From positions 1 to 40,943 of the forward strand of contig JAWAQK010000017.1 of assembly GCA_038893995.1 (NCBI GenBank): a stretch of DNA of 40,943 bases, in the 5' to 3' direction. Each line of letters starts with the position of its first letter. Within the stretch, counting starts at the first letter, position 1. This document shows, one piece after another, positions 1-40,943 of this stretch. The notes beneath the pieces were generated by a model that ran no database searches, was not told the origin of the DNA, and was given only the letters and a program-made list of their open reading frames with translations. Both the position numbers and the translations under genes were made by a program. This stretch comes from Candidatus Thorarchaeota archaeon (lineage in GTDB: Archaea > Asgardarchaeota > Thorarchaeia > Thorarchaeales > Thorarchaeaceae).

Positions 1-2
1 CG

Positions 3-98
3 ATCAGTATCGACAGAGTCTACTGGTACTTCCCGTACTATACAGGACTCTTCGGGATGGTGATGACACTGAGTTTCATGATTCGGCTTGTCCTGTAG
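3..98 (+). CDS. 3' end of probable lycopene elongase/hydratase (LyeJ-like, UbiA prenyltransferase family), truncated by window edge
   Basis: Not in the ORF track. The frame from 3 reads ISIDRVYWYFPYYTGLFGMVMTLSFMIRLVL then TAG (96-98). This resembles the R-x-YW-x-FP C-terminus of haloarchaeal LyeJ and lies directly upstream of a cruF-like gene. Confidence 0.6.
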   Translation: MSIDRVYWYFPYYTGLFGMVMTLSFMIRLVL

Positions 99-136
99 TC
101 TCAGTGAGATGTGTACAGGGGTGGTCGAGATATAGG

Positions 137-928
137 ATGGCGTACCGAATACATGCGCTGACGCGGGATCGGTTGATACTCTACGTGCTGGCCGCGGCAC
201 TGTTCGCAGCCAGCTGGTTGGTTGCCAATGTCAATATCGGCGAGTTGGCGCCGCTGGCATCAGTGCTGTTTGTCATCGTCATGGCGGTTCCGGCCTACTA
301 CTACCTGTGTCGGTGGACTGGAGTGGGTCGAGGGCTCGGCATGATCGTGATACTCGGCGTGCTCCCTCTCGTAGTTGAGTCGATCGGCATCACGACAGGG
401 ATCCCTTATGGTGGATTCTACTACACTGACCGAATGGGCCCCAAGCTCCTCGGCCTCGTACCGTGGAGCGTCGCATTCGCCTATGGGCCATTGGTACTCG
501 GAAGCTTCACTGTGGCCGCACGAATGTCTGGCGACCCTCGGATTGCCATACCCCTGAGCTCACTCGTCCTCGTGGTGGTCGACCTGATACTGGACCCTGC
601 TGCCGTCGTGCTGAATATCTGGGTCTGGACTGAACCAGGGCCATACTACGGCATCCCACTCACCAATTACTCCGGCTGGTTCTTGACTGCACTCGTAACC
701 AATGCTCTTCTCTTTGTATTCCTCTCCGGAGGGGCCAGACAGGTGCCCTCAGTCGACGTCAGAGTGATGAGCAGCCTGACACTTGCGGTGTCATTCTGGA
801 CGGGCTACGCGATCTGGACACTCCTTCTCATCCCAGCCATCCTGGGGGTCCTGATGGTCGTACTGTTGCTCTCCGTACAGATGAGTCAGAATGTGTGTGA
901 CCGTGATAGAAATGGGCAGTACCCCTAG
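137..928 (+). CDS. cruF: Carotenoid hydratase, CruF family (bisanhydrobacterioruberin hydratase-like)
   Basis: Polytopic membrane protein with VESIGITTGIPYGGFYY, LGLVPW, DLILDPAAV, W-x-W and YYGIPLTNYSGW motifs. Start placed at ATG 137 (track start 104). Confidence 0.85.
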   Translation: MAYRIHALTRDRLILYVLAAALFAASWLVANVNIGELAPLASVLFVIVMAVPAYYYLCRWTGVGRGLGMIVILGVLPLVVESIGITTGIPYGGFYYTDRMGPKLLGLVPWSVAFAYGPLVLGSFTVAARMSGDPRIAIPLSSLVLVVVDLILDPAAVVLNIWVWTEPGPYYGIPLTNYSGWFLTALVTNALLFVFLSGGARQVPSVDVRVMSSLTLAVSFWTGYAIWTLLLIPAILGVLMVVLLLSVQMSQNVCDRDRNGQYP

Positions 929-1165
929 TCGGTCTGCCTGTGCTACCCCGACCGATGAACTCGAGAGTCAGTCAGTCCCGATGCCTCGCGCTAGCCATGG
1001 CCTCAGGATCAGTCCTGACAGAGGTTCAGTGAGTCAGAAGCTGACGCAGACGTGGTCATGGCAGATGAAACGATCTGCGTTCCTACGGTTTCGTCCAGTG
1101 GTTTGCCAGTGCACCACTTCGCCCTATCCAAAAGTACTACTGCTTACGTACCCTCTTCAGTCAGT

Positions 1166-1390
1166 ATGCGTAGGACTGAAAACGGCCTGTTTATGTGTGA
1201 GGAATGCGGCCTCCTCTATCGCGAGTCAAGATGGGCAGAGAGATGCGAGGAATGGTGCAAGAAGACCAGGTCCTGCAGTCTCGAGATCACACGGCACGCC
1301 GTAAGAGATGACTCTGAGCCTGGAACAGGACTCGCGTATACTGCTTCAATCGAGCATCGAAGTAACTTGTCTGAGGGTAGTGACCGCTGA
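1166..1390 (+). CDS. Small Cys-rich zinc-ribbon protein
   Basis: FMCEECGLLY...WAERCEEWC...SCSLEITRHAV pattern typical of small archaeal CxxC proteins. ATG 1166 is in frame within track ORF 1052..1390. Confidence 0.7.
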   Translation: MRRTENGLFMCEECGLLYRESRWAERCEEWCKKTRSCSLEITRHAVRDDSEPGTGLAYTASIEHRSNLSEGSDR

Positions 1391-1868
1391 CAGCTTCGCG
1401 CGGTCTACCACATTGTCGGGAGCCTTCAGCCCGACTGAGCTCGGAGCGTCGAAGAGTTCTATGAGTGAATGGGAGTACGCCTTGGCCCCAGTCCTCTGGA
1501 TCAACAGTCCCTCGACCAAGAACTCGACAGTCTGCTGCGCCAGAAAACACGCGGCATCGTGATGTCATCTCTGGGCTACCACGTTCGCCAAGTCAGCGTA
1601 TGTATCACTCTTCAACATTCAAACACTCTGCCTCGCCGTGTGGGAGAGTGAGACTACTCTATTTGTTGGAAGAGTCACCCATGCGTAGAGTCCTAGAGTG
1701 GAATGTCAGAGGCCTCAATCGTCGGGGGCTAGTCTCAGTCAGATGGGCTTATTCCGTCGTCAGAAGACCCGTATGCCACTGCCAGAGCCTGTCGTCGGCC
1801 ACTGATCCTACGGTAGCTCGGCCCCCTCATCCTCTCTCAGAGACTTCATAGTAGTTGCGTTTCAGGTC

Positions 1869-2135
1869 TCATTCCTCGGGCGAGAGTTCGGCCAGGTCCA
1901 TCTCCTCCCTCTCTGACAGCATGAAGTCTGACAGCAGTTGAGCTGCCTGCTCATAGTCTGAGAGTCCGTACTCCTCCTGAAGGAAGCGGAGGACCTCATC
2001 CACTGTCCACGGACCGAGAGAGGTCATGTAATCGGCAACCGATTCCTGAATGTCACGCCAGTTCCGGTAGTGTTTCTTCGTTATCAAAATACGACCACTA
2101 GACTGGTACACGATATGAACTCGCTGCTCGCCCAT
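1869..2135 (-). CDS. Hypothetical protein (88 aa)
   Basis: Protein-like acidic composition (WRDIQE..DYMTSLGPWT.DEVL.FL.EEY), ATG start with upstream GGTGG. Confidence 0.7.
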   Translation of the reverse strand: MGEQRVHIVYQSSGRILITKKHYRNWRDIQESVADYMTSLGPWTVDEVLRFLQEEYGLSDYEQAAQLLSDFMLSEREEMDLAELSPEE

Positions 2136-2499
2136 GACCAGCCACCCTGATACCCTTCAGCTCTCATGGTTCAAGGTCTGCCAGTTTCTTTAATGACTGA
2201 CCCTGTCTGAGACGCTCAGTCATAGTCCCGTCGGACCGTACGAATCTATGCCCTCCCTCCACTTATCTCTTCTTAGCCCAGTCACACCCAACCATTAGGC
2301 GGACAGTTTGGCCATGAGATCGAGTGACGCCGATGACTCTCCGAAGCGCGGAATTCATCCAGACCAATCTTACTAGACATTGTCAAGTCAGGTAAAGGCG
2401 CATCAGGTAAGAGACCTCAGGGTAGACTGCGGTAGGCATAGCGATTGTGGCCCAGACGGCAGGCATGGAAGGCCAGCAGCAGGCTACATCGCCCATTGA

Positions 2500-2507
2500 T
2501 TTATATC
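2500..2507 (+). promoter_or_regulatory. Putative archaeal TATA box for the receiver-gene pair
   Basis: TTTATATC in a GC-rich gap about 75 bp upstream of ATG 2582. Confidence 0.45.
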
Positions 2508-2581
2508 ACGCCGTGCGGATGTTAGGCACAACGGAGAGCTGAGAGTCGGAGAGCACTCCCGCGACTGACGAGGAAGGGTCG

Positions 2582-2944
2582 ATGGCCACCATCTTCATAG
2601 TGGATGATGAGGTAGTCCTTCACAAGCTGTACAGGGAAGTCTTCGCACTGAAGGGACATGTGGTGATCGACGACGCCTACGATGGCCTTGAGGCAATCGA
2701 GAAGTTCAAGAAGATGAATCCAAAGCCAGATGTCATCGTGATGGACCATAGAATGCCCAACAAGGACGGTTTTGCGGTGATGCAAGAGATATTGAAGATC
2801 GACCCAAATGCTAAGATAGTCTTCGTGAGTGCTGATGCAAGAGCGAGAGAACCGGCGCTCAAGTCTGGGGCGAAGAGTTTTGGGCTCAAACCCATACCCA
2901 TAAGACACATGCTGGAGCTCATAGACATCGCTCACGGAAGCTGA
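2582..2944 (+). CDS. Stand-alone response regulator receiver (CheY-like)
   Basis: IVDD acidic pocket, VIVMDHRMP phosphoacceptor Asp, VSA and KP all intact. Confidence 0.92.
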   Translation: MATIFIVDDEVVLHKLYREVFALKGHVVIDDAYDGLEAIEKFKKMNPKPDVIVMDHRMPNKDGFAVMQEILKIDPNAKIVFVSADARAREPALKSGAKSFGLKPIPIRHMLELIDIAHGS

Positions 2945-2967
2945 CTACCCGTACGAGATTCACTGTA

Positions 2968-3363
2968 TTGAGCGGATGTAGATTGGGCCACCTACTCCTC
3001 GGTCTGAAGGTCGTCATGGGAGGCTCCATGCCATTTCTCCGCACTCTGCTCAAGATGGCACTGGAGGATGAGGGGATAGAGGTAGTTGCAGACACTGACA
3101 ATGTTGACACGCTGCTCCTGTCCTGTACCAAGTTCAATCCGGACATAGTGGTAATTGATCTAGGTCTTGACGAGACACAGACTATCCGGCTGATAGAGTC
3201 CATACTCGATATCAATCCGCACATCGCAATCGTGACACTCACGCATGCTGGTGCCGGTTTTGGTGAGCGGGCCCTCTACGCTGGCTGCAGGGCCTACATC
3301 GAGAAGCCCTTCAGCACGCTGGACCTAATAACAACACTGACTAAGGTCGCACCACGTAGGTGA
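2968..3363 (+). CDS. Atypical stand-alone receiver domain
   Basis: PDIVVIDLGL, LT and YIEKPF retained, but the DD pocket is replaced by GG (VVMGGS). Start uncertain. Confidence 0.85.
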   Translation: MSGCRLGHLLLGLKVVMGGSMPFLRTLLKMALEDEGIEVVADTDNVDTLLLSCTKFNPDIVVIDLGLDETQTIRLIESILDINPHIAIVTLTHAGAGFGERALYAGCRAYIEKPFSTLDLITTLTKVAPRR

Positions 3364-3375
3364 GAACTGAGATGT

Positions 3376-4125
3376 CTAGCGGTCAGCAATCTTCGTCTCA
3401 GGGAATACCTGAACTCCGTCCGTCCCTATCTTGAAAAGGACTGGCTTCATGACGTGGCCTGTGCCCCTCATCTTGACGACCTGTAGCACCCTCACATATT
3501 CTCCCCCATACTGGGTCATGTCGAGACGTATGACACCGTCGGCCATAAAGTGGGGAAGGTCGTCACCCACGCCGCCAGATCTCATCTCGTGGGTCACGAT
3601 CACAGTCGTATCCCTCGAACGTACTTGTCTGAGGAAGCTGTAGACGGTCTGTCTCATCTCAAAGCGGTTGTCTGCCATCTCTAGCAGGGGCCCCAGTCCG
3701 TCAATGACTACCCGCCTTGCTCCTGTGCGAGTGATCGCGTCAACCAAGTAGGATGCGAGTCTCTCTACGCTGAGCGGCTTCTCTCTCTGGCCTGCCTCCT
3801 CAAACGAGATGACATACTCATACCCTCCCGGTGTTGCAACTACGGTTATGGCGCCCGAGAGGATCTTGATGGAACCTCGACGGTACTCCTCCTCAGGAAA
3901 ATTACGGAACGATCTCATGTCGGCAAGGATGCTCTCCGAGCTCTGGTCGAGCGACATCAATACACCCCTCTCACCATGATGCGAACCATCGAAGAGAAAC
4001 TGCCACGAGATGACGCTCTTCCCAGTCCCTGGTCCGCCTGAGATCACTACGGTCCTACCCGGAAGGTATCCTCCACCAAGAAGGAGATCGAGACCCTCTA
4101 TTCCACTACTGACCCTGCCGTTCAC
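3376..4125 (-). CDS. Single-domain KaiC/RAD55-family ATPase
   Basis: SSGIEGLDLLLGGG, Walker A GGPGTGKS, Walker B VVIDG, ADGVIRL, RVLQVVKMRG. Start placed at GTG 4125 (track start 4209). Confidence 0.9.
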   Translation of the reverse strand: MNGRVSSGIEGLDLLLGGGYLPGRTVVISGGPGTGKSVISWQFLFDGSHHGERGVLMSLDQSSESILADMRSFRNFPEEEYRRGSIKILSGAITVVATPGGYEYVISFEEAGQREKPLSVERLASYLVDAITRTGARRVVIDGLGPLLEMADNRFEMRQTVYSFLRQVRSRDTTVIVTHEMRSGGVGDDLPHFMADGVIRLDMTQYGGEYVRVLQVVKMRGTGHVMKPVLFKIGTDGVQVFPETKIADR

Positions 4126-4280
4126 GCAAGCCACCGCAATGGCAGATGAGTCGGGACCATTTAATCCTTTCAATGGACAGCAGGCACCCCGTCGGAAACG
4201 ACCAATCAAGATTCATAAGGGAAATCATCAGCAATCAATCTTGATAGAAGCGACTCTCGTATTCGTGCCTAGCAGAACTC

Positions 4281-5903
4281 GTGCTGCATCTAGAACACCG
4301 CGGAGGTCCATGGCTGTTGCCCCATCAACTCCCCCCCGAGTTTGAACCTTACGCTGCAATAGTACCTGAGTGGGAGCTCGACGAGATTGCCAGAGAGGTC
4401 CCATCGAGTGGGACAATTGCGCGATCGGATAACAGATTCAGAAGGTTCACAGATGCACTGATCAATCTCGTCACATCTGAGAACATCAAAAGAGCGTCTG
4501 ATGGCCTTCTGTCTCTGATATCACACGCCTGCTATCTGAGAGGCAGATATGATCTCAACCAGATCCTTGCAGGGGTCCGACCGGATGTGGTCTGTGAGAC
4601 ATATGCTGTCCTATCGAGGTCGCGACAGAGCATCGATCCGTCATTGCCCGATATCCTCAGGGGCCAGGTGGACCGGGTATGGGATGCACAGAGGTTGGTG
4701 GAGTACGCAGGGCTTCTGGGAGAGACCGCATCCGTCCTCATCGACATGGGTCATCTTGAAACTGCTGAACAGATGATCCACGACGGGATGGAGCGCCTGA
4801 TCTCTGCGCCAGCCGATCAGAGTCTGAGGGAGGCCATTCAGAAGGCACTGCTGAAGCCAAGGATCTTGCTGGCTCAGCTTGCTATTCTTGCCAGGAAGCG
4901 CGAGGAGGCCATAATGCGTCTTGATTCTGCCGAGGTCACAGCAGACCGTCTCGGGCACGAGCTTGCACTGTCTGACATCAGATTCCTCCGAGCACTGATA
5001 CTGCACGACGCGAGAGACGACCAGAAGGCCCTGAGCCTGGCCGATAGTGTATGCACTAGCTGCTCTAGCATGGGATATCTCCATGGACTATGCAATGCAA
5101 TGAACCTCAGGGGTCTCATCCACCTGACCCTTGGTGACCTTCAGGATGCGAAGGACGAGTTTGAGGAACTCCTGAATCTGTGCCATCTGCTCAACAATCA
5201 GCTGGCAATGGTCCGGACTCTGGTCAACATCGGTGAGGCCGAGCGACAGCTCAACAATATGGAGCTCATGGAGGACTACAACGAGCAGGCGCGCAAGATA
5301 GGTATGGAGTCAGGATATGTGAGAGGTGCAGCACTGGCCACGATGAACCTAGGGGATGCTGCTGCAGTCAGGGGTGATCTTCATCGGGCCATACAGCTCT
5401 ACGAGGAGGCCCGCGTGATGGCTGAGAGAGCTGGTCACAGAGGTATCGTGCTGATTTCGATGCTTCAGAGGTCCGACGTGAGCTATCTGTTGGGCTGGTT
5501 CGAAGAAGTGGCCCAAATAGCACGCGAAGTACGAAGTGTGGCTGAACGATATCGCAACCCCTTCTTTGTGTTCCTCACGGATGTAGATGAGGCACATGCC
5601 TCGTGGGCATTGGGTCGACGCCCTGATGGAAATGTTTTGAAACACCTGCGGGCTATCCTAGGGGCACCTCAAGACTGGTCTGATGAGAGTTGTCTGCTCC
5701 AGATGAGAGAGGCGAGGAGAAGGGCGTTCGAAGACAAGTCCATCGAGAGCACAGCATGCATCTTCTATGACCAGGAGATGAACTTCGTCTGTCGTGCTGA
5801 CAGGAGCACACTCCGTAAAGAATGCCTTGGCAACATTCTCTGGTCGGGGTCCCTGTGTCCCTACCTCAGTAGTTTCGTGGAACGGGTACATGCGGAAGAT
5901 TGA
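4281..5903 (+). CDS. Tetratricopeptide-repeat protein with Cys-rich C-terminus
   Basis: Helical repeats (AMNLRGLIHLTLGD, TLVNIGEAERQLNN, ATMNLGDAAAVRGD). Start uncertain. Confidence 0.8.
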   Translation: MLHLEHRGGPWLLPHQLPPEFEPYAAIVPEWELDEIAREVPSSGTIARSDNRFRRFTDALINLVTSENIKRASDGLLSLISHACYLRGRYDLNQILAGVRPDVVCETYAVLSRSRQSIDPSLPDILRGQVDRVWDAQRLVEYAGLLGETASVLIDMGHLETAEQMIHDGMERLISAPADQSLREAIQKALLKPRILLAQLAILARKREEAIMRLDSAEVTADRLGHELALSDIRFLRALILHDARDDQKALSLADSVCTSCSSMGYLHGLCNAMNLRGLIHLTLGDLQDAKDEFEELLNLCHLLNNQLAMVRTLVNIGEAERQLNNMELMEDYNEQARKIGMESGYVRGAALATMNLGDAAAVRGDLHRAIQLYEEARVMAERAGHRGIVLISMLQRSDVSYLLGWFEEVAQIAREVRSVAERYRNPFFVFLTDVDEAHASWALGRRPDGNVLKHLRAILGAPQDWSDESCLLQMREARRRAFEDKSIESTACIFYDQEMNFVCRADRSTLRKECLGNILWSGSLCPYLSSFVERVHAED

Positions 5904-5945
5904 TTGGTCATCGACCCACAGGATTTCCCAAGAAGGTCCTGCACT

Positions 5946-7310
5946 ATGAGCCTTGGCGTGATCCCGCCTGCCATCGTTAGAGCATTGGAGTCGGAGAGCG
6001 GTTGTGTGTGTCTGGTCGTTGGCCGACCCGGCACAGGCAAGTCCCTCCTGGTCATGGAGTTGTTCCGGAAGTTTCCTGATTCTGTCATAGTCGTACCTGC
6101 TCAGGATGGCCGCCTAATTGAGGTCGACTCGGGTCGGAGTGAGTCCAGTCAGACACGGGGAAGGATAGTGGCCTTCGGTACGCCCATTCAGCGCCAGACA
6201 CATGGCAGCAGTGCCATTGATTCACACAGTCTGGTTGACACCCTATGCGTGTCCAAGCACGACGCGATACTCGTCGATTCTTGGGATGTCATGTCGATCG
6301 CCATCGACCCTGAGGAGCGCATTGGTTTCCTGTCCGAACTCATACGCCGCGCCCGAGAGCAGAGAAAGCGTCTTGTGCTGACGGTCAGTAGTGTCTCTGA
6401 TGCCGAGATGCGACTTCTGTCACACTGGGCGGACCTTGTTGTGCGACTCCGCAGATCAAGGACCGAGGGCAGGGTCTACCGCAGTCTTATCATTGAGAAG
6501 AGTAGGGATATGCCCATCGAGCAGGACACGTTCCTCTTCACCCTTCACGGCGGGAGATTCACTCACATTCCGTGGTATGAACATGTGTATCCCCCGATTA
6601 CGATCGAGAGGACACCCATTCCTGACACTTCCGAATCGAGAGTATCGACAGGTAACAGGAGCCTTGACAGGCTAATCGGGGGTGGCATCAAGAGAAGCGG
6701 TCTCAATATCTTCGAATTGGATAGCCTTGCAGCCCCCTATGTGGAGACTGTCTACATTCCGCTGATATCAAACCATCTCCAGCTGGGGCGTCCCATCGTT
6801 GTTGTGCTGCCGGAGGGATGGTCATCCCGCCAATTCGTGGAGGGGCTCAGCCGCTTCGTAGACAGAGACCTCGTCAGAGACAGGTTGGTCCTCTTTGGGA
6901 GACAGTACGCCGGCAAGAGTGAGAACTACAGGATACTTGAGCCTGATCCTGCAAAGACACTCTATGAGATGCGCTATGAGGCTCACCAGTTAGAGAAGGT
7001 CCTCGGTGAGCCTGCTATGTTCGTGATGTTTCTGGATGCAATGGAAAACATGTATGGTGCCTCGGCCACCAATGCAGTGCTGGCGGAACTCACATCTCTA
7101 GTGCAGAACTCCCGACAGATAGCCGTTGCCGTGCTGAGCAAGCATCAGGATCTACGTGTCAACTCCATCCTTCATCACCTTCGCCTACAGGTGCGGGAGA
7201 TCTGCGGAGTTGTAAGTATATCCGGCGTCAGTCCTAGGACCGGCTTCCTGGCCCTCCGACCCCTGATCGCAGAGGGGTTCCTCGACTACGAGCTCATACC
7301 GCTTGTATGA
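5946..7310 (+). CDS. GvpD-like tandem KaiC/RecA-fold ATPase (second domain degenerate)
   Basis: N-domain GRPGTGKS, ILVDSWD, RSLIIEKSRD, FTLHGGRF. C-domain starts STGNRSLDRLIGGG but lacks Walker A. ATG 5946 preferred over track start 5904. Confidence 0.8.
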   Translation: MSLGVIPPAIVRALESESGCVCLVVGRPGTGKSLLVMELFRKFPDSVIVVPAQDGRLIEVDSGRSESSQTRGRIVAFGTPIQRQTHGSSAIDSHSLVDTLCVSKHDAILVDSWDVMSIAIDPEERIGFLSELIRRAREQRKRLVLTVSSVSDAEMRLLSHWADLVVRLRRSRTEGRVYRSLIIEKSRDMPIEQDTFLFTLHGGRFTHIPWYEHVYPPITIERTPIPDTSESRVSTGNRSLDRLIGGGIKRSGLNIFELDSLAAPYVETVYIPLISNHLQLGRPIVVVLPEGWSSRQFVEGLSRFVDRDLVRDRLVLFGRQYAGKSENYRILEPDPAKTLYEMRYEAHQLEKVLGEPAMFVMFLDAMENMYGASATNAVLAELTSLVQNSRQIAVAVLSKHQDLRVNSILHHLRLQVREICGVVSISGVSPRTGFLALRPLIAEGFLDYELIPLV

Positions 7311-7476
7311 GGAACCATCACAGCTTCTTTTATACAGGTAGTTACAGAATCTTTCAATGATGATGTCCTCCAACTGGACGTCGGCAACACAGGGATTCCA
7401 GGAGACAAGGATGTGAGATCGGTGAGGCCTGACCAGGTCATGACCTGGGAGGAGGGACTTACAAGGAGACCGACAA

Positions 7477-7863
7477 ATGACACAACGAAAGTACAAGATC
7501 CTAGTTGTGGACGACGAAGAGGTCACAACACAGCTGGCCCGCACCCTTCTCGAGCGTCATGGTTTCGAGGTGATCTGTTCGAACACCGGTCAGGAAGGTC
7601 TGGAACTGGCAAGGGTCGCCCACCCGGACCTGATACTCCTTGACGTGATGCTCCCCGACATTGACGGCTTCGAGGTATGCCGCAGGATCAAGAGCGACGA
7701 CTACACTGCAGATGTGCCAGTGCTGATGTTCACGGCAAGGAGTTTCCTCGATGATGTGGAACGGGGCCGTGAGGCTGGAGCCGATGAGTACATTGTGAAA
7801 CCCTTCTCTGGCAGAGACCTGGTGGCTACGATCCGCAGACATCTTGGACTCCCAGATGCCTAG
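7477..7863 (+). CDS. Stand-alone response regulator receiver
   Basis: ILVVDD, PDLILLDVMLP, FTA, YIVKPF all intact. Confidence 0.93.
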   Translation: MTQRKYKILVVDDEEVTTQLARTLLERHGFEVICSNTGQEGLELARVAHPDLILLDVMLPDIDGFEVCRRIKSDDYTADVPVLMFTARSFLDDVERGREAGADEYIVKPFSGRDLVATIRRHLGLPDA

Positions 7864-7879
7864 AGCGTGAGATGAGTAG

Positions 7880-8557
7880 TTGAATAAGCTAGAGGATGCA
7901 AGAGACAGGCTTCGAATAATTGAGGATCTGGTGTGTAGACCACCAGATGGTTACGTCTTTGTGATCCTGGCCTCACAGGACAGTAGGTATGACCTTTTCA
8001 TGCTCACGCTTCTGAGGACCGCACTGAGTATGGGGCTGAGCACACTCGACGTAATAACTGAGCCGAGAAACAGAGAGCTGATGAACGAACTCTGCAGCCT
8101 TCAGAGTGACCTGTTCAGCGTCATGGAGGTGACATACGGACAGGGCTCACTCAGCAGATACGTCTGTGCCCCCCAACTTCATGAGGTCAATATCACGCTC
8201 AGAGAGCTCCGGAACTCTTACAGACCCAGGGTCATACTCTTTGAGTCCCTTACCCCGCTGATAATCGACTTCTCTCCGAGGGATGTCGTGCGCTTCTTCA
8301 AGGAATCGGTCGAGGACTCTGTCAAGTCAGGCTCAAGGGAGTTCTATCTTGTTCACCAAGACTCGGCGGACAGTGTCACCATGAATCAGCTCTTCTCGCT
8401 CGCACATGGGCTCGTGACTCTCACTACTTCAAAGGGTAAGTACTATCTCGACGTCAAGAAGTCCATTGGTGTTGACCTCAAGTGCGACACGATCGAATAC
8501 GTGCCAGACACCTCGGGCGCGAGACGGACTGACTGGGGAATTCTACTGAACTGGTAG
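7880..8557 (+). CDS. Inactivated KaiC/RecA-like domain protein
   Basis: RVILFESLT (Walker B-like) and LFSLAHGLVTL...LDVKKSIG match the KaiC C-terminal pattern. No Walker A. Confidence 0.65.
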   Translation: MNKLEDARDRLRIIEDLVCRPPDGYVFVILASQDSRYDLFMLTLLRTALSMGLSTLDVITEPRNRELMNELCSLQSDLFSVMEVTYGQGSLSRYVCAPQLHEVNITLRELRNSYRPRVILFESLTPLIIDFSPRDVVRFFKESVEDSVKSGSREFYLVHQDSADSVTMNQLFSLAHGLVTLTTSKGKYYLDVKKSIGVDLKCDTIEYVPDTSGARRTDWGILLNW

Positions 8558-8559
8558 CC

Positions 8560-9252
8560 TCACCTGGGTCTGCGCTCGCAATCAGATTCGTGGTTAGCTA
8601 CACAATCAGTCGTCATCTTGCGGATGATCTCGTCGATCAGTGAAATAGCCTGACGTATCGATTCAATGGGTTCGCGAGAGTCACCCAGCAGGTTGATGTC
8701 CTCGATGGGCTCTATCAGCGAGCGAATCTGCTGACAGACCTGTCTGTCAAGTGAACACTCGTGCATCGTACGTTCTATCTGAGCGACGAGTCTACCTCTC
8801 AGTGCGGTCAGACGCATTCTCTCATCCTCGAGGTCCTTGAGACGTAGGTCGACACGTTCGAGCCTGGAGAGGAGCATCCGTATGTTCTCAATTCCAATGC
8901 GATCCCGCACAGATACAGCGTCCTCGTCTCCGAGTCGAATGGTGTCAGCACGCGTGAATCCCACAAAGAAAGCGTTGGGCAGTATGGTCGTGGAGAGCCC
9001 AAAGCTGACACTGAGCCCATAGTACCTCCTGTCCGGGCCGACGTCACTGGACCCTGGGTGCTGCTGGATCAGACCTGCCTCCTCCAGTGCCTCGAGGTGC
9101 TTGAGGACCACCCTTCGATTGAGGTCGAGTACCTTGCTCAGTTCGTAGGCGTATCTGGGGTTCTGTGCAATGAGCTGCAGTATTCTTCTTCTGGTCGCAT
9201 GGCCAAGTGCCTTGAAGACCTTGTCAAGCTGCTGTCGTCCTTCTTCGGCCAT
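8560..9252 (-). CDS. ArsR-family winged-HTH regulator with coiled-coil C-terminus
   Basis: FKALGHATRRRILQL...VLKHLEALEEAGLI...RRYY. GGAGGTG Shine-Dalgarno before ATG 9252. Confidence 0.88.
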   Translation of the reverse strand: MAEEGRQQLDKVFKALGHATRRRILQLIAQNPRYAYELSKVLDLNRRVVLKHLEALEEAGLIQQHPGSSDVGPDRRYYGLSVSFGLSTTILPNAFFVGFTRADTIRLGDEDAVSVRDRIGIENIRMLLSRLERVDLRLKDLEDERMRLTALRGRLVAQIERTMHECSLDRQVCQQIRSLIEPIEDINLLGDSREPIESIRQAISLIDEIIRKMTTDCVANHESDCERRPR

Positions 9253-9537
9253 ATGGTCTGACCACCTCCCTAAGTACGTCTTCTGTTCACATCGGCCAGC
9301 GTGCCTGCGCTCCCGCAACGGTACTCACACTGAACATCGCGACTACCGACAGAGTGCCGCGCAGACATGTCTAGTGAAACAAATAGTCCCTAGCTCGATA
9401 GAAAAAGACTTCGCTGTGTGCACACGAACATCTGGCTTGCTGCCCGACTGAACGACTGAGAGTCCGAATCATCAGCGCGCCCCTAAGATGTCTGGCCTGA
9501 TTGAAACCCTCACCGATTCCCGACCGCGTCCCCTATG

Positions 9538-10629
9538 CTATGTGGGGCCTCCGTCATGATTCTCGTCCTTCGCACTTCGAAACACCACAGCTGACGAAGC
9601 AGTGTCGGTTTCACCAGAGATGCCTGCATGATACAGTTCCGAAGACTTTCTCATCTTCAATGCAGTCACAGCTGTCCACCTTGCCGACCTGTCTCTTATC
9701 GGGCTGAGCTTCTTGATCTTGAACATCACGATCGCCGCGATGTCTATTGCGATTATGTTCATGACGAGCAGTCCAAGTGAACCGAAAGCAAGCGATACGA
9801 CTGATGAGAGTCCAGACACAGCTCCCATGGCAAGGCACATTCCGAAGTTCACAGCAGGAGGCATCAGAGACGCAGAGATTGCCACTCCGACCAGTGAGGA
9901 CATGTCGCCTCTCGTGATGGAGACCGCGACTGCTGCCCCTGAGAAGACAGCGATTCCTAAGTCCAGGATTATGAACCCGTTTCGCCTGGTTATCTCTGTG
10001 AGGACGCCGTTCTGCAGGTCGTGATTGACACCCTGAGGAAACTCTGGCCATGCCAGTGCCACAAGAAGTCCCAACACTGCGCCAACACCGAACGCGATCG
10101 TCAGTGCAGTCAGCTCATTCCTCGTCCCACGGATGAAGAGGCTCCTGTCCGATACCACATACCCAAATGCTACACCAAGCATTGGACCCATGAGGGGGCT
10201 CAGTAGCATGGAGGCCAGTATCACTGTGCCGTTGTCCTCGAGCAGGCCCAGGCCTGCAATTGCCCCAGCAAGAATGACAAATGCGACAAAATCGAAGCTC
10301 AACGACGCTCTTGCCTTGACCTGTTCGTAGATCTCTTCGACAGCGAGAGTTGCCTCTCTCTGTCGGACCCGTTCCTTTGATTCAACTGACTCGCGCGGAA
10401 GCGACGTCCTGAGGTCCAGGACGTCAATGAAACCATAATCTACACCGACTCCCTCAGCCTTCAGTCTCTCAATGACATCGATCACATGTTCCTCAGGAAG
10501 TCGGAACTGCAGCACATGAGCGTTGTCAGTCGTGTATCTCAAGACATTCTTGATTGCCATCTGGTCGATCAACAGATCCATTACTCTGTCAGTCTTGTCG
10601 TACGGCAACACGACCTGCATCTGTTTCAT
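9538..10629 (-). CDS. DUF389 / TIGR00341-family membrane protein
   Basis: IAGLGLL...ILASMLLSPLMGP and LVGVAISASLMPPA motifs, with a soluble N-terminal domain. Start at ATG 10629. Confidence 0.88.
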   Translation of the reverse strand: MKQMQVVLPYDKTDRVMDLLIDQMAIKNVLRYTTDNAHVLQFRLPEEHVIDVIERLKAEGVGVDYGFIDVLDLRTSLPRESVESKERVRQREATLAVEEIYEQVKARASLSFDFVAFVILAGAIAGLGLLEDNGTVILASMLLSPLMGPMLGVAFGYVVSDRSLFIRGTRNELTALTIAFGVGAVLGLLVALAWPEFPQGVNHDLQNGVLTEITRRNGFIILDLGIAVFSGAAVAVSITRGDMSSLVGVAISASLMPPAVNFGMCLAMGAVSGLSSVVSLAFGSLGLLVMNIIAIDIAAIVMFKIKKLSPIRDRSARWTAVTALKMRKSSELYHAGISGETDTASSAVVFRSAKDENHDGGPT

Positions 10630-10803
10630 CGTATCACCACTGCCAGAACGAACATCCACTGCACTCTCGAAGGTTAAAGGGTTTCCTGTGCGAATCGGCG
10701 TATTACTGCTGCCTACCTCAGACAGGTCCGGACGAATGGGCAGCACCTGTCTCTATGCCAACGCTTTTTTGGGGGCATGGTCATCATTCGGTCTGAGTGC
10801 AAG

Positions 10804-11466
10804 TTGGACGTCCTTCTGCTGCTGATCGTATGGTGGACTCTCTCCCTGACTGGAGCTCTTGCTCCAGGTCCTCTCTCTGCAGCAGTTGTCATGCAGGCCA
10901 CCAAGCGGGGGAGGCTATACGGTATGCTTCCGATGGTCGGCCACTCGCTTGTTGAGTTGGGGATAGTTGGCCTCCTGGCGTTCAGTATCTCTTCAGTGGT
11001 CCTGGATGATAGGACTGTCGCGGTGATGCAGGGTCTTGGGGGAGTTGTTGTGATCCTATTTGGAATGTTGGCCCTGAAGGACTGGCGACGTCCTCCCGAC
11101 CTCGACCACGGGCACAAGCAGCCACATCTTGTGAACAGATCCGCCGTAGTCGAGGCCACGTCCCAGGGAGTCATCGTGAGCATACTGTCACCCTATTTCA
11201 TCCTGTGGTGGTTCGCAGTAGGTGCTGGTACGGTCTCCACCCTCATGTACGAGCTGCAGGTTGGCGTTGGAACGATTCTCGTGGCAGGAGCGCTGATCTA
11301 CCTGACCCACATATCCACGGACTTCATGTTCGGAGCTGTTCTGGCAGTGACCACGGACGAGATCAACCGACGCACAGGTCGTGGAGGCGTGAACTGGCTG
11401 GTTGTGCTAGTCGGCGCGTTTCAGATCGCCCTGGGGACGTATTTCATCCTACTAGCACTGACCTGA
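10804..11466 (+). CDS. LysE-family translocator
   Basis: LTGALAPGP, GHSLVE, SPYFILWW motifs with multiple TM helices. TTG 10804 or ATG 10777 start. Confidence 0.85.
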   Translation: MDVLLLLIVWWTLSLTGALAPGPLSAAVVMQATKRGRLYGMLPMVGHSLVELGIVGLLAFSISSVVLDDRTVAVMQGLGGVVVILFGMLALKDWRRPPDLDHGHKQPHLVNRSAVVEATSQGVIVSILSPYFILWWFAVGAGTVSTLMYELQVGVGTILVAGALIYLTHISTDFMFGAVLAVTTDEINRRTGRGGVNWLVVLVGAFQIALGTYFILLALT

Positions 11467-11494
11467 TATGTGGCTGGTACGGAGACACCGTTAC

Positions 11495-12247
11495 TCACAC
11501 GAGCTCCGGTACTGCCCTGAGTACTGTCGCTGCCACTAGTGCACTGGCAACAGTCGCAAAAGTCCGCTCCGCCAACATCACGGGAAATATGAGGTATCCA
11601 AACACCTCTCCAGGGATCTGGAGGATATACACCGCACCCATAGTCATCATCGAGAAGTCTGTGATCGTACCCACGAGTGCTAACGCGATGATGATGGCCG
11701 GAGTGAGACCACCAGACGAACTCAAAGACCGACGAATGTCACTGCCTCTCAGCGCGAATATCAGCGCCACAACACCTGCACACATATATGGCAGCATGAA
11801 CCACCAGAATCCTGCATTGGGAATCATGTAGAGGATGATTATCACGAAGACGTACAGCGATGTCAGTAGGGGTCCGTAGGCGTAGTGGCCCCGAGCATCA
11901 GTCACCGCCCTCACACAGAGTCCCGTCAGCAGTCCTGAGATGGCAGGCCCGAAGATGATGGTCGGGACGACAAGACTCAGACCTCCTATGAGGGTCGCTC
12001 TCAGGATGCCAGCGACCAGCCCGAATGCCGCACCGCGCCAGGGCCCAAGGAGTATGCCAAAGAGCGGTGCAATGGCAATCGATAGCGTGATGTTTGCCAA
12101 GACTGTGGAGCCAATGAAGAGACTGATAGGGAAGAGCTCTGCTACAACGAAGACTGAAGCCAGGATCGCACCGACTGCAACAGCAACAGTGGGCGACTTA
12201 CGATCGAACAGTACCAGTTCATCACTCCGGGTGGAATCTCTCTCCAT
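11495..12247 (-). CDS. Membrane protein resembling an ECF transporter S component
   Basis: APLFGILLGPWRGAAFGLVAG signature and about 7 hydrophobic segments. GGGGTGA Shine-Dalgarno before ATG 12247. Confidence 0.6.
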   Translation of the reverse strand: MERDSTRSDELVLFDRKSPTVAVAVGAILASVFVVAELFPISLFIGSTVLANITLSIAIAPLFGILLGPWRGAAFGLVAGILRATLIGGLSLVVPTIIFGPAISGLLTGLCVRAVTDARGHYAYGPLLTSLYVFVIIILYMIPNAGFWWFMLPYMCAGVVALIFALRGSDIRRSLSSSGGLTPAIIIALALVGTITDFSMMTMGAVYILQIPGEVFGYLIFPVMLAERTFATVASALVAATVLRAVPELV

Positions 12248-12402
12248 CTCATCACCCCGGTGGGGAGTCTGCAGGGACAGCTGGAATGCATTAGTAAACC
12301 TATCTGCTCGTACTCGCGTGAAGCTCACTCCAGCCTGTATTGCGGTACTGGGGTTCTGTGTGTGACCTGGCGACAGTCCGCGGGTCATCCTGGCATCCAG
12401 GA

Positions 12403-13431
12403 TCACTCTGGGTAAAAGTCCCACATATGAGTGAAATCCCAGTTGCTTCCGACTATTCTCTGGTTCTCAGGCAGGTCCACAAACACCTTGCCATCGAATG
12501 GATAGAACCTCATGTTGTTTCTGTCGTCACGGACAAGCAGATCGGGCCTACCTGGCGTGCGATAGTGACCAACCAGATATGTCCACTTGTCCTTGAACCC
12601 ACGTCCGACGACGGGATAGGGAGGGTCCTCAAAGCCTGGCTCACCATCCTTCTGGATTTTTCCGTACCTGTACAGTATCAGCTCACCGTTCTTCTTCCTC
12701 ACGATGAGGTCTGGAGAACTCTTTCCTGTCCAACTGTCTGCCCAGAAGTCCAGGAAGCTCTTGTCGAAACCGGCGCCAATCTTCCTAGGTTTGTCCTTCA
12801 CCTTGAAGGTCTTGCCATCGAACCTGTAGAGGATGAGGTCTCCGTCCTTCTCTCTGGCCAGCAGGTCCGGTATGCTGTCTGTTGTCCAGTAGCCGGGGAT
12901 CAGATGTGTGAAGCGCTCTCTATCAAACCCCTCACCAACTCTCTCCTCCTTCCCCAGGTCTGAGAACTTCGTCCCGTCCCAGGGAAACAGTCTGAGTCGT
13001 CCTTCATCGTTTCGTACCAGTAGGTCAGACATGCCTCTCGCAGTCCACTCAGCCACTAGGTAGTCCCAGTTCTCAGAGAAGCCCTTTCCGACCGTACGAC
13101 CTGCGTTCTGGACCATGAACGTACCACCCACCAGGGGATAGTACTTCAGGTCACCATCCTTCTCCAGGACCACGAGCGAGTTGCCCCCTCCGATCCTCCT
13201 GGGTCCAGGCCGGGCGCTCTTGATCCAGTACCCAGGCAGGTACTTTACGAATTTGAAGCCGGTACCTATCTTGAAGCCCGTATCGGGCTGACCATGTTCT
13301 TTTGAGGGATAGAATGTGTAGTGAGTACCCCGGTCGAAGAATGGGTACCATCTCAGCTCACCGTTACTTCTCCTGACGACTAGACCAGGCACTGAGCCTC
13401 TCACCTGCCTCTGACCTCTATTCTTGTGCAT
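12403..13431 (-). CDS. Beta-propeller repeat protein (FG-GAP/VCBS- or tachylectin-like repeats)
   Basis: About six repeats of W-T-x3-(P/S)DLLVR-x2-G-x-L-x2-Y-x-FDG...(V/I)G-x-GF. Confidence 0.75.
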   Translation of the reverse strand: MHKNRGQRQVRGSVPGLVVRRSNGELRWYPFFDRGTHYTFYPSKEHGQPDTGFKIGTGFKFVKYLPGYWIKSARPGPRRIGGGNSLVVLEKDGDLKYYPLVGGTFMVQNAGRTVGKGFSENWDYLVAEWTARGMSDLLVRNDEGRLRLFPWDGTKFSDLGKEERVGEGFDRERFTHLIPGYWTTDSIPDLLAREKDGDLILYRFDGKTFKVKDKPRKIGAGFDKSFLDFWADSWTGKSSPDLIVRKKNGELILYRYGKIQKDGEPGFEDPPYPVVGRGFKDKWTYLVGHYRTPGRPDLLVRDDRNNMRFYPFDGKVFVDLPENQRIVGSNWDFTHMWDFYPE

Positions 13432-13520
13432 ATCTTCTTTCCTACGCCAGACTCTTCGTTTCAACGGAAACTGTTTTTAATCGGACATCAGCCTCTCACT
13501 CGACTCCGGAGGTATATCTT

Positions 13521-14834
13521 GTGGGCGATACTGAGAAGTTTGACATCATTGTCGTCGGAGCTGGAATTGTGGGGGTGGCCTCGGCCTACTACCTGCAGAA
13601 GAACAATCCGGACAGGAGAATCCTCCTTCTCGACAGGCTTCCCGCCGCGGGACAGGGAAACACAGCCATGAGTGCAGCTGCTGTCCGGAACATGTTCGCA
13701 TCCTCAACGAACCAGCTTCTCACGGATACAAGCATCCGATTCATTCGACACGTCCAGGAGGAACTGGGTTTTGAACTCCTATGGGAGAACATAGGCTACC
13801 TCTGGCTGCTGGGAAAGGACCAGTTCGAGAGTCCCAGCGTGAAGTTGTGGATGGACCGGATGTCCGCATCCGGGATACATTACCGGGTCTACAACCGAGA
13901 ACAGCTCAAGGAGATGATTCCCGGCCTGAATACCGACTTCTCATCCGACGACGCGGCCCAGCTGATGAACCTCAGGGAGGTCAGTCATGGCCTCTTCGGC
14001 GGTGACTGCGGAGTAGTGGACCCGACCCGTCTCGTGGACTTCTATCACTCAGAGTTTGTGAAGATGTCCTCGGTCAGGCCCAGATTCGGTGTGAATGTCA
14101 GGCGACTGATCCTTGAGGCAGATCCCAAGCTCGATCTTCCTGGAGAGCCCCTCGTATGGCAGAACAAGAAGATCGTTGGAGTGTCAACCGGAAACGAAGA
14201 GATACGGGCAGACACTGTGGTGCTCGCGACAGACGCCTGGGCCAACGAGCTACTGGACCCGATAGGCATTGATAGCCAGACCAAGGCGAAGAAACGTCAG
14301 ATGTTTGTGATCCATGCCAAGAAGAAGGAATTGGAGGAGCTGCTCTACTCCAGAGGTTTCAACGAGAAGGGATGCATTCCGTTCACGATACTCCCATCTG
14401 CTGGAGCCTACTTCAGACCCCAGCTGCAGGAGAAGGGTTTCTGGGTCGGATGTGCTGACAAATTGGGTCGGGCATATCACTACGTTCAGACAGACGATTT
14501 CCTCACCGGTGAGAGCGCCTACTACGAGAACAGTATCTATCCCGTGGTCTCCAAGTACTTCCCGGCGTTCGAGGACGTCAGGCCCAGTGGTAGCTGGGGC
14601 GGCGGGTACTGCTACAGCCCAGATGCAATACCGCTCGTCTACAAGGAGCCTGGACTCATAGTCGCGAACGGGACAAGCGGTTCAGGCATAATGAAGGCAG
14701 ATGCCATCGCACGGATAGTCGATGCGCTGTACCGGGGGCTTCCTGAGGCTGAGCTCTTCGGTGGCAAGAAGATGCCCTCTAACGCCCTCTCGATCAAGGA
14801 CAGAAAGGTCGAGGTTGAGAGTGTCGTGATCTAG
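13521..14834 (+). CDS. FAD-dependent oxidoreductase, DAO / sarcosine oxidase beta-like family
   Basis: DIIVVGAGIVG, GNTAMSAAAVR, WGGGYCYSPDAIP, GTSGSGIM. Confidence 0.88.
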   Translation: MGDTEKFDIIVVGAGIVGVASAYYLQKNNPDRRILLLDRLPAAGQGNTAMSAAAVRNMFASSTNQLLTDTSIRFIRHVQEELGFELLWENIGYLWLLGKDQFESPSVKLWMDRMSASGIHYRVYNREQLKEMIPGLNTDFSSDDAAQLMNLREVSHGLFGGDCGVVDPTRLVDFYHSEFVKMSSVRPRFGVNVRRLILEADPKLDLPGEPLVWQNKKIVGVSTGNEEIRADTVVLATDAWANELLDPIGIDSQTKAKKRQMFVIHAKKKELEELLYSRGFNEKGCIPFTILPSAGAYFRPQLQEKGFWVGCADKLGRAYHYVQTDDFLTGESAYYENSIYPVVSKYFPAFEDVRPSGSWGGGYCYSPDAIPLVYKEPGLIVANGTSGSGIMKADAIARIVDALYRGLPEAELFGGKKMPSNALSIKDRKVEVESVVI

Positions 14835-15036
14835 CCTCGGGCATGTGCGACCCGGGAAGTCTGGTCAGTGCTGGCTCAACAGTCGGGCGGATGCCTGTCA
14901 GCTCTGTGCTGCCATGAATAGGTCTAAGAATGTGAGCTGGTCTGTGAGCGTCGTGGGACCGCATTCCTCTGGTGACCAGCTTGACTAAGATAGTCATGTC
15001 CCCGGGCAATATTCAGAAGCAGGAGATCTACTACTC

Positions 15037-16311
15037 ATGCCTGATGAATGTGACATATCGATCATTGGCGGAGGCCCCGCAGGTCTGACAGCTGCGTACT
15101 ACGCTGCAAGGGCTGGCATGGACGTAATCCTCTTTGAGCGTCGGCCGTCACCCGGACAGGAGAGTCACCCGTGCGGCGGCATGGTGGCGCCCATACCAGG
15201 GTTTGTGACACTCGAGTCGTCTGAGCGGGGGGGGGGTGTCCTGTTCAGTGAGGTTGACTTCCGCTTCGGAAGAGAGATGATCCTCGCCCACCCATATCGG
15301 ATGGAGTTCGTTTCTCCGGATGGCACTACTCTTGGAATGCGGATAACGGACCGACGGCTGCGTGATGTTGTCTTCCAGATTGACAAGAGACGTGTACTCT
15401 CGGCACTGGCTGACCGTGCAATTGCCGCAGGCGCTACACTCCGTTACAGTACTAATGTGACAGGGCTTGTAAGGGATGGCGCGAGAATCAGGGGAGTGAA
15501 GACGGGTAGTGAACAGGTCAATTCGAAGATGGTCATCGCTGCAGAGGGCATGTCGCGAAAGTTTGCAACTGCTGCAGGACTCTGTTCAGGGTCCCCAGAG
15601 GGCTACGTGTACATTCTTGCCCGCTACTTCAGGGGCCTGGATTTCAGCGATGACGAGCTCATGCAGAAGGGGACACTCGGGACCGCTGTTCCCTCCCTGC
15701 CAAGTACGACCGGCACAATGCACACTATCGGGCACGACCAGGCGATGGTGATGCTGGCCCTGACGACCCAGCAGAGACTGTGGCCTGTTTCTGAGTCGAT
15801 CAGCCATTATCTCGACGAGTACATCGCCAGTACCCCCTGGCTTCAGTCGATCGTGAGTCCTGGTGAGCAGTATCGTCAGTCAGGATGTCTGATGGTGCTG
15901 CATAGGCCTGCTGCACTTGCAACCAAAGGCCTCATAGCGGCTGGCGACTGTGTGGCACCACTAGGCCATTCCTCCAACTGCATCGCTATGCTCATGGGCA
16001 GGGAGGCAGGATTGACGGCTGCAGCTGCGGTGAGGTCACCTGACATGGAGTCCGAACTGATTCAGCGATATCAGCATCTATTCACAGGAGGCGACGTGTT
16101 CAAGGGCGTCGAGTTCGAGGCGCGGCTGATGCTGAGGATGTTGGAGATGACCGATGCGGAACTGAACGAAGTTGCTGCCTGCCTCAGAAACACGAATCTC
16201 GAGCCGTTCTTCCTGGGCCCAAAGCGACAGATGACACTGGCTGCGCTCAGACTCATGTTCAGGCCTCGTGTGCTGAGGAACTGGAGGACGATCAGACGAC
16301 TGTTCGCATGA
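15037..16311 (+). CDS. Geranylgeranyl-reductase/FixC-like flavoprotein
   Basis: IIGGGPAG, HPCGG, VIAAEG and AAGDC motifs. The canonical YxWxFP motif is absent. Confidence 0.8.
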   Translation: MPDECDISIIGGGPAGLTAAYYAARAGMDVILFERRPSPGQESHPCGGMVAPIPGFVTLESSERGGGVLFSEVDFRFGREMILAHPYRMEFVSPDGTTLGMRITDRRLRDVVFQIDKRRVLSALADRAIAAGATLRYSTNVTGLVRDGARIRGVKTGSEQVNSKMVIAAEGMSRKFATAAGLCSGSPEGYVYILARYFRGLDFSDDELMQKGTLGTAVPSLPSTTGTMHTIGHDQAMVMLALTTQQRLWPVSESISHYLDEYIASTPWLQSIVSPGEQYRQSGCLMVLHRPAALATKGLIAAGDCVAPLGHSSNCIAMLMGREAGLTAAAAVRSPDMESELIQRYQHLFTGGDVFKGVEFEARLMLRMLEMTDAELNEVAACLRNTNLEPFFLGPKRQMTLAALRLMFRPRVLRNWRTIRRLFA

Positions 16312-16420
16312 ATTGAACTCGATCGGAGCCCCATCACACTTCCAGGGCCTGCTGGTGGAGCCTGACAGCCTCTTGGTCATTGAAAATACTTTATCTCCAT
16401 GGAGGCCCCCGTCAGACCCC

Positions 16421-17386
16421 ATGAGGATCGCGACGCTCACCAGCGGTGGGGACGCACCCGGCATGAACGCCGTGGTACGAGCAATAGTGCGAATAGGGTG
16501 CAGCCGTGACCAGTGTGTCCTGGGAATACGTGGAGGCTTCGAGGGGATCTTCAACAGGGAGTTTGTGGAGATGTTTCCACGTTCTGTGGCCAGGATAGTC
16601 CACCGAGGCGGAACGATTCTCACTACTGGTCGGTCTGACCGGTTCAAGACCGAAAATGGCCTGAAGATGGCCGCGTCAATCCTAGATGACGAGAAGATTG
16701 ATGGTCTGGTGGCGATTGGCGGAGATGGAACAATGAGAGGGCTTCATGAGCTCCAGAAATACTGGTCAGGACAGGTCATTGGAATTCCCGCCTCCATCGA
16801 CAATGACATCTACGGAACGGACTTCTCGATTGGTTTTGATACCGCTGTCAACTCGGCATTGGAGGCCATCGACAAGATACGTGACACAGCAGAGTCATTT
16901 GCGAGAGTGTTTCTGATAGAGGTCATGGGCAGATCATCTGGGGCCATAGCACTCCATGTCGGAATAGCATGTGGCGCGTCCGCAATAATCATTCCAGAGA
17001 CGCCGACGGACCTTCAAGCATTGGCCGACAAACTACTGAGAGACAGGAGGGCCGGACGCTCCAGTTCAATAGTGATTGTCGCCGAGGGGGACGAGCTGGG
17101 AAATGCGGAGAAGATTGGGGAACAGCTATCCGGCATGATCGGGGAGAGGTGCAGGGTGTCGGTCCTTGGGTATATCCAGAGAGGAGGAAACCCGTCGCAC
17201 TACGACCGGATCCTTGGCACCAGACTCGGCATCAGGGCCGTTGAGTGTATGCTCGGTGGGGTCACAGGAGTGATGCTAGGCGAGGTCCGAGGAGATGTCG
17301 TGGAGACCCCGCTACAAGATGTGTTCACCAAGAAGAAGCAGCTCGAGCAATGGATGCTCGATGTGATTGGCGAGCTGTCTACGTGA
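16421..17386 (+). CDS. pfkA: ATP-dependent 6-phosphofructokinase (PfkA family)
   Basis: TSGGDAPGMN, GGTIL, IGGDGT, PASIDND, EVMGR, VAEG, LGYIQRGG. Start at ATG 16421. Confidence 0.95.
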   Translation: MRIATLTSGGDAPGMNAVVRAIVRIGCSRDQCVLGIRGGFEGIFNREFVEMFPRSVARIVHRGGTILTTGRSDRFKTENGLKMAASILDDEKIDGLVAIGGDGTMRGLHELQKYWSGQVIGIPASIDNDIYGTDFSIGFDTAVNSALEAIDKIRDTAESFARVFLIEVMGRSSGAIALHVGIACGASAIIIPETPTDLQALADKLLRDRRAGRSSSIVIVAEGDELGNAEKIGEQLSGMIGERCRVSVLGYIQRGGNPSHYDRILGTRLGIRAVECMLGGVTGVMLGEVRGDVVETPLQDVFTKKKQLEQWMLDVIGELST

Positions 17387-17437
17387 AGTCTGGGGGCTTA
17401 TATACGCCCGGACCTACATGATATGGTGTGACTTGTC

Positions 17438-17905
17438 GTGAGCATCCAGACTCGACTGACAGACTTTGATGAGTCAGGGTCCCTGAAGATGCCCGAGAAG
17501 CGTCTGAGGAACAGAGCAGACACCGGACAGATCTGGAAAAAGACCATCACTGAGAGGCCCAAGTGGGGTGTATGTGACCTCGATGGTACCGTCATTTTTG
17601 TCCAGTTGGTCGATGGTCGAGTGTTCACGCACGGATTCGAGGCCGTATGTAGATGGTGCGGTGGTCCATTGGAGCTCCGAGAGGACAAGGTCTTCTGCGC
17701 GGGGGTCTGTGGTCACTATCAGGGTAGTTTCTCCCCGGATCTTGACGATTTTCTACGCTGGAACGGTGTCCTATCATTCACGCTGAGGAGAGAGGTTGCG
17801 AGAGTTGAGGGACTTCATCTGGAGGCCAGGGACCTTGAACCTATCAGCTATGTTCCCCAGTGGAGTGTGTTTGATGATCTGTTGGAGGAAGAGTCCAACG
17901 AATAG
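17438..17905 (+). CDS. Hypothetical zinc-ribbon protein
   Basis: CRWCGG...FCAGVCGHYQG, acidic C-terminus, TTATATA element at about 17398 upstream. Confidence 0.7.
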   Translation: MSIQTRLTDFDESGSLKMPEKRLRNRADTGQIWKKTITERPKWGVCDLDGTVIFVQLVDGRVFTHGFEAVCRWCGGPLELREDKVFCAGVCGHYQGSFSPDLDDFLRWNGVLSFTLRREVARVEGLHLEARDLEPISYVPQWSVFDDLLEEESNE

Positions 17906-17913
17906 TCGGGGCT

Positions 17914-18789
17914 CTACAACTCTCTCTCGAATAGAAGAAAGGAGCGGTCCAAGTACTCCTCCATGATATACCCCAGGCCCCTCGACCAATCTCTGAGCCG
18001 TGGCCCCACAAAGAAGACAGCGTCGTTCATTCCAGAAGCCCCAAAGTCAGTCATGCAGCGGGCCATCACGTCAACGAAGATCGACCTGTCATTGGCAAAG
18101 ACGTGGTAAGTAGCACGTCTTCGGTCTCCGTCCATCACATACTTCTGGTAGTATAGGGCGGTCATCCGACCCTCGTCGGATATCACCACATTGAACTGAG
18201 TGTCCCTGCCGATGCGAAGAAGCCCGTCGACCGTCTTGAGGTCAAACCTCCAGGCAAACGGTATCCGTTCAACATCGACGACGTCGGGCGCCTCCCCAAT
18301 GAGGTCTGACAGTCTGCCCGCGTCCACGACCAGGGGTACTACTGAGGGGCTCGGCCTCGGATATGTACGTGGAATGCAGTCCACTCTCAGGTGACCCACC
18401 TCTGTCACTAGTCTGAAACCCGACTTCCTGGCAACAGCCATCGACTCTCTGTTCATGCTGCCGGTTGCATACCACAGAGTGCTCACTCCCTTCTCTTGAG
18501 CAACATCACAGGCATGACCGACTATGTGAGTGGCAAGGCCGCGATTTCGATATCCCTCCCTGACACGGAGACCCTCCAACCATCCGATTGATGTTCCCTC
18601 CAGCCTCTCGAGCGTGACAATGGCAACCAGTAGGTCTGACTCAAAGAGACCGAAGATGTCAAAGAGAGGGTCCGCAACCCACGACTCGAAGACCATGGGG
18701 ACGTAATCGTGTCCCTCCCAGATAGTGGAACAGAGGTCACTGACCTGTGCATAGTCCTCAGATCGTAGCTTCCGAAGCATGGGTGACAC
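17914..18789 (-). CDS. GNAT-family N-acetyltransferase
   Basis: WLEGLRVREGYRNRGLA acetyl-CoA motif and NRESMAVARKSGF. Confidence 0.88.
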   Translation of the reverse strand: MSPMLRKLRSEDYAQVSDLCSTIWEGHDYVPMVFESWVADPLFDIFGLFESDLLVAIVTLERLEGTSIGWLEGLRVREGYRNRGLATHIVGHACDVAQEKGVSTLWYATGSMNRESMAVARKSGFRLVTEVGHLRVDCIPRTYPRPSPSVVPLVVDAGRLSDLIGEAPDVVDVERIPFAWRFDLKTVDGLLRIGRDTQFNVVISDEGRMTALYYQKYVMDGDRRRATYHVFANDRSIFVDVMARCMTDFGASGMNDAVFFVGPRLRDWSRGLGYIMEEYLDRSFLLFEREL

Positions 18790-18938
18790 AGCCCTGGCAC
18801 ACGGCAGTCAGTATATCAATGTCACTCTACGTACTCGGTGCCCGGCAGCAGGTCGCTGAGGTAGTCTGCCGAAGCGAGGAGTAGTCGTCCGCACCGGCTG
18901 TGTCGAGAGTATTGCAGCAGTAAGACTGGGAGCGACTG

Positions 18939-19271
18939 TCACTCTGTTTCGTATCTGTGGGGGTCCGCAAAGAAGTCGATGACGCGTACGAACGATCTGA
19001 ACTCAGCAGAATGGATGACGCCACTGGGGATATGATATGAGTCACCGGCCCGGTAGGTCTTCACCCTGTCACCGATCTTGAGATTCAGTTCGCCCTCGAT
19101 GATCACGCCAAACTGCTCGCAGTGGGAGTGTGCAGGTATGGATACTCCCGCATCTATCTCGAAGAATACGACCTGTGAGGTGTCTCCCTGTGACACCCAT
19201 CCGCGAACACCAGGGACCGATGTCTTGACGCGTGGTAGTGCTGTAATGGACTGGGGATGGCCTCCGGACAC
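18939..19271 (-). CDS. Cupin-2 domain protein
   Basis: PAHSHCEQFG.IIEG and GDSYHIPSGVIH metal motifs. Confidence 0.9.
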   Translation of the reverse strand: MSGGHPQSITALPRVKTSVPGVRGWVSQGDTSQVVFFEIDAGVSIPAHSHCEQFGVIIEGELNLKIGDRVKTYRAGDSYHIPSGVIHSAEFRSFVRVIDFFADPHRYETE

Positions 19272-19425
19272 TTCTTACACCTGCATTCGCAGTGCACTAC
19301 AGTATGGCTTTAACCGTTCCCCCGGGGGTACTGTCCTATGCACATATCGTAGGTCCGGCTGCATGACCACGGTCGCAGACTGTACCGGCCGGGGGAATCG
19401 AGCCAGCGGTCTTTCTCGCAGTCTT

Positions 19426-21180
19426 CTACTGGCTGGAGGATCTCACGGGTATTCTCTTGCGGAGTATCAAGAGCGCGGTCATGATTGCGACTCCAACTGC
19501 AGCACCTATGACCACAACGTATGGCCAGAGACCATCCCCAGATGCTGAATTGCCATCGTCCGGAGCCTGAGCCTCGGGACGACTGTAGTACTCATTCCGA
19601 ACCAGGACGACCGTGTCCCCATCTTGGACTCTGAATGGACCGGTCGTGACAAGATCGGGTCCCGCAGGATTCCAACTAGTCCATGAGGTGGTGTAGAGCT
19701 CTGCGAGGACGCTAACTGAGAATATGGGTGTGTCGGCGATATCAATTACGTTCCAGAATGACTCTGTTGAGAACTCGACCTCTACAACGTAGTCCGAGAC
19801 TGGGTACGCGGAGACCATCTTTTCGACGTAGTAGGGATTCAGTGTGGACATGGTTGACTTTTGCCACATCAGAGAGAGAGCAACAGTTAGTGCTTTTATC
19901 CGGGTGCCTTCTGAATCGGACGATCTGTCGTATAGGTTGAAGGCAACTATCATATGACCATCCGGAACGCTTGCGTCCGTCGCGTGAGTCCTAATCGTCC
20001 ACGACTGCGCAAGGTTAGGAATGACGTAGTTCTCCGTTCCATAGGCGAGCAGGGTGTCCCAGAGCAGTGATGTGACAATGGGGGCGCCCGTGGTCATTGG
20101 GTTGAAGAGACAGGTGGTGGACTCAATTGTGGTATACAGAGTATGCCGCTCACTAGTTGGTCTCACCTTCATGTAGCTCCACCAACTTCCAAACCCTTCG
20201 AAAGGATCGTTAACGAAACCGCTAAACGCATCTCTACGATGGGCACAGATCCCGTTGCTTTGATAGAGCACAATTACAGGACATTCGACCCAGAGCAGGT
20301 GCTGCATCTCGAAAGAGATCCTGACTATCTCATCTAGCGTCGGAGACTCCAGAAGACGCTGATAGAGTTCCTCATATGTGGCATTGACGAACCGGCTCGG
20401 GTTATCGTAAGGGATTGATGCAGAGGTGTAGTGATACATCGTGGACCTGATGTCGCGATCTTCATGCGTCATAAGAATTGCGAGTTGATAGTCTCCGGCC
20501 CACAACCTTGTCCAGTAATCGGGAATGTAGCCTTCAACAATGGTGTGGTTGATATGCAGCTGTTCTAGTGCGCTGTGAAATGCAGCACCCACCCAGAAGG
20601 CCATTGCCACTATCACTTCGAGGTGGAACTGAGACCCATCCGGAGCCTCGAGGATCCCATCCCCGTTGATGTCGAGGAAGGCCGCATCGTTGAGAAGGGC
20701 TTGTGCCCTTGATATATCGCTCTCATAGTAGGTCTCGTTGAGCCTATTCTCCAGTGACAGAGGGTGACCTCTTGGAACGACCGTGTCGTGTATACTACAA
20801 TAGCCATCAGGTGCCGTATTTGCAATCTCGTTCTTGTCTAATGCCAACGCAATGGCCCTTCTAAGCGCCGTGATGTTGAGAGGATATCTCTCGCAATTTA
20901 TCAGCATCCGAGAGAGTCCGAACGGATATCTTGCAACCTCGACGTTTTCCGCAGTGGCAAGCTGGTCCCAGTAATCAAGCATTACATAGCCGCTGAACAC
21001 GTCGATATCCCCGCTGATCAGAGCGCTCACCAGATTGTCTGGTGCAGTGATTTTGGTCATCACTATCCTTTCCACACCCGGTTCTGGCACATTCTCGGTA
21101 GTCGCGCCAGACAGAGGTATGAATGTCGTCGTGATGAGGAGATTCACGACAAGCACTATTGTATAGATTCTCAACATCAT
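19426..21180 (-). CDS. ABC transporter family-5 (OppA/DppA-like) solute-binding protein, circularly permuted, with C-terminal membrane anchor
   Basis: N-terminal signal peptide, LRRAIALALDK, A..LL..A.F.DINGDG, PNLAQSW, TGPF, C-terminal TM plus basic tail. Start at ATG 21180 (track 21198). Confidence 0.8.
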   Translation of the reverse strand: MMLRIYTIVLVVNLLITTTFIPLSGATTENVPEPGVERIVMTKITAPDNLVSALISGDIDVFSGYVMLDYWDQLATAENVEVARYPFGLSRMLINCERYPLNITALRRAIALALDKNEIANTAPDGYCSIHDTVVPRGHPLSLENRLNETYYESDISRAQALLNDAAFLDINGDGILEAPDGSQFHLEVIVAMAFWVGAAFHSALEQLHINHTIVEGYIPDYWTRLWAGDYQLAILMTHEDRDIRSTMYHYTSASIPYDNPSRFVNATYEELYQRLLESPTLDEIVRISFEMQHLLWVECPVIVLYQSNGICAHRRDAFSGFVNDPFEGFGSWWSYMKVRPTSERHTLYTTIESTTCLFNPMTTGAPIVTSLLWDTLLAYGTENYVIPNLAQSWTIRTHATDASVPDGHMIVAFNLYDRSSDSEGTRIKALTVALSLMWQKSTMSTLNPYYVEKMVSAYPVSDYVVEVEFSTESFWNVIDIADTPIFSVSVLAELYTTSWTSWNPAGPDLVTTGPFRVQDGDTVVLVRNEYYSRPEAQAPDDGNSASGDGLWPYVVVIGAAVGVAIMTALLILRKRIPVRSSSQ

Positions 21181-21351
21181 GATACCATCCTCGCCCACGA
21201 TGCATGATGGTCCTGCTAAATCGGCAAATTAAGGATTTCGGGCCTAGCTCATGTGCCAGGTCCGATAGATGTGCGGTGATCCATCAGGCCCATTGGGCGT
21301 GTGTTTCTTGCGCCCACAACAGTCAATAGCCTGCCTGTCCGAGCGACGACC

Positions 21352-22581
21352 ATGAGTTCAGACGGTATCACTCTCGAGAGCACATACAACGTCTGGCGAG
21401 ACTACTACCTCGTCATTCAGGGCCTGTTCTATTTCGCTCAGGGAATCGCGATGGGCGCTCTGTTCTTCCTGACGGCGTTCTTGGACTATCTCTCGATAGA
21501 TCCATTTGGTCGAATAGTCATCCAGGCGGTGATATGGGCTCCGTGGTACCTGAAGGTCATCTTTGGTATTGTCTCCGATAGTGTCCCCATCAGACATATG
21601 GGTCGAAGGAAGCCCTACATCTTCCTTGCAGGAGTCCTGGGAGCCATAGGATGGCTCACGCTAGGTCTGCACACCGTGTTCAGCGTCCTGCTTGTGATAT
21701 CGGGTCTGTTGGCATCATTTGGGACGAGCATGGGCGACGCCGTGATCGATGCACTTGCAGTTGACATCACCCCGCCTCGACGTAGGGGTGCCATGCAGGG
21801 CGCCTCATGGGGTTCGAGAGGCCTGGGAGTGGGGATCTCCGCTGTCGCAGTGGGACTGATGGCAGATCAGAACGTCTGGTTCCTGATATACGCGGTCCCT
21901 GGCCTGTTCGTAAGCGCTGCTACGCTTCTTGTCCTCGTCTTCAGGGAGAATCCCCTAGTCTCGCGTCCGAGGGTCACTCTGTCCTCCCTTGAGTTCGGCG
22001 AACGGAGTATCCAGCTGTGCCTGGTCTTTCAGATACTCGCCGGAGCAGGTCTGGCCATTCTACCTATCATGCAGACATTTCTGCAGGAGGGAGTAGGCTT
22101 CAACAACTTCACGATCGGGATTGTGTTCATGGTCTTTTCCATCGGGATGTTCGCAGGAGCGGTCTTCTTCGGTCTGCTGGGAGATCGCATCTCTGTGAGA
22201 TACACCCTTCCTTTCACGACTGCGGCCTACGCGATGATAGTAGCCATCGTTCTCATGATCGACCTCGGAACAGTGCCGACGGCCATCGCGTTCTTCTTCG
22301 GTGTCGGACTGATAAATGGCGGCTACGAGGCCACTCAGATGCGCATCAGCATGGACTACTCCCCTCGAGCAGTCAGCGGTACCATGTACAACCTCTACAA
22401 TAGCTTGTCCAACGTCGGACAGATTGCAATCGGGGCCATAATGATAGCGTATCTGGTCGAACTGGTGGGGTCCTACCAGGTTGGTTGGCAGCTGGGATGG
22501 GTGTTCCTGTTCCTAGCCCTGATACCAGGGTATGTCCTGGTGAGGAAACATGCCGCTGTAGGTACAGAGTCGGAACACTAG
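21352..22581 (+). CDS. MFS transporter (BT1/AmpG-like)
   Basis: PWYLKVIFGIVSD...GRRKPY, DAVIDALAVD, GLLGDR, about 12 TM segments. Confidence 0.88.
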   Translation: MSSDGITLESTYNVWRDYYLVIQGLFYFAQGIAMGALFFLTAFLDYLSIDPFGRIVIQAVIWAPWYLKVIFGIVSDSVPIRHMGRRKPYIFLAGVLGAIGWLTLGLHTVFSVLLVISGLLASFGTSMGDAVIDALAVDITPPRRRGAMQGASWGSRGLGVGISAVAVGLMADQNVWFLIYAVPGLFVSAATLLVLVFRENPLVSRPRVTLSSLEFGERSIQLCLVFQILAGAGLAILPIMQTFLQEGVGFNNFTIGIVFMVFSIGMFAGAVFFGLLGDRISVRYTLPFTTAAYAMIVAIVLMIDLGTVPTAIAFFFGVGLINGGYEATQMRISMDYSPRAVSGTMYNLYNSLSNVGQIAIGAIMIAYLVELVGSYQVGWQLGWVFLFLALIPGYVLVRKHAAVGTESEH

Positions 22582-22952
22582 GTCGTCAACTGGGATACCC
22601 TGGGGGTTAGCTTCTCCTGTAGACCCGTCTGCAGGTCCCACCCACAATGCAAGGAATGGAGAAGTCGGTCAAACGCTGCGATCTGGTCTCCGTCCGACCG
22701 TATCTGACGGATGTCTTCGATCGAGCCCCTGTCGCTGAGGCGGGGGCCTGAGTCATGGATGTATCAGCTCGTTGGAAGTGGATCAGATTGGCGGCAACTG
22801 ACCGTGTCCGTTAGCCAATCGGATCGAGTGCCCCTGCTATGACTCTCCTATCCCCGCGGCGCGTGGGCAGGATCAGGGTCAAGGCGAGGGACTTGCGAAG
22901 TCGTGAGCTCGGACCTTCATGGATACACACAGGCAGATGGCACAGCGGACGA

Positions 22953-23861
22953 TCAGATACTCCTTATGGCACGGCCCAGACCGTTCCTCAGCACCTTGTC
23001 CCTCAGCTTGAGTCCCTGACCCTCAGCGATGTCGAGGAGCACGGGGACCAGCGACAGGTCGATGGACACCTCTGTGGCCAGTCTCGTGTCGGTAATGGGT
23101 TTGTCAGTAGAGGTGAGTATCTGCTTCATGTTCTCGTAGGCATATAATATCCTGCTCACCTCACTCTTGAGCTGGGCGTACGCGTTCTCCCCCGCGAGTA
23201 CATCCTCTATCACCTTACTCAGATACGAAGTGTCTGTCCTTGGACCCTCCGCGATGAACCTTCTTGAAACCATGTCAAATACGCAGATGTCTTTGAGTAC
23301 CTGTCCCTCCATCTCTTTATGGGATGCAGGAATGATGTTCACTGACTGACCCGAGAAGAGCTGCCGGATCATATCGACAAGTCCTCTGGCAGTGTCTCGT
23401 TCGCTGTGAACACAGACGACTTGCCTCCCAGTCACGGCCTGTGTCAACATCAGGCCCAGGACCTTGATCGCATCCTTTTGACGTTCGTTCAGCAGGCCCA
23501 GTACGTCACTTAGGTCAAATGCAGCCTCAGACTCGAGTCGTTCCAGCGTCTTCTCTGATACCCTTGACGCTAGATCATCCGCCATGGATGTCTCCGGATA
23601 CTCAATCCCCCTTACCCTGAGCATAGCGTCAACATATGCCACTACTGCGTGAATGGGCGCGCCGTGAATTGACACGATCGACAGAAGGCCGCCCGTCCTC
23701 TTGGAGTCCTTTCCGGTAGGGATCGCGAGGGGCACATTCTTCTTGCATGTCTCACAATACACAAAGACGGTCCTACCGTCTGCCTGTGACATCCTTGTCC
23801 ATACCTCCTGACGATCAGAGGTGATTGTCCGGTCGTGCTCTATACTGCTGATGATATCCAT
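22953..23861 (-). CDS. Hypothetical protein: N-terminal CxxC/His domain, central alpha/beta (DENN-core-like) domain, C-terminal wHTH-like segment
   Basis: YCETCKK...SIHG.P.HAVVAYVD..LRVRGIE, then TGRQVVCVHS...ICVFDM. Alternative start at ATG 23792. Confidence 0.7.
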   Translation of the reverse strand: MDIISSIEHDRTITSDRQEVWTRMSQADGRTVFVYCETCKKNVPLAIPTGKDSKRTGGLLSIVSIHGAPIHAVVAYVDAMLRVRGIEYPETSMADDLASRVSEKTLERLESEAAFDLSDVLGLLNERQKDAIKVLGLMLTQAVTGRQVVCVHSERDTARGLVDMIRQLFSGQSVNIIPASHKEMEGQVLKDICVFDMVSRRFIAEGPRTDTSYLSKVIEDVLAGENAYAQLKSEVSRILYAYENMKQILTSTDKPITDTRLATEVSIDLSLVPVLLDIAEGQGLKLRDKVLRNGLGRAIRSI

Positions 23862-23888
23862 AAAAGACTTCTACTGATGGCCTCCTGT

Positions 23889-24407
23889 TCATGAGAGACA
23901 CAGGTTCTTCAGACGAGAGACGAGCTCTTCGAAGTTCTTGCCCGTCTTTGCACTGATGATCACATAAGGTATTCCAAGATCCTTTGCCTTGTTCTCTATG
24001 TCTTCTCTGGTAACGGTGGTGGGTTCGTCCTCCTTGTTCCCCACTAGCAGCCATCTATCACGAGGGACATGTCGAATCAGTGGAATCCAGTTATCAACCT
24101 CGAACAACGACGTGATTCTTGTCATGTCCACGACTATCAGGACTGCATGCGTACCCACCAGTAGGGCGTTCTGCATGAATCTGAACTGGGGCTGGCCGCT
24201 CAGGTCAAACAACGCGACTTTCACTCGTGGTTGCCCCTCTTCGTTGGCTATCGACCATGTCTCAACGTTGAGACCGACGGTCATCATCACATCAACAAAC
24301 TCGCCTGAGGTCAGCCTTGTGGCTATTGTTGTCTTTCCTGCTGCTCCTGAGCCCACAAAGGCGACCTTCAGGATCTTCGCGCTCAATTCATGGACCCCCA
24401 GCTGCAC
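23889..24407 (-). CDS. Ras-superfamily (Rab-like) small GTPase
   Basis: G1 GSGAAGKTT, G2 TVG, G3 DLSGQ, G4 NKED, G5 SAK. Alternative TTG start at 24386. Confidence 0.93.
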   Translation of the reverse strand: MQLGVHELSAKILKVAFVGSGAAGKTTIATRLTSGEFVDVMMTVGLNVETWSIANEEGQPRVKVALFDLSGQPQFRFMQNALLVGTHAVLIVVDMTRITSLFEVDNWIPLIRHVPRDRWLLVGNKEDEPTTVTREDIENKAKDLGIPYVIISAKTGKNFEELVSRLKNLCLS

Positions 24408-24498
24408 ACATCACCAAGAGTTGCCGAGATGGGCCGATCACCAACGTCTATCACCTTCCACCACGATGACCGGCCATTACTCGGTATGCCTCCACCAA

Positions 24499-25194
24499 CT
24501 ACTTCTTCGTCCGGACGACAGCGTGAACGAGTAGAAGCGCTCCAATCACTGCTACTACCGGATGAAGGATTGACAAGGTCGGATGAAGGAGCAATGCCTG
24601 GCCCAGTGTGATGGCCAGCCAGCCCACAAGTAGCTGTAGTGCTCGCAGCCTGTAAAACGGATCGCTCTCGTTCCTCATTGCCACAAACAGGAAGATTGCA
24701 ACGTACAGGACAGTAATCAGTGCCGCGCCGATGACTATCTCATATGCGAATGGTACCACCTGCTCGAGCCTATAGTGCGAGAGTCCGTAGCTGTCAGTGT
24801 AAGTGTGAGAGGCATCACAAACAAATGGTAGGGTCAAGAAGATGCCCAGAAACACAATGCTGGTGATCAGCACGAAAGCTGAGTATCTTGACCTCCACAC
24901 CGATGCCTTGGTCTTCATAGTGGGATATGCAAAGTAGATAGACAGTGTCACGCCCATGATGCCTGTCAGTGCAATTCCGATTCTCCACAAGAGGATGTCA
25001 CCTGCTGACTGAAGGTCGAATAGTCCTCTTGAAGCGTAGGTCAGTAGCCCCGTCATGTATATTGCCATGAAGGCTGTAAATGCTAGTGTCATGGTATTCT
25101 TCTGACTGAAATACCGTTTCAACAGTACGAGCACACACACCGTGACGATTACTCCCGTGACCAAGAAGGTATAATGTAGCAGACCGAATGCCAA
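24499..25194 (-). CDS. Stand-alone seven-transmembrane protein
   Basis: Seven hydrophobic segments by eye and no cytoplasmic output domain. TTG 25194 is preceded by an AGGAGGT Shine-Dalgarno. Confidence 0.78.
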   Translation of the reverse strand: MAFGLLHYTFLVTGVIVTVCVLVLLKRYFSQKNTMTLAFTAFMAIYMTGLLTYASRGLFDLQSAGDILLWRIGIALTGIMGVTLSIYFAYPTMKTKASVWRSRYSAFVLITSIVFLGIFLTLPFVCDASHTYTDSYGLSHYRLEQVVPFAYEIVIGAALITVLYVAIFLFVAMRNESDPFYRLRALQLLVGWLAITLGQALLLHPTLSILHPVVAVIGALLLVHAVVRTKK

Positions 25195-25240
25195 GTCGTC
25201 AGACCTCCTAGTGTTGTGTGGCTGAGCTTCCTCACACTCA

Positions 25241-25247
25241 CTTAAAT
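25241..25247 (-). promoter_or_regulatory. Putative TATA box for the 7TM gene
   Basis: ATTTAAG on the minus strand about 47 bp upstream of the TTG start. Confidence 0.4.
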
Positions 25248-25364
25248 CACATTCTGATGTATGGGCCGGACTTGCCCGTATGTCGTGTGACATCTACTCT
25301 GCGCGTCTCTATGCTCTCTGCAGATTCGGAAAGGGAGCACTTAGACGTGAGTTGACATCTCCGC

Positions 25365-25817
25365 CTATGTGCGAAACCCGGCCGGTTGTGAACGCCACAT
25401 CATCAGTGCCTCCCACACCGAGAAGGCCAGTGCTGCCATCAGTGTCAAGATCAACAGCACATCCAGCGGTGTGGGGCTGAATCCAAACACAAGAAGATAC
25501 CCAATCAACTCAGCCGAGAAGAATGTCGCGTAGAATAGGTAGCGGGGCATCATGAAGCGGCCTCGTCCCAGAAAGAACCGAAGAGCCCCAATCTTGATCT
25601 GCCGTGCGACACGGTATCCTCCCTCCGGAGACATCTCGACTAGTCCAAGATCCTTGAGCTTGTTGAGATGGTACAGCGCGAGGCTTGGACTGGACAGATG
25701 GAGCCTCCTCTGGACCTCACGCAGGGTCATCTGATCGTCATTCTTCATGAGCTCAAAATACACCCTGAGGGTCGTTTCCTTGACTTCTTCGACGATCTGT
25801 CCATCATCAGATGCCAT
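25365..25817 (-). CDS. Membrane-anchored winged-HTH regulator
   Basis: TTLRVY...REVQRRLHLSSPSLALYHLNKLKDLGLV, PRYLFYATFF, two C-terminal TMs. AGGTGA Shine-Dalgarno before ATG 25817. Confidence 0.82.
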   Translation of the reverse strand: MASDDGQIVEEVKETTLRVYFELMKNDDQMTLREVQRRLHLSSPSLALYHLNKLKDLGLVEMSPEGGYRVARQIKIGALRFFLGRGRFMMPRYLFYATFFSAELIGYLLVFGFSPTPLDVLLILTLMAALAFSVWEALMMWRSQPAGFRT

Positions 25818-26147
25818 GGCATCACCTTCATCCGCGACTGTCGCTGTGGGTGGGCTATCCGTCTCCTCCTTTCGGTCTACCGTCCGCATGTTGGATCGTC
25901 AAGCTGTCTGGCACGTGACCCCAGGGCGCCTTGACGTGGCACAGATCGCGACCATGAATGGGCTGTCCGGGGCCTCGGCACCAATTCTGCACCAGTCACG
26001 ACTGGCGCCTTCATTCTCGCCTCGCTCCTGACCCGCAGGGCCGTGAGGATGCACTGCGACTGGATGCACAAGCTGCAGATGTATCTGAGGCTCTCTGCTG
26101 ATCATCTTGGCCAGCAAGACGACTACAGGCACAAGGAGAGATAAGCT

Positions 26148-27344
26148 TTAGCGGGTCGAGGTACTGTCCCGGCTCTGGCCACCCGTGACTCGGCGCCTTG
26201 CCAGGCCGTACACAAAGGCAGCAACGGTCAGAGCCACGACTGTGGTGACGAGAACATCCCGGATACTAGATGGTTGCCCAAGGTCGAAGAGATCCTCCAG
26301 CGAGAACATTCTTCTGAAGATTCCCGGTCTGCTGCCGTCAAAGGCATCTCCATAGTACTCAACCAGTTGTGCCCCCCTGAGCGGGAACGCCCATGATAGC
26401 TGAAACAGGAGCCTAGTGTCATACGGAGATAACGACACCTGTACGAGCCGAAGATGACTCTCTATCTGGTCACTATACAGGACGTCGATACTCTCCCTGG
26501 CCGCAACCCGCTGATACACGACTTCTGGTCGACTCACACCCACAGTCGTAACTGCACCGCCATCCAGGTGCAGGTACCTGAAGGTGAGCACCTCGCCTGT
26601 GACTGCATCAACCTTGGCGAACACACCCTCGTAGTCGGGATCCAAGAGCAGGTCTCCATGGACTATACCGAGTCTGAAGGTGTAATACGTGCCAGAGTCC
26701 TCTGCAGCTGTCTGAGCACACTCGATCAGCCTAGTGTTTGCTGGAATCTTGTAACCGTGCAGAGTCATGAAGTCAATGAGTCGCTCCTCAATGACGCTCT
26801 GAGCTGCTGGAGTTGTATCATTGTTGATGGGTCTCTGCCCGAGTATGTCGGCGGCCTCGGGACTCCGCATCACAGCGTACTCGAGCACCCTGCCCGAAAC
26901 GCCATTGATAATGGTAGTCACCAAGAGCTCGTGATCCGCCACCTTTCCCATCCACCGGACCGAGATCGACTGTCTGTAGCCATCCAGAGTGGCAGCAGGT
27001 GATCTGTCGAGGTAGTCCTTGTAGGCCTCGGGAATGAACTGCCAGGAGATGTTCAGGGCCTCTTGTCTCGAGATGACCCTGTCCGGGGTTGAGTATCTGA
27101 ACTCGAGAATGCGTGGTCTGTCTCGAATCTGGACGAACTGGCCGCGGAATATGACCCTGTCCGGCTCGTCATTCACAAGACTGCCAAACGACAGTTCCCC
27201 AACGGGCACTCCTGGCAGCCTCGTGTCGCCCGGCCCGGCGCTGGCTACGTAGTAGACAAATATGACGACACCGAAACCTGAGCTGAAGAAGAGAAGGAGG
27301 AGCACTGTGAGCATGAGTCCAGATCGAAACAGGGCCGCCTTCAT
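26148..27344 (-). CDS. Doubly membrane-anchored extracellular protein with PepSY/YcdB-like repeats
   Basis: N- and C-terminal TMs, with repeats ISRQEAL...INGVSGRVL, VDAVTGEVL, GDAFDG. Start 27344 or 27362. Confidence 0.65.
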   Translation of the reverse strand: MKAALFRSGLMLTVLLLLFFSSGFGVVIFVYYVASAGPGDTRLPGVPVGELSFGSLVNDEPDRVIFRGQFVQIRDRPRILEFRYSTPDRVISRQEALNISWQFIPEAYKDYLDRSPAATLDGYRQSISVRWMGKVADHELLVTTIINGVSGRVLEYAVMRSPEAADILGQRPINNDTTPAAQSVIEERLIDFMTLHGYKIPANTRLIECAQTAAEDSGTYYTFRLGIVHGDLLLDPDYEGVFAKVDAVTGEVLTFRYLHLDGGAVTTVGVSRPEVVYQRVAARESIDVLYSDQIESHLRLVQVSLSPYDTRLLFQLSWAFPLRGAQLVEYYGDAFDGSRPGIFRRMFSLEDLFDLGQPSSIRDVLVTTVVALTVAAFVYGLARRRVTGGQSRDSTSTR

Positions 27345-27725
27345 GTTTTCTGCCGTATACATATGTGCACGACCCCGATATGATTCTACCTTTAGAGCTT
27401 CTACCGAGAAGCATTTCTAAACTGTCTCTGCGAGATCATAAGAGACCCAAGGATGAAACGTCCCCTTGAGCGTACGGTGTCTGTATCTTGCACGAGACCG
27501 TTGGGAGCTTCAGGACGATCATCTGGTCGGGTTCCGTGAATGACACAGCCGACGCAGTCAGTGTATGCTGCGGATATCCAGCGTCGCCGTCCAATCTGTT
27601 CACGTTTGGGCGAGTCTTCGGCCTCCGGCTGGTATCAATGTCTCCGGAAAGTACTTCACGATGGAAGTCGCGTCCTGACTCACTCCCCAACTGTAGATCC
27701 GCCGAAGAGGAGTTATTGTGGGATG

Positions 27726-27755
27726 GGTCCTCGCGAATCCCACGTCGCGAGGACC
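27726..27755. repeat. Perfect 11-bp inverted repeat (hairpin)
   Basis: GGTCCTCGCGA-ATCCCACG-TCGCGAGGACC. Confidence 0.85.
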
Positions 27756-28098
27756 TGCGCTGCCGGAGCGAACGAAACTCCTACCGATGTCCCATGTACT
27801 TCCGCCCATCAGACATCCGTCTGACTACTACGTTGGATGTATCATCATGATATGATTCTACGTTTTGAGCTGCCCCTCTGCGCTCTCTGGTCAGTGCATC
27901 GACGAGCCCGGAGGGCGAAGGGGCGATCGGCCAATGAGTCTCACTCTCGCGGTCAGAATGTGTCTCGTCAATGTGCGTTGTCCCTGCTCTCTCGTCAGGC
28001 AGTATCCGAGCGTCACCAAGTAGCTCCAAGGCCAATTCCTGACCGAGGGATTCCCGAGTGATGCGTCGGGACCGCCTCCACTGCACGTTGGAGGTGTT

Positions 28099-28836
28099 CT
28101 ATGCCCCATTGGAACGGTCGTCCCGCAGCCACTCCTCAGTAAACTGTGACTCGAGTCTGAATGAGGCCGAGTAGTCTAGTCCGGTAATTGCATTGAGTAG
28201 AGTCTTCGTACGTGACACTAGCAGTCTGCTCTTCGACGCGATACCACGGGCCATCTCTTCAACTGTCGATCTGAGCTGGTCGTGCGGTACGACACGGTCG
28301 GCTAACCCAATCCTGAGTGCTTCGTCCGCGTAGACGGGCCGGCAACTGATCAGTATATCCTTTGCTCTCGCAGGACCTACAAGGTACATGAGGTTGCACG
28401 CAGCACCAGAACCAGGAAATACGCCGACATCGATCTCAGGCAGTCTGAAGACGGAGTCCTGGGCAAATACCCTCAGGTCGCACGCCGAGACCAACATTGC
28501 TCCGAAGCCGACTGCGTACCCATTTACTGCTGCAATTGTGACGCTGTTCCGGAGCTGCCGGACTGCGGCAATCACTCGTTCCAGTCGCCTGAACAGAGCA
28601 TACCTGGCCTCACCCCTGAGCGACCTGATCATCTGTATGTCAAAACCTGCTGAGAACGCCCTCTCACCCTTCCCAGTGAAGACTATCACTGCGCACTCTT
28701 CGTCGCGATCGAGGTCCGATATCACCGTTTCGAACTTCTCAAGCATCTGTGACGTGACCGAGTTGAGCTTCTCAGGACGTGATATCGTGACCTCTGCAAT
28801 CGGACCGTCTCTTCTGACCTCGATGTCTCCTTCCAT
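28099..28836 (-). CDS. Enoyl-CoA hydratase/isomerase (crotonase) family protein
   Basis: AFSAGFDI, IAAVNGYAVG, CDLRV, FRLPEIDVG, ADEALRIGL. Confidence 0.92.
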   Translation of the reverse strand: MEGDIEVRRDGPIAEVTISRPEKLNSVTSQMLEKFETVISDLDRDEECAVIVFTGKGERAFSAGFDIQMIRSLRGEARYALFRRLERVIAAVRQLRNSVTIAAVNGYAVGFGAMLVSACDLRVFAQDSVFRLPEIDVGVFPGSGAACNLMYLVGPARAKDILISCRPVYADEALRIGLADRVVPHDQLRSTVEEMARGIASKSRLLVSRTKTLLNAITGLDYSASFRLESQFTEEWLRDDRSNGA

Positions 28837-28914
28837 CTGCCTCTAGCCTCGACACACGTGCAGTCGCAGGCACAAGATAAGACTGACGTCAGGTCCATTT
28901 CGGTCGTGTGCGAC

Positions 28915-29361
28915 CTAGCAGGCCCTGCAGTCTTCGCCAACGTCTTTGCAGTGTTCGCGATGGAAGATGCACATTGCGCCCGTCTCTCTCAGTATGCGGA
29001 TGAGCCGATTCATCTCACAAGTCATGACCTCGTAGACGTTCTCATGGTCTCCCCTGTTGTCCCATGCCTCGAGTATCTTGTCTGCGGCCTTCTCGATCTC
29101 CGGCTGGAGCTCCGCTGGGATGTCAATCTGGTCGCCCCGTGAGCGGCTAGAACGTTCGATCTTGTACTGAGTGATTGCGGGCTCAGTGACGCCGAGGATT
29201 CGAGCTATCAGCTTCTGGCTTCGACCACGTTGGATCATGGCGTGGGCCAGTTCTCGTCGGAGGGCAGGAATGACGTACCAGACCTCCAGCTCCTGGGGCA
29301 TCAGCCAGATCCTCTTCTTCCCACGCTTTCTGACCACATCCGCGGGCATATCACTCATCAC
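28915..29361 (-). CDS. Archaeal HTH transcriptional regulator with C-terminal Cys/His motif
   Basis: PQELEVWYVIPALRRELA...IARILGVTEPAITQY and C-terminal CIFHREHC....CRAC. Confidence 0.8.
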   Translation of the reverse strand: MMSDMPADVVRKRGKKRIWLMPQELEVWYVIPALRRELAHAMIQRGRSQKLIARILGVTEPAITQYKIERSSRSRGDQIDIPAELQPEIEKAADKILEAWDNRGDHENVYEVMTCEMNRLIRILRETGAMCIFHREHCKDVGEDCRAC

Positions 29362-29447
29362 TCAACGGACTGATATTCACTATTGTGAAGAGACCTCATA
29401 TAAGGCTGCTGTAAGGGTAATCACTCTCGATAACGGATCAGGTCGGT

Positions 29448-30197
29448 GTGACAGAGACGACGGTTGACAGAGATGTGGAAGAAGCAGTCAGACTGATCAA
29501 GGACTCCCAGCACATGGTCGCCCTGACTGGTGCGGGAGTGTCGCAGGAGTCAGGGATTCCAACATTCAGGGGGACGGATGGGCTGTGGAGACAGTACGAC
29601 GTCAGCAGGCTTGCCACGCCAGATGCTTTTGAGACAAACCCCTCGCTCGTATGGGAGTGGTACTCGTGGAGGATAGGTCTTATCTCAGAGTGCAGGCCGA
29701 ACCGAGCTCACATCACGCTGGCATCTTGGGAACACCGGGGCCTACTCAAGGCACTCATCACTCAGAATGTCGATGGCCTGCACCAGGCCGCAGGGTCCAA
29801 GAATGTGATTGAGGTCCATGGCAGTATACACCATGTGAGGTGCACAGTCTGTAGGTACAGGGGCCCAACACCGGTCCAGATAGAGGGAATACCTGTCTGT
29901 CCTGAGTGCCGAGCGTATCTCAGACCAGATGTGGTGTGGTTTGGGGAGGCCCTCGATCAATCGATCTTGCAGAGTGTCTACCATCACCTTCAGTCAGCTG
30001 ACGTCTGCCTCGTGATTGGGACCTCAGGACTGGTCCAGCCGGCAGCCACCTTCCCATTCATAGTGAAGTTTCTGGGAGGACATGTGATCGAGATAAACCC
30101 CGATCGGACTCCACTGACAGACATATCTGATGTCCGATTAGCCGGTAAGGCGGCCGAGACAATGGCGAGGCTCGACGAGCTAGTGACCGGCACATAG
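29448..30197 (+). CDS. cobB: NAD-dependent protein deacylase, class III sirtuin
   Basis: TGAGVSQESGIPTFRG, TQNVDGLH, HGS, two CxxC, RPDVVWFGE, GTSG, and YxxR (YSWR). Confidence 0.93.
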   Translation: MTETTVDRDVEEAVRLIKDSQHMVALTGAGVSQESGIPTFRGTDGLWRQYDVSRLATPDAFETNPSLVWEWYSWRIGLISECRPNRAHITLASWEHRGLLKALITQNVDGLHQAAGSKNVIEVHGSIHHVRCTVCRYRGPTPVQIEGIPVCPECRAYLRPDVVWFGEALDQSILQSVYHHLQSADVCLVIGTSGLVQPAATFPFIVKFLGGHVIEINPDRTPLTDISDVRLAGKAAETMARLDELVTGT

Positions 30198-30313
30198 GCT
30201 GGGACACATCGATGCTCTCTCGATGGTGCCATAGTCCGAACTGCGGGAGACCTGTGTGTCCAGCTCTGAGCAAGAGATAAATCGGAGTTGTCAAGTCCCC
30301 CCATCGGTGGTAT

Positions 30314-31318
30314 ATGCCCATGAGGGTCCTTCTGACCGGAGCGACCGGGTTTATCGGATCAAAGCTTGCACAGCGACTGGTAACAGAGGGCCATTCGGTG
30401 AGGGCTCTGGTCCGCAAGACCAGTGATGTCACCCACCTTCCCAAGGAGCTCGAGTTGCACTACGGCGACGTCCTGGATACGGCATCACTAGAGTCTGCTG
30501 TTGCAGGAATCGATGCGGTCATGCACCTTGCAGCCTATTTCGACTTCTATCCGAGCGATGTCGGTCTTCTCTACCGTGTCAACGTCGATGGCACTCGGGA
30601 GCTCATGAACGCCTGTGTTGGCACCAACGTCGAGAGGTTCATCTACTGTTCAACCACTGAGGTAATAGGTCCAGTCAAGGACCCACCGGGAAATGAAGAC
30701 ACTGAACTGAATCCACAGTTCCACTACTCCAAGAGCAAGGCAGAGGCCGAGAGAGTGGTGAGGGAGATCTCCTCCGACACGGGGGTCAATCATATCATCC
30801 TCAGGCCCACTGGAGTGATGGGGGAGGGGGATCTGTATACAGCCTACGAACTATTGAAGGCGCTTAACGACGGTGAGGTCCCAGTATTGCCTGGAAAGGG
30901 TGACAAGCACATAATGTACACCCATGTGGATGACGTCGTTGAGGGATTTGTGAAGGCCCTCAGCTCAAGACAGGCCCTCAACAGGACCATCATCCTCTGC
31001 CCCGACTATCCAATGACCTACGCTGAACTCATTGACTTTGTGACTGCCGAGCTTGGTGTATCTCCGCCGCGTCTGCGAATCCCCACCAGACTCGCCATGA
31101 TGGGCATTGGCCTACTGAGTCCAATAAAGAACCGGAAGAAGAACACCTTCCTGTGGCACATGAAGACCGTCAAGAGCATGGACGAGGACCGCTGGTACTC
31201 GAACGAGCGTGCCAAGACCCTGCTGGAGTGGTCTCCGAGGGTGACCATGCAGGAGGGCATTCGCCGTGAGATCGAGTGGTGCTGGGCAAACGGTCTTCTT
31301 GAGCGGAGGAGACAGTGA
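30314..31318 (+). CDS. NAD-dependent epimerase/dehydratase (extended SDR)
   Basis: TGATGFIG, HLAA, YSKSK catalytic motif, HVDDVV. Confidence 0.9.
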   Translation: MPMRVLLTGATGFIGSKLAQRLVTEGHSVRALVRKTSDVTHLPKELELHYGDVLDTASLESAVAGIDAVMHLAAYFDFYPSDVGLLYRVNVDGTRELMNACVGTNVERFIYCSTTEVIGPVKDPPGNEDTELNPQFHYSKSKAEAERVVREISSDTGVNHIILRPTGVMGEGDLYTAYELLKALNDGEVPVLPGKGDKHIMYTHVDDVVEGFVKALSSRQALNRTIILCPDYPMTYAELIDFVTAELGVSPPRLRIPTRLAMMGIGLLSPIKNRKKNTFLWHMKTVKSMDEDRWYSNERAKTLLEWSPRVTMQEGIRREIEWCWANGLLERRRQ

Positions 31319-32928
31319 TGGATGGTCTCATTGGGTTTCTGCTGATATCTTTCCCGATCGCACTGGCATTTGTGATGCTTGCATTCCTGAGGAGACAGGC
31401 GCACACTACGGGAGTGGTGGTATGGCTACTGACGGTAGTCATCGCGGTCTTCGCCTTCCAGACTGACCCTGCCATAGCGGCCACTGCTAGCGCCGCAGGA
31501 ATCGTAAACTCATTTCCCATCTCGCTCATGGTCGCGACGTCGATCCTGATGATGACCTACATGCAGGAGTCAGGTGCCCTCCAGAGGTTGATAGTCTTCT
31601 TCAAGACCCTTGGCGGGGGCAGCAGGCCGATGCAGATAATGCTCATCAGTCTTGGACTGGGTCTGTTCCTTGTCGGGATAGGCGCGACACCCGTATCCAT
31701 GTTGCCTCCGGTCATGCTTGCACTTGGTTTCAGTCCGTTGGTGGCAGTTGCTCTTCCTGCAATAGGCTATGACCCGCTGACTACATTCGCGCTGCTCGGA
31801 GTCCCGGCCGTCGTATTCTGGACCGAGTACAACGGGCTCCACGAACCGGATGTGACACTGGCCGAGGCAGGCTCAGTGTTTGCGTGGTACATGCCCATCG
31901 TGACCACCGGGATTGCAATTGCTATGCTGTGGATTGGAGGTGGCAGGAGGCTGGTCAGGGACAGAGAGGGCATCCTGTTGGCCATCATCTGTGGCCTGAC
32001 GGCAGGCACCACGGCAATCGTGATGAACTCTCCGCTGGTGAATCAGACGACTCTCACAAATGTGGCAGCAGGTATTGCCGTCATGACGGTCCTCATGATC
32101 TACACGAGGCTGAGGCACCGCTCGCTCGTCGACAGGAGCACACTGACAGAGGACGACCTGAGGACAGAGAGAGGCATGAGCCTCGTCAGAGCATCCTCTC
32201 CCTGGGTGATACTGGTGGCGCTCTGCCTCCTGACGAATCTCATTCCAGAGATCAAGTATCTGCTGTTCAATGTCCTGACCTTCCCCGTAAAGGTCGGAGA
32301 CTATCCCACGCCCGGCGGGGCAGGAATACCCACAAGATTCCTCTGGCAGGCCTACACGCTGATGCTTATCGCGACTGTACTCTCTATGCCATTCCTGAGG
32401 CACGATCGGGCAACTCTCAGAAACACTATGATCAAGACCCTTCATAGGGCACCCAGGCCTGTGCTTGCATCGGCCATATTCTTCTCGATGGCTGAGGTCA
32501 TGAACTTCAGCGGTTACAGTGTTGGAACAGGCGGATGGACCTTCCCGACCGATCCGAGCAACAACATGATCTTCCTGCTGGCGACTCTGACCAGCTCGAG
32601 TCTCGGTCCGCTCTACCCGATGACGGCGGCCTTCCTCGGGCTGCTGGCAGGATTCATATCCGGCAGTGAGGCCTCAGCGATAAAGATGTTCACCCGCTAC
32701 CATTACGAGACGAGTAACCTCATCGGGGCAAATGCGATCGTCGTTGCCGCCTCGAATGGGATCGGCGGTGGTCTCGCGAGCGTACTGAGTCCTGCAAAGA
32801 TTCAGAATGCGGCAGCTGTCATCGACAGGATTGGGATTGAAGGTGAGGTCATCCGCTACGGCCTCGTCGTGGCGATCCTGATGACTCTCGTCACTGCCCT
32901 CGTGACAATGTGGTTTGCCTTCCTCTAG
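31315..32928 (+). CDS. lctP: L-lactate permease (LctP family)
   Basis: Polytopic protein with ESGAL, GFISGSEASA and LSPAKIQNAAA. Overlaps the upstream stop by 4 nt. Confidence 0.8.
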   Translation: MMDGLIGFLLISFPIALAFVMLAFLRRQAHTTGVVVWLLTVVIAVFAFQTDPAIAATASAAGIVNSFPISLMVATSILMMTYMQESGALQRLIVFFKTLGGGSRPMQIMLISLGLGLFLVGIGATPVSMLPPVMLALGFSPLVAVALPAIGYDPLTTFALLGVPAVVFWTEYNGLHEPDVTLAEAGSVFAWYMPIVTTGIAIAMLWIGGGRRLVRDREGILLAIICGLTAGTTAIVMNSPLVNQTTLTNVAAGIAVMTVLMIYTRLRHRSLVDRSTLTEDDLRTERGMSLVRASSPWVILVALCLLTNLIPEIKYLLFNVLTFPVKVGDYPTPGGAGIPTRFLWQAYTLMLIATVLSMPFLRHDRATLRNTMIKTLHRAPRPVLASAIFFSMAEVMNFSGYSVGTGGWTFPTDPSNNMIFLLATLTSSSLGPLYPMTAAFLGLLAGFISGSEASAIKMFTRYHYETSNLIGANAIVVAASNGIGGGLASVLSPAKIQNAAAVIDRIGIEGEVIRYGLVVAILMTLVTALVTMWFAFL

Positions 32929-32958
32929 AGACAGGAAGAGAAGGCGAGAGAGGCGAAC

Positions 32959-34866
32959 ATGATGTTACTGATGACACCTGAGCACATCAGAAGCCTCACG
33001 CTGGAGAACAGACTTGTGATGCTGCCCATGCATCTTGGGCTATGTAGCAATGGAGTTGTCTCGTCCAGAGTGGTCGACTTCTATGTTCACCGGGCGAGAT
33101 ATCGGCCAGGTCTGATCATCGTGGGGGGATGCTACATAGAGCATGTTGGAATGAGTCTACCCAGCATGATAGGAATAAGTAGCGACGACTATATCGATGG
33201 TCTCAGGAAACTGGTCGATGCGATACACGAGCACGGTGTCCCCGTGGCAGCTCAGCTGTATCATGCCGGGAGATACGCCCACTCCCTAGTCATCGGAGAA
33301 CGGGCAGTGTCAGCATCCGAGGTCCCGTGCAGACTCACGAACGAGATACCGAGAGCACTGACGACAGAGGAGGTGCACGCCGCCGCTCGTAGTTTTGGTC
33401 TGGCAGCCAGGAGGGCGATGACTGCAGGCTTTGATGCAGTCGAGATACTGGGCTCTGCGGGATATCTGATCAACCAGTTTCTGGCGAGCGTGACGAACCA
33501 CCGTACTGACGAGTACGGAGGCGATCTCATGGCCCGTGCGCGTTTCCCGCTGGAGGTCATACAACGCGTACGGGAGATGACCAGTCCGGAGTATCCCGTG
33601 ATATATCGAATGAGCGGCGAAGACTTCGTGGAGGGCGGCCTGACTATCGAGGACAACGTGAGACTTGCGCCACTGTTCGAGAAGCAGGGAGTGGATGCGT
33701 TCAACGTCACAGGAGGATGGCATGAGACCCGAATTCCTCAGACTACAATGGACGTCCCACGGGGTCACTTTGCGTACCTGGCCGAGCGGATAGCTGAGGT
33801 GGTGAACGTTCCTGTGATAGCCTGCAATCGGATCAACTCTCCGACTCTTGCAGAGAAGATTCTATCGCGCGGCAAGGCACGTCTGATTGGAATGGGGAGG
33901 GCCTTCCTCAGCGATCCTGCCATTCCTGAGAAGATCCGCACCGGTCGCCGTGACGAGATAAGGACTTGCATTGGCTGCAATCAGGGGTGTCTTGATCGTG
34001 TCTTCATGATGGGGGCTGTCACCTGCGCGATCAATCCCGAGGCCGGTTTCGAGGGCTCAAGGCACATTGGAGATCCGCTGAGAGGCAGGATTGCAGTCGT
34101 TGGAGCAGGACCCGCAGGAATGGAGTGTGCGAGAGTCCTGGCACTGCGTGGTGCCGAGGTCCACCTCTACGACAGTCACGACAGGGTCGGCGGTCTGCTC
34201 AGACTGGCTGCAAGAATCCCGGGTAGGGGCGAGTTTGCGGCTTACACGTCGTTCATGCAACGAGAACTCACCAGACTAGGCATCATGATGCATCTGGGTC
34301 ACACCGTTGCACGTCACGAACTGGGTGACTTCGACTTCGTAGTCTGCGCCACTGGTACCATCCCGACGGCGCCGCCAGTAGATGGTGTTGAGTCTCCGAC
34401 TGTCTTCGACGCATGCACTGTACTCGAGAATCCCCCCGAGAATGTGGGTCGCGCAATTGTGCTTGGTGATGGAAGCATGGCCTGCTATGCGGCACTGTTT
34501 CTCAGCACGATCGCCGAGTGTGTCCACCTCCTGACTGAACGTCAGCACATCTGTGAGGACATCGGCAGGACGACCCGTTGGATTGTCATGAAACAGATCA
34601 GAGAACATGTAAAGCTCCATCTAGGAGTACGAGTCTCGCAGGTCGGAAAGGACTTTGTGATCCTGAACGAGGAGGGAGAGGTCCGACTACTCTCGGGAGA
34701 TCTACTAGTTGTTGCATCGACTCCTGAGCCCCGGAACAGACTTGCCCAGAGTCTGTCGGCGGCAGGCATCCCGTGTGCCCCTGTGGGCTCGGCGGAGAGG
34801 CCCATGGACCTCCTTGAAGCTGTACACTCTGCCTATCAGTTCGCCAACAGGCTGACACTCAGCTGA
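32959..34866 (+). CDS. fadH: 2,4-dienoyl-CoA reductase-like FMN/Fe-S/FAD oxidoreductase (OYE family)
   Basis: NRLVMLPMH, QLYHAGRY, GYLINQF, RTDEYGG, GWHETRIP, CIGCNQGCLD [4Fe-4S] motif, VVGAGPAG. Confidence 0.82.
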   Translation: MMLLMTPEHIRSLTLENRLVMLPMHLGLCSNGVVSSRVVDFYVHRARYRPGLIIVGGCYIEHVGMSLPSMIGISSDDYIDGLRKLVDAIHEHGVPVAAQLYHAGRYAHSLVIGERAVSASEVPCRLTNEIPRALTTEEVHAAARSFGLAARRAMTAGFDAVEILGSAGYLINQFLASVTNHRTDEYGGDLMARARFPLEVIQRVREMTSPEYPVIYRMSGEDFVEGGLTIEDNVRLAPLFEKQGVDAFNVTGGWHETRIPQTTMDVPRGHFAYLAERIAEVVNVPVIACNRINSPTLAEKILSRGKARLIGMGRAFLSDPAIPEKIRTGRRDEIRTCIGCNQGCLDRVFMMGAVTCAINPEAGFEGSRHIGDPLRGRIAVVGAGPAGMECARVLALRGAEVHLYDSHDRVGGLLRLAARIPGRGEFAAYTSFMQRELTRLGIMMHLGHTVARHELGDFDFVVCATGTIPTAPPVDGVESPTVFDACTVLENPPENVGRAIVLGDGSMACYAALFLSTIAECVHLLTERQHICEDIGRTTRWIVMKQIREHVKLHLGVRVSQVGKDFVILNEEGEVRLLSGDLLVVASTPEPRNRLAQSLSAAGIPCAPVGSAERPMDLLEAVHSAYQFANRLTLS

Positions 34867-34937
34867 GTGCCGCAGGAATCATTCTTAAAGGCCACAGAGC
34901 CTATCGGAATCCACGGAACAAGAAGGAGTAACAGGAC

Positions 34938-36104
34938 TTGTCCGACGACATCTATTCGCATGACATTCTGACATACCCTCTGTTCAGCGAGCTGAATGCA
35001 GTGATAAGTCGTCATTTTGAGGTGACTGACAGTGCGATCGAGTATGGCATGCCCGTGTTCCTTTTCCGATGGCCGAATGGTATCGTCCCGCATTCCGACG
35101 AGCAGACAAGGGTCTTCGACGAGCTCGACAGCGAGGCAGAGAGGTTGGGCGTGTGGCCCGTGGTCCGATGGAGAAATAGGAAGGAGGGAGAGTATGTCGC
35201 CCATTTTGTGCGTGTGCAGAAACTGCCTCCGTCTGATGTCCGGATCAACTATGCCCTCTTCATTGCTACTATGTGCACTATAGCCATTGGTGGCTTCCTG
35301 CAGGCGACAAACCCCGTGTTCCTGTCCTTGTTTTATCCGAATGGGTGGACCTACCTGGATATTGCGCTTGTCACATTCTCGTTCATCGCGTCGATAATGG
35401 GGATCTTCTTCACACACGAGATGGGGCACTATCTCATGGCAAAGCGGCGAAGAGTCGAGGCAACGCCTCCCTACTTCATACCCGGCATTCCAGATCTGGG
35501 CGGGACCTTTGGTGCTTTCATTCAACAGAGGAGTCCTCCCAGACACCGTCGTGACCTCTTCGACCTGGGTGTGGCAGGACCACTGGCTGGGTTTGCAGTC
35601 ACAGTGGTCGTACTAGTGGTGGGCTACCTCCTCTCGCTCCCCATCACTGCTGAACAACTTGCCGCAATCAAGGCCGAATTCCCAGACATGGTCGGTGAGC
35701 TTGGAGTACCGCTGCTGTATCTCTTGCTCGACGTAGTATTCGCAGGGTTCATTCCGGAGGGAGGTACGCTATACCTGCATCCGATCGGTTTCGCGGCATG
35801 GGTCGGTTGTCTGGTAACATCTCTCAATCTCTTCCCGGTGAGTCAACTTGACGGCGGACATGCCCTTCGTGCCATTGTGCCGGCGAGAGTACACAAGGAG
35901 ATCGGGTATATTGCAATCATCGCAATGCTATTGGCTGGGTTCTTCATGATGGCCATCCTAGTATTGCTCCTGTCCCAGGGCAGAGAGCACCCGGGCCCAC
36001 TGAACGACACCGTACCACTATCGCGGGGGCGACAGGTCTTGTTCATACTGGTCATGATCGTCTTGATACTGTGTATACCCCCTCTCTCGCTCATGATGTT
36101 CTGA
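34938..36104 (+). CDS. Site-2 protease (M50 family)
   Basis: HEMGH, GTFGAFI, AGPLAG, NLFPVSQLDGG. Confidence 0.92.
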   Translation: MSDDIYSHDILTYPLFSELNAVISRHFEVTDSAIEYGMPVFLFRWPNGIVPHSDEQTRVFDELDSEAERLGVWPVVRWRNRKEGEYVAHFVRVQKLPPSDVRINYALFIATMCTIAIGGFLQATNPVFLSLFYPNGWTYLDIALVTFSFIASIMGIFFTHEMGHYLMAKRRRVEATPPYFIPGIPDLGGTFGAFIQQRSPPRHRRDLFDLGVAGPLAGFAVTVVVLVVGYLLSLPITAEQLAAIKAEFPDMVGELGVPLLYLLLDVVFAGFIPEGGTLYLHPIGFAAWVGCLVTSLNLFPVSQLDGGHALRAIVPARVHKEIGYIAIIAMLLAGFFMMAILVLLLSQGREHPGPLNDTVPLSRGRQVLFILVMIVLILCIPPLSLMMF

Positions 36105-36187
36105 ACGATGAGAGCGTTCTGAGTCTTGCTCGTACGGCATGGACAGGGCACGAGGCATGCTCGTGCCAGATAGTGTGCAGCATACAC

Positions 36188-36844
36188 CTACTCGTCGTCG
36201 AGATCCTCGTCCTCTGAATCGTCGTCCTCCACAGCGACTGGTGGGGGTCCTGTGTCCTCGTAGTCTCCACTCCAGTCCTCACCCTCTGGGATCCTCATGA
36301 CTCCCAGCTGGATGAGCCTGTCCATGACCTTCTCAGCGGCCTCCTGAATCTGGGGCTCGAACTTGGCACCGGTGATGACCAGCTTGCCCGAACCAAACAG
36401 TAGGATGACGACCTTCGGATCTCGCATTCGGTAGATGAGTCCGGGAAACTGCTCAGGCTCGTAGAGGGTATTCTCCAGCTTCATTGCAGCAAGCTCAAGA
36501 TTGAGTTCTGCACCTAGGCTTGCACTCGCAACTATATTCTGAACTACTATGATGGGCTTTCCAGTAATCTCGATGCCCGCCTCTTGAATGTTCTTCACGA
36601 TCTTGTGTACTGCCTTCTTGGCCTCCTTCTCGGACTTGGCACCTGTGCAGACCATCTTGCCACTGTTGAATATCAGGGTCGCCGTCTTGGGGCTCTTGAG
36701 TCTGTATACCAGACCGGGAAACTGCTCCGGGTCGAACTCTACGTTGGGCATCGTGGCAGCAATCTCGTCCAGGTCAAGACGTTGGTTGAGTATCACAGAA
36801 GCAACGACATTCTCGATCTTGGTAATCGGTCTTGGACGTGGCAT
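36188..36844 (-). CDS. tbp: TATA-box-binding protein
   Basis: Two repeats: NVVAS...PEQFPGLVYR...IFNSGKMVCTGAK and NIVAS...PEQFPGLIYR...LFGSGKLVITGAK. AGGTGA Shine-Dalgarno before ATG 36844. Acidic tail. Confidence 0.97.
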   Translation of the reverse strand: MPRPRPITKIENVVASVILNQRLDLDEIAATMPNVEFDPEQFPGLVYRLKSPKTATLIFNSGKMVCTGAKSEKEAKKAVHKIVKNIQEAGIEITGKPIIVVQNIVASASLGAELNLELAAMKLENTLYEPEQFPGLIYRMRDPKVVILLFGSGKLVITGAKFEPQIQEAAEKVMDRLIQLGVMRIPEGEDWSGDYEDTGPPPVAVEDDDSEDEDLDDE

Positions 36845-36859
36845 CTCTTCACCTGCTTG

Positions 36860-36911
36860 CCCTTTATAAACAGGGGTCAGTGGCGCACTTATAAGGTGAC
36901 CCTTTATAAAC
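36860..36911. promoter_or_regulatory. tbp promoter with three palindromic TATA-like elements
   Basis: CCCTTTATAAAC at 36860-36871 and again at 36900-36911, with CTTATAAG at 36888-36895 between them. Confidence 0.7.
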
Positions 36912-37065
36912 CTCTGCGTCGGAACTTCCTGATTCCAGCTTCTGACACCACGAACTTGGTCAAGAGGACACCTGGTGTTCGGCAAACACATCTGTTCACG
37001 TACATATCCTCATCTGAGCACGCTGTTTATGAAGGGACTCAGACGCTTAGAGGCCTGTGGTCAAT

Positions 37066-38054
37066 GTGCTCTTAGAGGACAGTTCTGTGCTGGTCACCGG
37101 TGGTGCAGGTTTCATAGGATCTCACATGTAGGGAAGTTGATGGAGCTTGGCTGCCAGGTCACGGTGATAGACGACATGAGTGCAGGTACGATGGACAATT
37201 GTAGCAGGTGGCTCGACGACCCCAAGTTCAAGCTGATCAAGGATGACCTCCGGAACAAGGACGCAGTCAGTCGGGCTGTAGGCGGAGCGTCAGTTGTATT
37301 TCACGAGGCTGCAAGGCCGAGCGTTCCCCTTTCCGTAAAGGATCCCCTGACCACCCTGGAGATAAATGTCACTGGAACTGGACTGCTGCTGGAAGAATGT
37401 CGAAGACATGACGCGGAGAAATTTGTGGTGGCCTCCTCGTCATCGGTGTACGGGGACACGCCGATCCTTCCAAGAGTCGAGTCGATGCGGCCCAGCCCGA
37501 CATCTTCCTATGCAGCATCGAAGTTGGCCCAGGAGAGTATTGTCATGTCCTACTACAGGACCTACGGGCTGAATACGACTGCCTTGCGCTACTTCAAAGT
37601 CTACGGACCAAGGCAAAGGTCCGGCTCCTACGCTGGGGTCGCGTCCGCCTTCATTTCAAGTGCATTGAGGCTTCTTCCTCTAACCATGGAAGGGGATGGC
37701 TGTCAGACAAGGGACTTCACGTTTGTGGATGATGTCGTGGACGCTAACATAAGGGTCGCAGAGACTAAGAATACAGCGGGAGAGATCCACAATGTCGGTA
37801 GTGGGTCGCAAGTATCTATGTTTGGTCTTGCAGACACCATACGCCGAACAACAGGGTCCCAATCCCCGATAGTACATGCACCAGAGAGAACTGGTGATGT
37901 GAGACACAGCTTGGCAGGTATCGAGAAGATTCGAGATCAAACCGGGTATACGCCCAGAACAACAATCGAGGAGGGCATCAGAAAGACGATAGCATGGGTT
38001 ACTCAGCGGGCTGATGAGCCAGAGCCAACGGAGACAGGGGAGGACTGTGCATGA
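37066..38054 (+). pseudogene. Frameshifted UDP-sugar 4-epimerase/dehydratase (or sequencing error)
   Basis: GTG 37066 reads LLEDSSVLVTGGAGFIGSHM then TAG (37129-37131). The body (VFHEAA, SSSSVYG, YAASK, RDFTFV) continues in another frame from GTA 37128, consistent with a 1-nt deletion. Confidence 0.8.
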
Positions 38055-39211
38055 CATACGATGAGCTTATACTAGTATCCTATGTCCCCTTCGGAGCACC
38101 CCACGGGCTCGCCGACAGAGTCAGGGGCATATGTAACGCCTTTCAGCGGAAGGGAGTACGGTGCACTGTAATATGTCCGGGACGTAGGGACGAGTCGATT
38201 GACATTGACAAGGTGAAAGTCTTGCGCACGTCGGTCCCATTCTTTGGCAGCGCGCTATCCCTCAGAGGAGGTGCAAAGATAATTGCACACCTACTCTTTC
38301 TGGTCAAGGCATTCCCCAAGGTGCTCAGGATGTGTCTGCAAAGCCGGTGTCTTGTCCTGATTGAACAGATAGTCGGTCTTCCGATCATGCTCTCCATGTT
38401 GTTACTGGGATTCTCAAAGCGAGTAGTACTCGACGATCTGAATCTTCTTCACGGGGCATACACTTTTGCCCCCCGGCCCCTACTTGTCATGGTCGATATG
38501 CTGAGTCTACTGGGCCCCGGTCCCATATCCACCGCCTCATCAGCGACCGTAGCATTTGCGAGAAGATGGAAGCCTAACAAACAAGTACTGTTTACACCAA
38601 ATGGAGTTGAGGTCAGCAGGCGAGATCAGACCAGCACAACAGGTTCCGCAAGAAGACTACTCTTTGTTGGAAACCTCTCGTTCGAGCAGAACAGAGTGGC
38701 AGTGGGGCATGTCATTCGTATCGCAGAGGAAGTCAGGCGTCAGGCCGGAGATTTCACCATAGAGATCGTTGGAGGGCCCATCTCAGCCGCACCATCCTTT
38801 CAGTCTGAGACTGTCAGGGAGCTTGTCAAGTTTCACGGATTCATTTCAGACAGTGAACTCGATAGGCTTACACGCGAGTGCGCAATAGGGATACTCCCCT
38901 TCTTTGATGACACTCTCTTGACGGGAGGTCAGAGGACCAAGGCCATGAGGTTCATGGCTGCGGGTCTGTTGGTAGTCTCCGGTCCACAGGGAGTCGGCAG
39001 AATCAGAGGGATAAGGCCTGGAGTCGACTACCTGGAGGCAAGAACACCGCATGAATTTGCTGAACTCCTCGCCTGTGCGATCAACGACTTTGAGCGATTC
39101 AGAGCAGTGGCTGCAAGGGGTAAGGAATCAGTCGAGATGTTCTACTCATGGGATGAAACAGTAAAACCGCTGATTCGTCATTTCTTCGGAAGGCCTGATT
39201 GTGAGGCCTGA
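38051..39211 (+). CDS. Glycosyltransferase family 4 (GT-B)
   Basis: TPNGV, LLFVGNL, FHGFIS, YSWD. ATGA overlap with the upstream gene. Confidence 0.85.
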   Translation: MTYDELILVSYVPFGAPHGLADRVRGICNAFQRKGVRCTVICPGRRDESIDIDKVKVLRTSVPFFGSALSLRGGAKIIAHLLFLVKAFPKVLRMCLQSRCLVLIEQIVGLPIMLSMLLLGFSKRVVLDDLNLLHGAYTFAPRPLLVMVDMLSLLGPGPISTASSATVAFARRWKPNKQVLFTPNGVEVSRRDQTSTTGSARRLLFVGNLSFEQNRVAVGHVIRIAEEVRRQAGDFTIEIVGGPISAAPSFQSETVRELVKFHGFISDSELDRLTRECAIGILPFFDDTLLTGGQRTKAMRFMAAGLLVVSGPQGVGRIRGIRPGVDYLEARTPHEFAELLACAINDFERFRAVAARGKESVEMFYSWDETVKPLIRHFFGRPDCEA

Positions 39212-39522
39212 TCCAAGACTCTCGTCTTCTGTCGGAGGAACATAGCCGATCAGCACGAGCGAGGCGGTATTTCAGACGAGTGAATGTACCCAGTATCTGT
39301 CCTTACGTGGGACCCTCGTCATTGAGCTTTGCTCCACTATCTCATTGAGTACCGCGAACCCCGTGACTCTTGTTCTGTGAAAGACATGCCTGCTTCATAC
39401 AGTCGATCAGATCCTCGACGAACCCCCTGTGAATGGTAGATTTCGCTTGAGATGGCCCTCGTTGGGGGAAGCACTCTTAAGTACCTTCTCGAAACGCATA
39501 TCCATAAGGGGTGGAATTGGAT

Positions 39523-40943
39523 TTGACGAGCCAGTCAAACAACTCAGAATTCATTCTACAGATCTTGGTCATCGGAGTGTTACTTGTTGCGGTTTCTGTT
39601 GCGGTCAGTGTGATCATTACATCTTTCAATTATCCGACTATCGACGTCGGGACGCTCGCCATGTTCGTGTATGTCCTGAGCCAAAGACTGTCAGCTTCAA
39701 CTGGTCTATTGTTGTTTTCTGTCATTGTGCTCATTCCGCTCTACAACCAATTGCATGTTAACAATCACACTGAACTTGCCAGTACCGTACAGGTGACCAG
39801 AATGTGGAACAGACGCGAACTGCTTGGAGCCATGGCACTGGCGGAGGGCGCAATGGTTCTGATACTTGCTTCGCGTTACTTGGTACTCGGTACCCCTACC
39901 GGATGGGACACGGGATTCTATGTATACCAGGGCGAGATAATCTCCCTGGAAGGAGTATCTCATGTCTTTGACAATGCCCGCGTAATACCAAATGCGATCT
40001 CCTTCCTAGTCTGGTCAGTGACTGGGAGCATCTCGATGACCGGGATGGCGCTACCATTCATCTTTGGCGGGCTGTTCTGCATGCTCGTATTCCTTGCGGC
40101 CTATAGAGTCTTCGGTTCAAGCTGGAGCACTATAGTAGTTTCCATCTCATCTGTGTGTACTTACTCCTTCGCGAGGTTGACGTATGACCTGTATGCCCAG
40201 GTCCTTTCACTTGGTTTCCTTGTCCTCCTTCTCTCGCTGATTGCCACACTACATCTCCGCGGAACGGACGAGAGTGCGAGTTTGTACACAGAAACGGGGC
40301 TAATCTTACTGGTCGTTGGGCTTCTCAGCGTGACTCATCTCAGCTTCACATTGTGGTCCATCGTCTTTCTCTGCCCATACCTGGTCCTAGCCAGACGCCC
40401 CAGGAGAATACAGCCTATCACAATTAGAGAGCTGGCATCGCACGTACGTAACATGACCAGATGGCAACTGGGCCTCTCAACTGTGATTCTCCTAACTGGT
40501 GCCCTCGGCGTCTTCGCCATCTGGGGCGCCCTTGGCAGCCTCTCTTCGGTGATCGTGGCAGCAATGTCTGAGACCAGACCTCTGCAGCCATTATCCCTCT
40601 GGATGGCAGAGCCATTTCTCAAAGAACCTTTCCTGATTCTCTTCGTCGCGGCGGCTGGAGCATCTGCGGTTCGATACGGGAAAGACCCTCGGTCGAGATT
40701 CATGGCATTGATAGCCTACTGGAATGCTTTCGCCCTAATCGCTGCGATTGCTACGGGGTACGCACAGGCATATCGTTTTGCGCTGCTGGTACTAGTTCCA
40801 TTCTACGTTCCCTCAGGGCTGAGCATCCTATGGCGGCGCCTGGAATCCACTATACTTGAACGAAGAATCGCATCAGTGTCAAGCAAGACCGTCCGACGAG
40901 TGAAACAAGTGGCAATAGTGGTCTTTCTACTTCTCGTGATATC
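39523..40943 (+). CDS. Polytopic membrane protein, probable GT-C-fold glycosyltransferase (3' truncated by window edge)
   Basis: Not in the ORF track. The frame opens after TAA 39505-39507 and appears open to the window end. Many TMs, with PTGWDTGFY and RLTYDLYAQ motifs. Start could be 39511, 39517 or 39523. Confidence 0.7.
   Translation, partial: MTSQSNNSEFILQILVIGVLLVAVSVAVSVIITSFNYPTIDVGTLAMFVYVLSQRLSASTGLLLFSVIVLIPLYNQLHVNNHTELASTVQVTRMWNRRELLGAMALAEGAMVLILASRYLVLGTPTGWDTGFYVYQGEIISLEGVSHVFDNARVIPNAISFLVWSVTGSISMTGMALPFIFGGLFCMLVFLAAYRVFGSSWSTIVVSISSVCTYSFARLTYDLYAQVLSLGFLVLLLSLIATLHLRGTDESASLYTETGLILLVVGLLSVTHLSFTLWSIVFLCPYLVLARRPRRIQPITIRELASHVRNMTRWQLGLSTVILLTGALGVFAIWGALGSLSSVIVAAMSETRPLQPLSLWMAEPFLKEPFLILFVAAAGASAVRYGKDPRSRFMALIAYWNAFALIAAIATGYAQAYRFALLVLVPFYVPSGLSILWRRLESTILERRIASVSSKTVRRVKQVAIVVFLLLVI

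Follow-up and report, generated by a model that had tools for sequence, protein, structure and literature searches.

Does a Thorarchaeota locus that encodes a seven-helix membrane protein, a small GTPase and a third protein side by side represent a receptor coupled to a G protein, and which of its products are coupled? Rab-, Arf- and Rag-like GTPases are numerous in Asgard archaea, which also have longin, Roadblock and DENN proteins. The locus lies in the window analysed here, the whole stretch of 40,943 nucleotides, which, among the sequencing runs listed as containing it, is represented by three DNA runs, all of one hot-spring study, and by no RNA run. It consists of three co-oriented open reading frames on the minus strand (Table 1), as given in a preliminary description that had proposed a membrane-to-GTPase signalling unit analogous to that of G-protein-coupled receptors (GPCRs). 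We consider it fairly probable that the products of this locus form a membrane-coupled module that regulates a small GTPase and is limited to a subset of Thorarchaeota.

Table 1. Features of the three-gene locus, with positions in the window
Feature	Position	Strand	Description
AGGAGG Shine-Dalgarno-like site	25204..25209	-	9 nt ahead of the 7TM TTG start; read from sequence
7TM gene	24499..25194	-	231 aa, TTG start; stand-alone membrane protein, HisKA_7TM-like fold, N-out/C-in
Extracellular beta-hairpin, TM4-TM5 (7TM residues 127-144, TYxDxxGLxHY)	24763..24816	-	motif conserved in 7TM alignment
TM5-TM6 cytoplasmic loop RNESDPFYRLR (7TM residues 174-184)	24643..24675	-	family motif RETDPFYKxRA; centre of predicted docking site
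GTPase gene	23889..24407	-	Rab-like, 172 aa from GTG 24407; intact G1-G5, without lipidation motif
Regulator gene	22953..23861	-	folliculin/DENN-like; 302-aa ORF, likely ATG 23792, giving 279 aa
Longin-like N-domain (regulator residues 30-110)	23532..23774	-	five-stranded; C36, C39, H66, H71 (Cx2C-26-Hx4H), HGxP, R84
DENN domain (regulator residues 111-292)	22986..23531	-	alpha/beta core, then helical winged-helix-like d-DENN part
C-terminal tail LRNGLGRAIRSI (regulator residues 291-302)	22956..22991	-	predicted plug for 7TM cytoplasmic face

Gene content and predicted folds

The start assigned earlier to the 7TM gene, TTG 25194 behind a strong Shine-Dalgarno site, lines up with the MAFG... 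N-termini of homologues and is therefore correct; the upstream ATG at 25293 is rejected on the same alignment. A weak TATA-like element, GATTTAAG, was read by eye at 25248-25241 upstream of this gene, and no A/T-rich box was seen on reading the sequence between the 7TM and GTPase genes. The GTPase may start at TTG 24386 instead of GTG 24407. The third open reading frame does have the 302 codons and the position described for it, but its product most likely starts at Met24 (ATG 23792, with AGGAGG 11 nt upstream), a start on which homologue N-termini and two independent gene calls concur. The protein, referred to below as the regulator, would thus be of 279 aa and begin about 96 nt past the GTPase stop, instead of the 27 bp proposed before. 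The flanking genes encode a protein with a winged helix-turn-helix (wHTH) and a transmembrane segment, an MFS transporter and a PepSY-like protein. The wHTH+TM gene upstream was considered as a further member and left out, as its synteny is not conserved.

The GTPase matches the Pfam Ras family (E 9.7e-25), and all five motifs claimed for it are readable in the sequence: G1 GSGAAGKT, switch-I T43, G3 DLSGQ with the catalytic Gln, G4 NKED and G5 SAK. Its description as Rab-like holds as well, since the best 60 PDB matches of its profile are all Rabs, including Sec4 (7e-23), Rab35 (3e-20) and a Thorarchaeota Rab (1.5e-19). No prenylation motif is found at its C-terminus, which ends in ...KNLCLS, and the Cys is not conserved among homologues.

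Hydropathy and an AlphaFold2 model (pLDDT 89.9) both give the membrane protein the seven helices expected from the preliminary description, and the model adds one beta-hairpin. With 13 Lys and Arg residues on one face against 2 on the opposite one, its topology is N-out and C-in. The chain stops 4 residues past TM7 and has no fused kinase, GGDEF, EAL or PAS output domain, in agreement with the earlier description, and it resembles the 7TM input domains that prokaryotes normally fuse to kinases or cyclases. Its 20 clear relatives are all of 92-235 aa. The motif of the TM5-TM6 loop is conserved in the family alignment, with E176 invariant. The TM4-TM5 hairpin, formed in the model by strands 127-133 and 139-144, lies on the K/R-poor face and is, by inferred function, a candidate sensing element. 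Identity with a rhodopsin was rejected because TM7 lacks a lysine.

In an Atlas fold search, 7TM aligns with sensor domains of PF16927 (HisKA_7TM) over 212-219 residues (TM by query 0.72-0.79, rmsd 3.0-3.6 Å), and the folds nearest to it are those of input domains belonging to histidine kinases, diguanylate cyclases and phosphodiesterases. One 7TM homologue matches PF16927 from position 10 to 216 of the 224-position profile (E 1.3e-4, 22.3 bits against a curated cut-off of 28.6); the 7TM of the window itself has no Pfam match, PF16927 included, and a profile of the 7TM family run against 1.84 billion sequences did not reach HisKA_7TM proteins. Alignments with the GPCRs ADGRL3 (Z 15.4, 204 aligned, rmsd 3.9) and Ste2 (Z 14.9) stand against a helical background of about 13, the similarity to GPCR folds is generic (TM 0.4-0.6), and neither DRY nor NPxxY is present in the sequence. 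By its modelled fold, then, 7TM most resembles prokaryotic HisKA_7TM sensor domains and not GPCRs specifically. The GPCR analogy drawn earlier survives as far as the seven-helix N-out/C-in bundle, which both share, and goes no further than the general likeness of such bundles. HisKA_7TM domains, which occur in bacterial and archaeal histidine kinases, GGDEF/EAL proteins and DUF835 proteins, form bundles of equal size and shape; their output domain is fused, whereas 7TM stands alone and its apparent output would be a non-covalent coupling to the DENN protein.

The regulator and 19 homologues have no Pfam match at E up to 1 (DENN, uDENN, dDENN and Folliculin included), and the regulator has no PDB match by sequence. 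Its model (pLDDT 81.8, pTM 0.77) nevertheless has DENN-family proteins as all of its top 13 Foldseek matches. With VIA-align, residues 111-292 align with DENND1A at Z 11.0 (159 aligned, rmsd 4.9), DENND1B at 10.2, DENND10 at 10.0, FLCN at 8.4 and C9orf72 at 8.3, and unrelated rows reach at most 6.4. The earlier reading of this protein as DENN-like with a wHTH is thereby upheld, the end of the DENN fold being winged-helix-like, and the modelled regulator is a member of the DENN superfamily at the fold level only. The N-domain, the most conserved part of the regulator, is modelled as five strands (30-87) and two helices (91-110) with a loop in the alpha1 position, and is barely covered by VIA-align. 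C36, C39, H66, H71, G67, P69 and R84 are invariant in the regulator alignment. Matches to the N-domain occur in 240 of 400 Asgard genomes and often adjoin GTPase genes across Asgard families, as do three of the four copies in this genome.

Conserved linkage and predicted contact of 7TM with the DENN protein

Word-indexed protein searches returned almost no matches for the regulator or 7TM, and homologues came from whole-genome six-frame searches. Among Thorarchaeota, every one of 16 regulator genes that bear the C-terminal tail (...GLGRAIRSI) has a 7TM-family gene upstream; within the tail, G294, L295 and R300 are each kept by 12-13 of the 13 aligned rows that bear it. No tail-less copy (0/22; for 18 of these the available sequence extends 1.5 kb or more upstream) lies beside a 7TM gene. 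The tail-less copies, many of which end in lysine runs, form one clade (support 100/99), so the co-occurrence of tail and 7TM counts as one evolutionary event. The upper bound of the gap between the 7TM and regulator genes is 8 nt or less in four pairs, and negative, that is, an overlap, in two of those.

An intact GTPase gene lies between the two in six of the 16 clusters, and one cluster is ordered GTPase-7TM-regulator. Seven clusters lack the GTPase, and an eighth retains only a relic of it. Roughly five paralogues of 7TM occur on their own, one of them in this genome, and a single 7TM match outside, on a Logan contig, adjoins neither a regulator nor a GTPase gene. The three genes thus do not form an obligate unit, and what stays constant in the cluster is the pairing of 7TM with the DENN protein and not that with the GTPase. 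In another Asgard family, 4-TM and 6-TM proteins are encoded beside regulator-like genes; they have no detectable kinship to 7TM.

The predicted complex involves the same pair. Modelled together, 7TM and the regulator score an ipSAE of 0.64 (runs 0.60, 0.64 and 0.66) against 0.00 for the best control, in predictions that ignore the membrane and use unpaired alignments, which makes the calibration only rough; 58 of 80 solved complexes attained the ipSAE mark, as did 2 of 110 mismatched pairs. Between runs, at least 96% of contacts are shared, with partner pLDDT of at least 85. The predicted interface takes in regulator residues 255-264 and 291-302, the entire tail, and 7TM residues 33-39, 87-101, 168-188 and 226, every one of them on the cytoplasmic side, where Lys and Arg are concentrated; residues 175-178, 181 and 184 of the TM5-TM6 loop are among them. 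It contains six of the 12 most conserved 7TM residues, where 1.3 are expected (p=5e-4). The model suggests that the tail of the regulator plugs into the inner face of 7TM.

The preliminary description had thus been right to expect an interaction within the module and conserved gene order in Thorarchaeota, the latter for the 7TM-DENN pair and not for the GTPase. Its proposed coupling of 7TM to the GTPase gives way to a coupling, predicted and evolutionarily constant, of 7TM to the DENN protein.

Proposed mechanism and alternatives

We propose that the stand-alone 7TM, of HisKA_7TM-type fold, would serve as a membrane receptor or anchor. Its cytoplasmic face (the ends of TM2, TM3, TM5 and TM6 and the RETDPFYK loop) would bind the C-terminal helix of the regulator, ...NGLGRAIRSI, with the adjoining winged-helix-like part. 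The cytoplasmic regulator, folliculin-like in its putative arrangement of zinc-longin and DENN domains, would act on the co-encoded Rab-like GTPase, which itself has no lipid anchor, either as an exchange factor of the DENN type or as a GTPase activator of the FLCN/SMCR8 type via the conserved HGxP...R84 longin surface. GTPase cycling may thereby be held at the membrane and would probably be gated by the state of 7TM. We infer the contact between the regulator and the GTPase, and the direction of the regulation, any signal that is sensed and the downstream effect are put forward in the same conditional sense. In the strongest form of this proposal, a prokaryote-type 7TM sensor would take up the C-terminal helix of the regulator in its cytoplasmic face and thereby directly gate this eukaryote-type DENN protein, which in turn would regulate a Rab-like GTPase. 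Such a receptor-to-regulator-to-small-GTPase cascade would converge in geometry on GPCR/G-alpha and prefigure in its logic the transceptor recruitment of folliculin/C9orf72 complexes; we advance it tentatively, as possible and not as likely.

7TM may instead sense nothing and only serve as a membrane tether, directly for the DENN regulator and by way of it for the GTPase, as the lipidated LAMTOR1 anchors Ragulator. In the tail-less clade, lysine-rich C-termini seem to stand in for the tail that docks to 7TM, as though membrane targeting alone mattered, and the polybasic tail may have the anchoring role there. No conserved polar pocket is evident within the 7TM bundle, the conserved residues being mostly cytoplasmic, and a LAMTOR1-like protein holds the corresponding position in the published Asgard operon. 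We nevertheless regard a passive anchor as unlikely: the closest fold relatives of 7TM are sensory input domains of signalling enzymes, the extracellular hairpin and the RGFFD loop are conserved, and a bundle of seven helices is elaborate for a mere tether.

It is much less probable that the three genes are neighbours by descent and act independently. The GTPase is dispensable in the cluster, lone 7TM paralogues and regulator paralogues without 7TM exist, and the genomes with the linkage all belong to one family. The linkage, however, persists in many related genomes although the proteins share about 30% identity, as well as among paralogues of a single genome, and it outlasts gene-order change, duplication and loss of the middle gene. 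In addition, genes overlap at several loci, and the complex prediction, with its clean controls, falls on conserved residues.

Equally improbable in our view is that 7TM works as a small transporter and recruits the DENN regulator according to whether substrate is bound, a role like the one that SLC38A9 plays for the Rag-folliculin machinery. The regulator is folliculin/C9orf72-like by fold, and polytopic transporters do recruit eukaryotic longin-DENN complexes, as the lysosomal cationic amino-acid transporter PQLC2 does for the C9orf72-SMCR8-WDR41 complex (PMC7039192). The partner of PQLC2 is WDR41, however, and not a DENN tail; among the matches listed for 7TM there is no PQ-loop or SWEET protein, the sole transporter, Ost-alpha/beta (Z 12.7), being tied with many 7TM bundles, and no conserved charged residues of the transport type are visible in the helices in the family alignment.

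Least probable is that the 302-aa protein is mainly a winged-helix DNA-binding regulator that 7TM keeps inactive and the GTPase releases: prokaryotes commonly hold regulators at the membrane, and residues 236-293 superpose on the winged helices of NiaR, MarR and CAP (Z 5.4-6.4, rmsd about 2 Å), but stronger and longer DENN alignments (Z 8-11, 150-170 residues) cover the same residues, the winged-helix-like surface is taken up by 7TM docking in the model, and conservation is highest in the N-domain, the part found in company with GTPases.

Relation to known systems and significance

For the membrane-coupled module, the closest published arrangement is an Asgard operon of a Roadblock (LAMTOR1-like) protein, a Rab-like GTPase and a DENN protein, in which, on the analogy of folliculin, the DENN protein was put forward as a regulator of the GTPase (Liu et al., bioRxiv 10.1101/2020.10.19.343400; Nature 2021). 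There, as here, the Rab-like GTPase gene adjoins the DENN-protein gene; that operon has a Roadblock gene, whereas the present locus, flanking genes included, has no Roadblock match and has a stand-alone 7TM in first position. The main text of Liu et al. makes no mention of a transmembrane partner (10.1101/2020.10.19.343400), and the docking tail and its loss in the polybasic-tailed clade are not described there. The pairing of GTPase and DENN protein is thus already published for Asgard archaea, and we read the stand-alone, sensor-type 7TM partner as what is added here. According to a structural study, operons seldom help to pair Asgard regulators with GTPases (PMC10933270).

The actinobacterial conservon CvnA-D, which has been likened to G-protein-coupled regulation (Komatsu et al. 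2006, as cited in PMC4316618), is likewise a prokaryotic operon of a membrane sensor, a Ras-superfamily GTPase and a regulator. As outlined in PMC4316618, it comprises a histidine kinase, a Roadblock/MglB protein, a DUF742 protein and an MglA-type GTPase, in contrast to the kinase-less 7TM, DENN protein and Rab-like GTPase found here; Pfam searches of the cluster genes give no kinase, Roadblock or DUF742 match.

Among eukaryotic systems, DENND1A/B-Rab35, folliculin-FNIP and C9orf72-SMCR8 have in common with regulator residues 111-292 the DENN fold (Z 8-11). Eukaryotic longin-DENN regulators also have a beta-rich, longin-like N-terminus, and here too the partner is a Rab-like GTPase. The present regulator is much smaller, has a longin without helix alpha1 and has no family match at the sequence level, and no eukaryotic counterpart of its C-terminal docking tail has been described. 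Like folliculin (PMC3438538), the regulator has a putative Cys/His zinc module at its N-terminus, ordered Cx2C...Hx4H here and HxCx2H...Cx2C in folliculin. GAP longins of this type also have a GP motif ahead of strand 2 and a catalytic arginine. In order and placement, the regulator motifs are unlike the zinc module (PMC3438538) and the GP motif (PMC12290439) described for GAP longins of the folliculin/SMCR8 type.

As to GPCRs and heterotrimeric G proteins, the predicted docked partner of 7TM is the DENN regulator and not the GTPase, and no homology is claimed. The C-terminal helix of this partner is predicted at the cytoplasmic ends of TM2, 3, 5 and 6, a docking that recalls the G-alpha alpha5 helix in GPCR coupling.

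The module singles out a GTPase, a DENN regulator and a membrane partner, one of each, and specifies a mutable docking element, the 12-residue tail with the conserved cytoplasmic loop, so that the pairing is testable with three small proteins. Among close relatives of eukaryotes, it offers a candidate case of GTPase signalling coupled to the membrane. If the coupling is true, a prokaryotic sensor fold would have been joined to eukaryote-like GTPase machinery before eukaryotes arose, and polytopic proteins would have been recruiting folliculin-like regulators to membranes before there were lysosomes.

The three genes and their products

The preliminary description of this region reported three co-oriented genes, encoding a protein of seven transmembrane helices (7TM), a Rab-like GTPase with intact G1–G5 motifs and a DENN-like partner, here called the regulator; all three assignments are borne out, the last at the level of the fold.

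Genes of the module and neighbouring genes in the window
Feature	Coordinates	Strand	Length (aa)	Basis
Regulator gene	22953-23861	-	302	ORF read from sequence
GTPase gene	23889-24407	-	172	ORF; Pfam Ras 9.7e-25
7TM gene	24499-25194	-	231	ORF read from sequence
Winged-helix/TM gene	25365-25889	-	174	HTH_20 2.7e-6
Gene for a TM protein	26148-27362	-	404	Weak PepSY/YcdB-like similarity, E ~0.02-0.03

The GTPase, a member of the Ras superfamily, has complete G1–G5 motifs, and a profile built from it and its close relatives for comparison with the PDB retrieves only Rabs among its best 60 solved proteins, including Sec4, Rab35 and a Thorarchaeota Rab whose crystal structure is known. No conserved lipidation motif was found in its alignment with homologues. 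The winged-helix protein, encoded directly upstream of the 7TM gene and co-oriented with it, ends in two C-terminal TM helices; its gene is not kept beside the module in other genomes. TM helices lie at both ends of the 404-aa protein.

The 7TM gene starts with TTG, 9 nt 3' of AGGAGG, and since this start lines up with the MAFG... N-termini of all aligned homologues, a longer ORF from an ATG at 25293 was rejected as the gene. Hydropathy identifies seven hydrophobic segments, and the AlphaFold2 model computed from a 13-sequence alignment (mean pLDDT 89.9, pTM 0.84) contains seven helices with a beta-hairpin between TM4 and TM5. Because one face carries 13 Lys and Arg residues and the other 2, the N-terminus and the hairpin lie outside, with loops 1, 3 and 5 and the C-terminus in the cytoplasm. 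Fold matches in the PDB include GPCRs of several classes, designed GPCR-like folds, rhodopsins, AdipoR and ACER3. Their scores are bunched (Foldseek TM 0.4–0.6; best Z 15.4, where ~13 is ordinary for helical bundles), a likeness to 7TM bundles in general. Matches in the ESM Atlas are far nearer (TM by query 0.72–0.79, rmsd 3.0–3.6 Å over 212–219 residues); seven of ten such rows carry the Pfam label HisKA_7TM, and two more, which lack it, are signalling proteins of the kinase or GGDEF/EAL kind. The HisKA_7TM label denotes a membrane input domain that occurs in histidine kinases and in GGDEF/EAL, PAS and archaeal DUF835 proteins. One 7TM homologue spans the whole PF16927 profile (E 1.3e-4), scoring below the curated cut-off. 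Given these fold and profile matches, the description that best suits the modelled protein is that of a divergent HisKA_7TM-like module standing alone.

The regulator, which most likely starts at Met24, has neither a Pfam nor a PDB match at the sequence level. Its model, a confident one (pLDDT 81.8, pTM 0.77), yields 13 best Foldseek matches that are all DENN-family proteins, led by DENND1B (E 7.5e-6) and followed by DENND1A, FNIP2, FLCN, C9orf72, SMCR8 and DENND10. In VIA-align, residues 111–292 superimpose on DENND1A with Z 11.0 (159 residues, rmsd 4.9), followed by DENND1B (10.2), DENND10 (10.0), FLCN (8.4) and C9orf72 (8.3), and unrelated rows score much lower. The ESM Atlas neighbours are concordant, comprising DENND1C and Asgard clusters, in one of which 23% of members carry Pfam Folliculin. 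The modelled N-terminal part (residues 30–110) forms a five-stranded sheet with two helices and holds the most conserved residues of the family (C36, C39, H66, G67, P69, H71 and R84). A putative Cys/His zinc module ahead of the longin domain is also a feature of folliculin (PMC3438538), and the GAP-type longins of FLCN, SMCR8 and some Asgard proteins are marked by a GP motif and an arginine finger (PMC12290439), of which HGxP...R84 in the regulator may be, by analogy, a candidate counterpart.

Linkage of the 7TM gene and the regulator tail

Among 38 full-length regulator genes collected with their flanks, a C-terminal tail (residues 291–302 here; consensus [DN]-G-L-G-R-A-[IL]-R-S-[IF]) is conserved in 16, and a 7TM-family gene lies directly upstream of every one of these, so the proposed synteny is conserved in Thorarchaeota. 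The three-gene unit itself stands for the 7TM and regulator genes, which are constant, but not for the GTPase gene, which is missing from seven of the 16 clusters and a relic in one. An intact GTPase gene lies between the two in six clusters, including that of the window; one cluster has the order GTPase-7TM-regulator and one ends at a contig edge. Four genomes with GTPase-less clusters were checked, and all encode GTPases of the module's subfamily elsewhere. The relic, in the window's nearest relative (L066:2472-2690, G365:C125), consists of the last ~38 codons (…GIPYVMVSAKTGENFDRL…) between intact 7TM and regulator genes. The upper bound of the 7TM-regulator gap is at most 8 nt in four pairs and negative (an overlap) in two of these. 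In another cluster (L013:4359-5224, G024:C51) the 7TM gene is broken into two overlapping ORFs, by frameshift or assembly error.

The remaining 22 copies have neither tail nor 7TM neighbour (in 18 of them the upstream flank available extends 1.5 kb or more). Because they form a single clade in a maximum-likelihood tree (support 100/99), the correlation of tail and 7TM counts as one evolutionary event, not many. Many end in lysine runs (e.g. …EMKKKKKKKKKKKK), which may be direct membrane-binding tails and suggest that what selection maintains is the targeting of the regulator to membranes. The tail-less loci (L053, L054, L059, L024, L026 and others) belong mostly to genus g6, and several adjoin a gene whose N-terminus appears by eye to be MsrA-like (GSGCFWCTEAV…). 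Copies linked to a 7TM gene, by contrast, have diverged deeply, and two 7TM-regulator pairs occur in some genomes. Some five 7TM paralogues are solitary, including one in the window's genome (G000:C44:3838-4545, L081; 236 aa, family-profile E 1.6e-56), which is flanked by neither a regulator nor a GTPase gene.

Predicted contact between the 7TM protein and the regulator

Complex prediction for this pair gave a median score of 0.64 (runs 0.60, 0.64 and 0.66) against 0.00 for the best control, with at least 96% of contacts common to the runs and partner pLDDT of at least 85. Among reference pairs, 58 of 80 solved complexes score at this mark, as do 2 of 110 mismatched pairs, a calibration that is only rough here since custom, unpaired alignments were supplied; the model also ignores the membrane. 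The predicted interface comprises residues 255–264 and the entire tail of the regulator and, on the 7TM side, the cytoplasmic ends of TM2, TM3, TM5 and TM6 with the RETDPFYK loop between TM5 and TM6. Of the 12 7TM residues ranked highest for conservation, six fall within it where 1.3 would be expected (p=5e-4, hypergeometric test), and mean column conservation is 0.63 within it versus 0.44 elsewhere. The alignment had singled out the tail as travelling with the 7TM prior to this prediction, and the charge-count topology places the interface on the correct, cytoplasmic side.

Distribution and comparison with known systems

The window comes from a Thorarchaeota MAG, and its DNA is present in sequencing runs labelled hot springs metagenome. 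The 7TM family, with just 21 representatives among 1.84 billion proteins, occurs in 16 of the 86 genomes of the window's Thorarchaeota family, and no credible match was found in 314 other Asgard genomes. In a search of 400 Asgard genomes the full-length regulator is confined to the same family; its N-domain has matches in 240, often adjoining a small-GTPase gene.

Several loci carry related arrangements. On another contig of the window's genome (G000:C48:11535-12620; L042:4436-5521), a paralogous pair consists of a GTPase of the module's subfamily and, after it, a 181-aa protein matching only the N-terminal half of the regulator (profile positions 16–151), with two more small ORFs behind them; it may represent the module in split or minimal form. 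Unlinked GTPases of the subfamily in other Thorarchaeota genomes (L071:1998-2777, L073:731-1492) each precede a ~255-aa protein without a match to the regulator profile, which may represent a different partner family. In other Asgard families (L044–L046), 328–344-aa proteins with the N-domain are encoded directly 3' of very large genes (1133–1328 aa), in L046 with a GTPase gene also downstream. Four loci of genus g78 in Asgard family f9 (L030–L033) encode ~285-aa regulator-like proteins (CxxC…CxH) with their own conserved tail (…SNISNFLSTL), each preceded by a co-oriented gene for a ~165-aa 4-TM protein; three have a 6-7-TM protein (287–297 aa) within ~1.5 kb, paired with a GTPase gene in L032 and L033. 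These TM proteins are not detectably related to the Thorarchaeota 7TM, and the arrangement may be a parallel membrane-partner solution.

The nearest described system is the published Asgard operon of Liu et al., in which a LAMTOR1-like Roadblock protein is encoded with a Rab-like GTPase and a DENN protein; the main text of that paper makes no mention of a transmembrane partner. In the window, by contrast, the first place is held by a sensor-type 7TM protein, which, on the modelled contact, appears to be one that would hold the DENN regulator by its C-terminal tail. Recruitment of the C9orf72 complex by PQLC2 (PMC7039192) is a eukaryotic parallel to the 7TM-regulator pair, and the actinobacterial conservon (PMC4316618) a parallel to the module, both by analogy, not membership. 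The observation of three genes is thus confirmed, and its interpretation as a receptor-GTPase unit is partly supported: an interaction of the 7TM protein within the module is predicted, with the regulator, and the coupling indicated is through the regulator's tail. The module is a variant of the Asgard GTPase-DENN gene pairing and offers a concrete, cheap experimental test.
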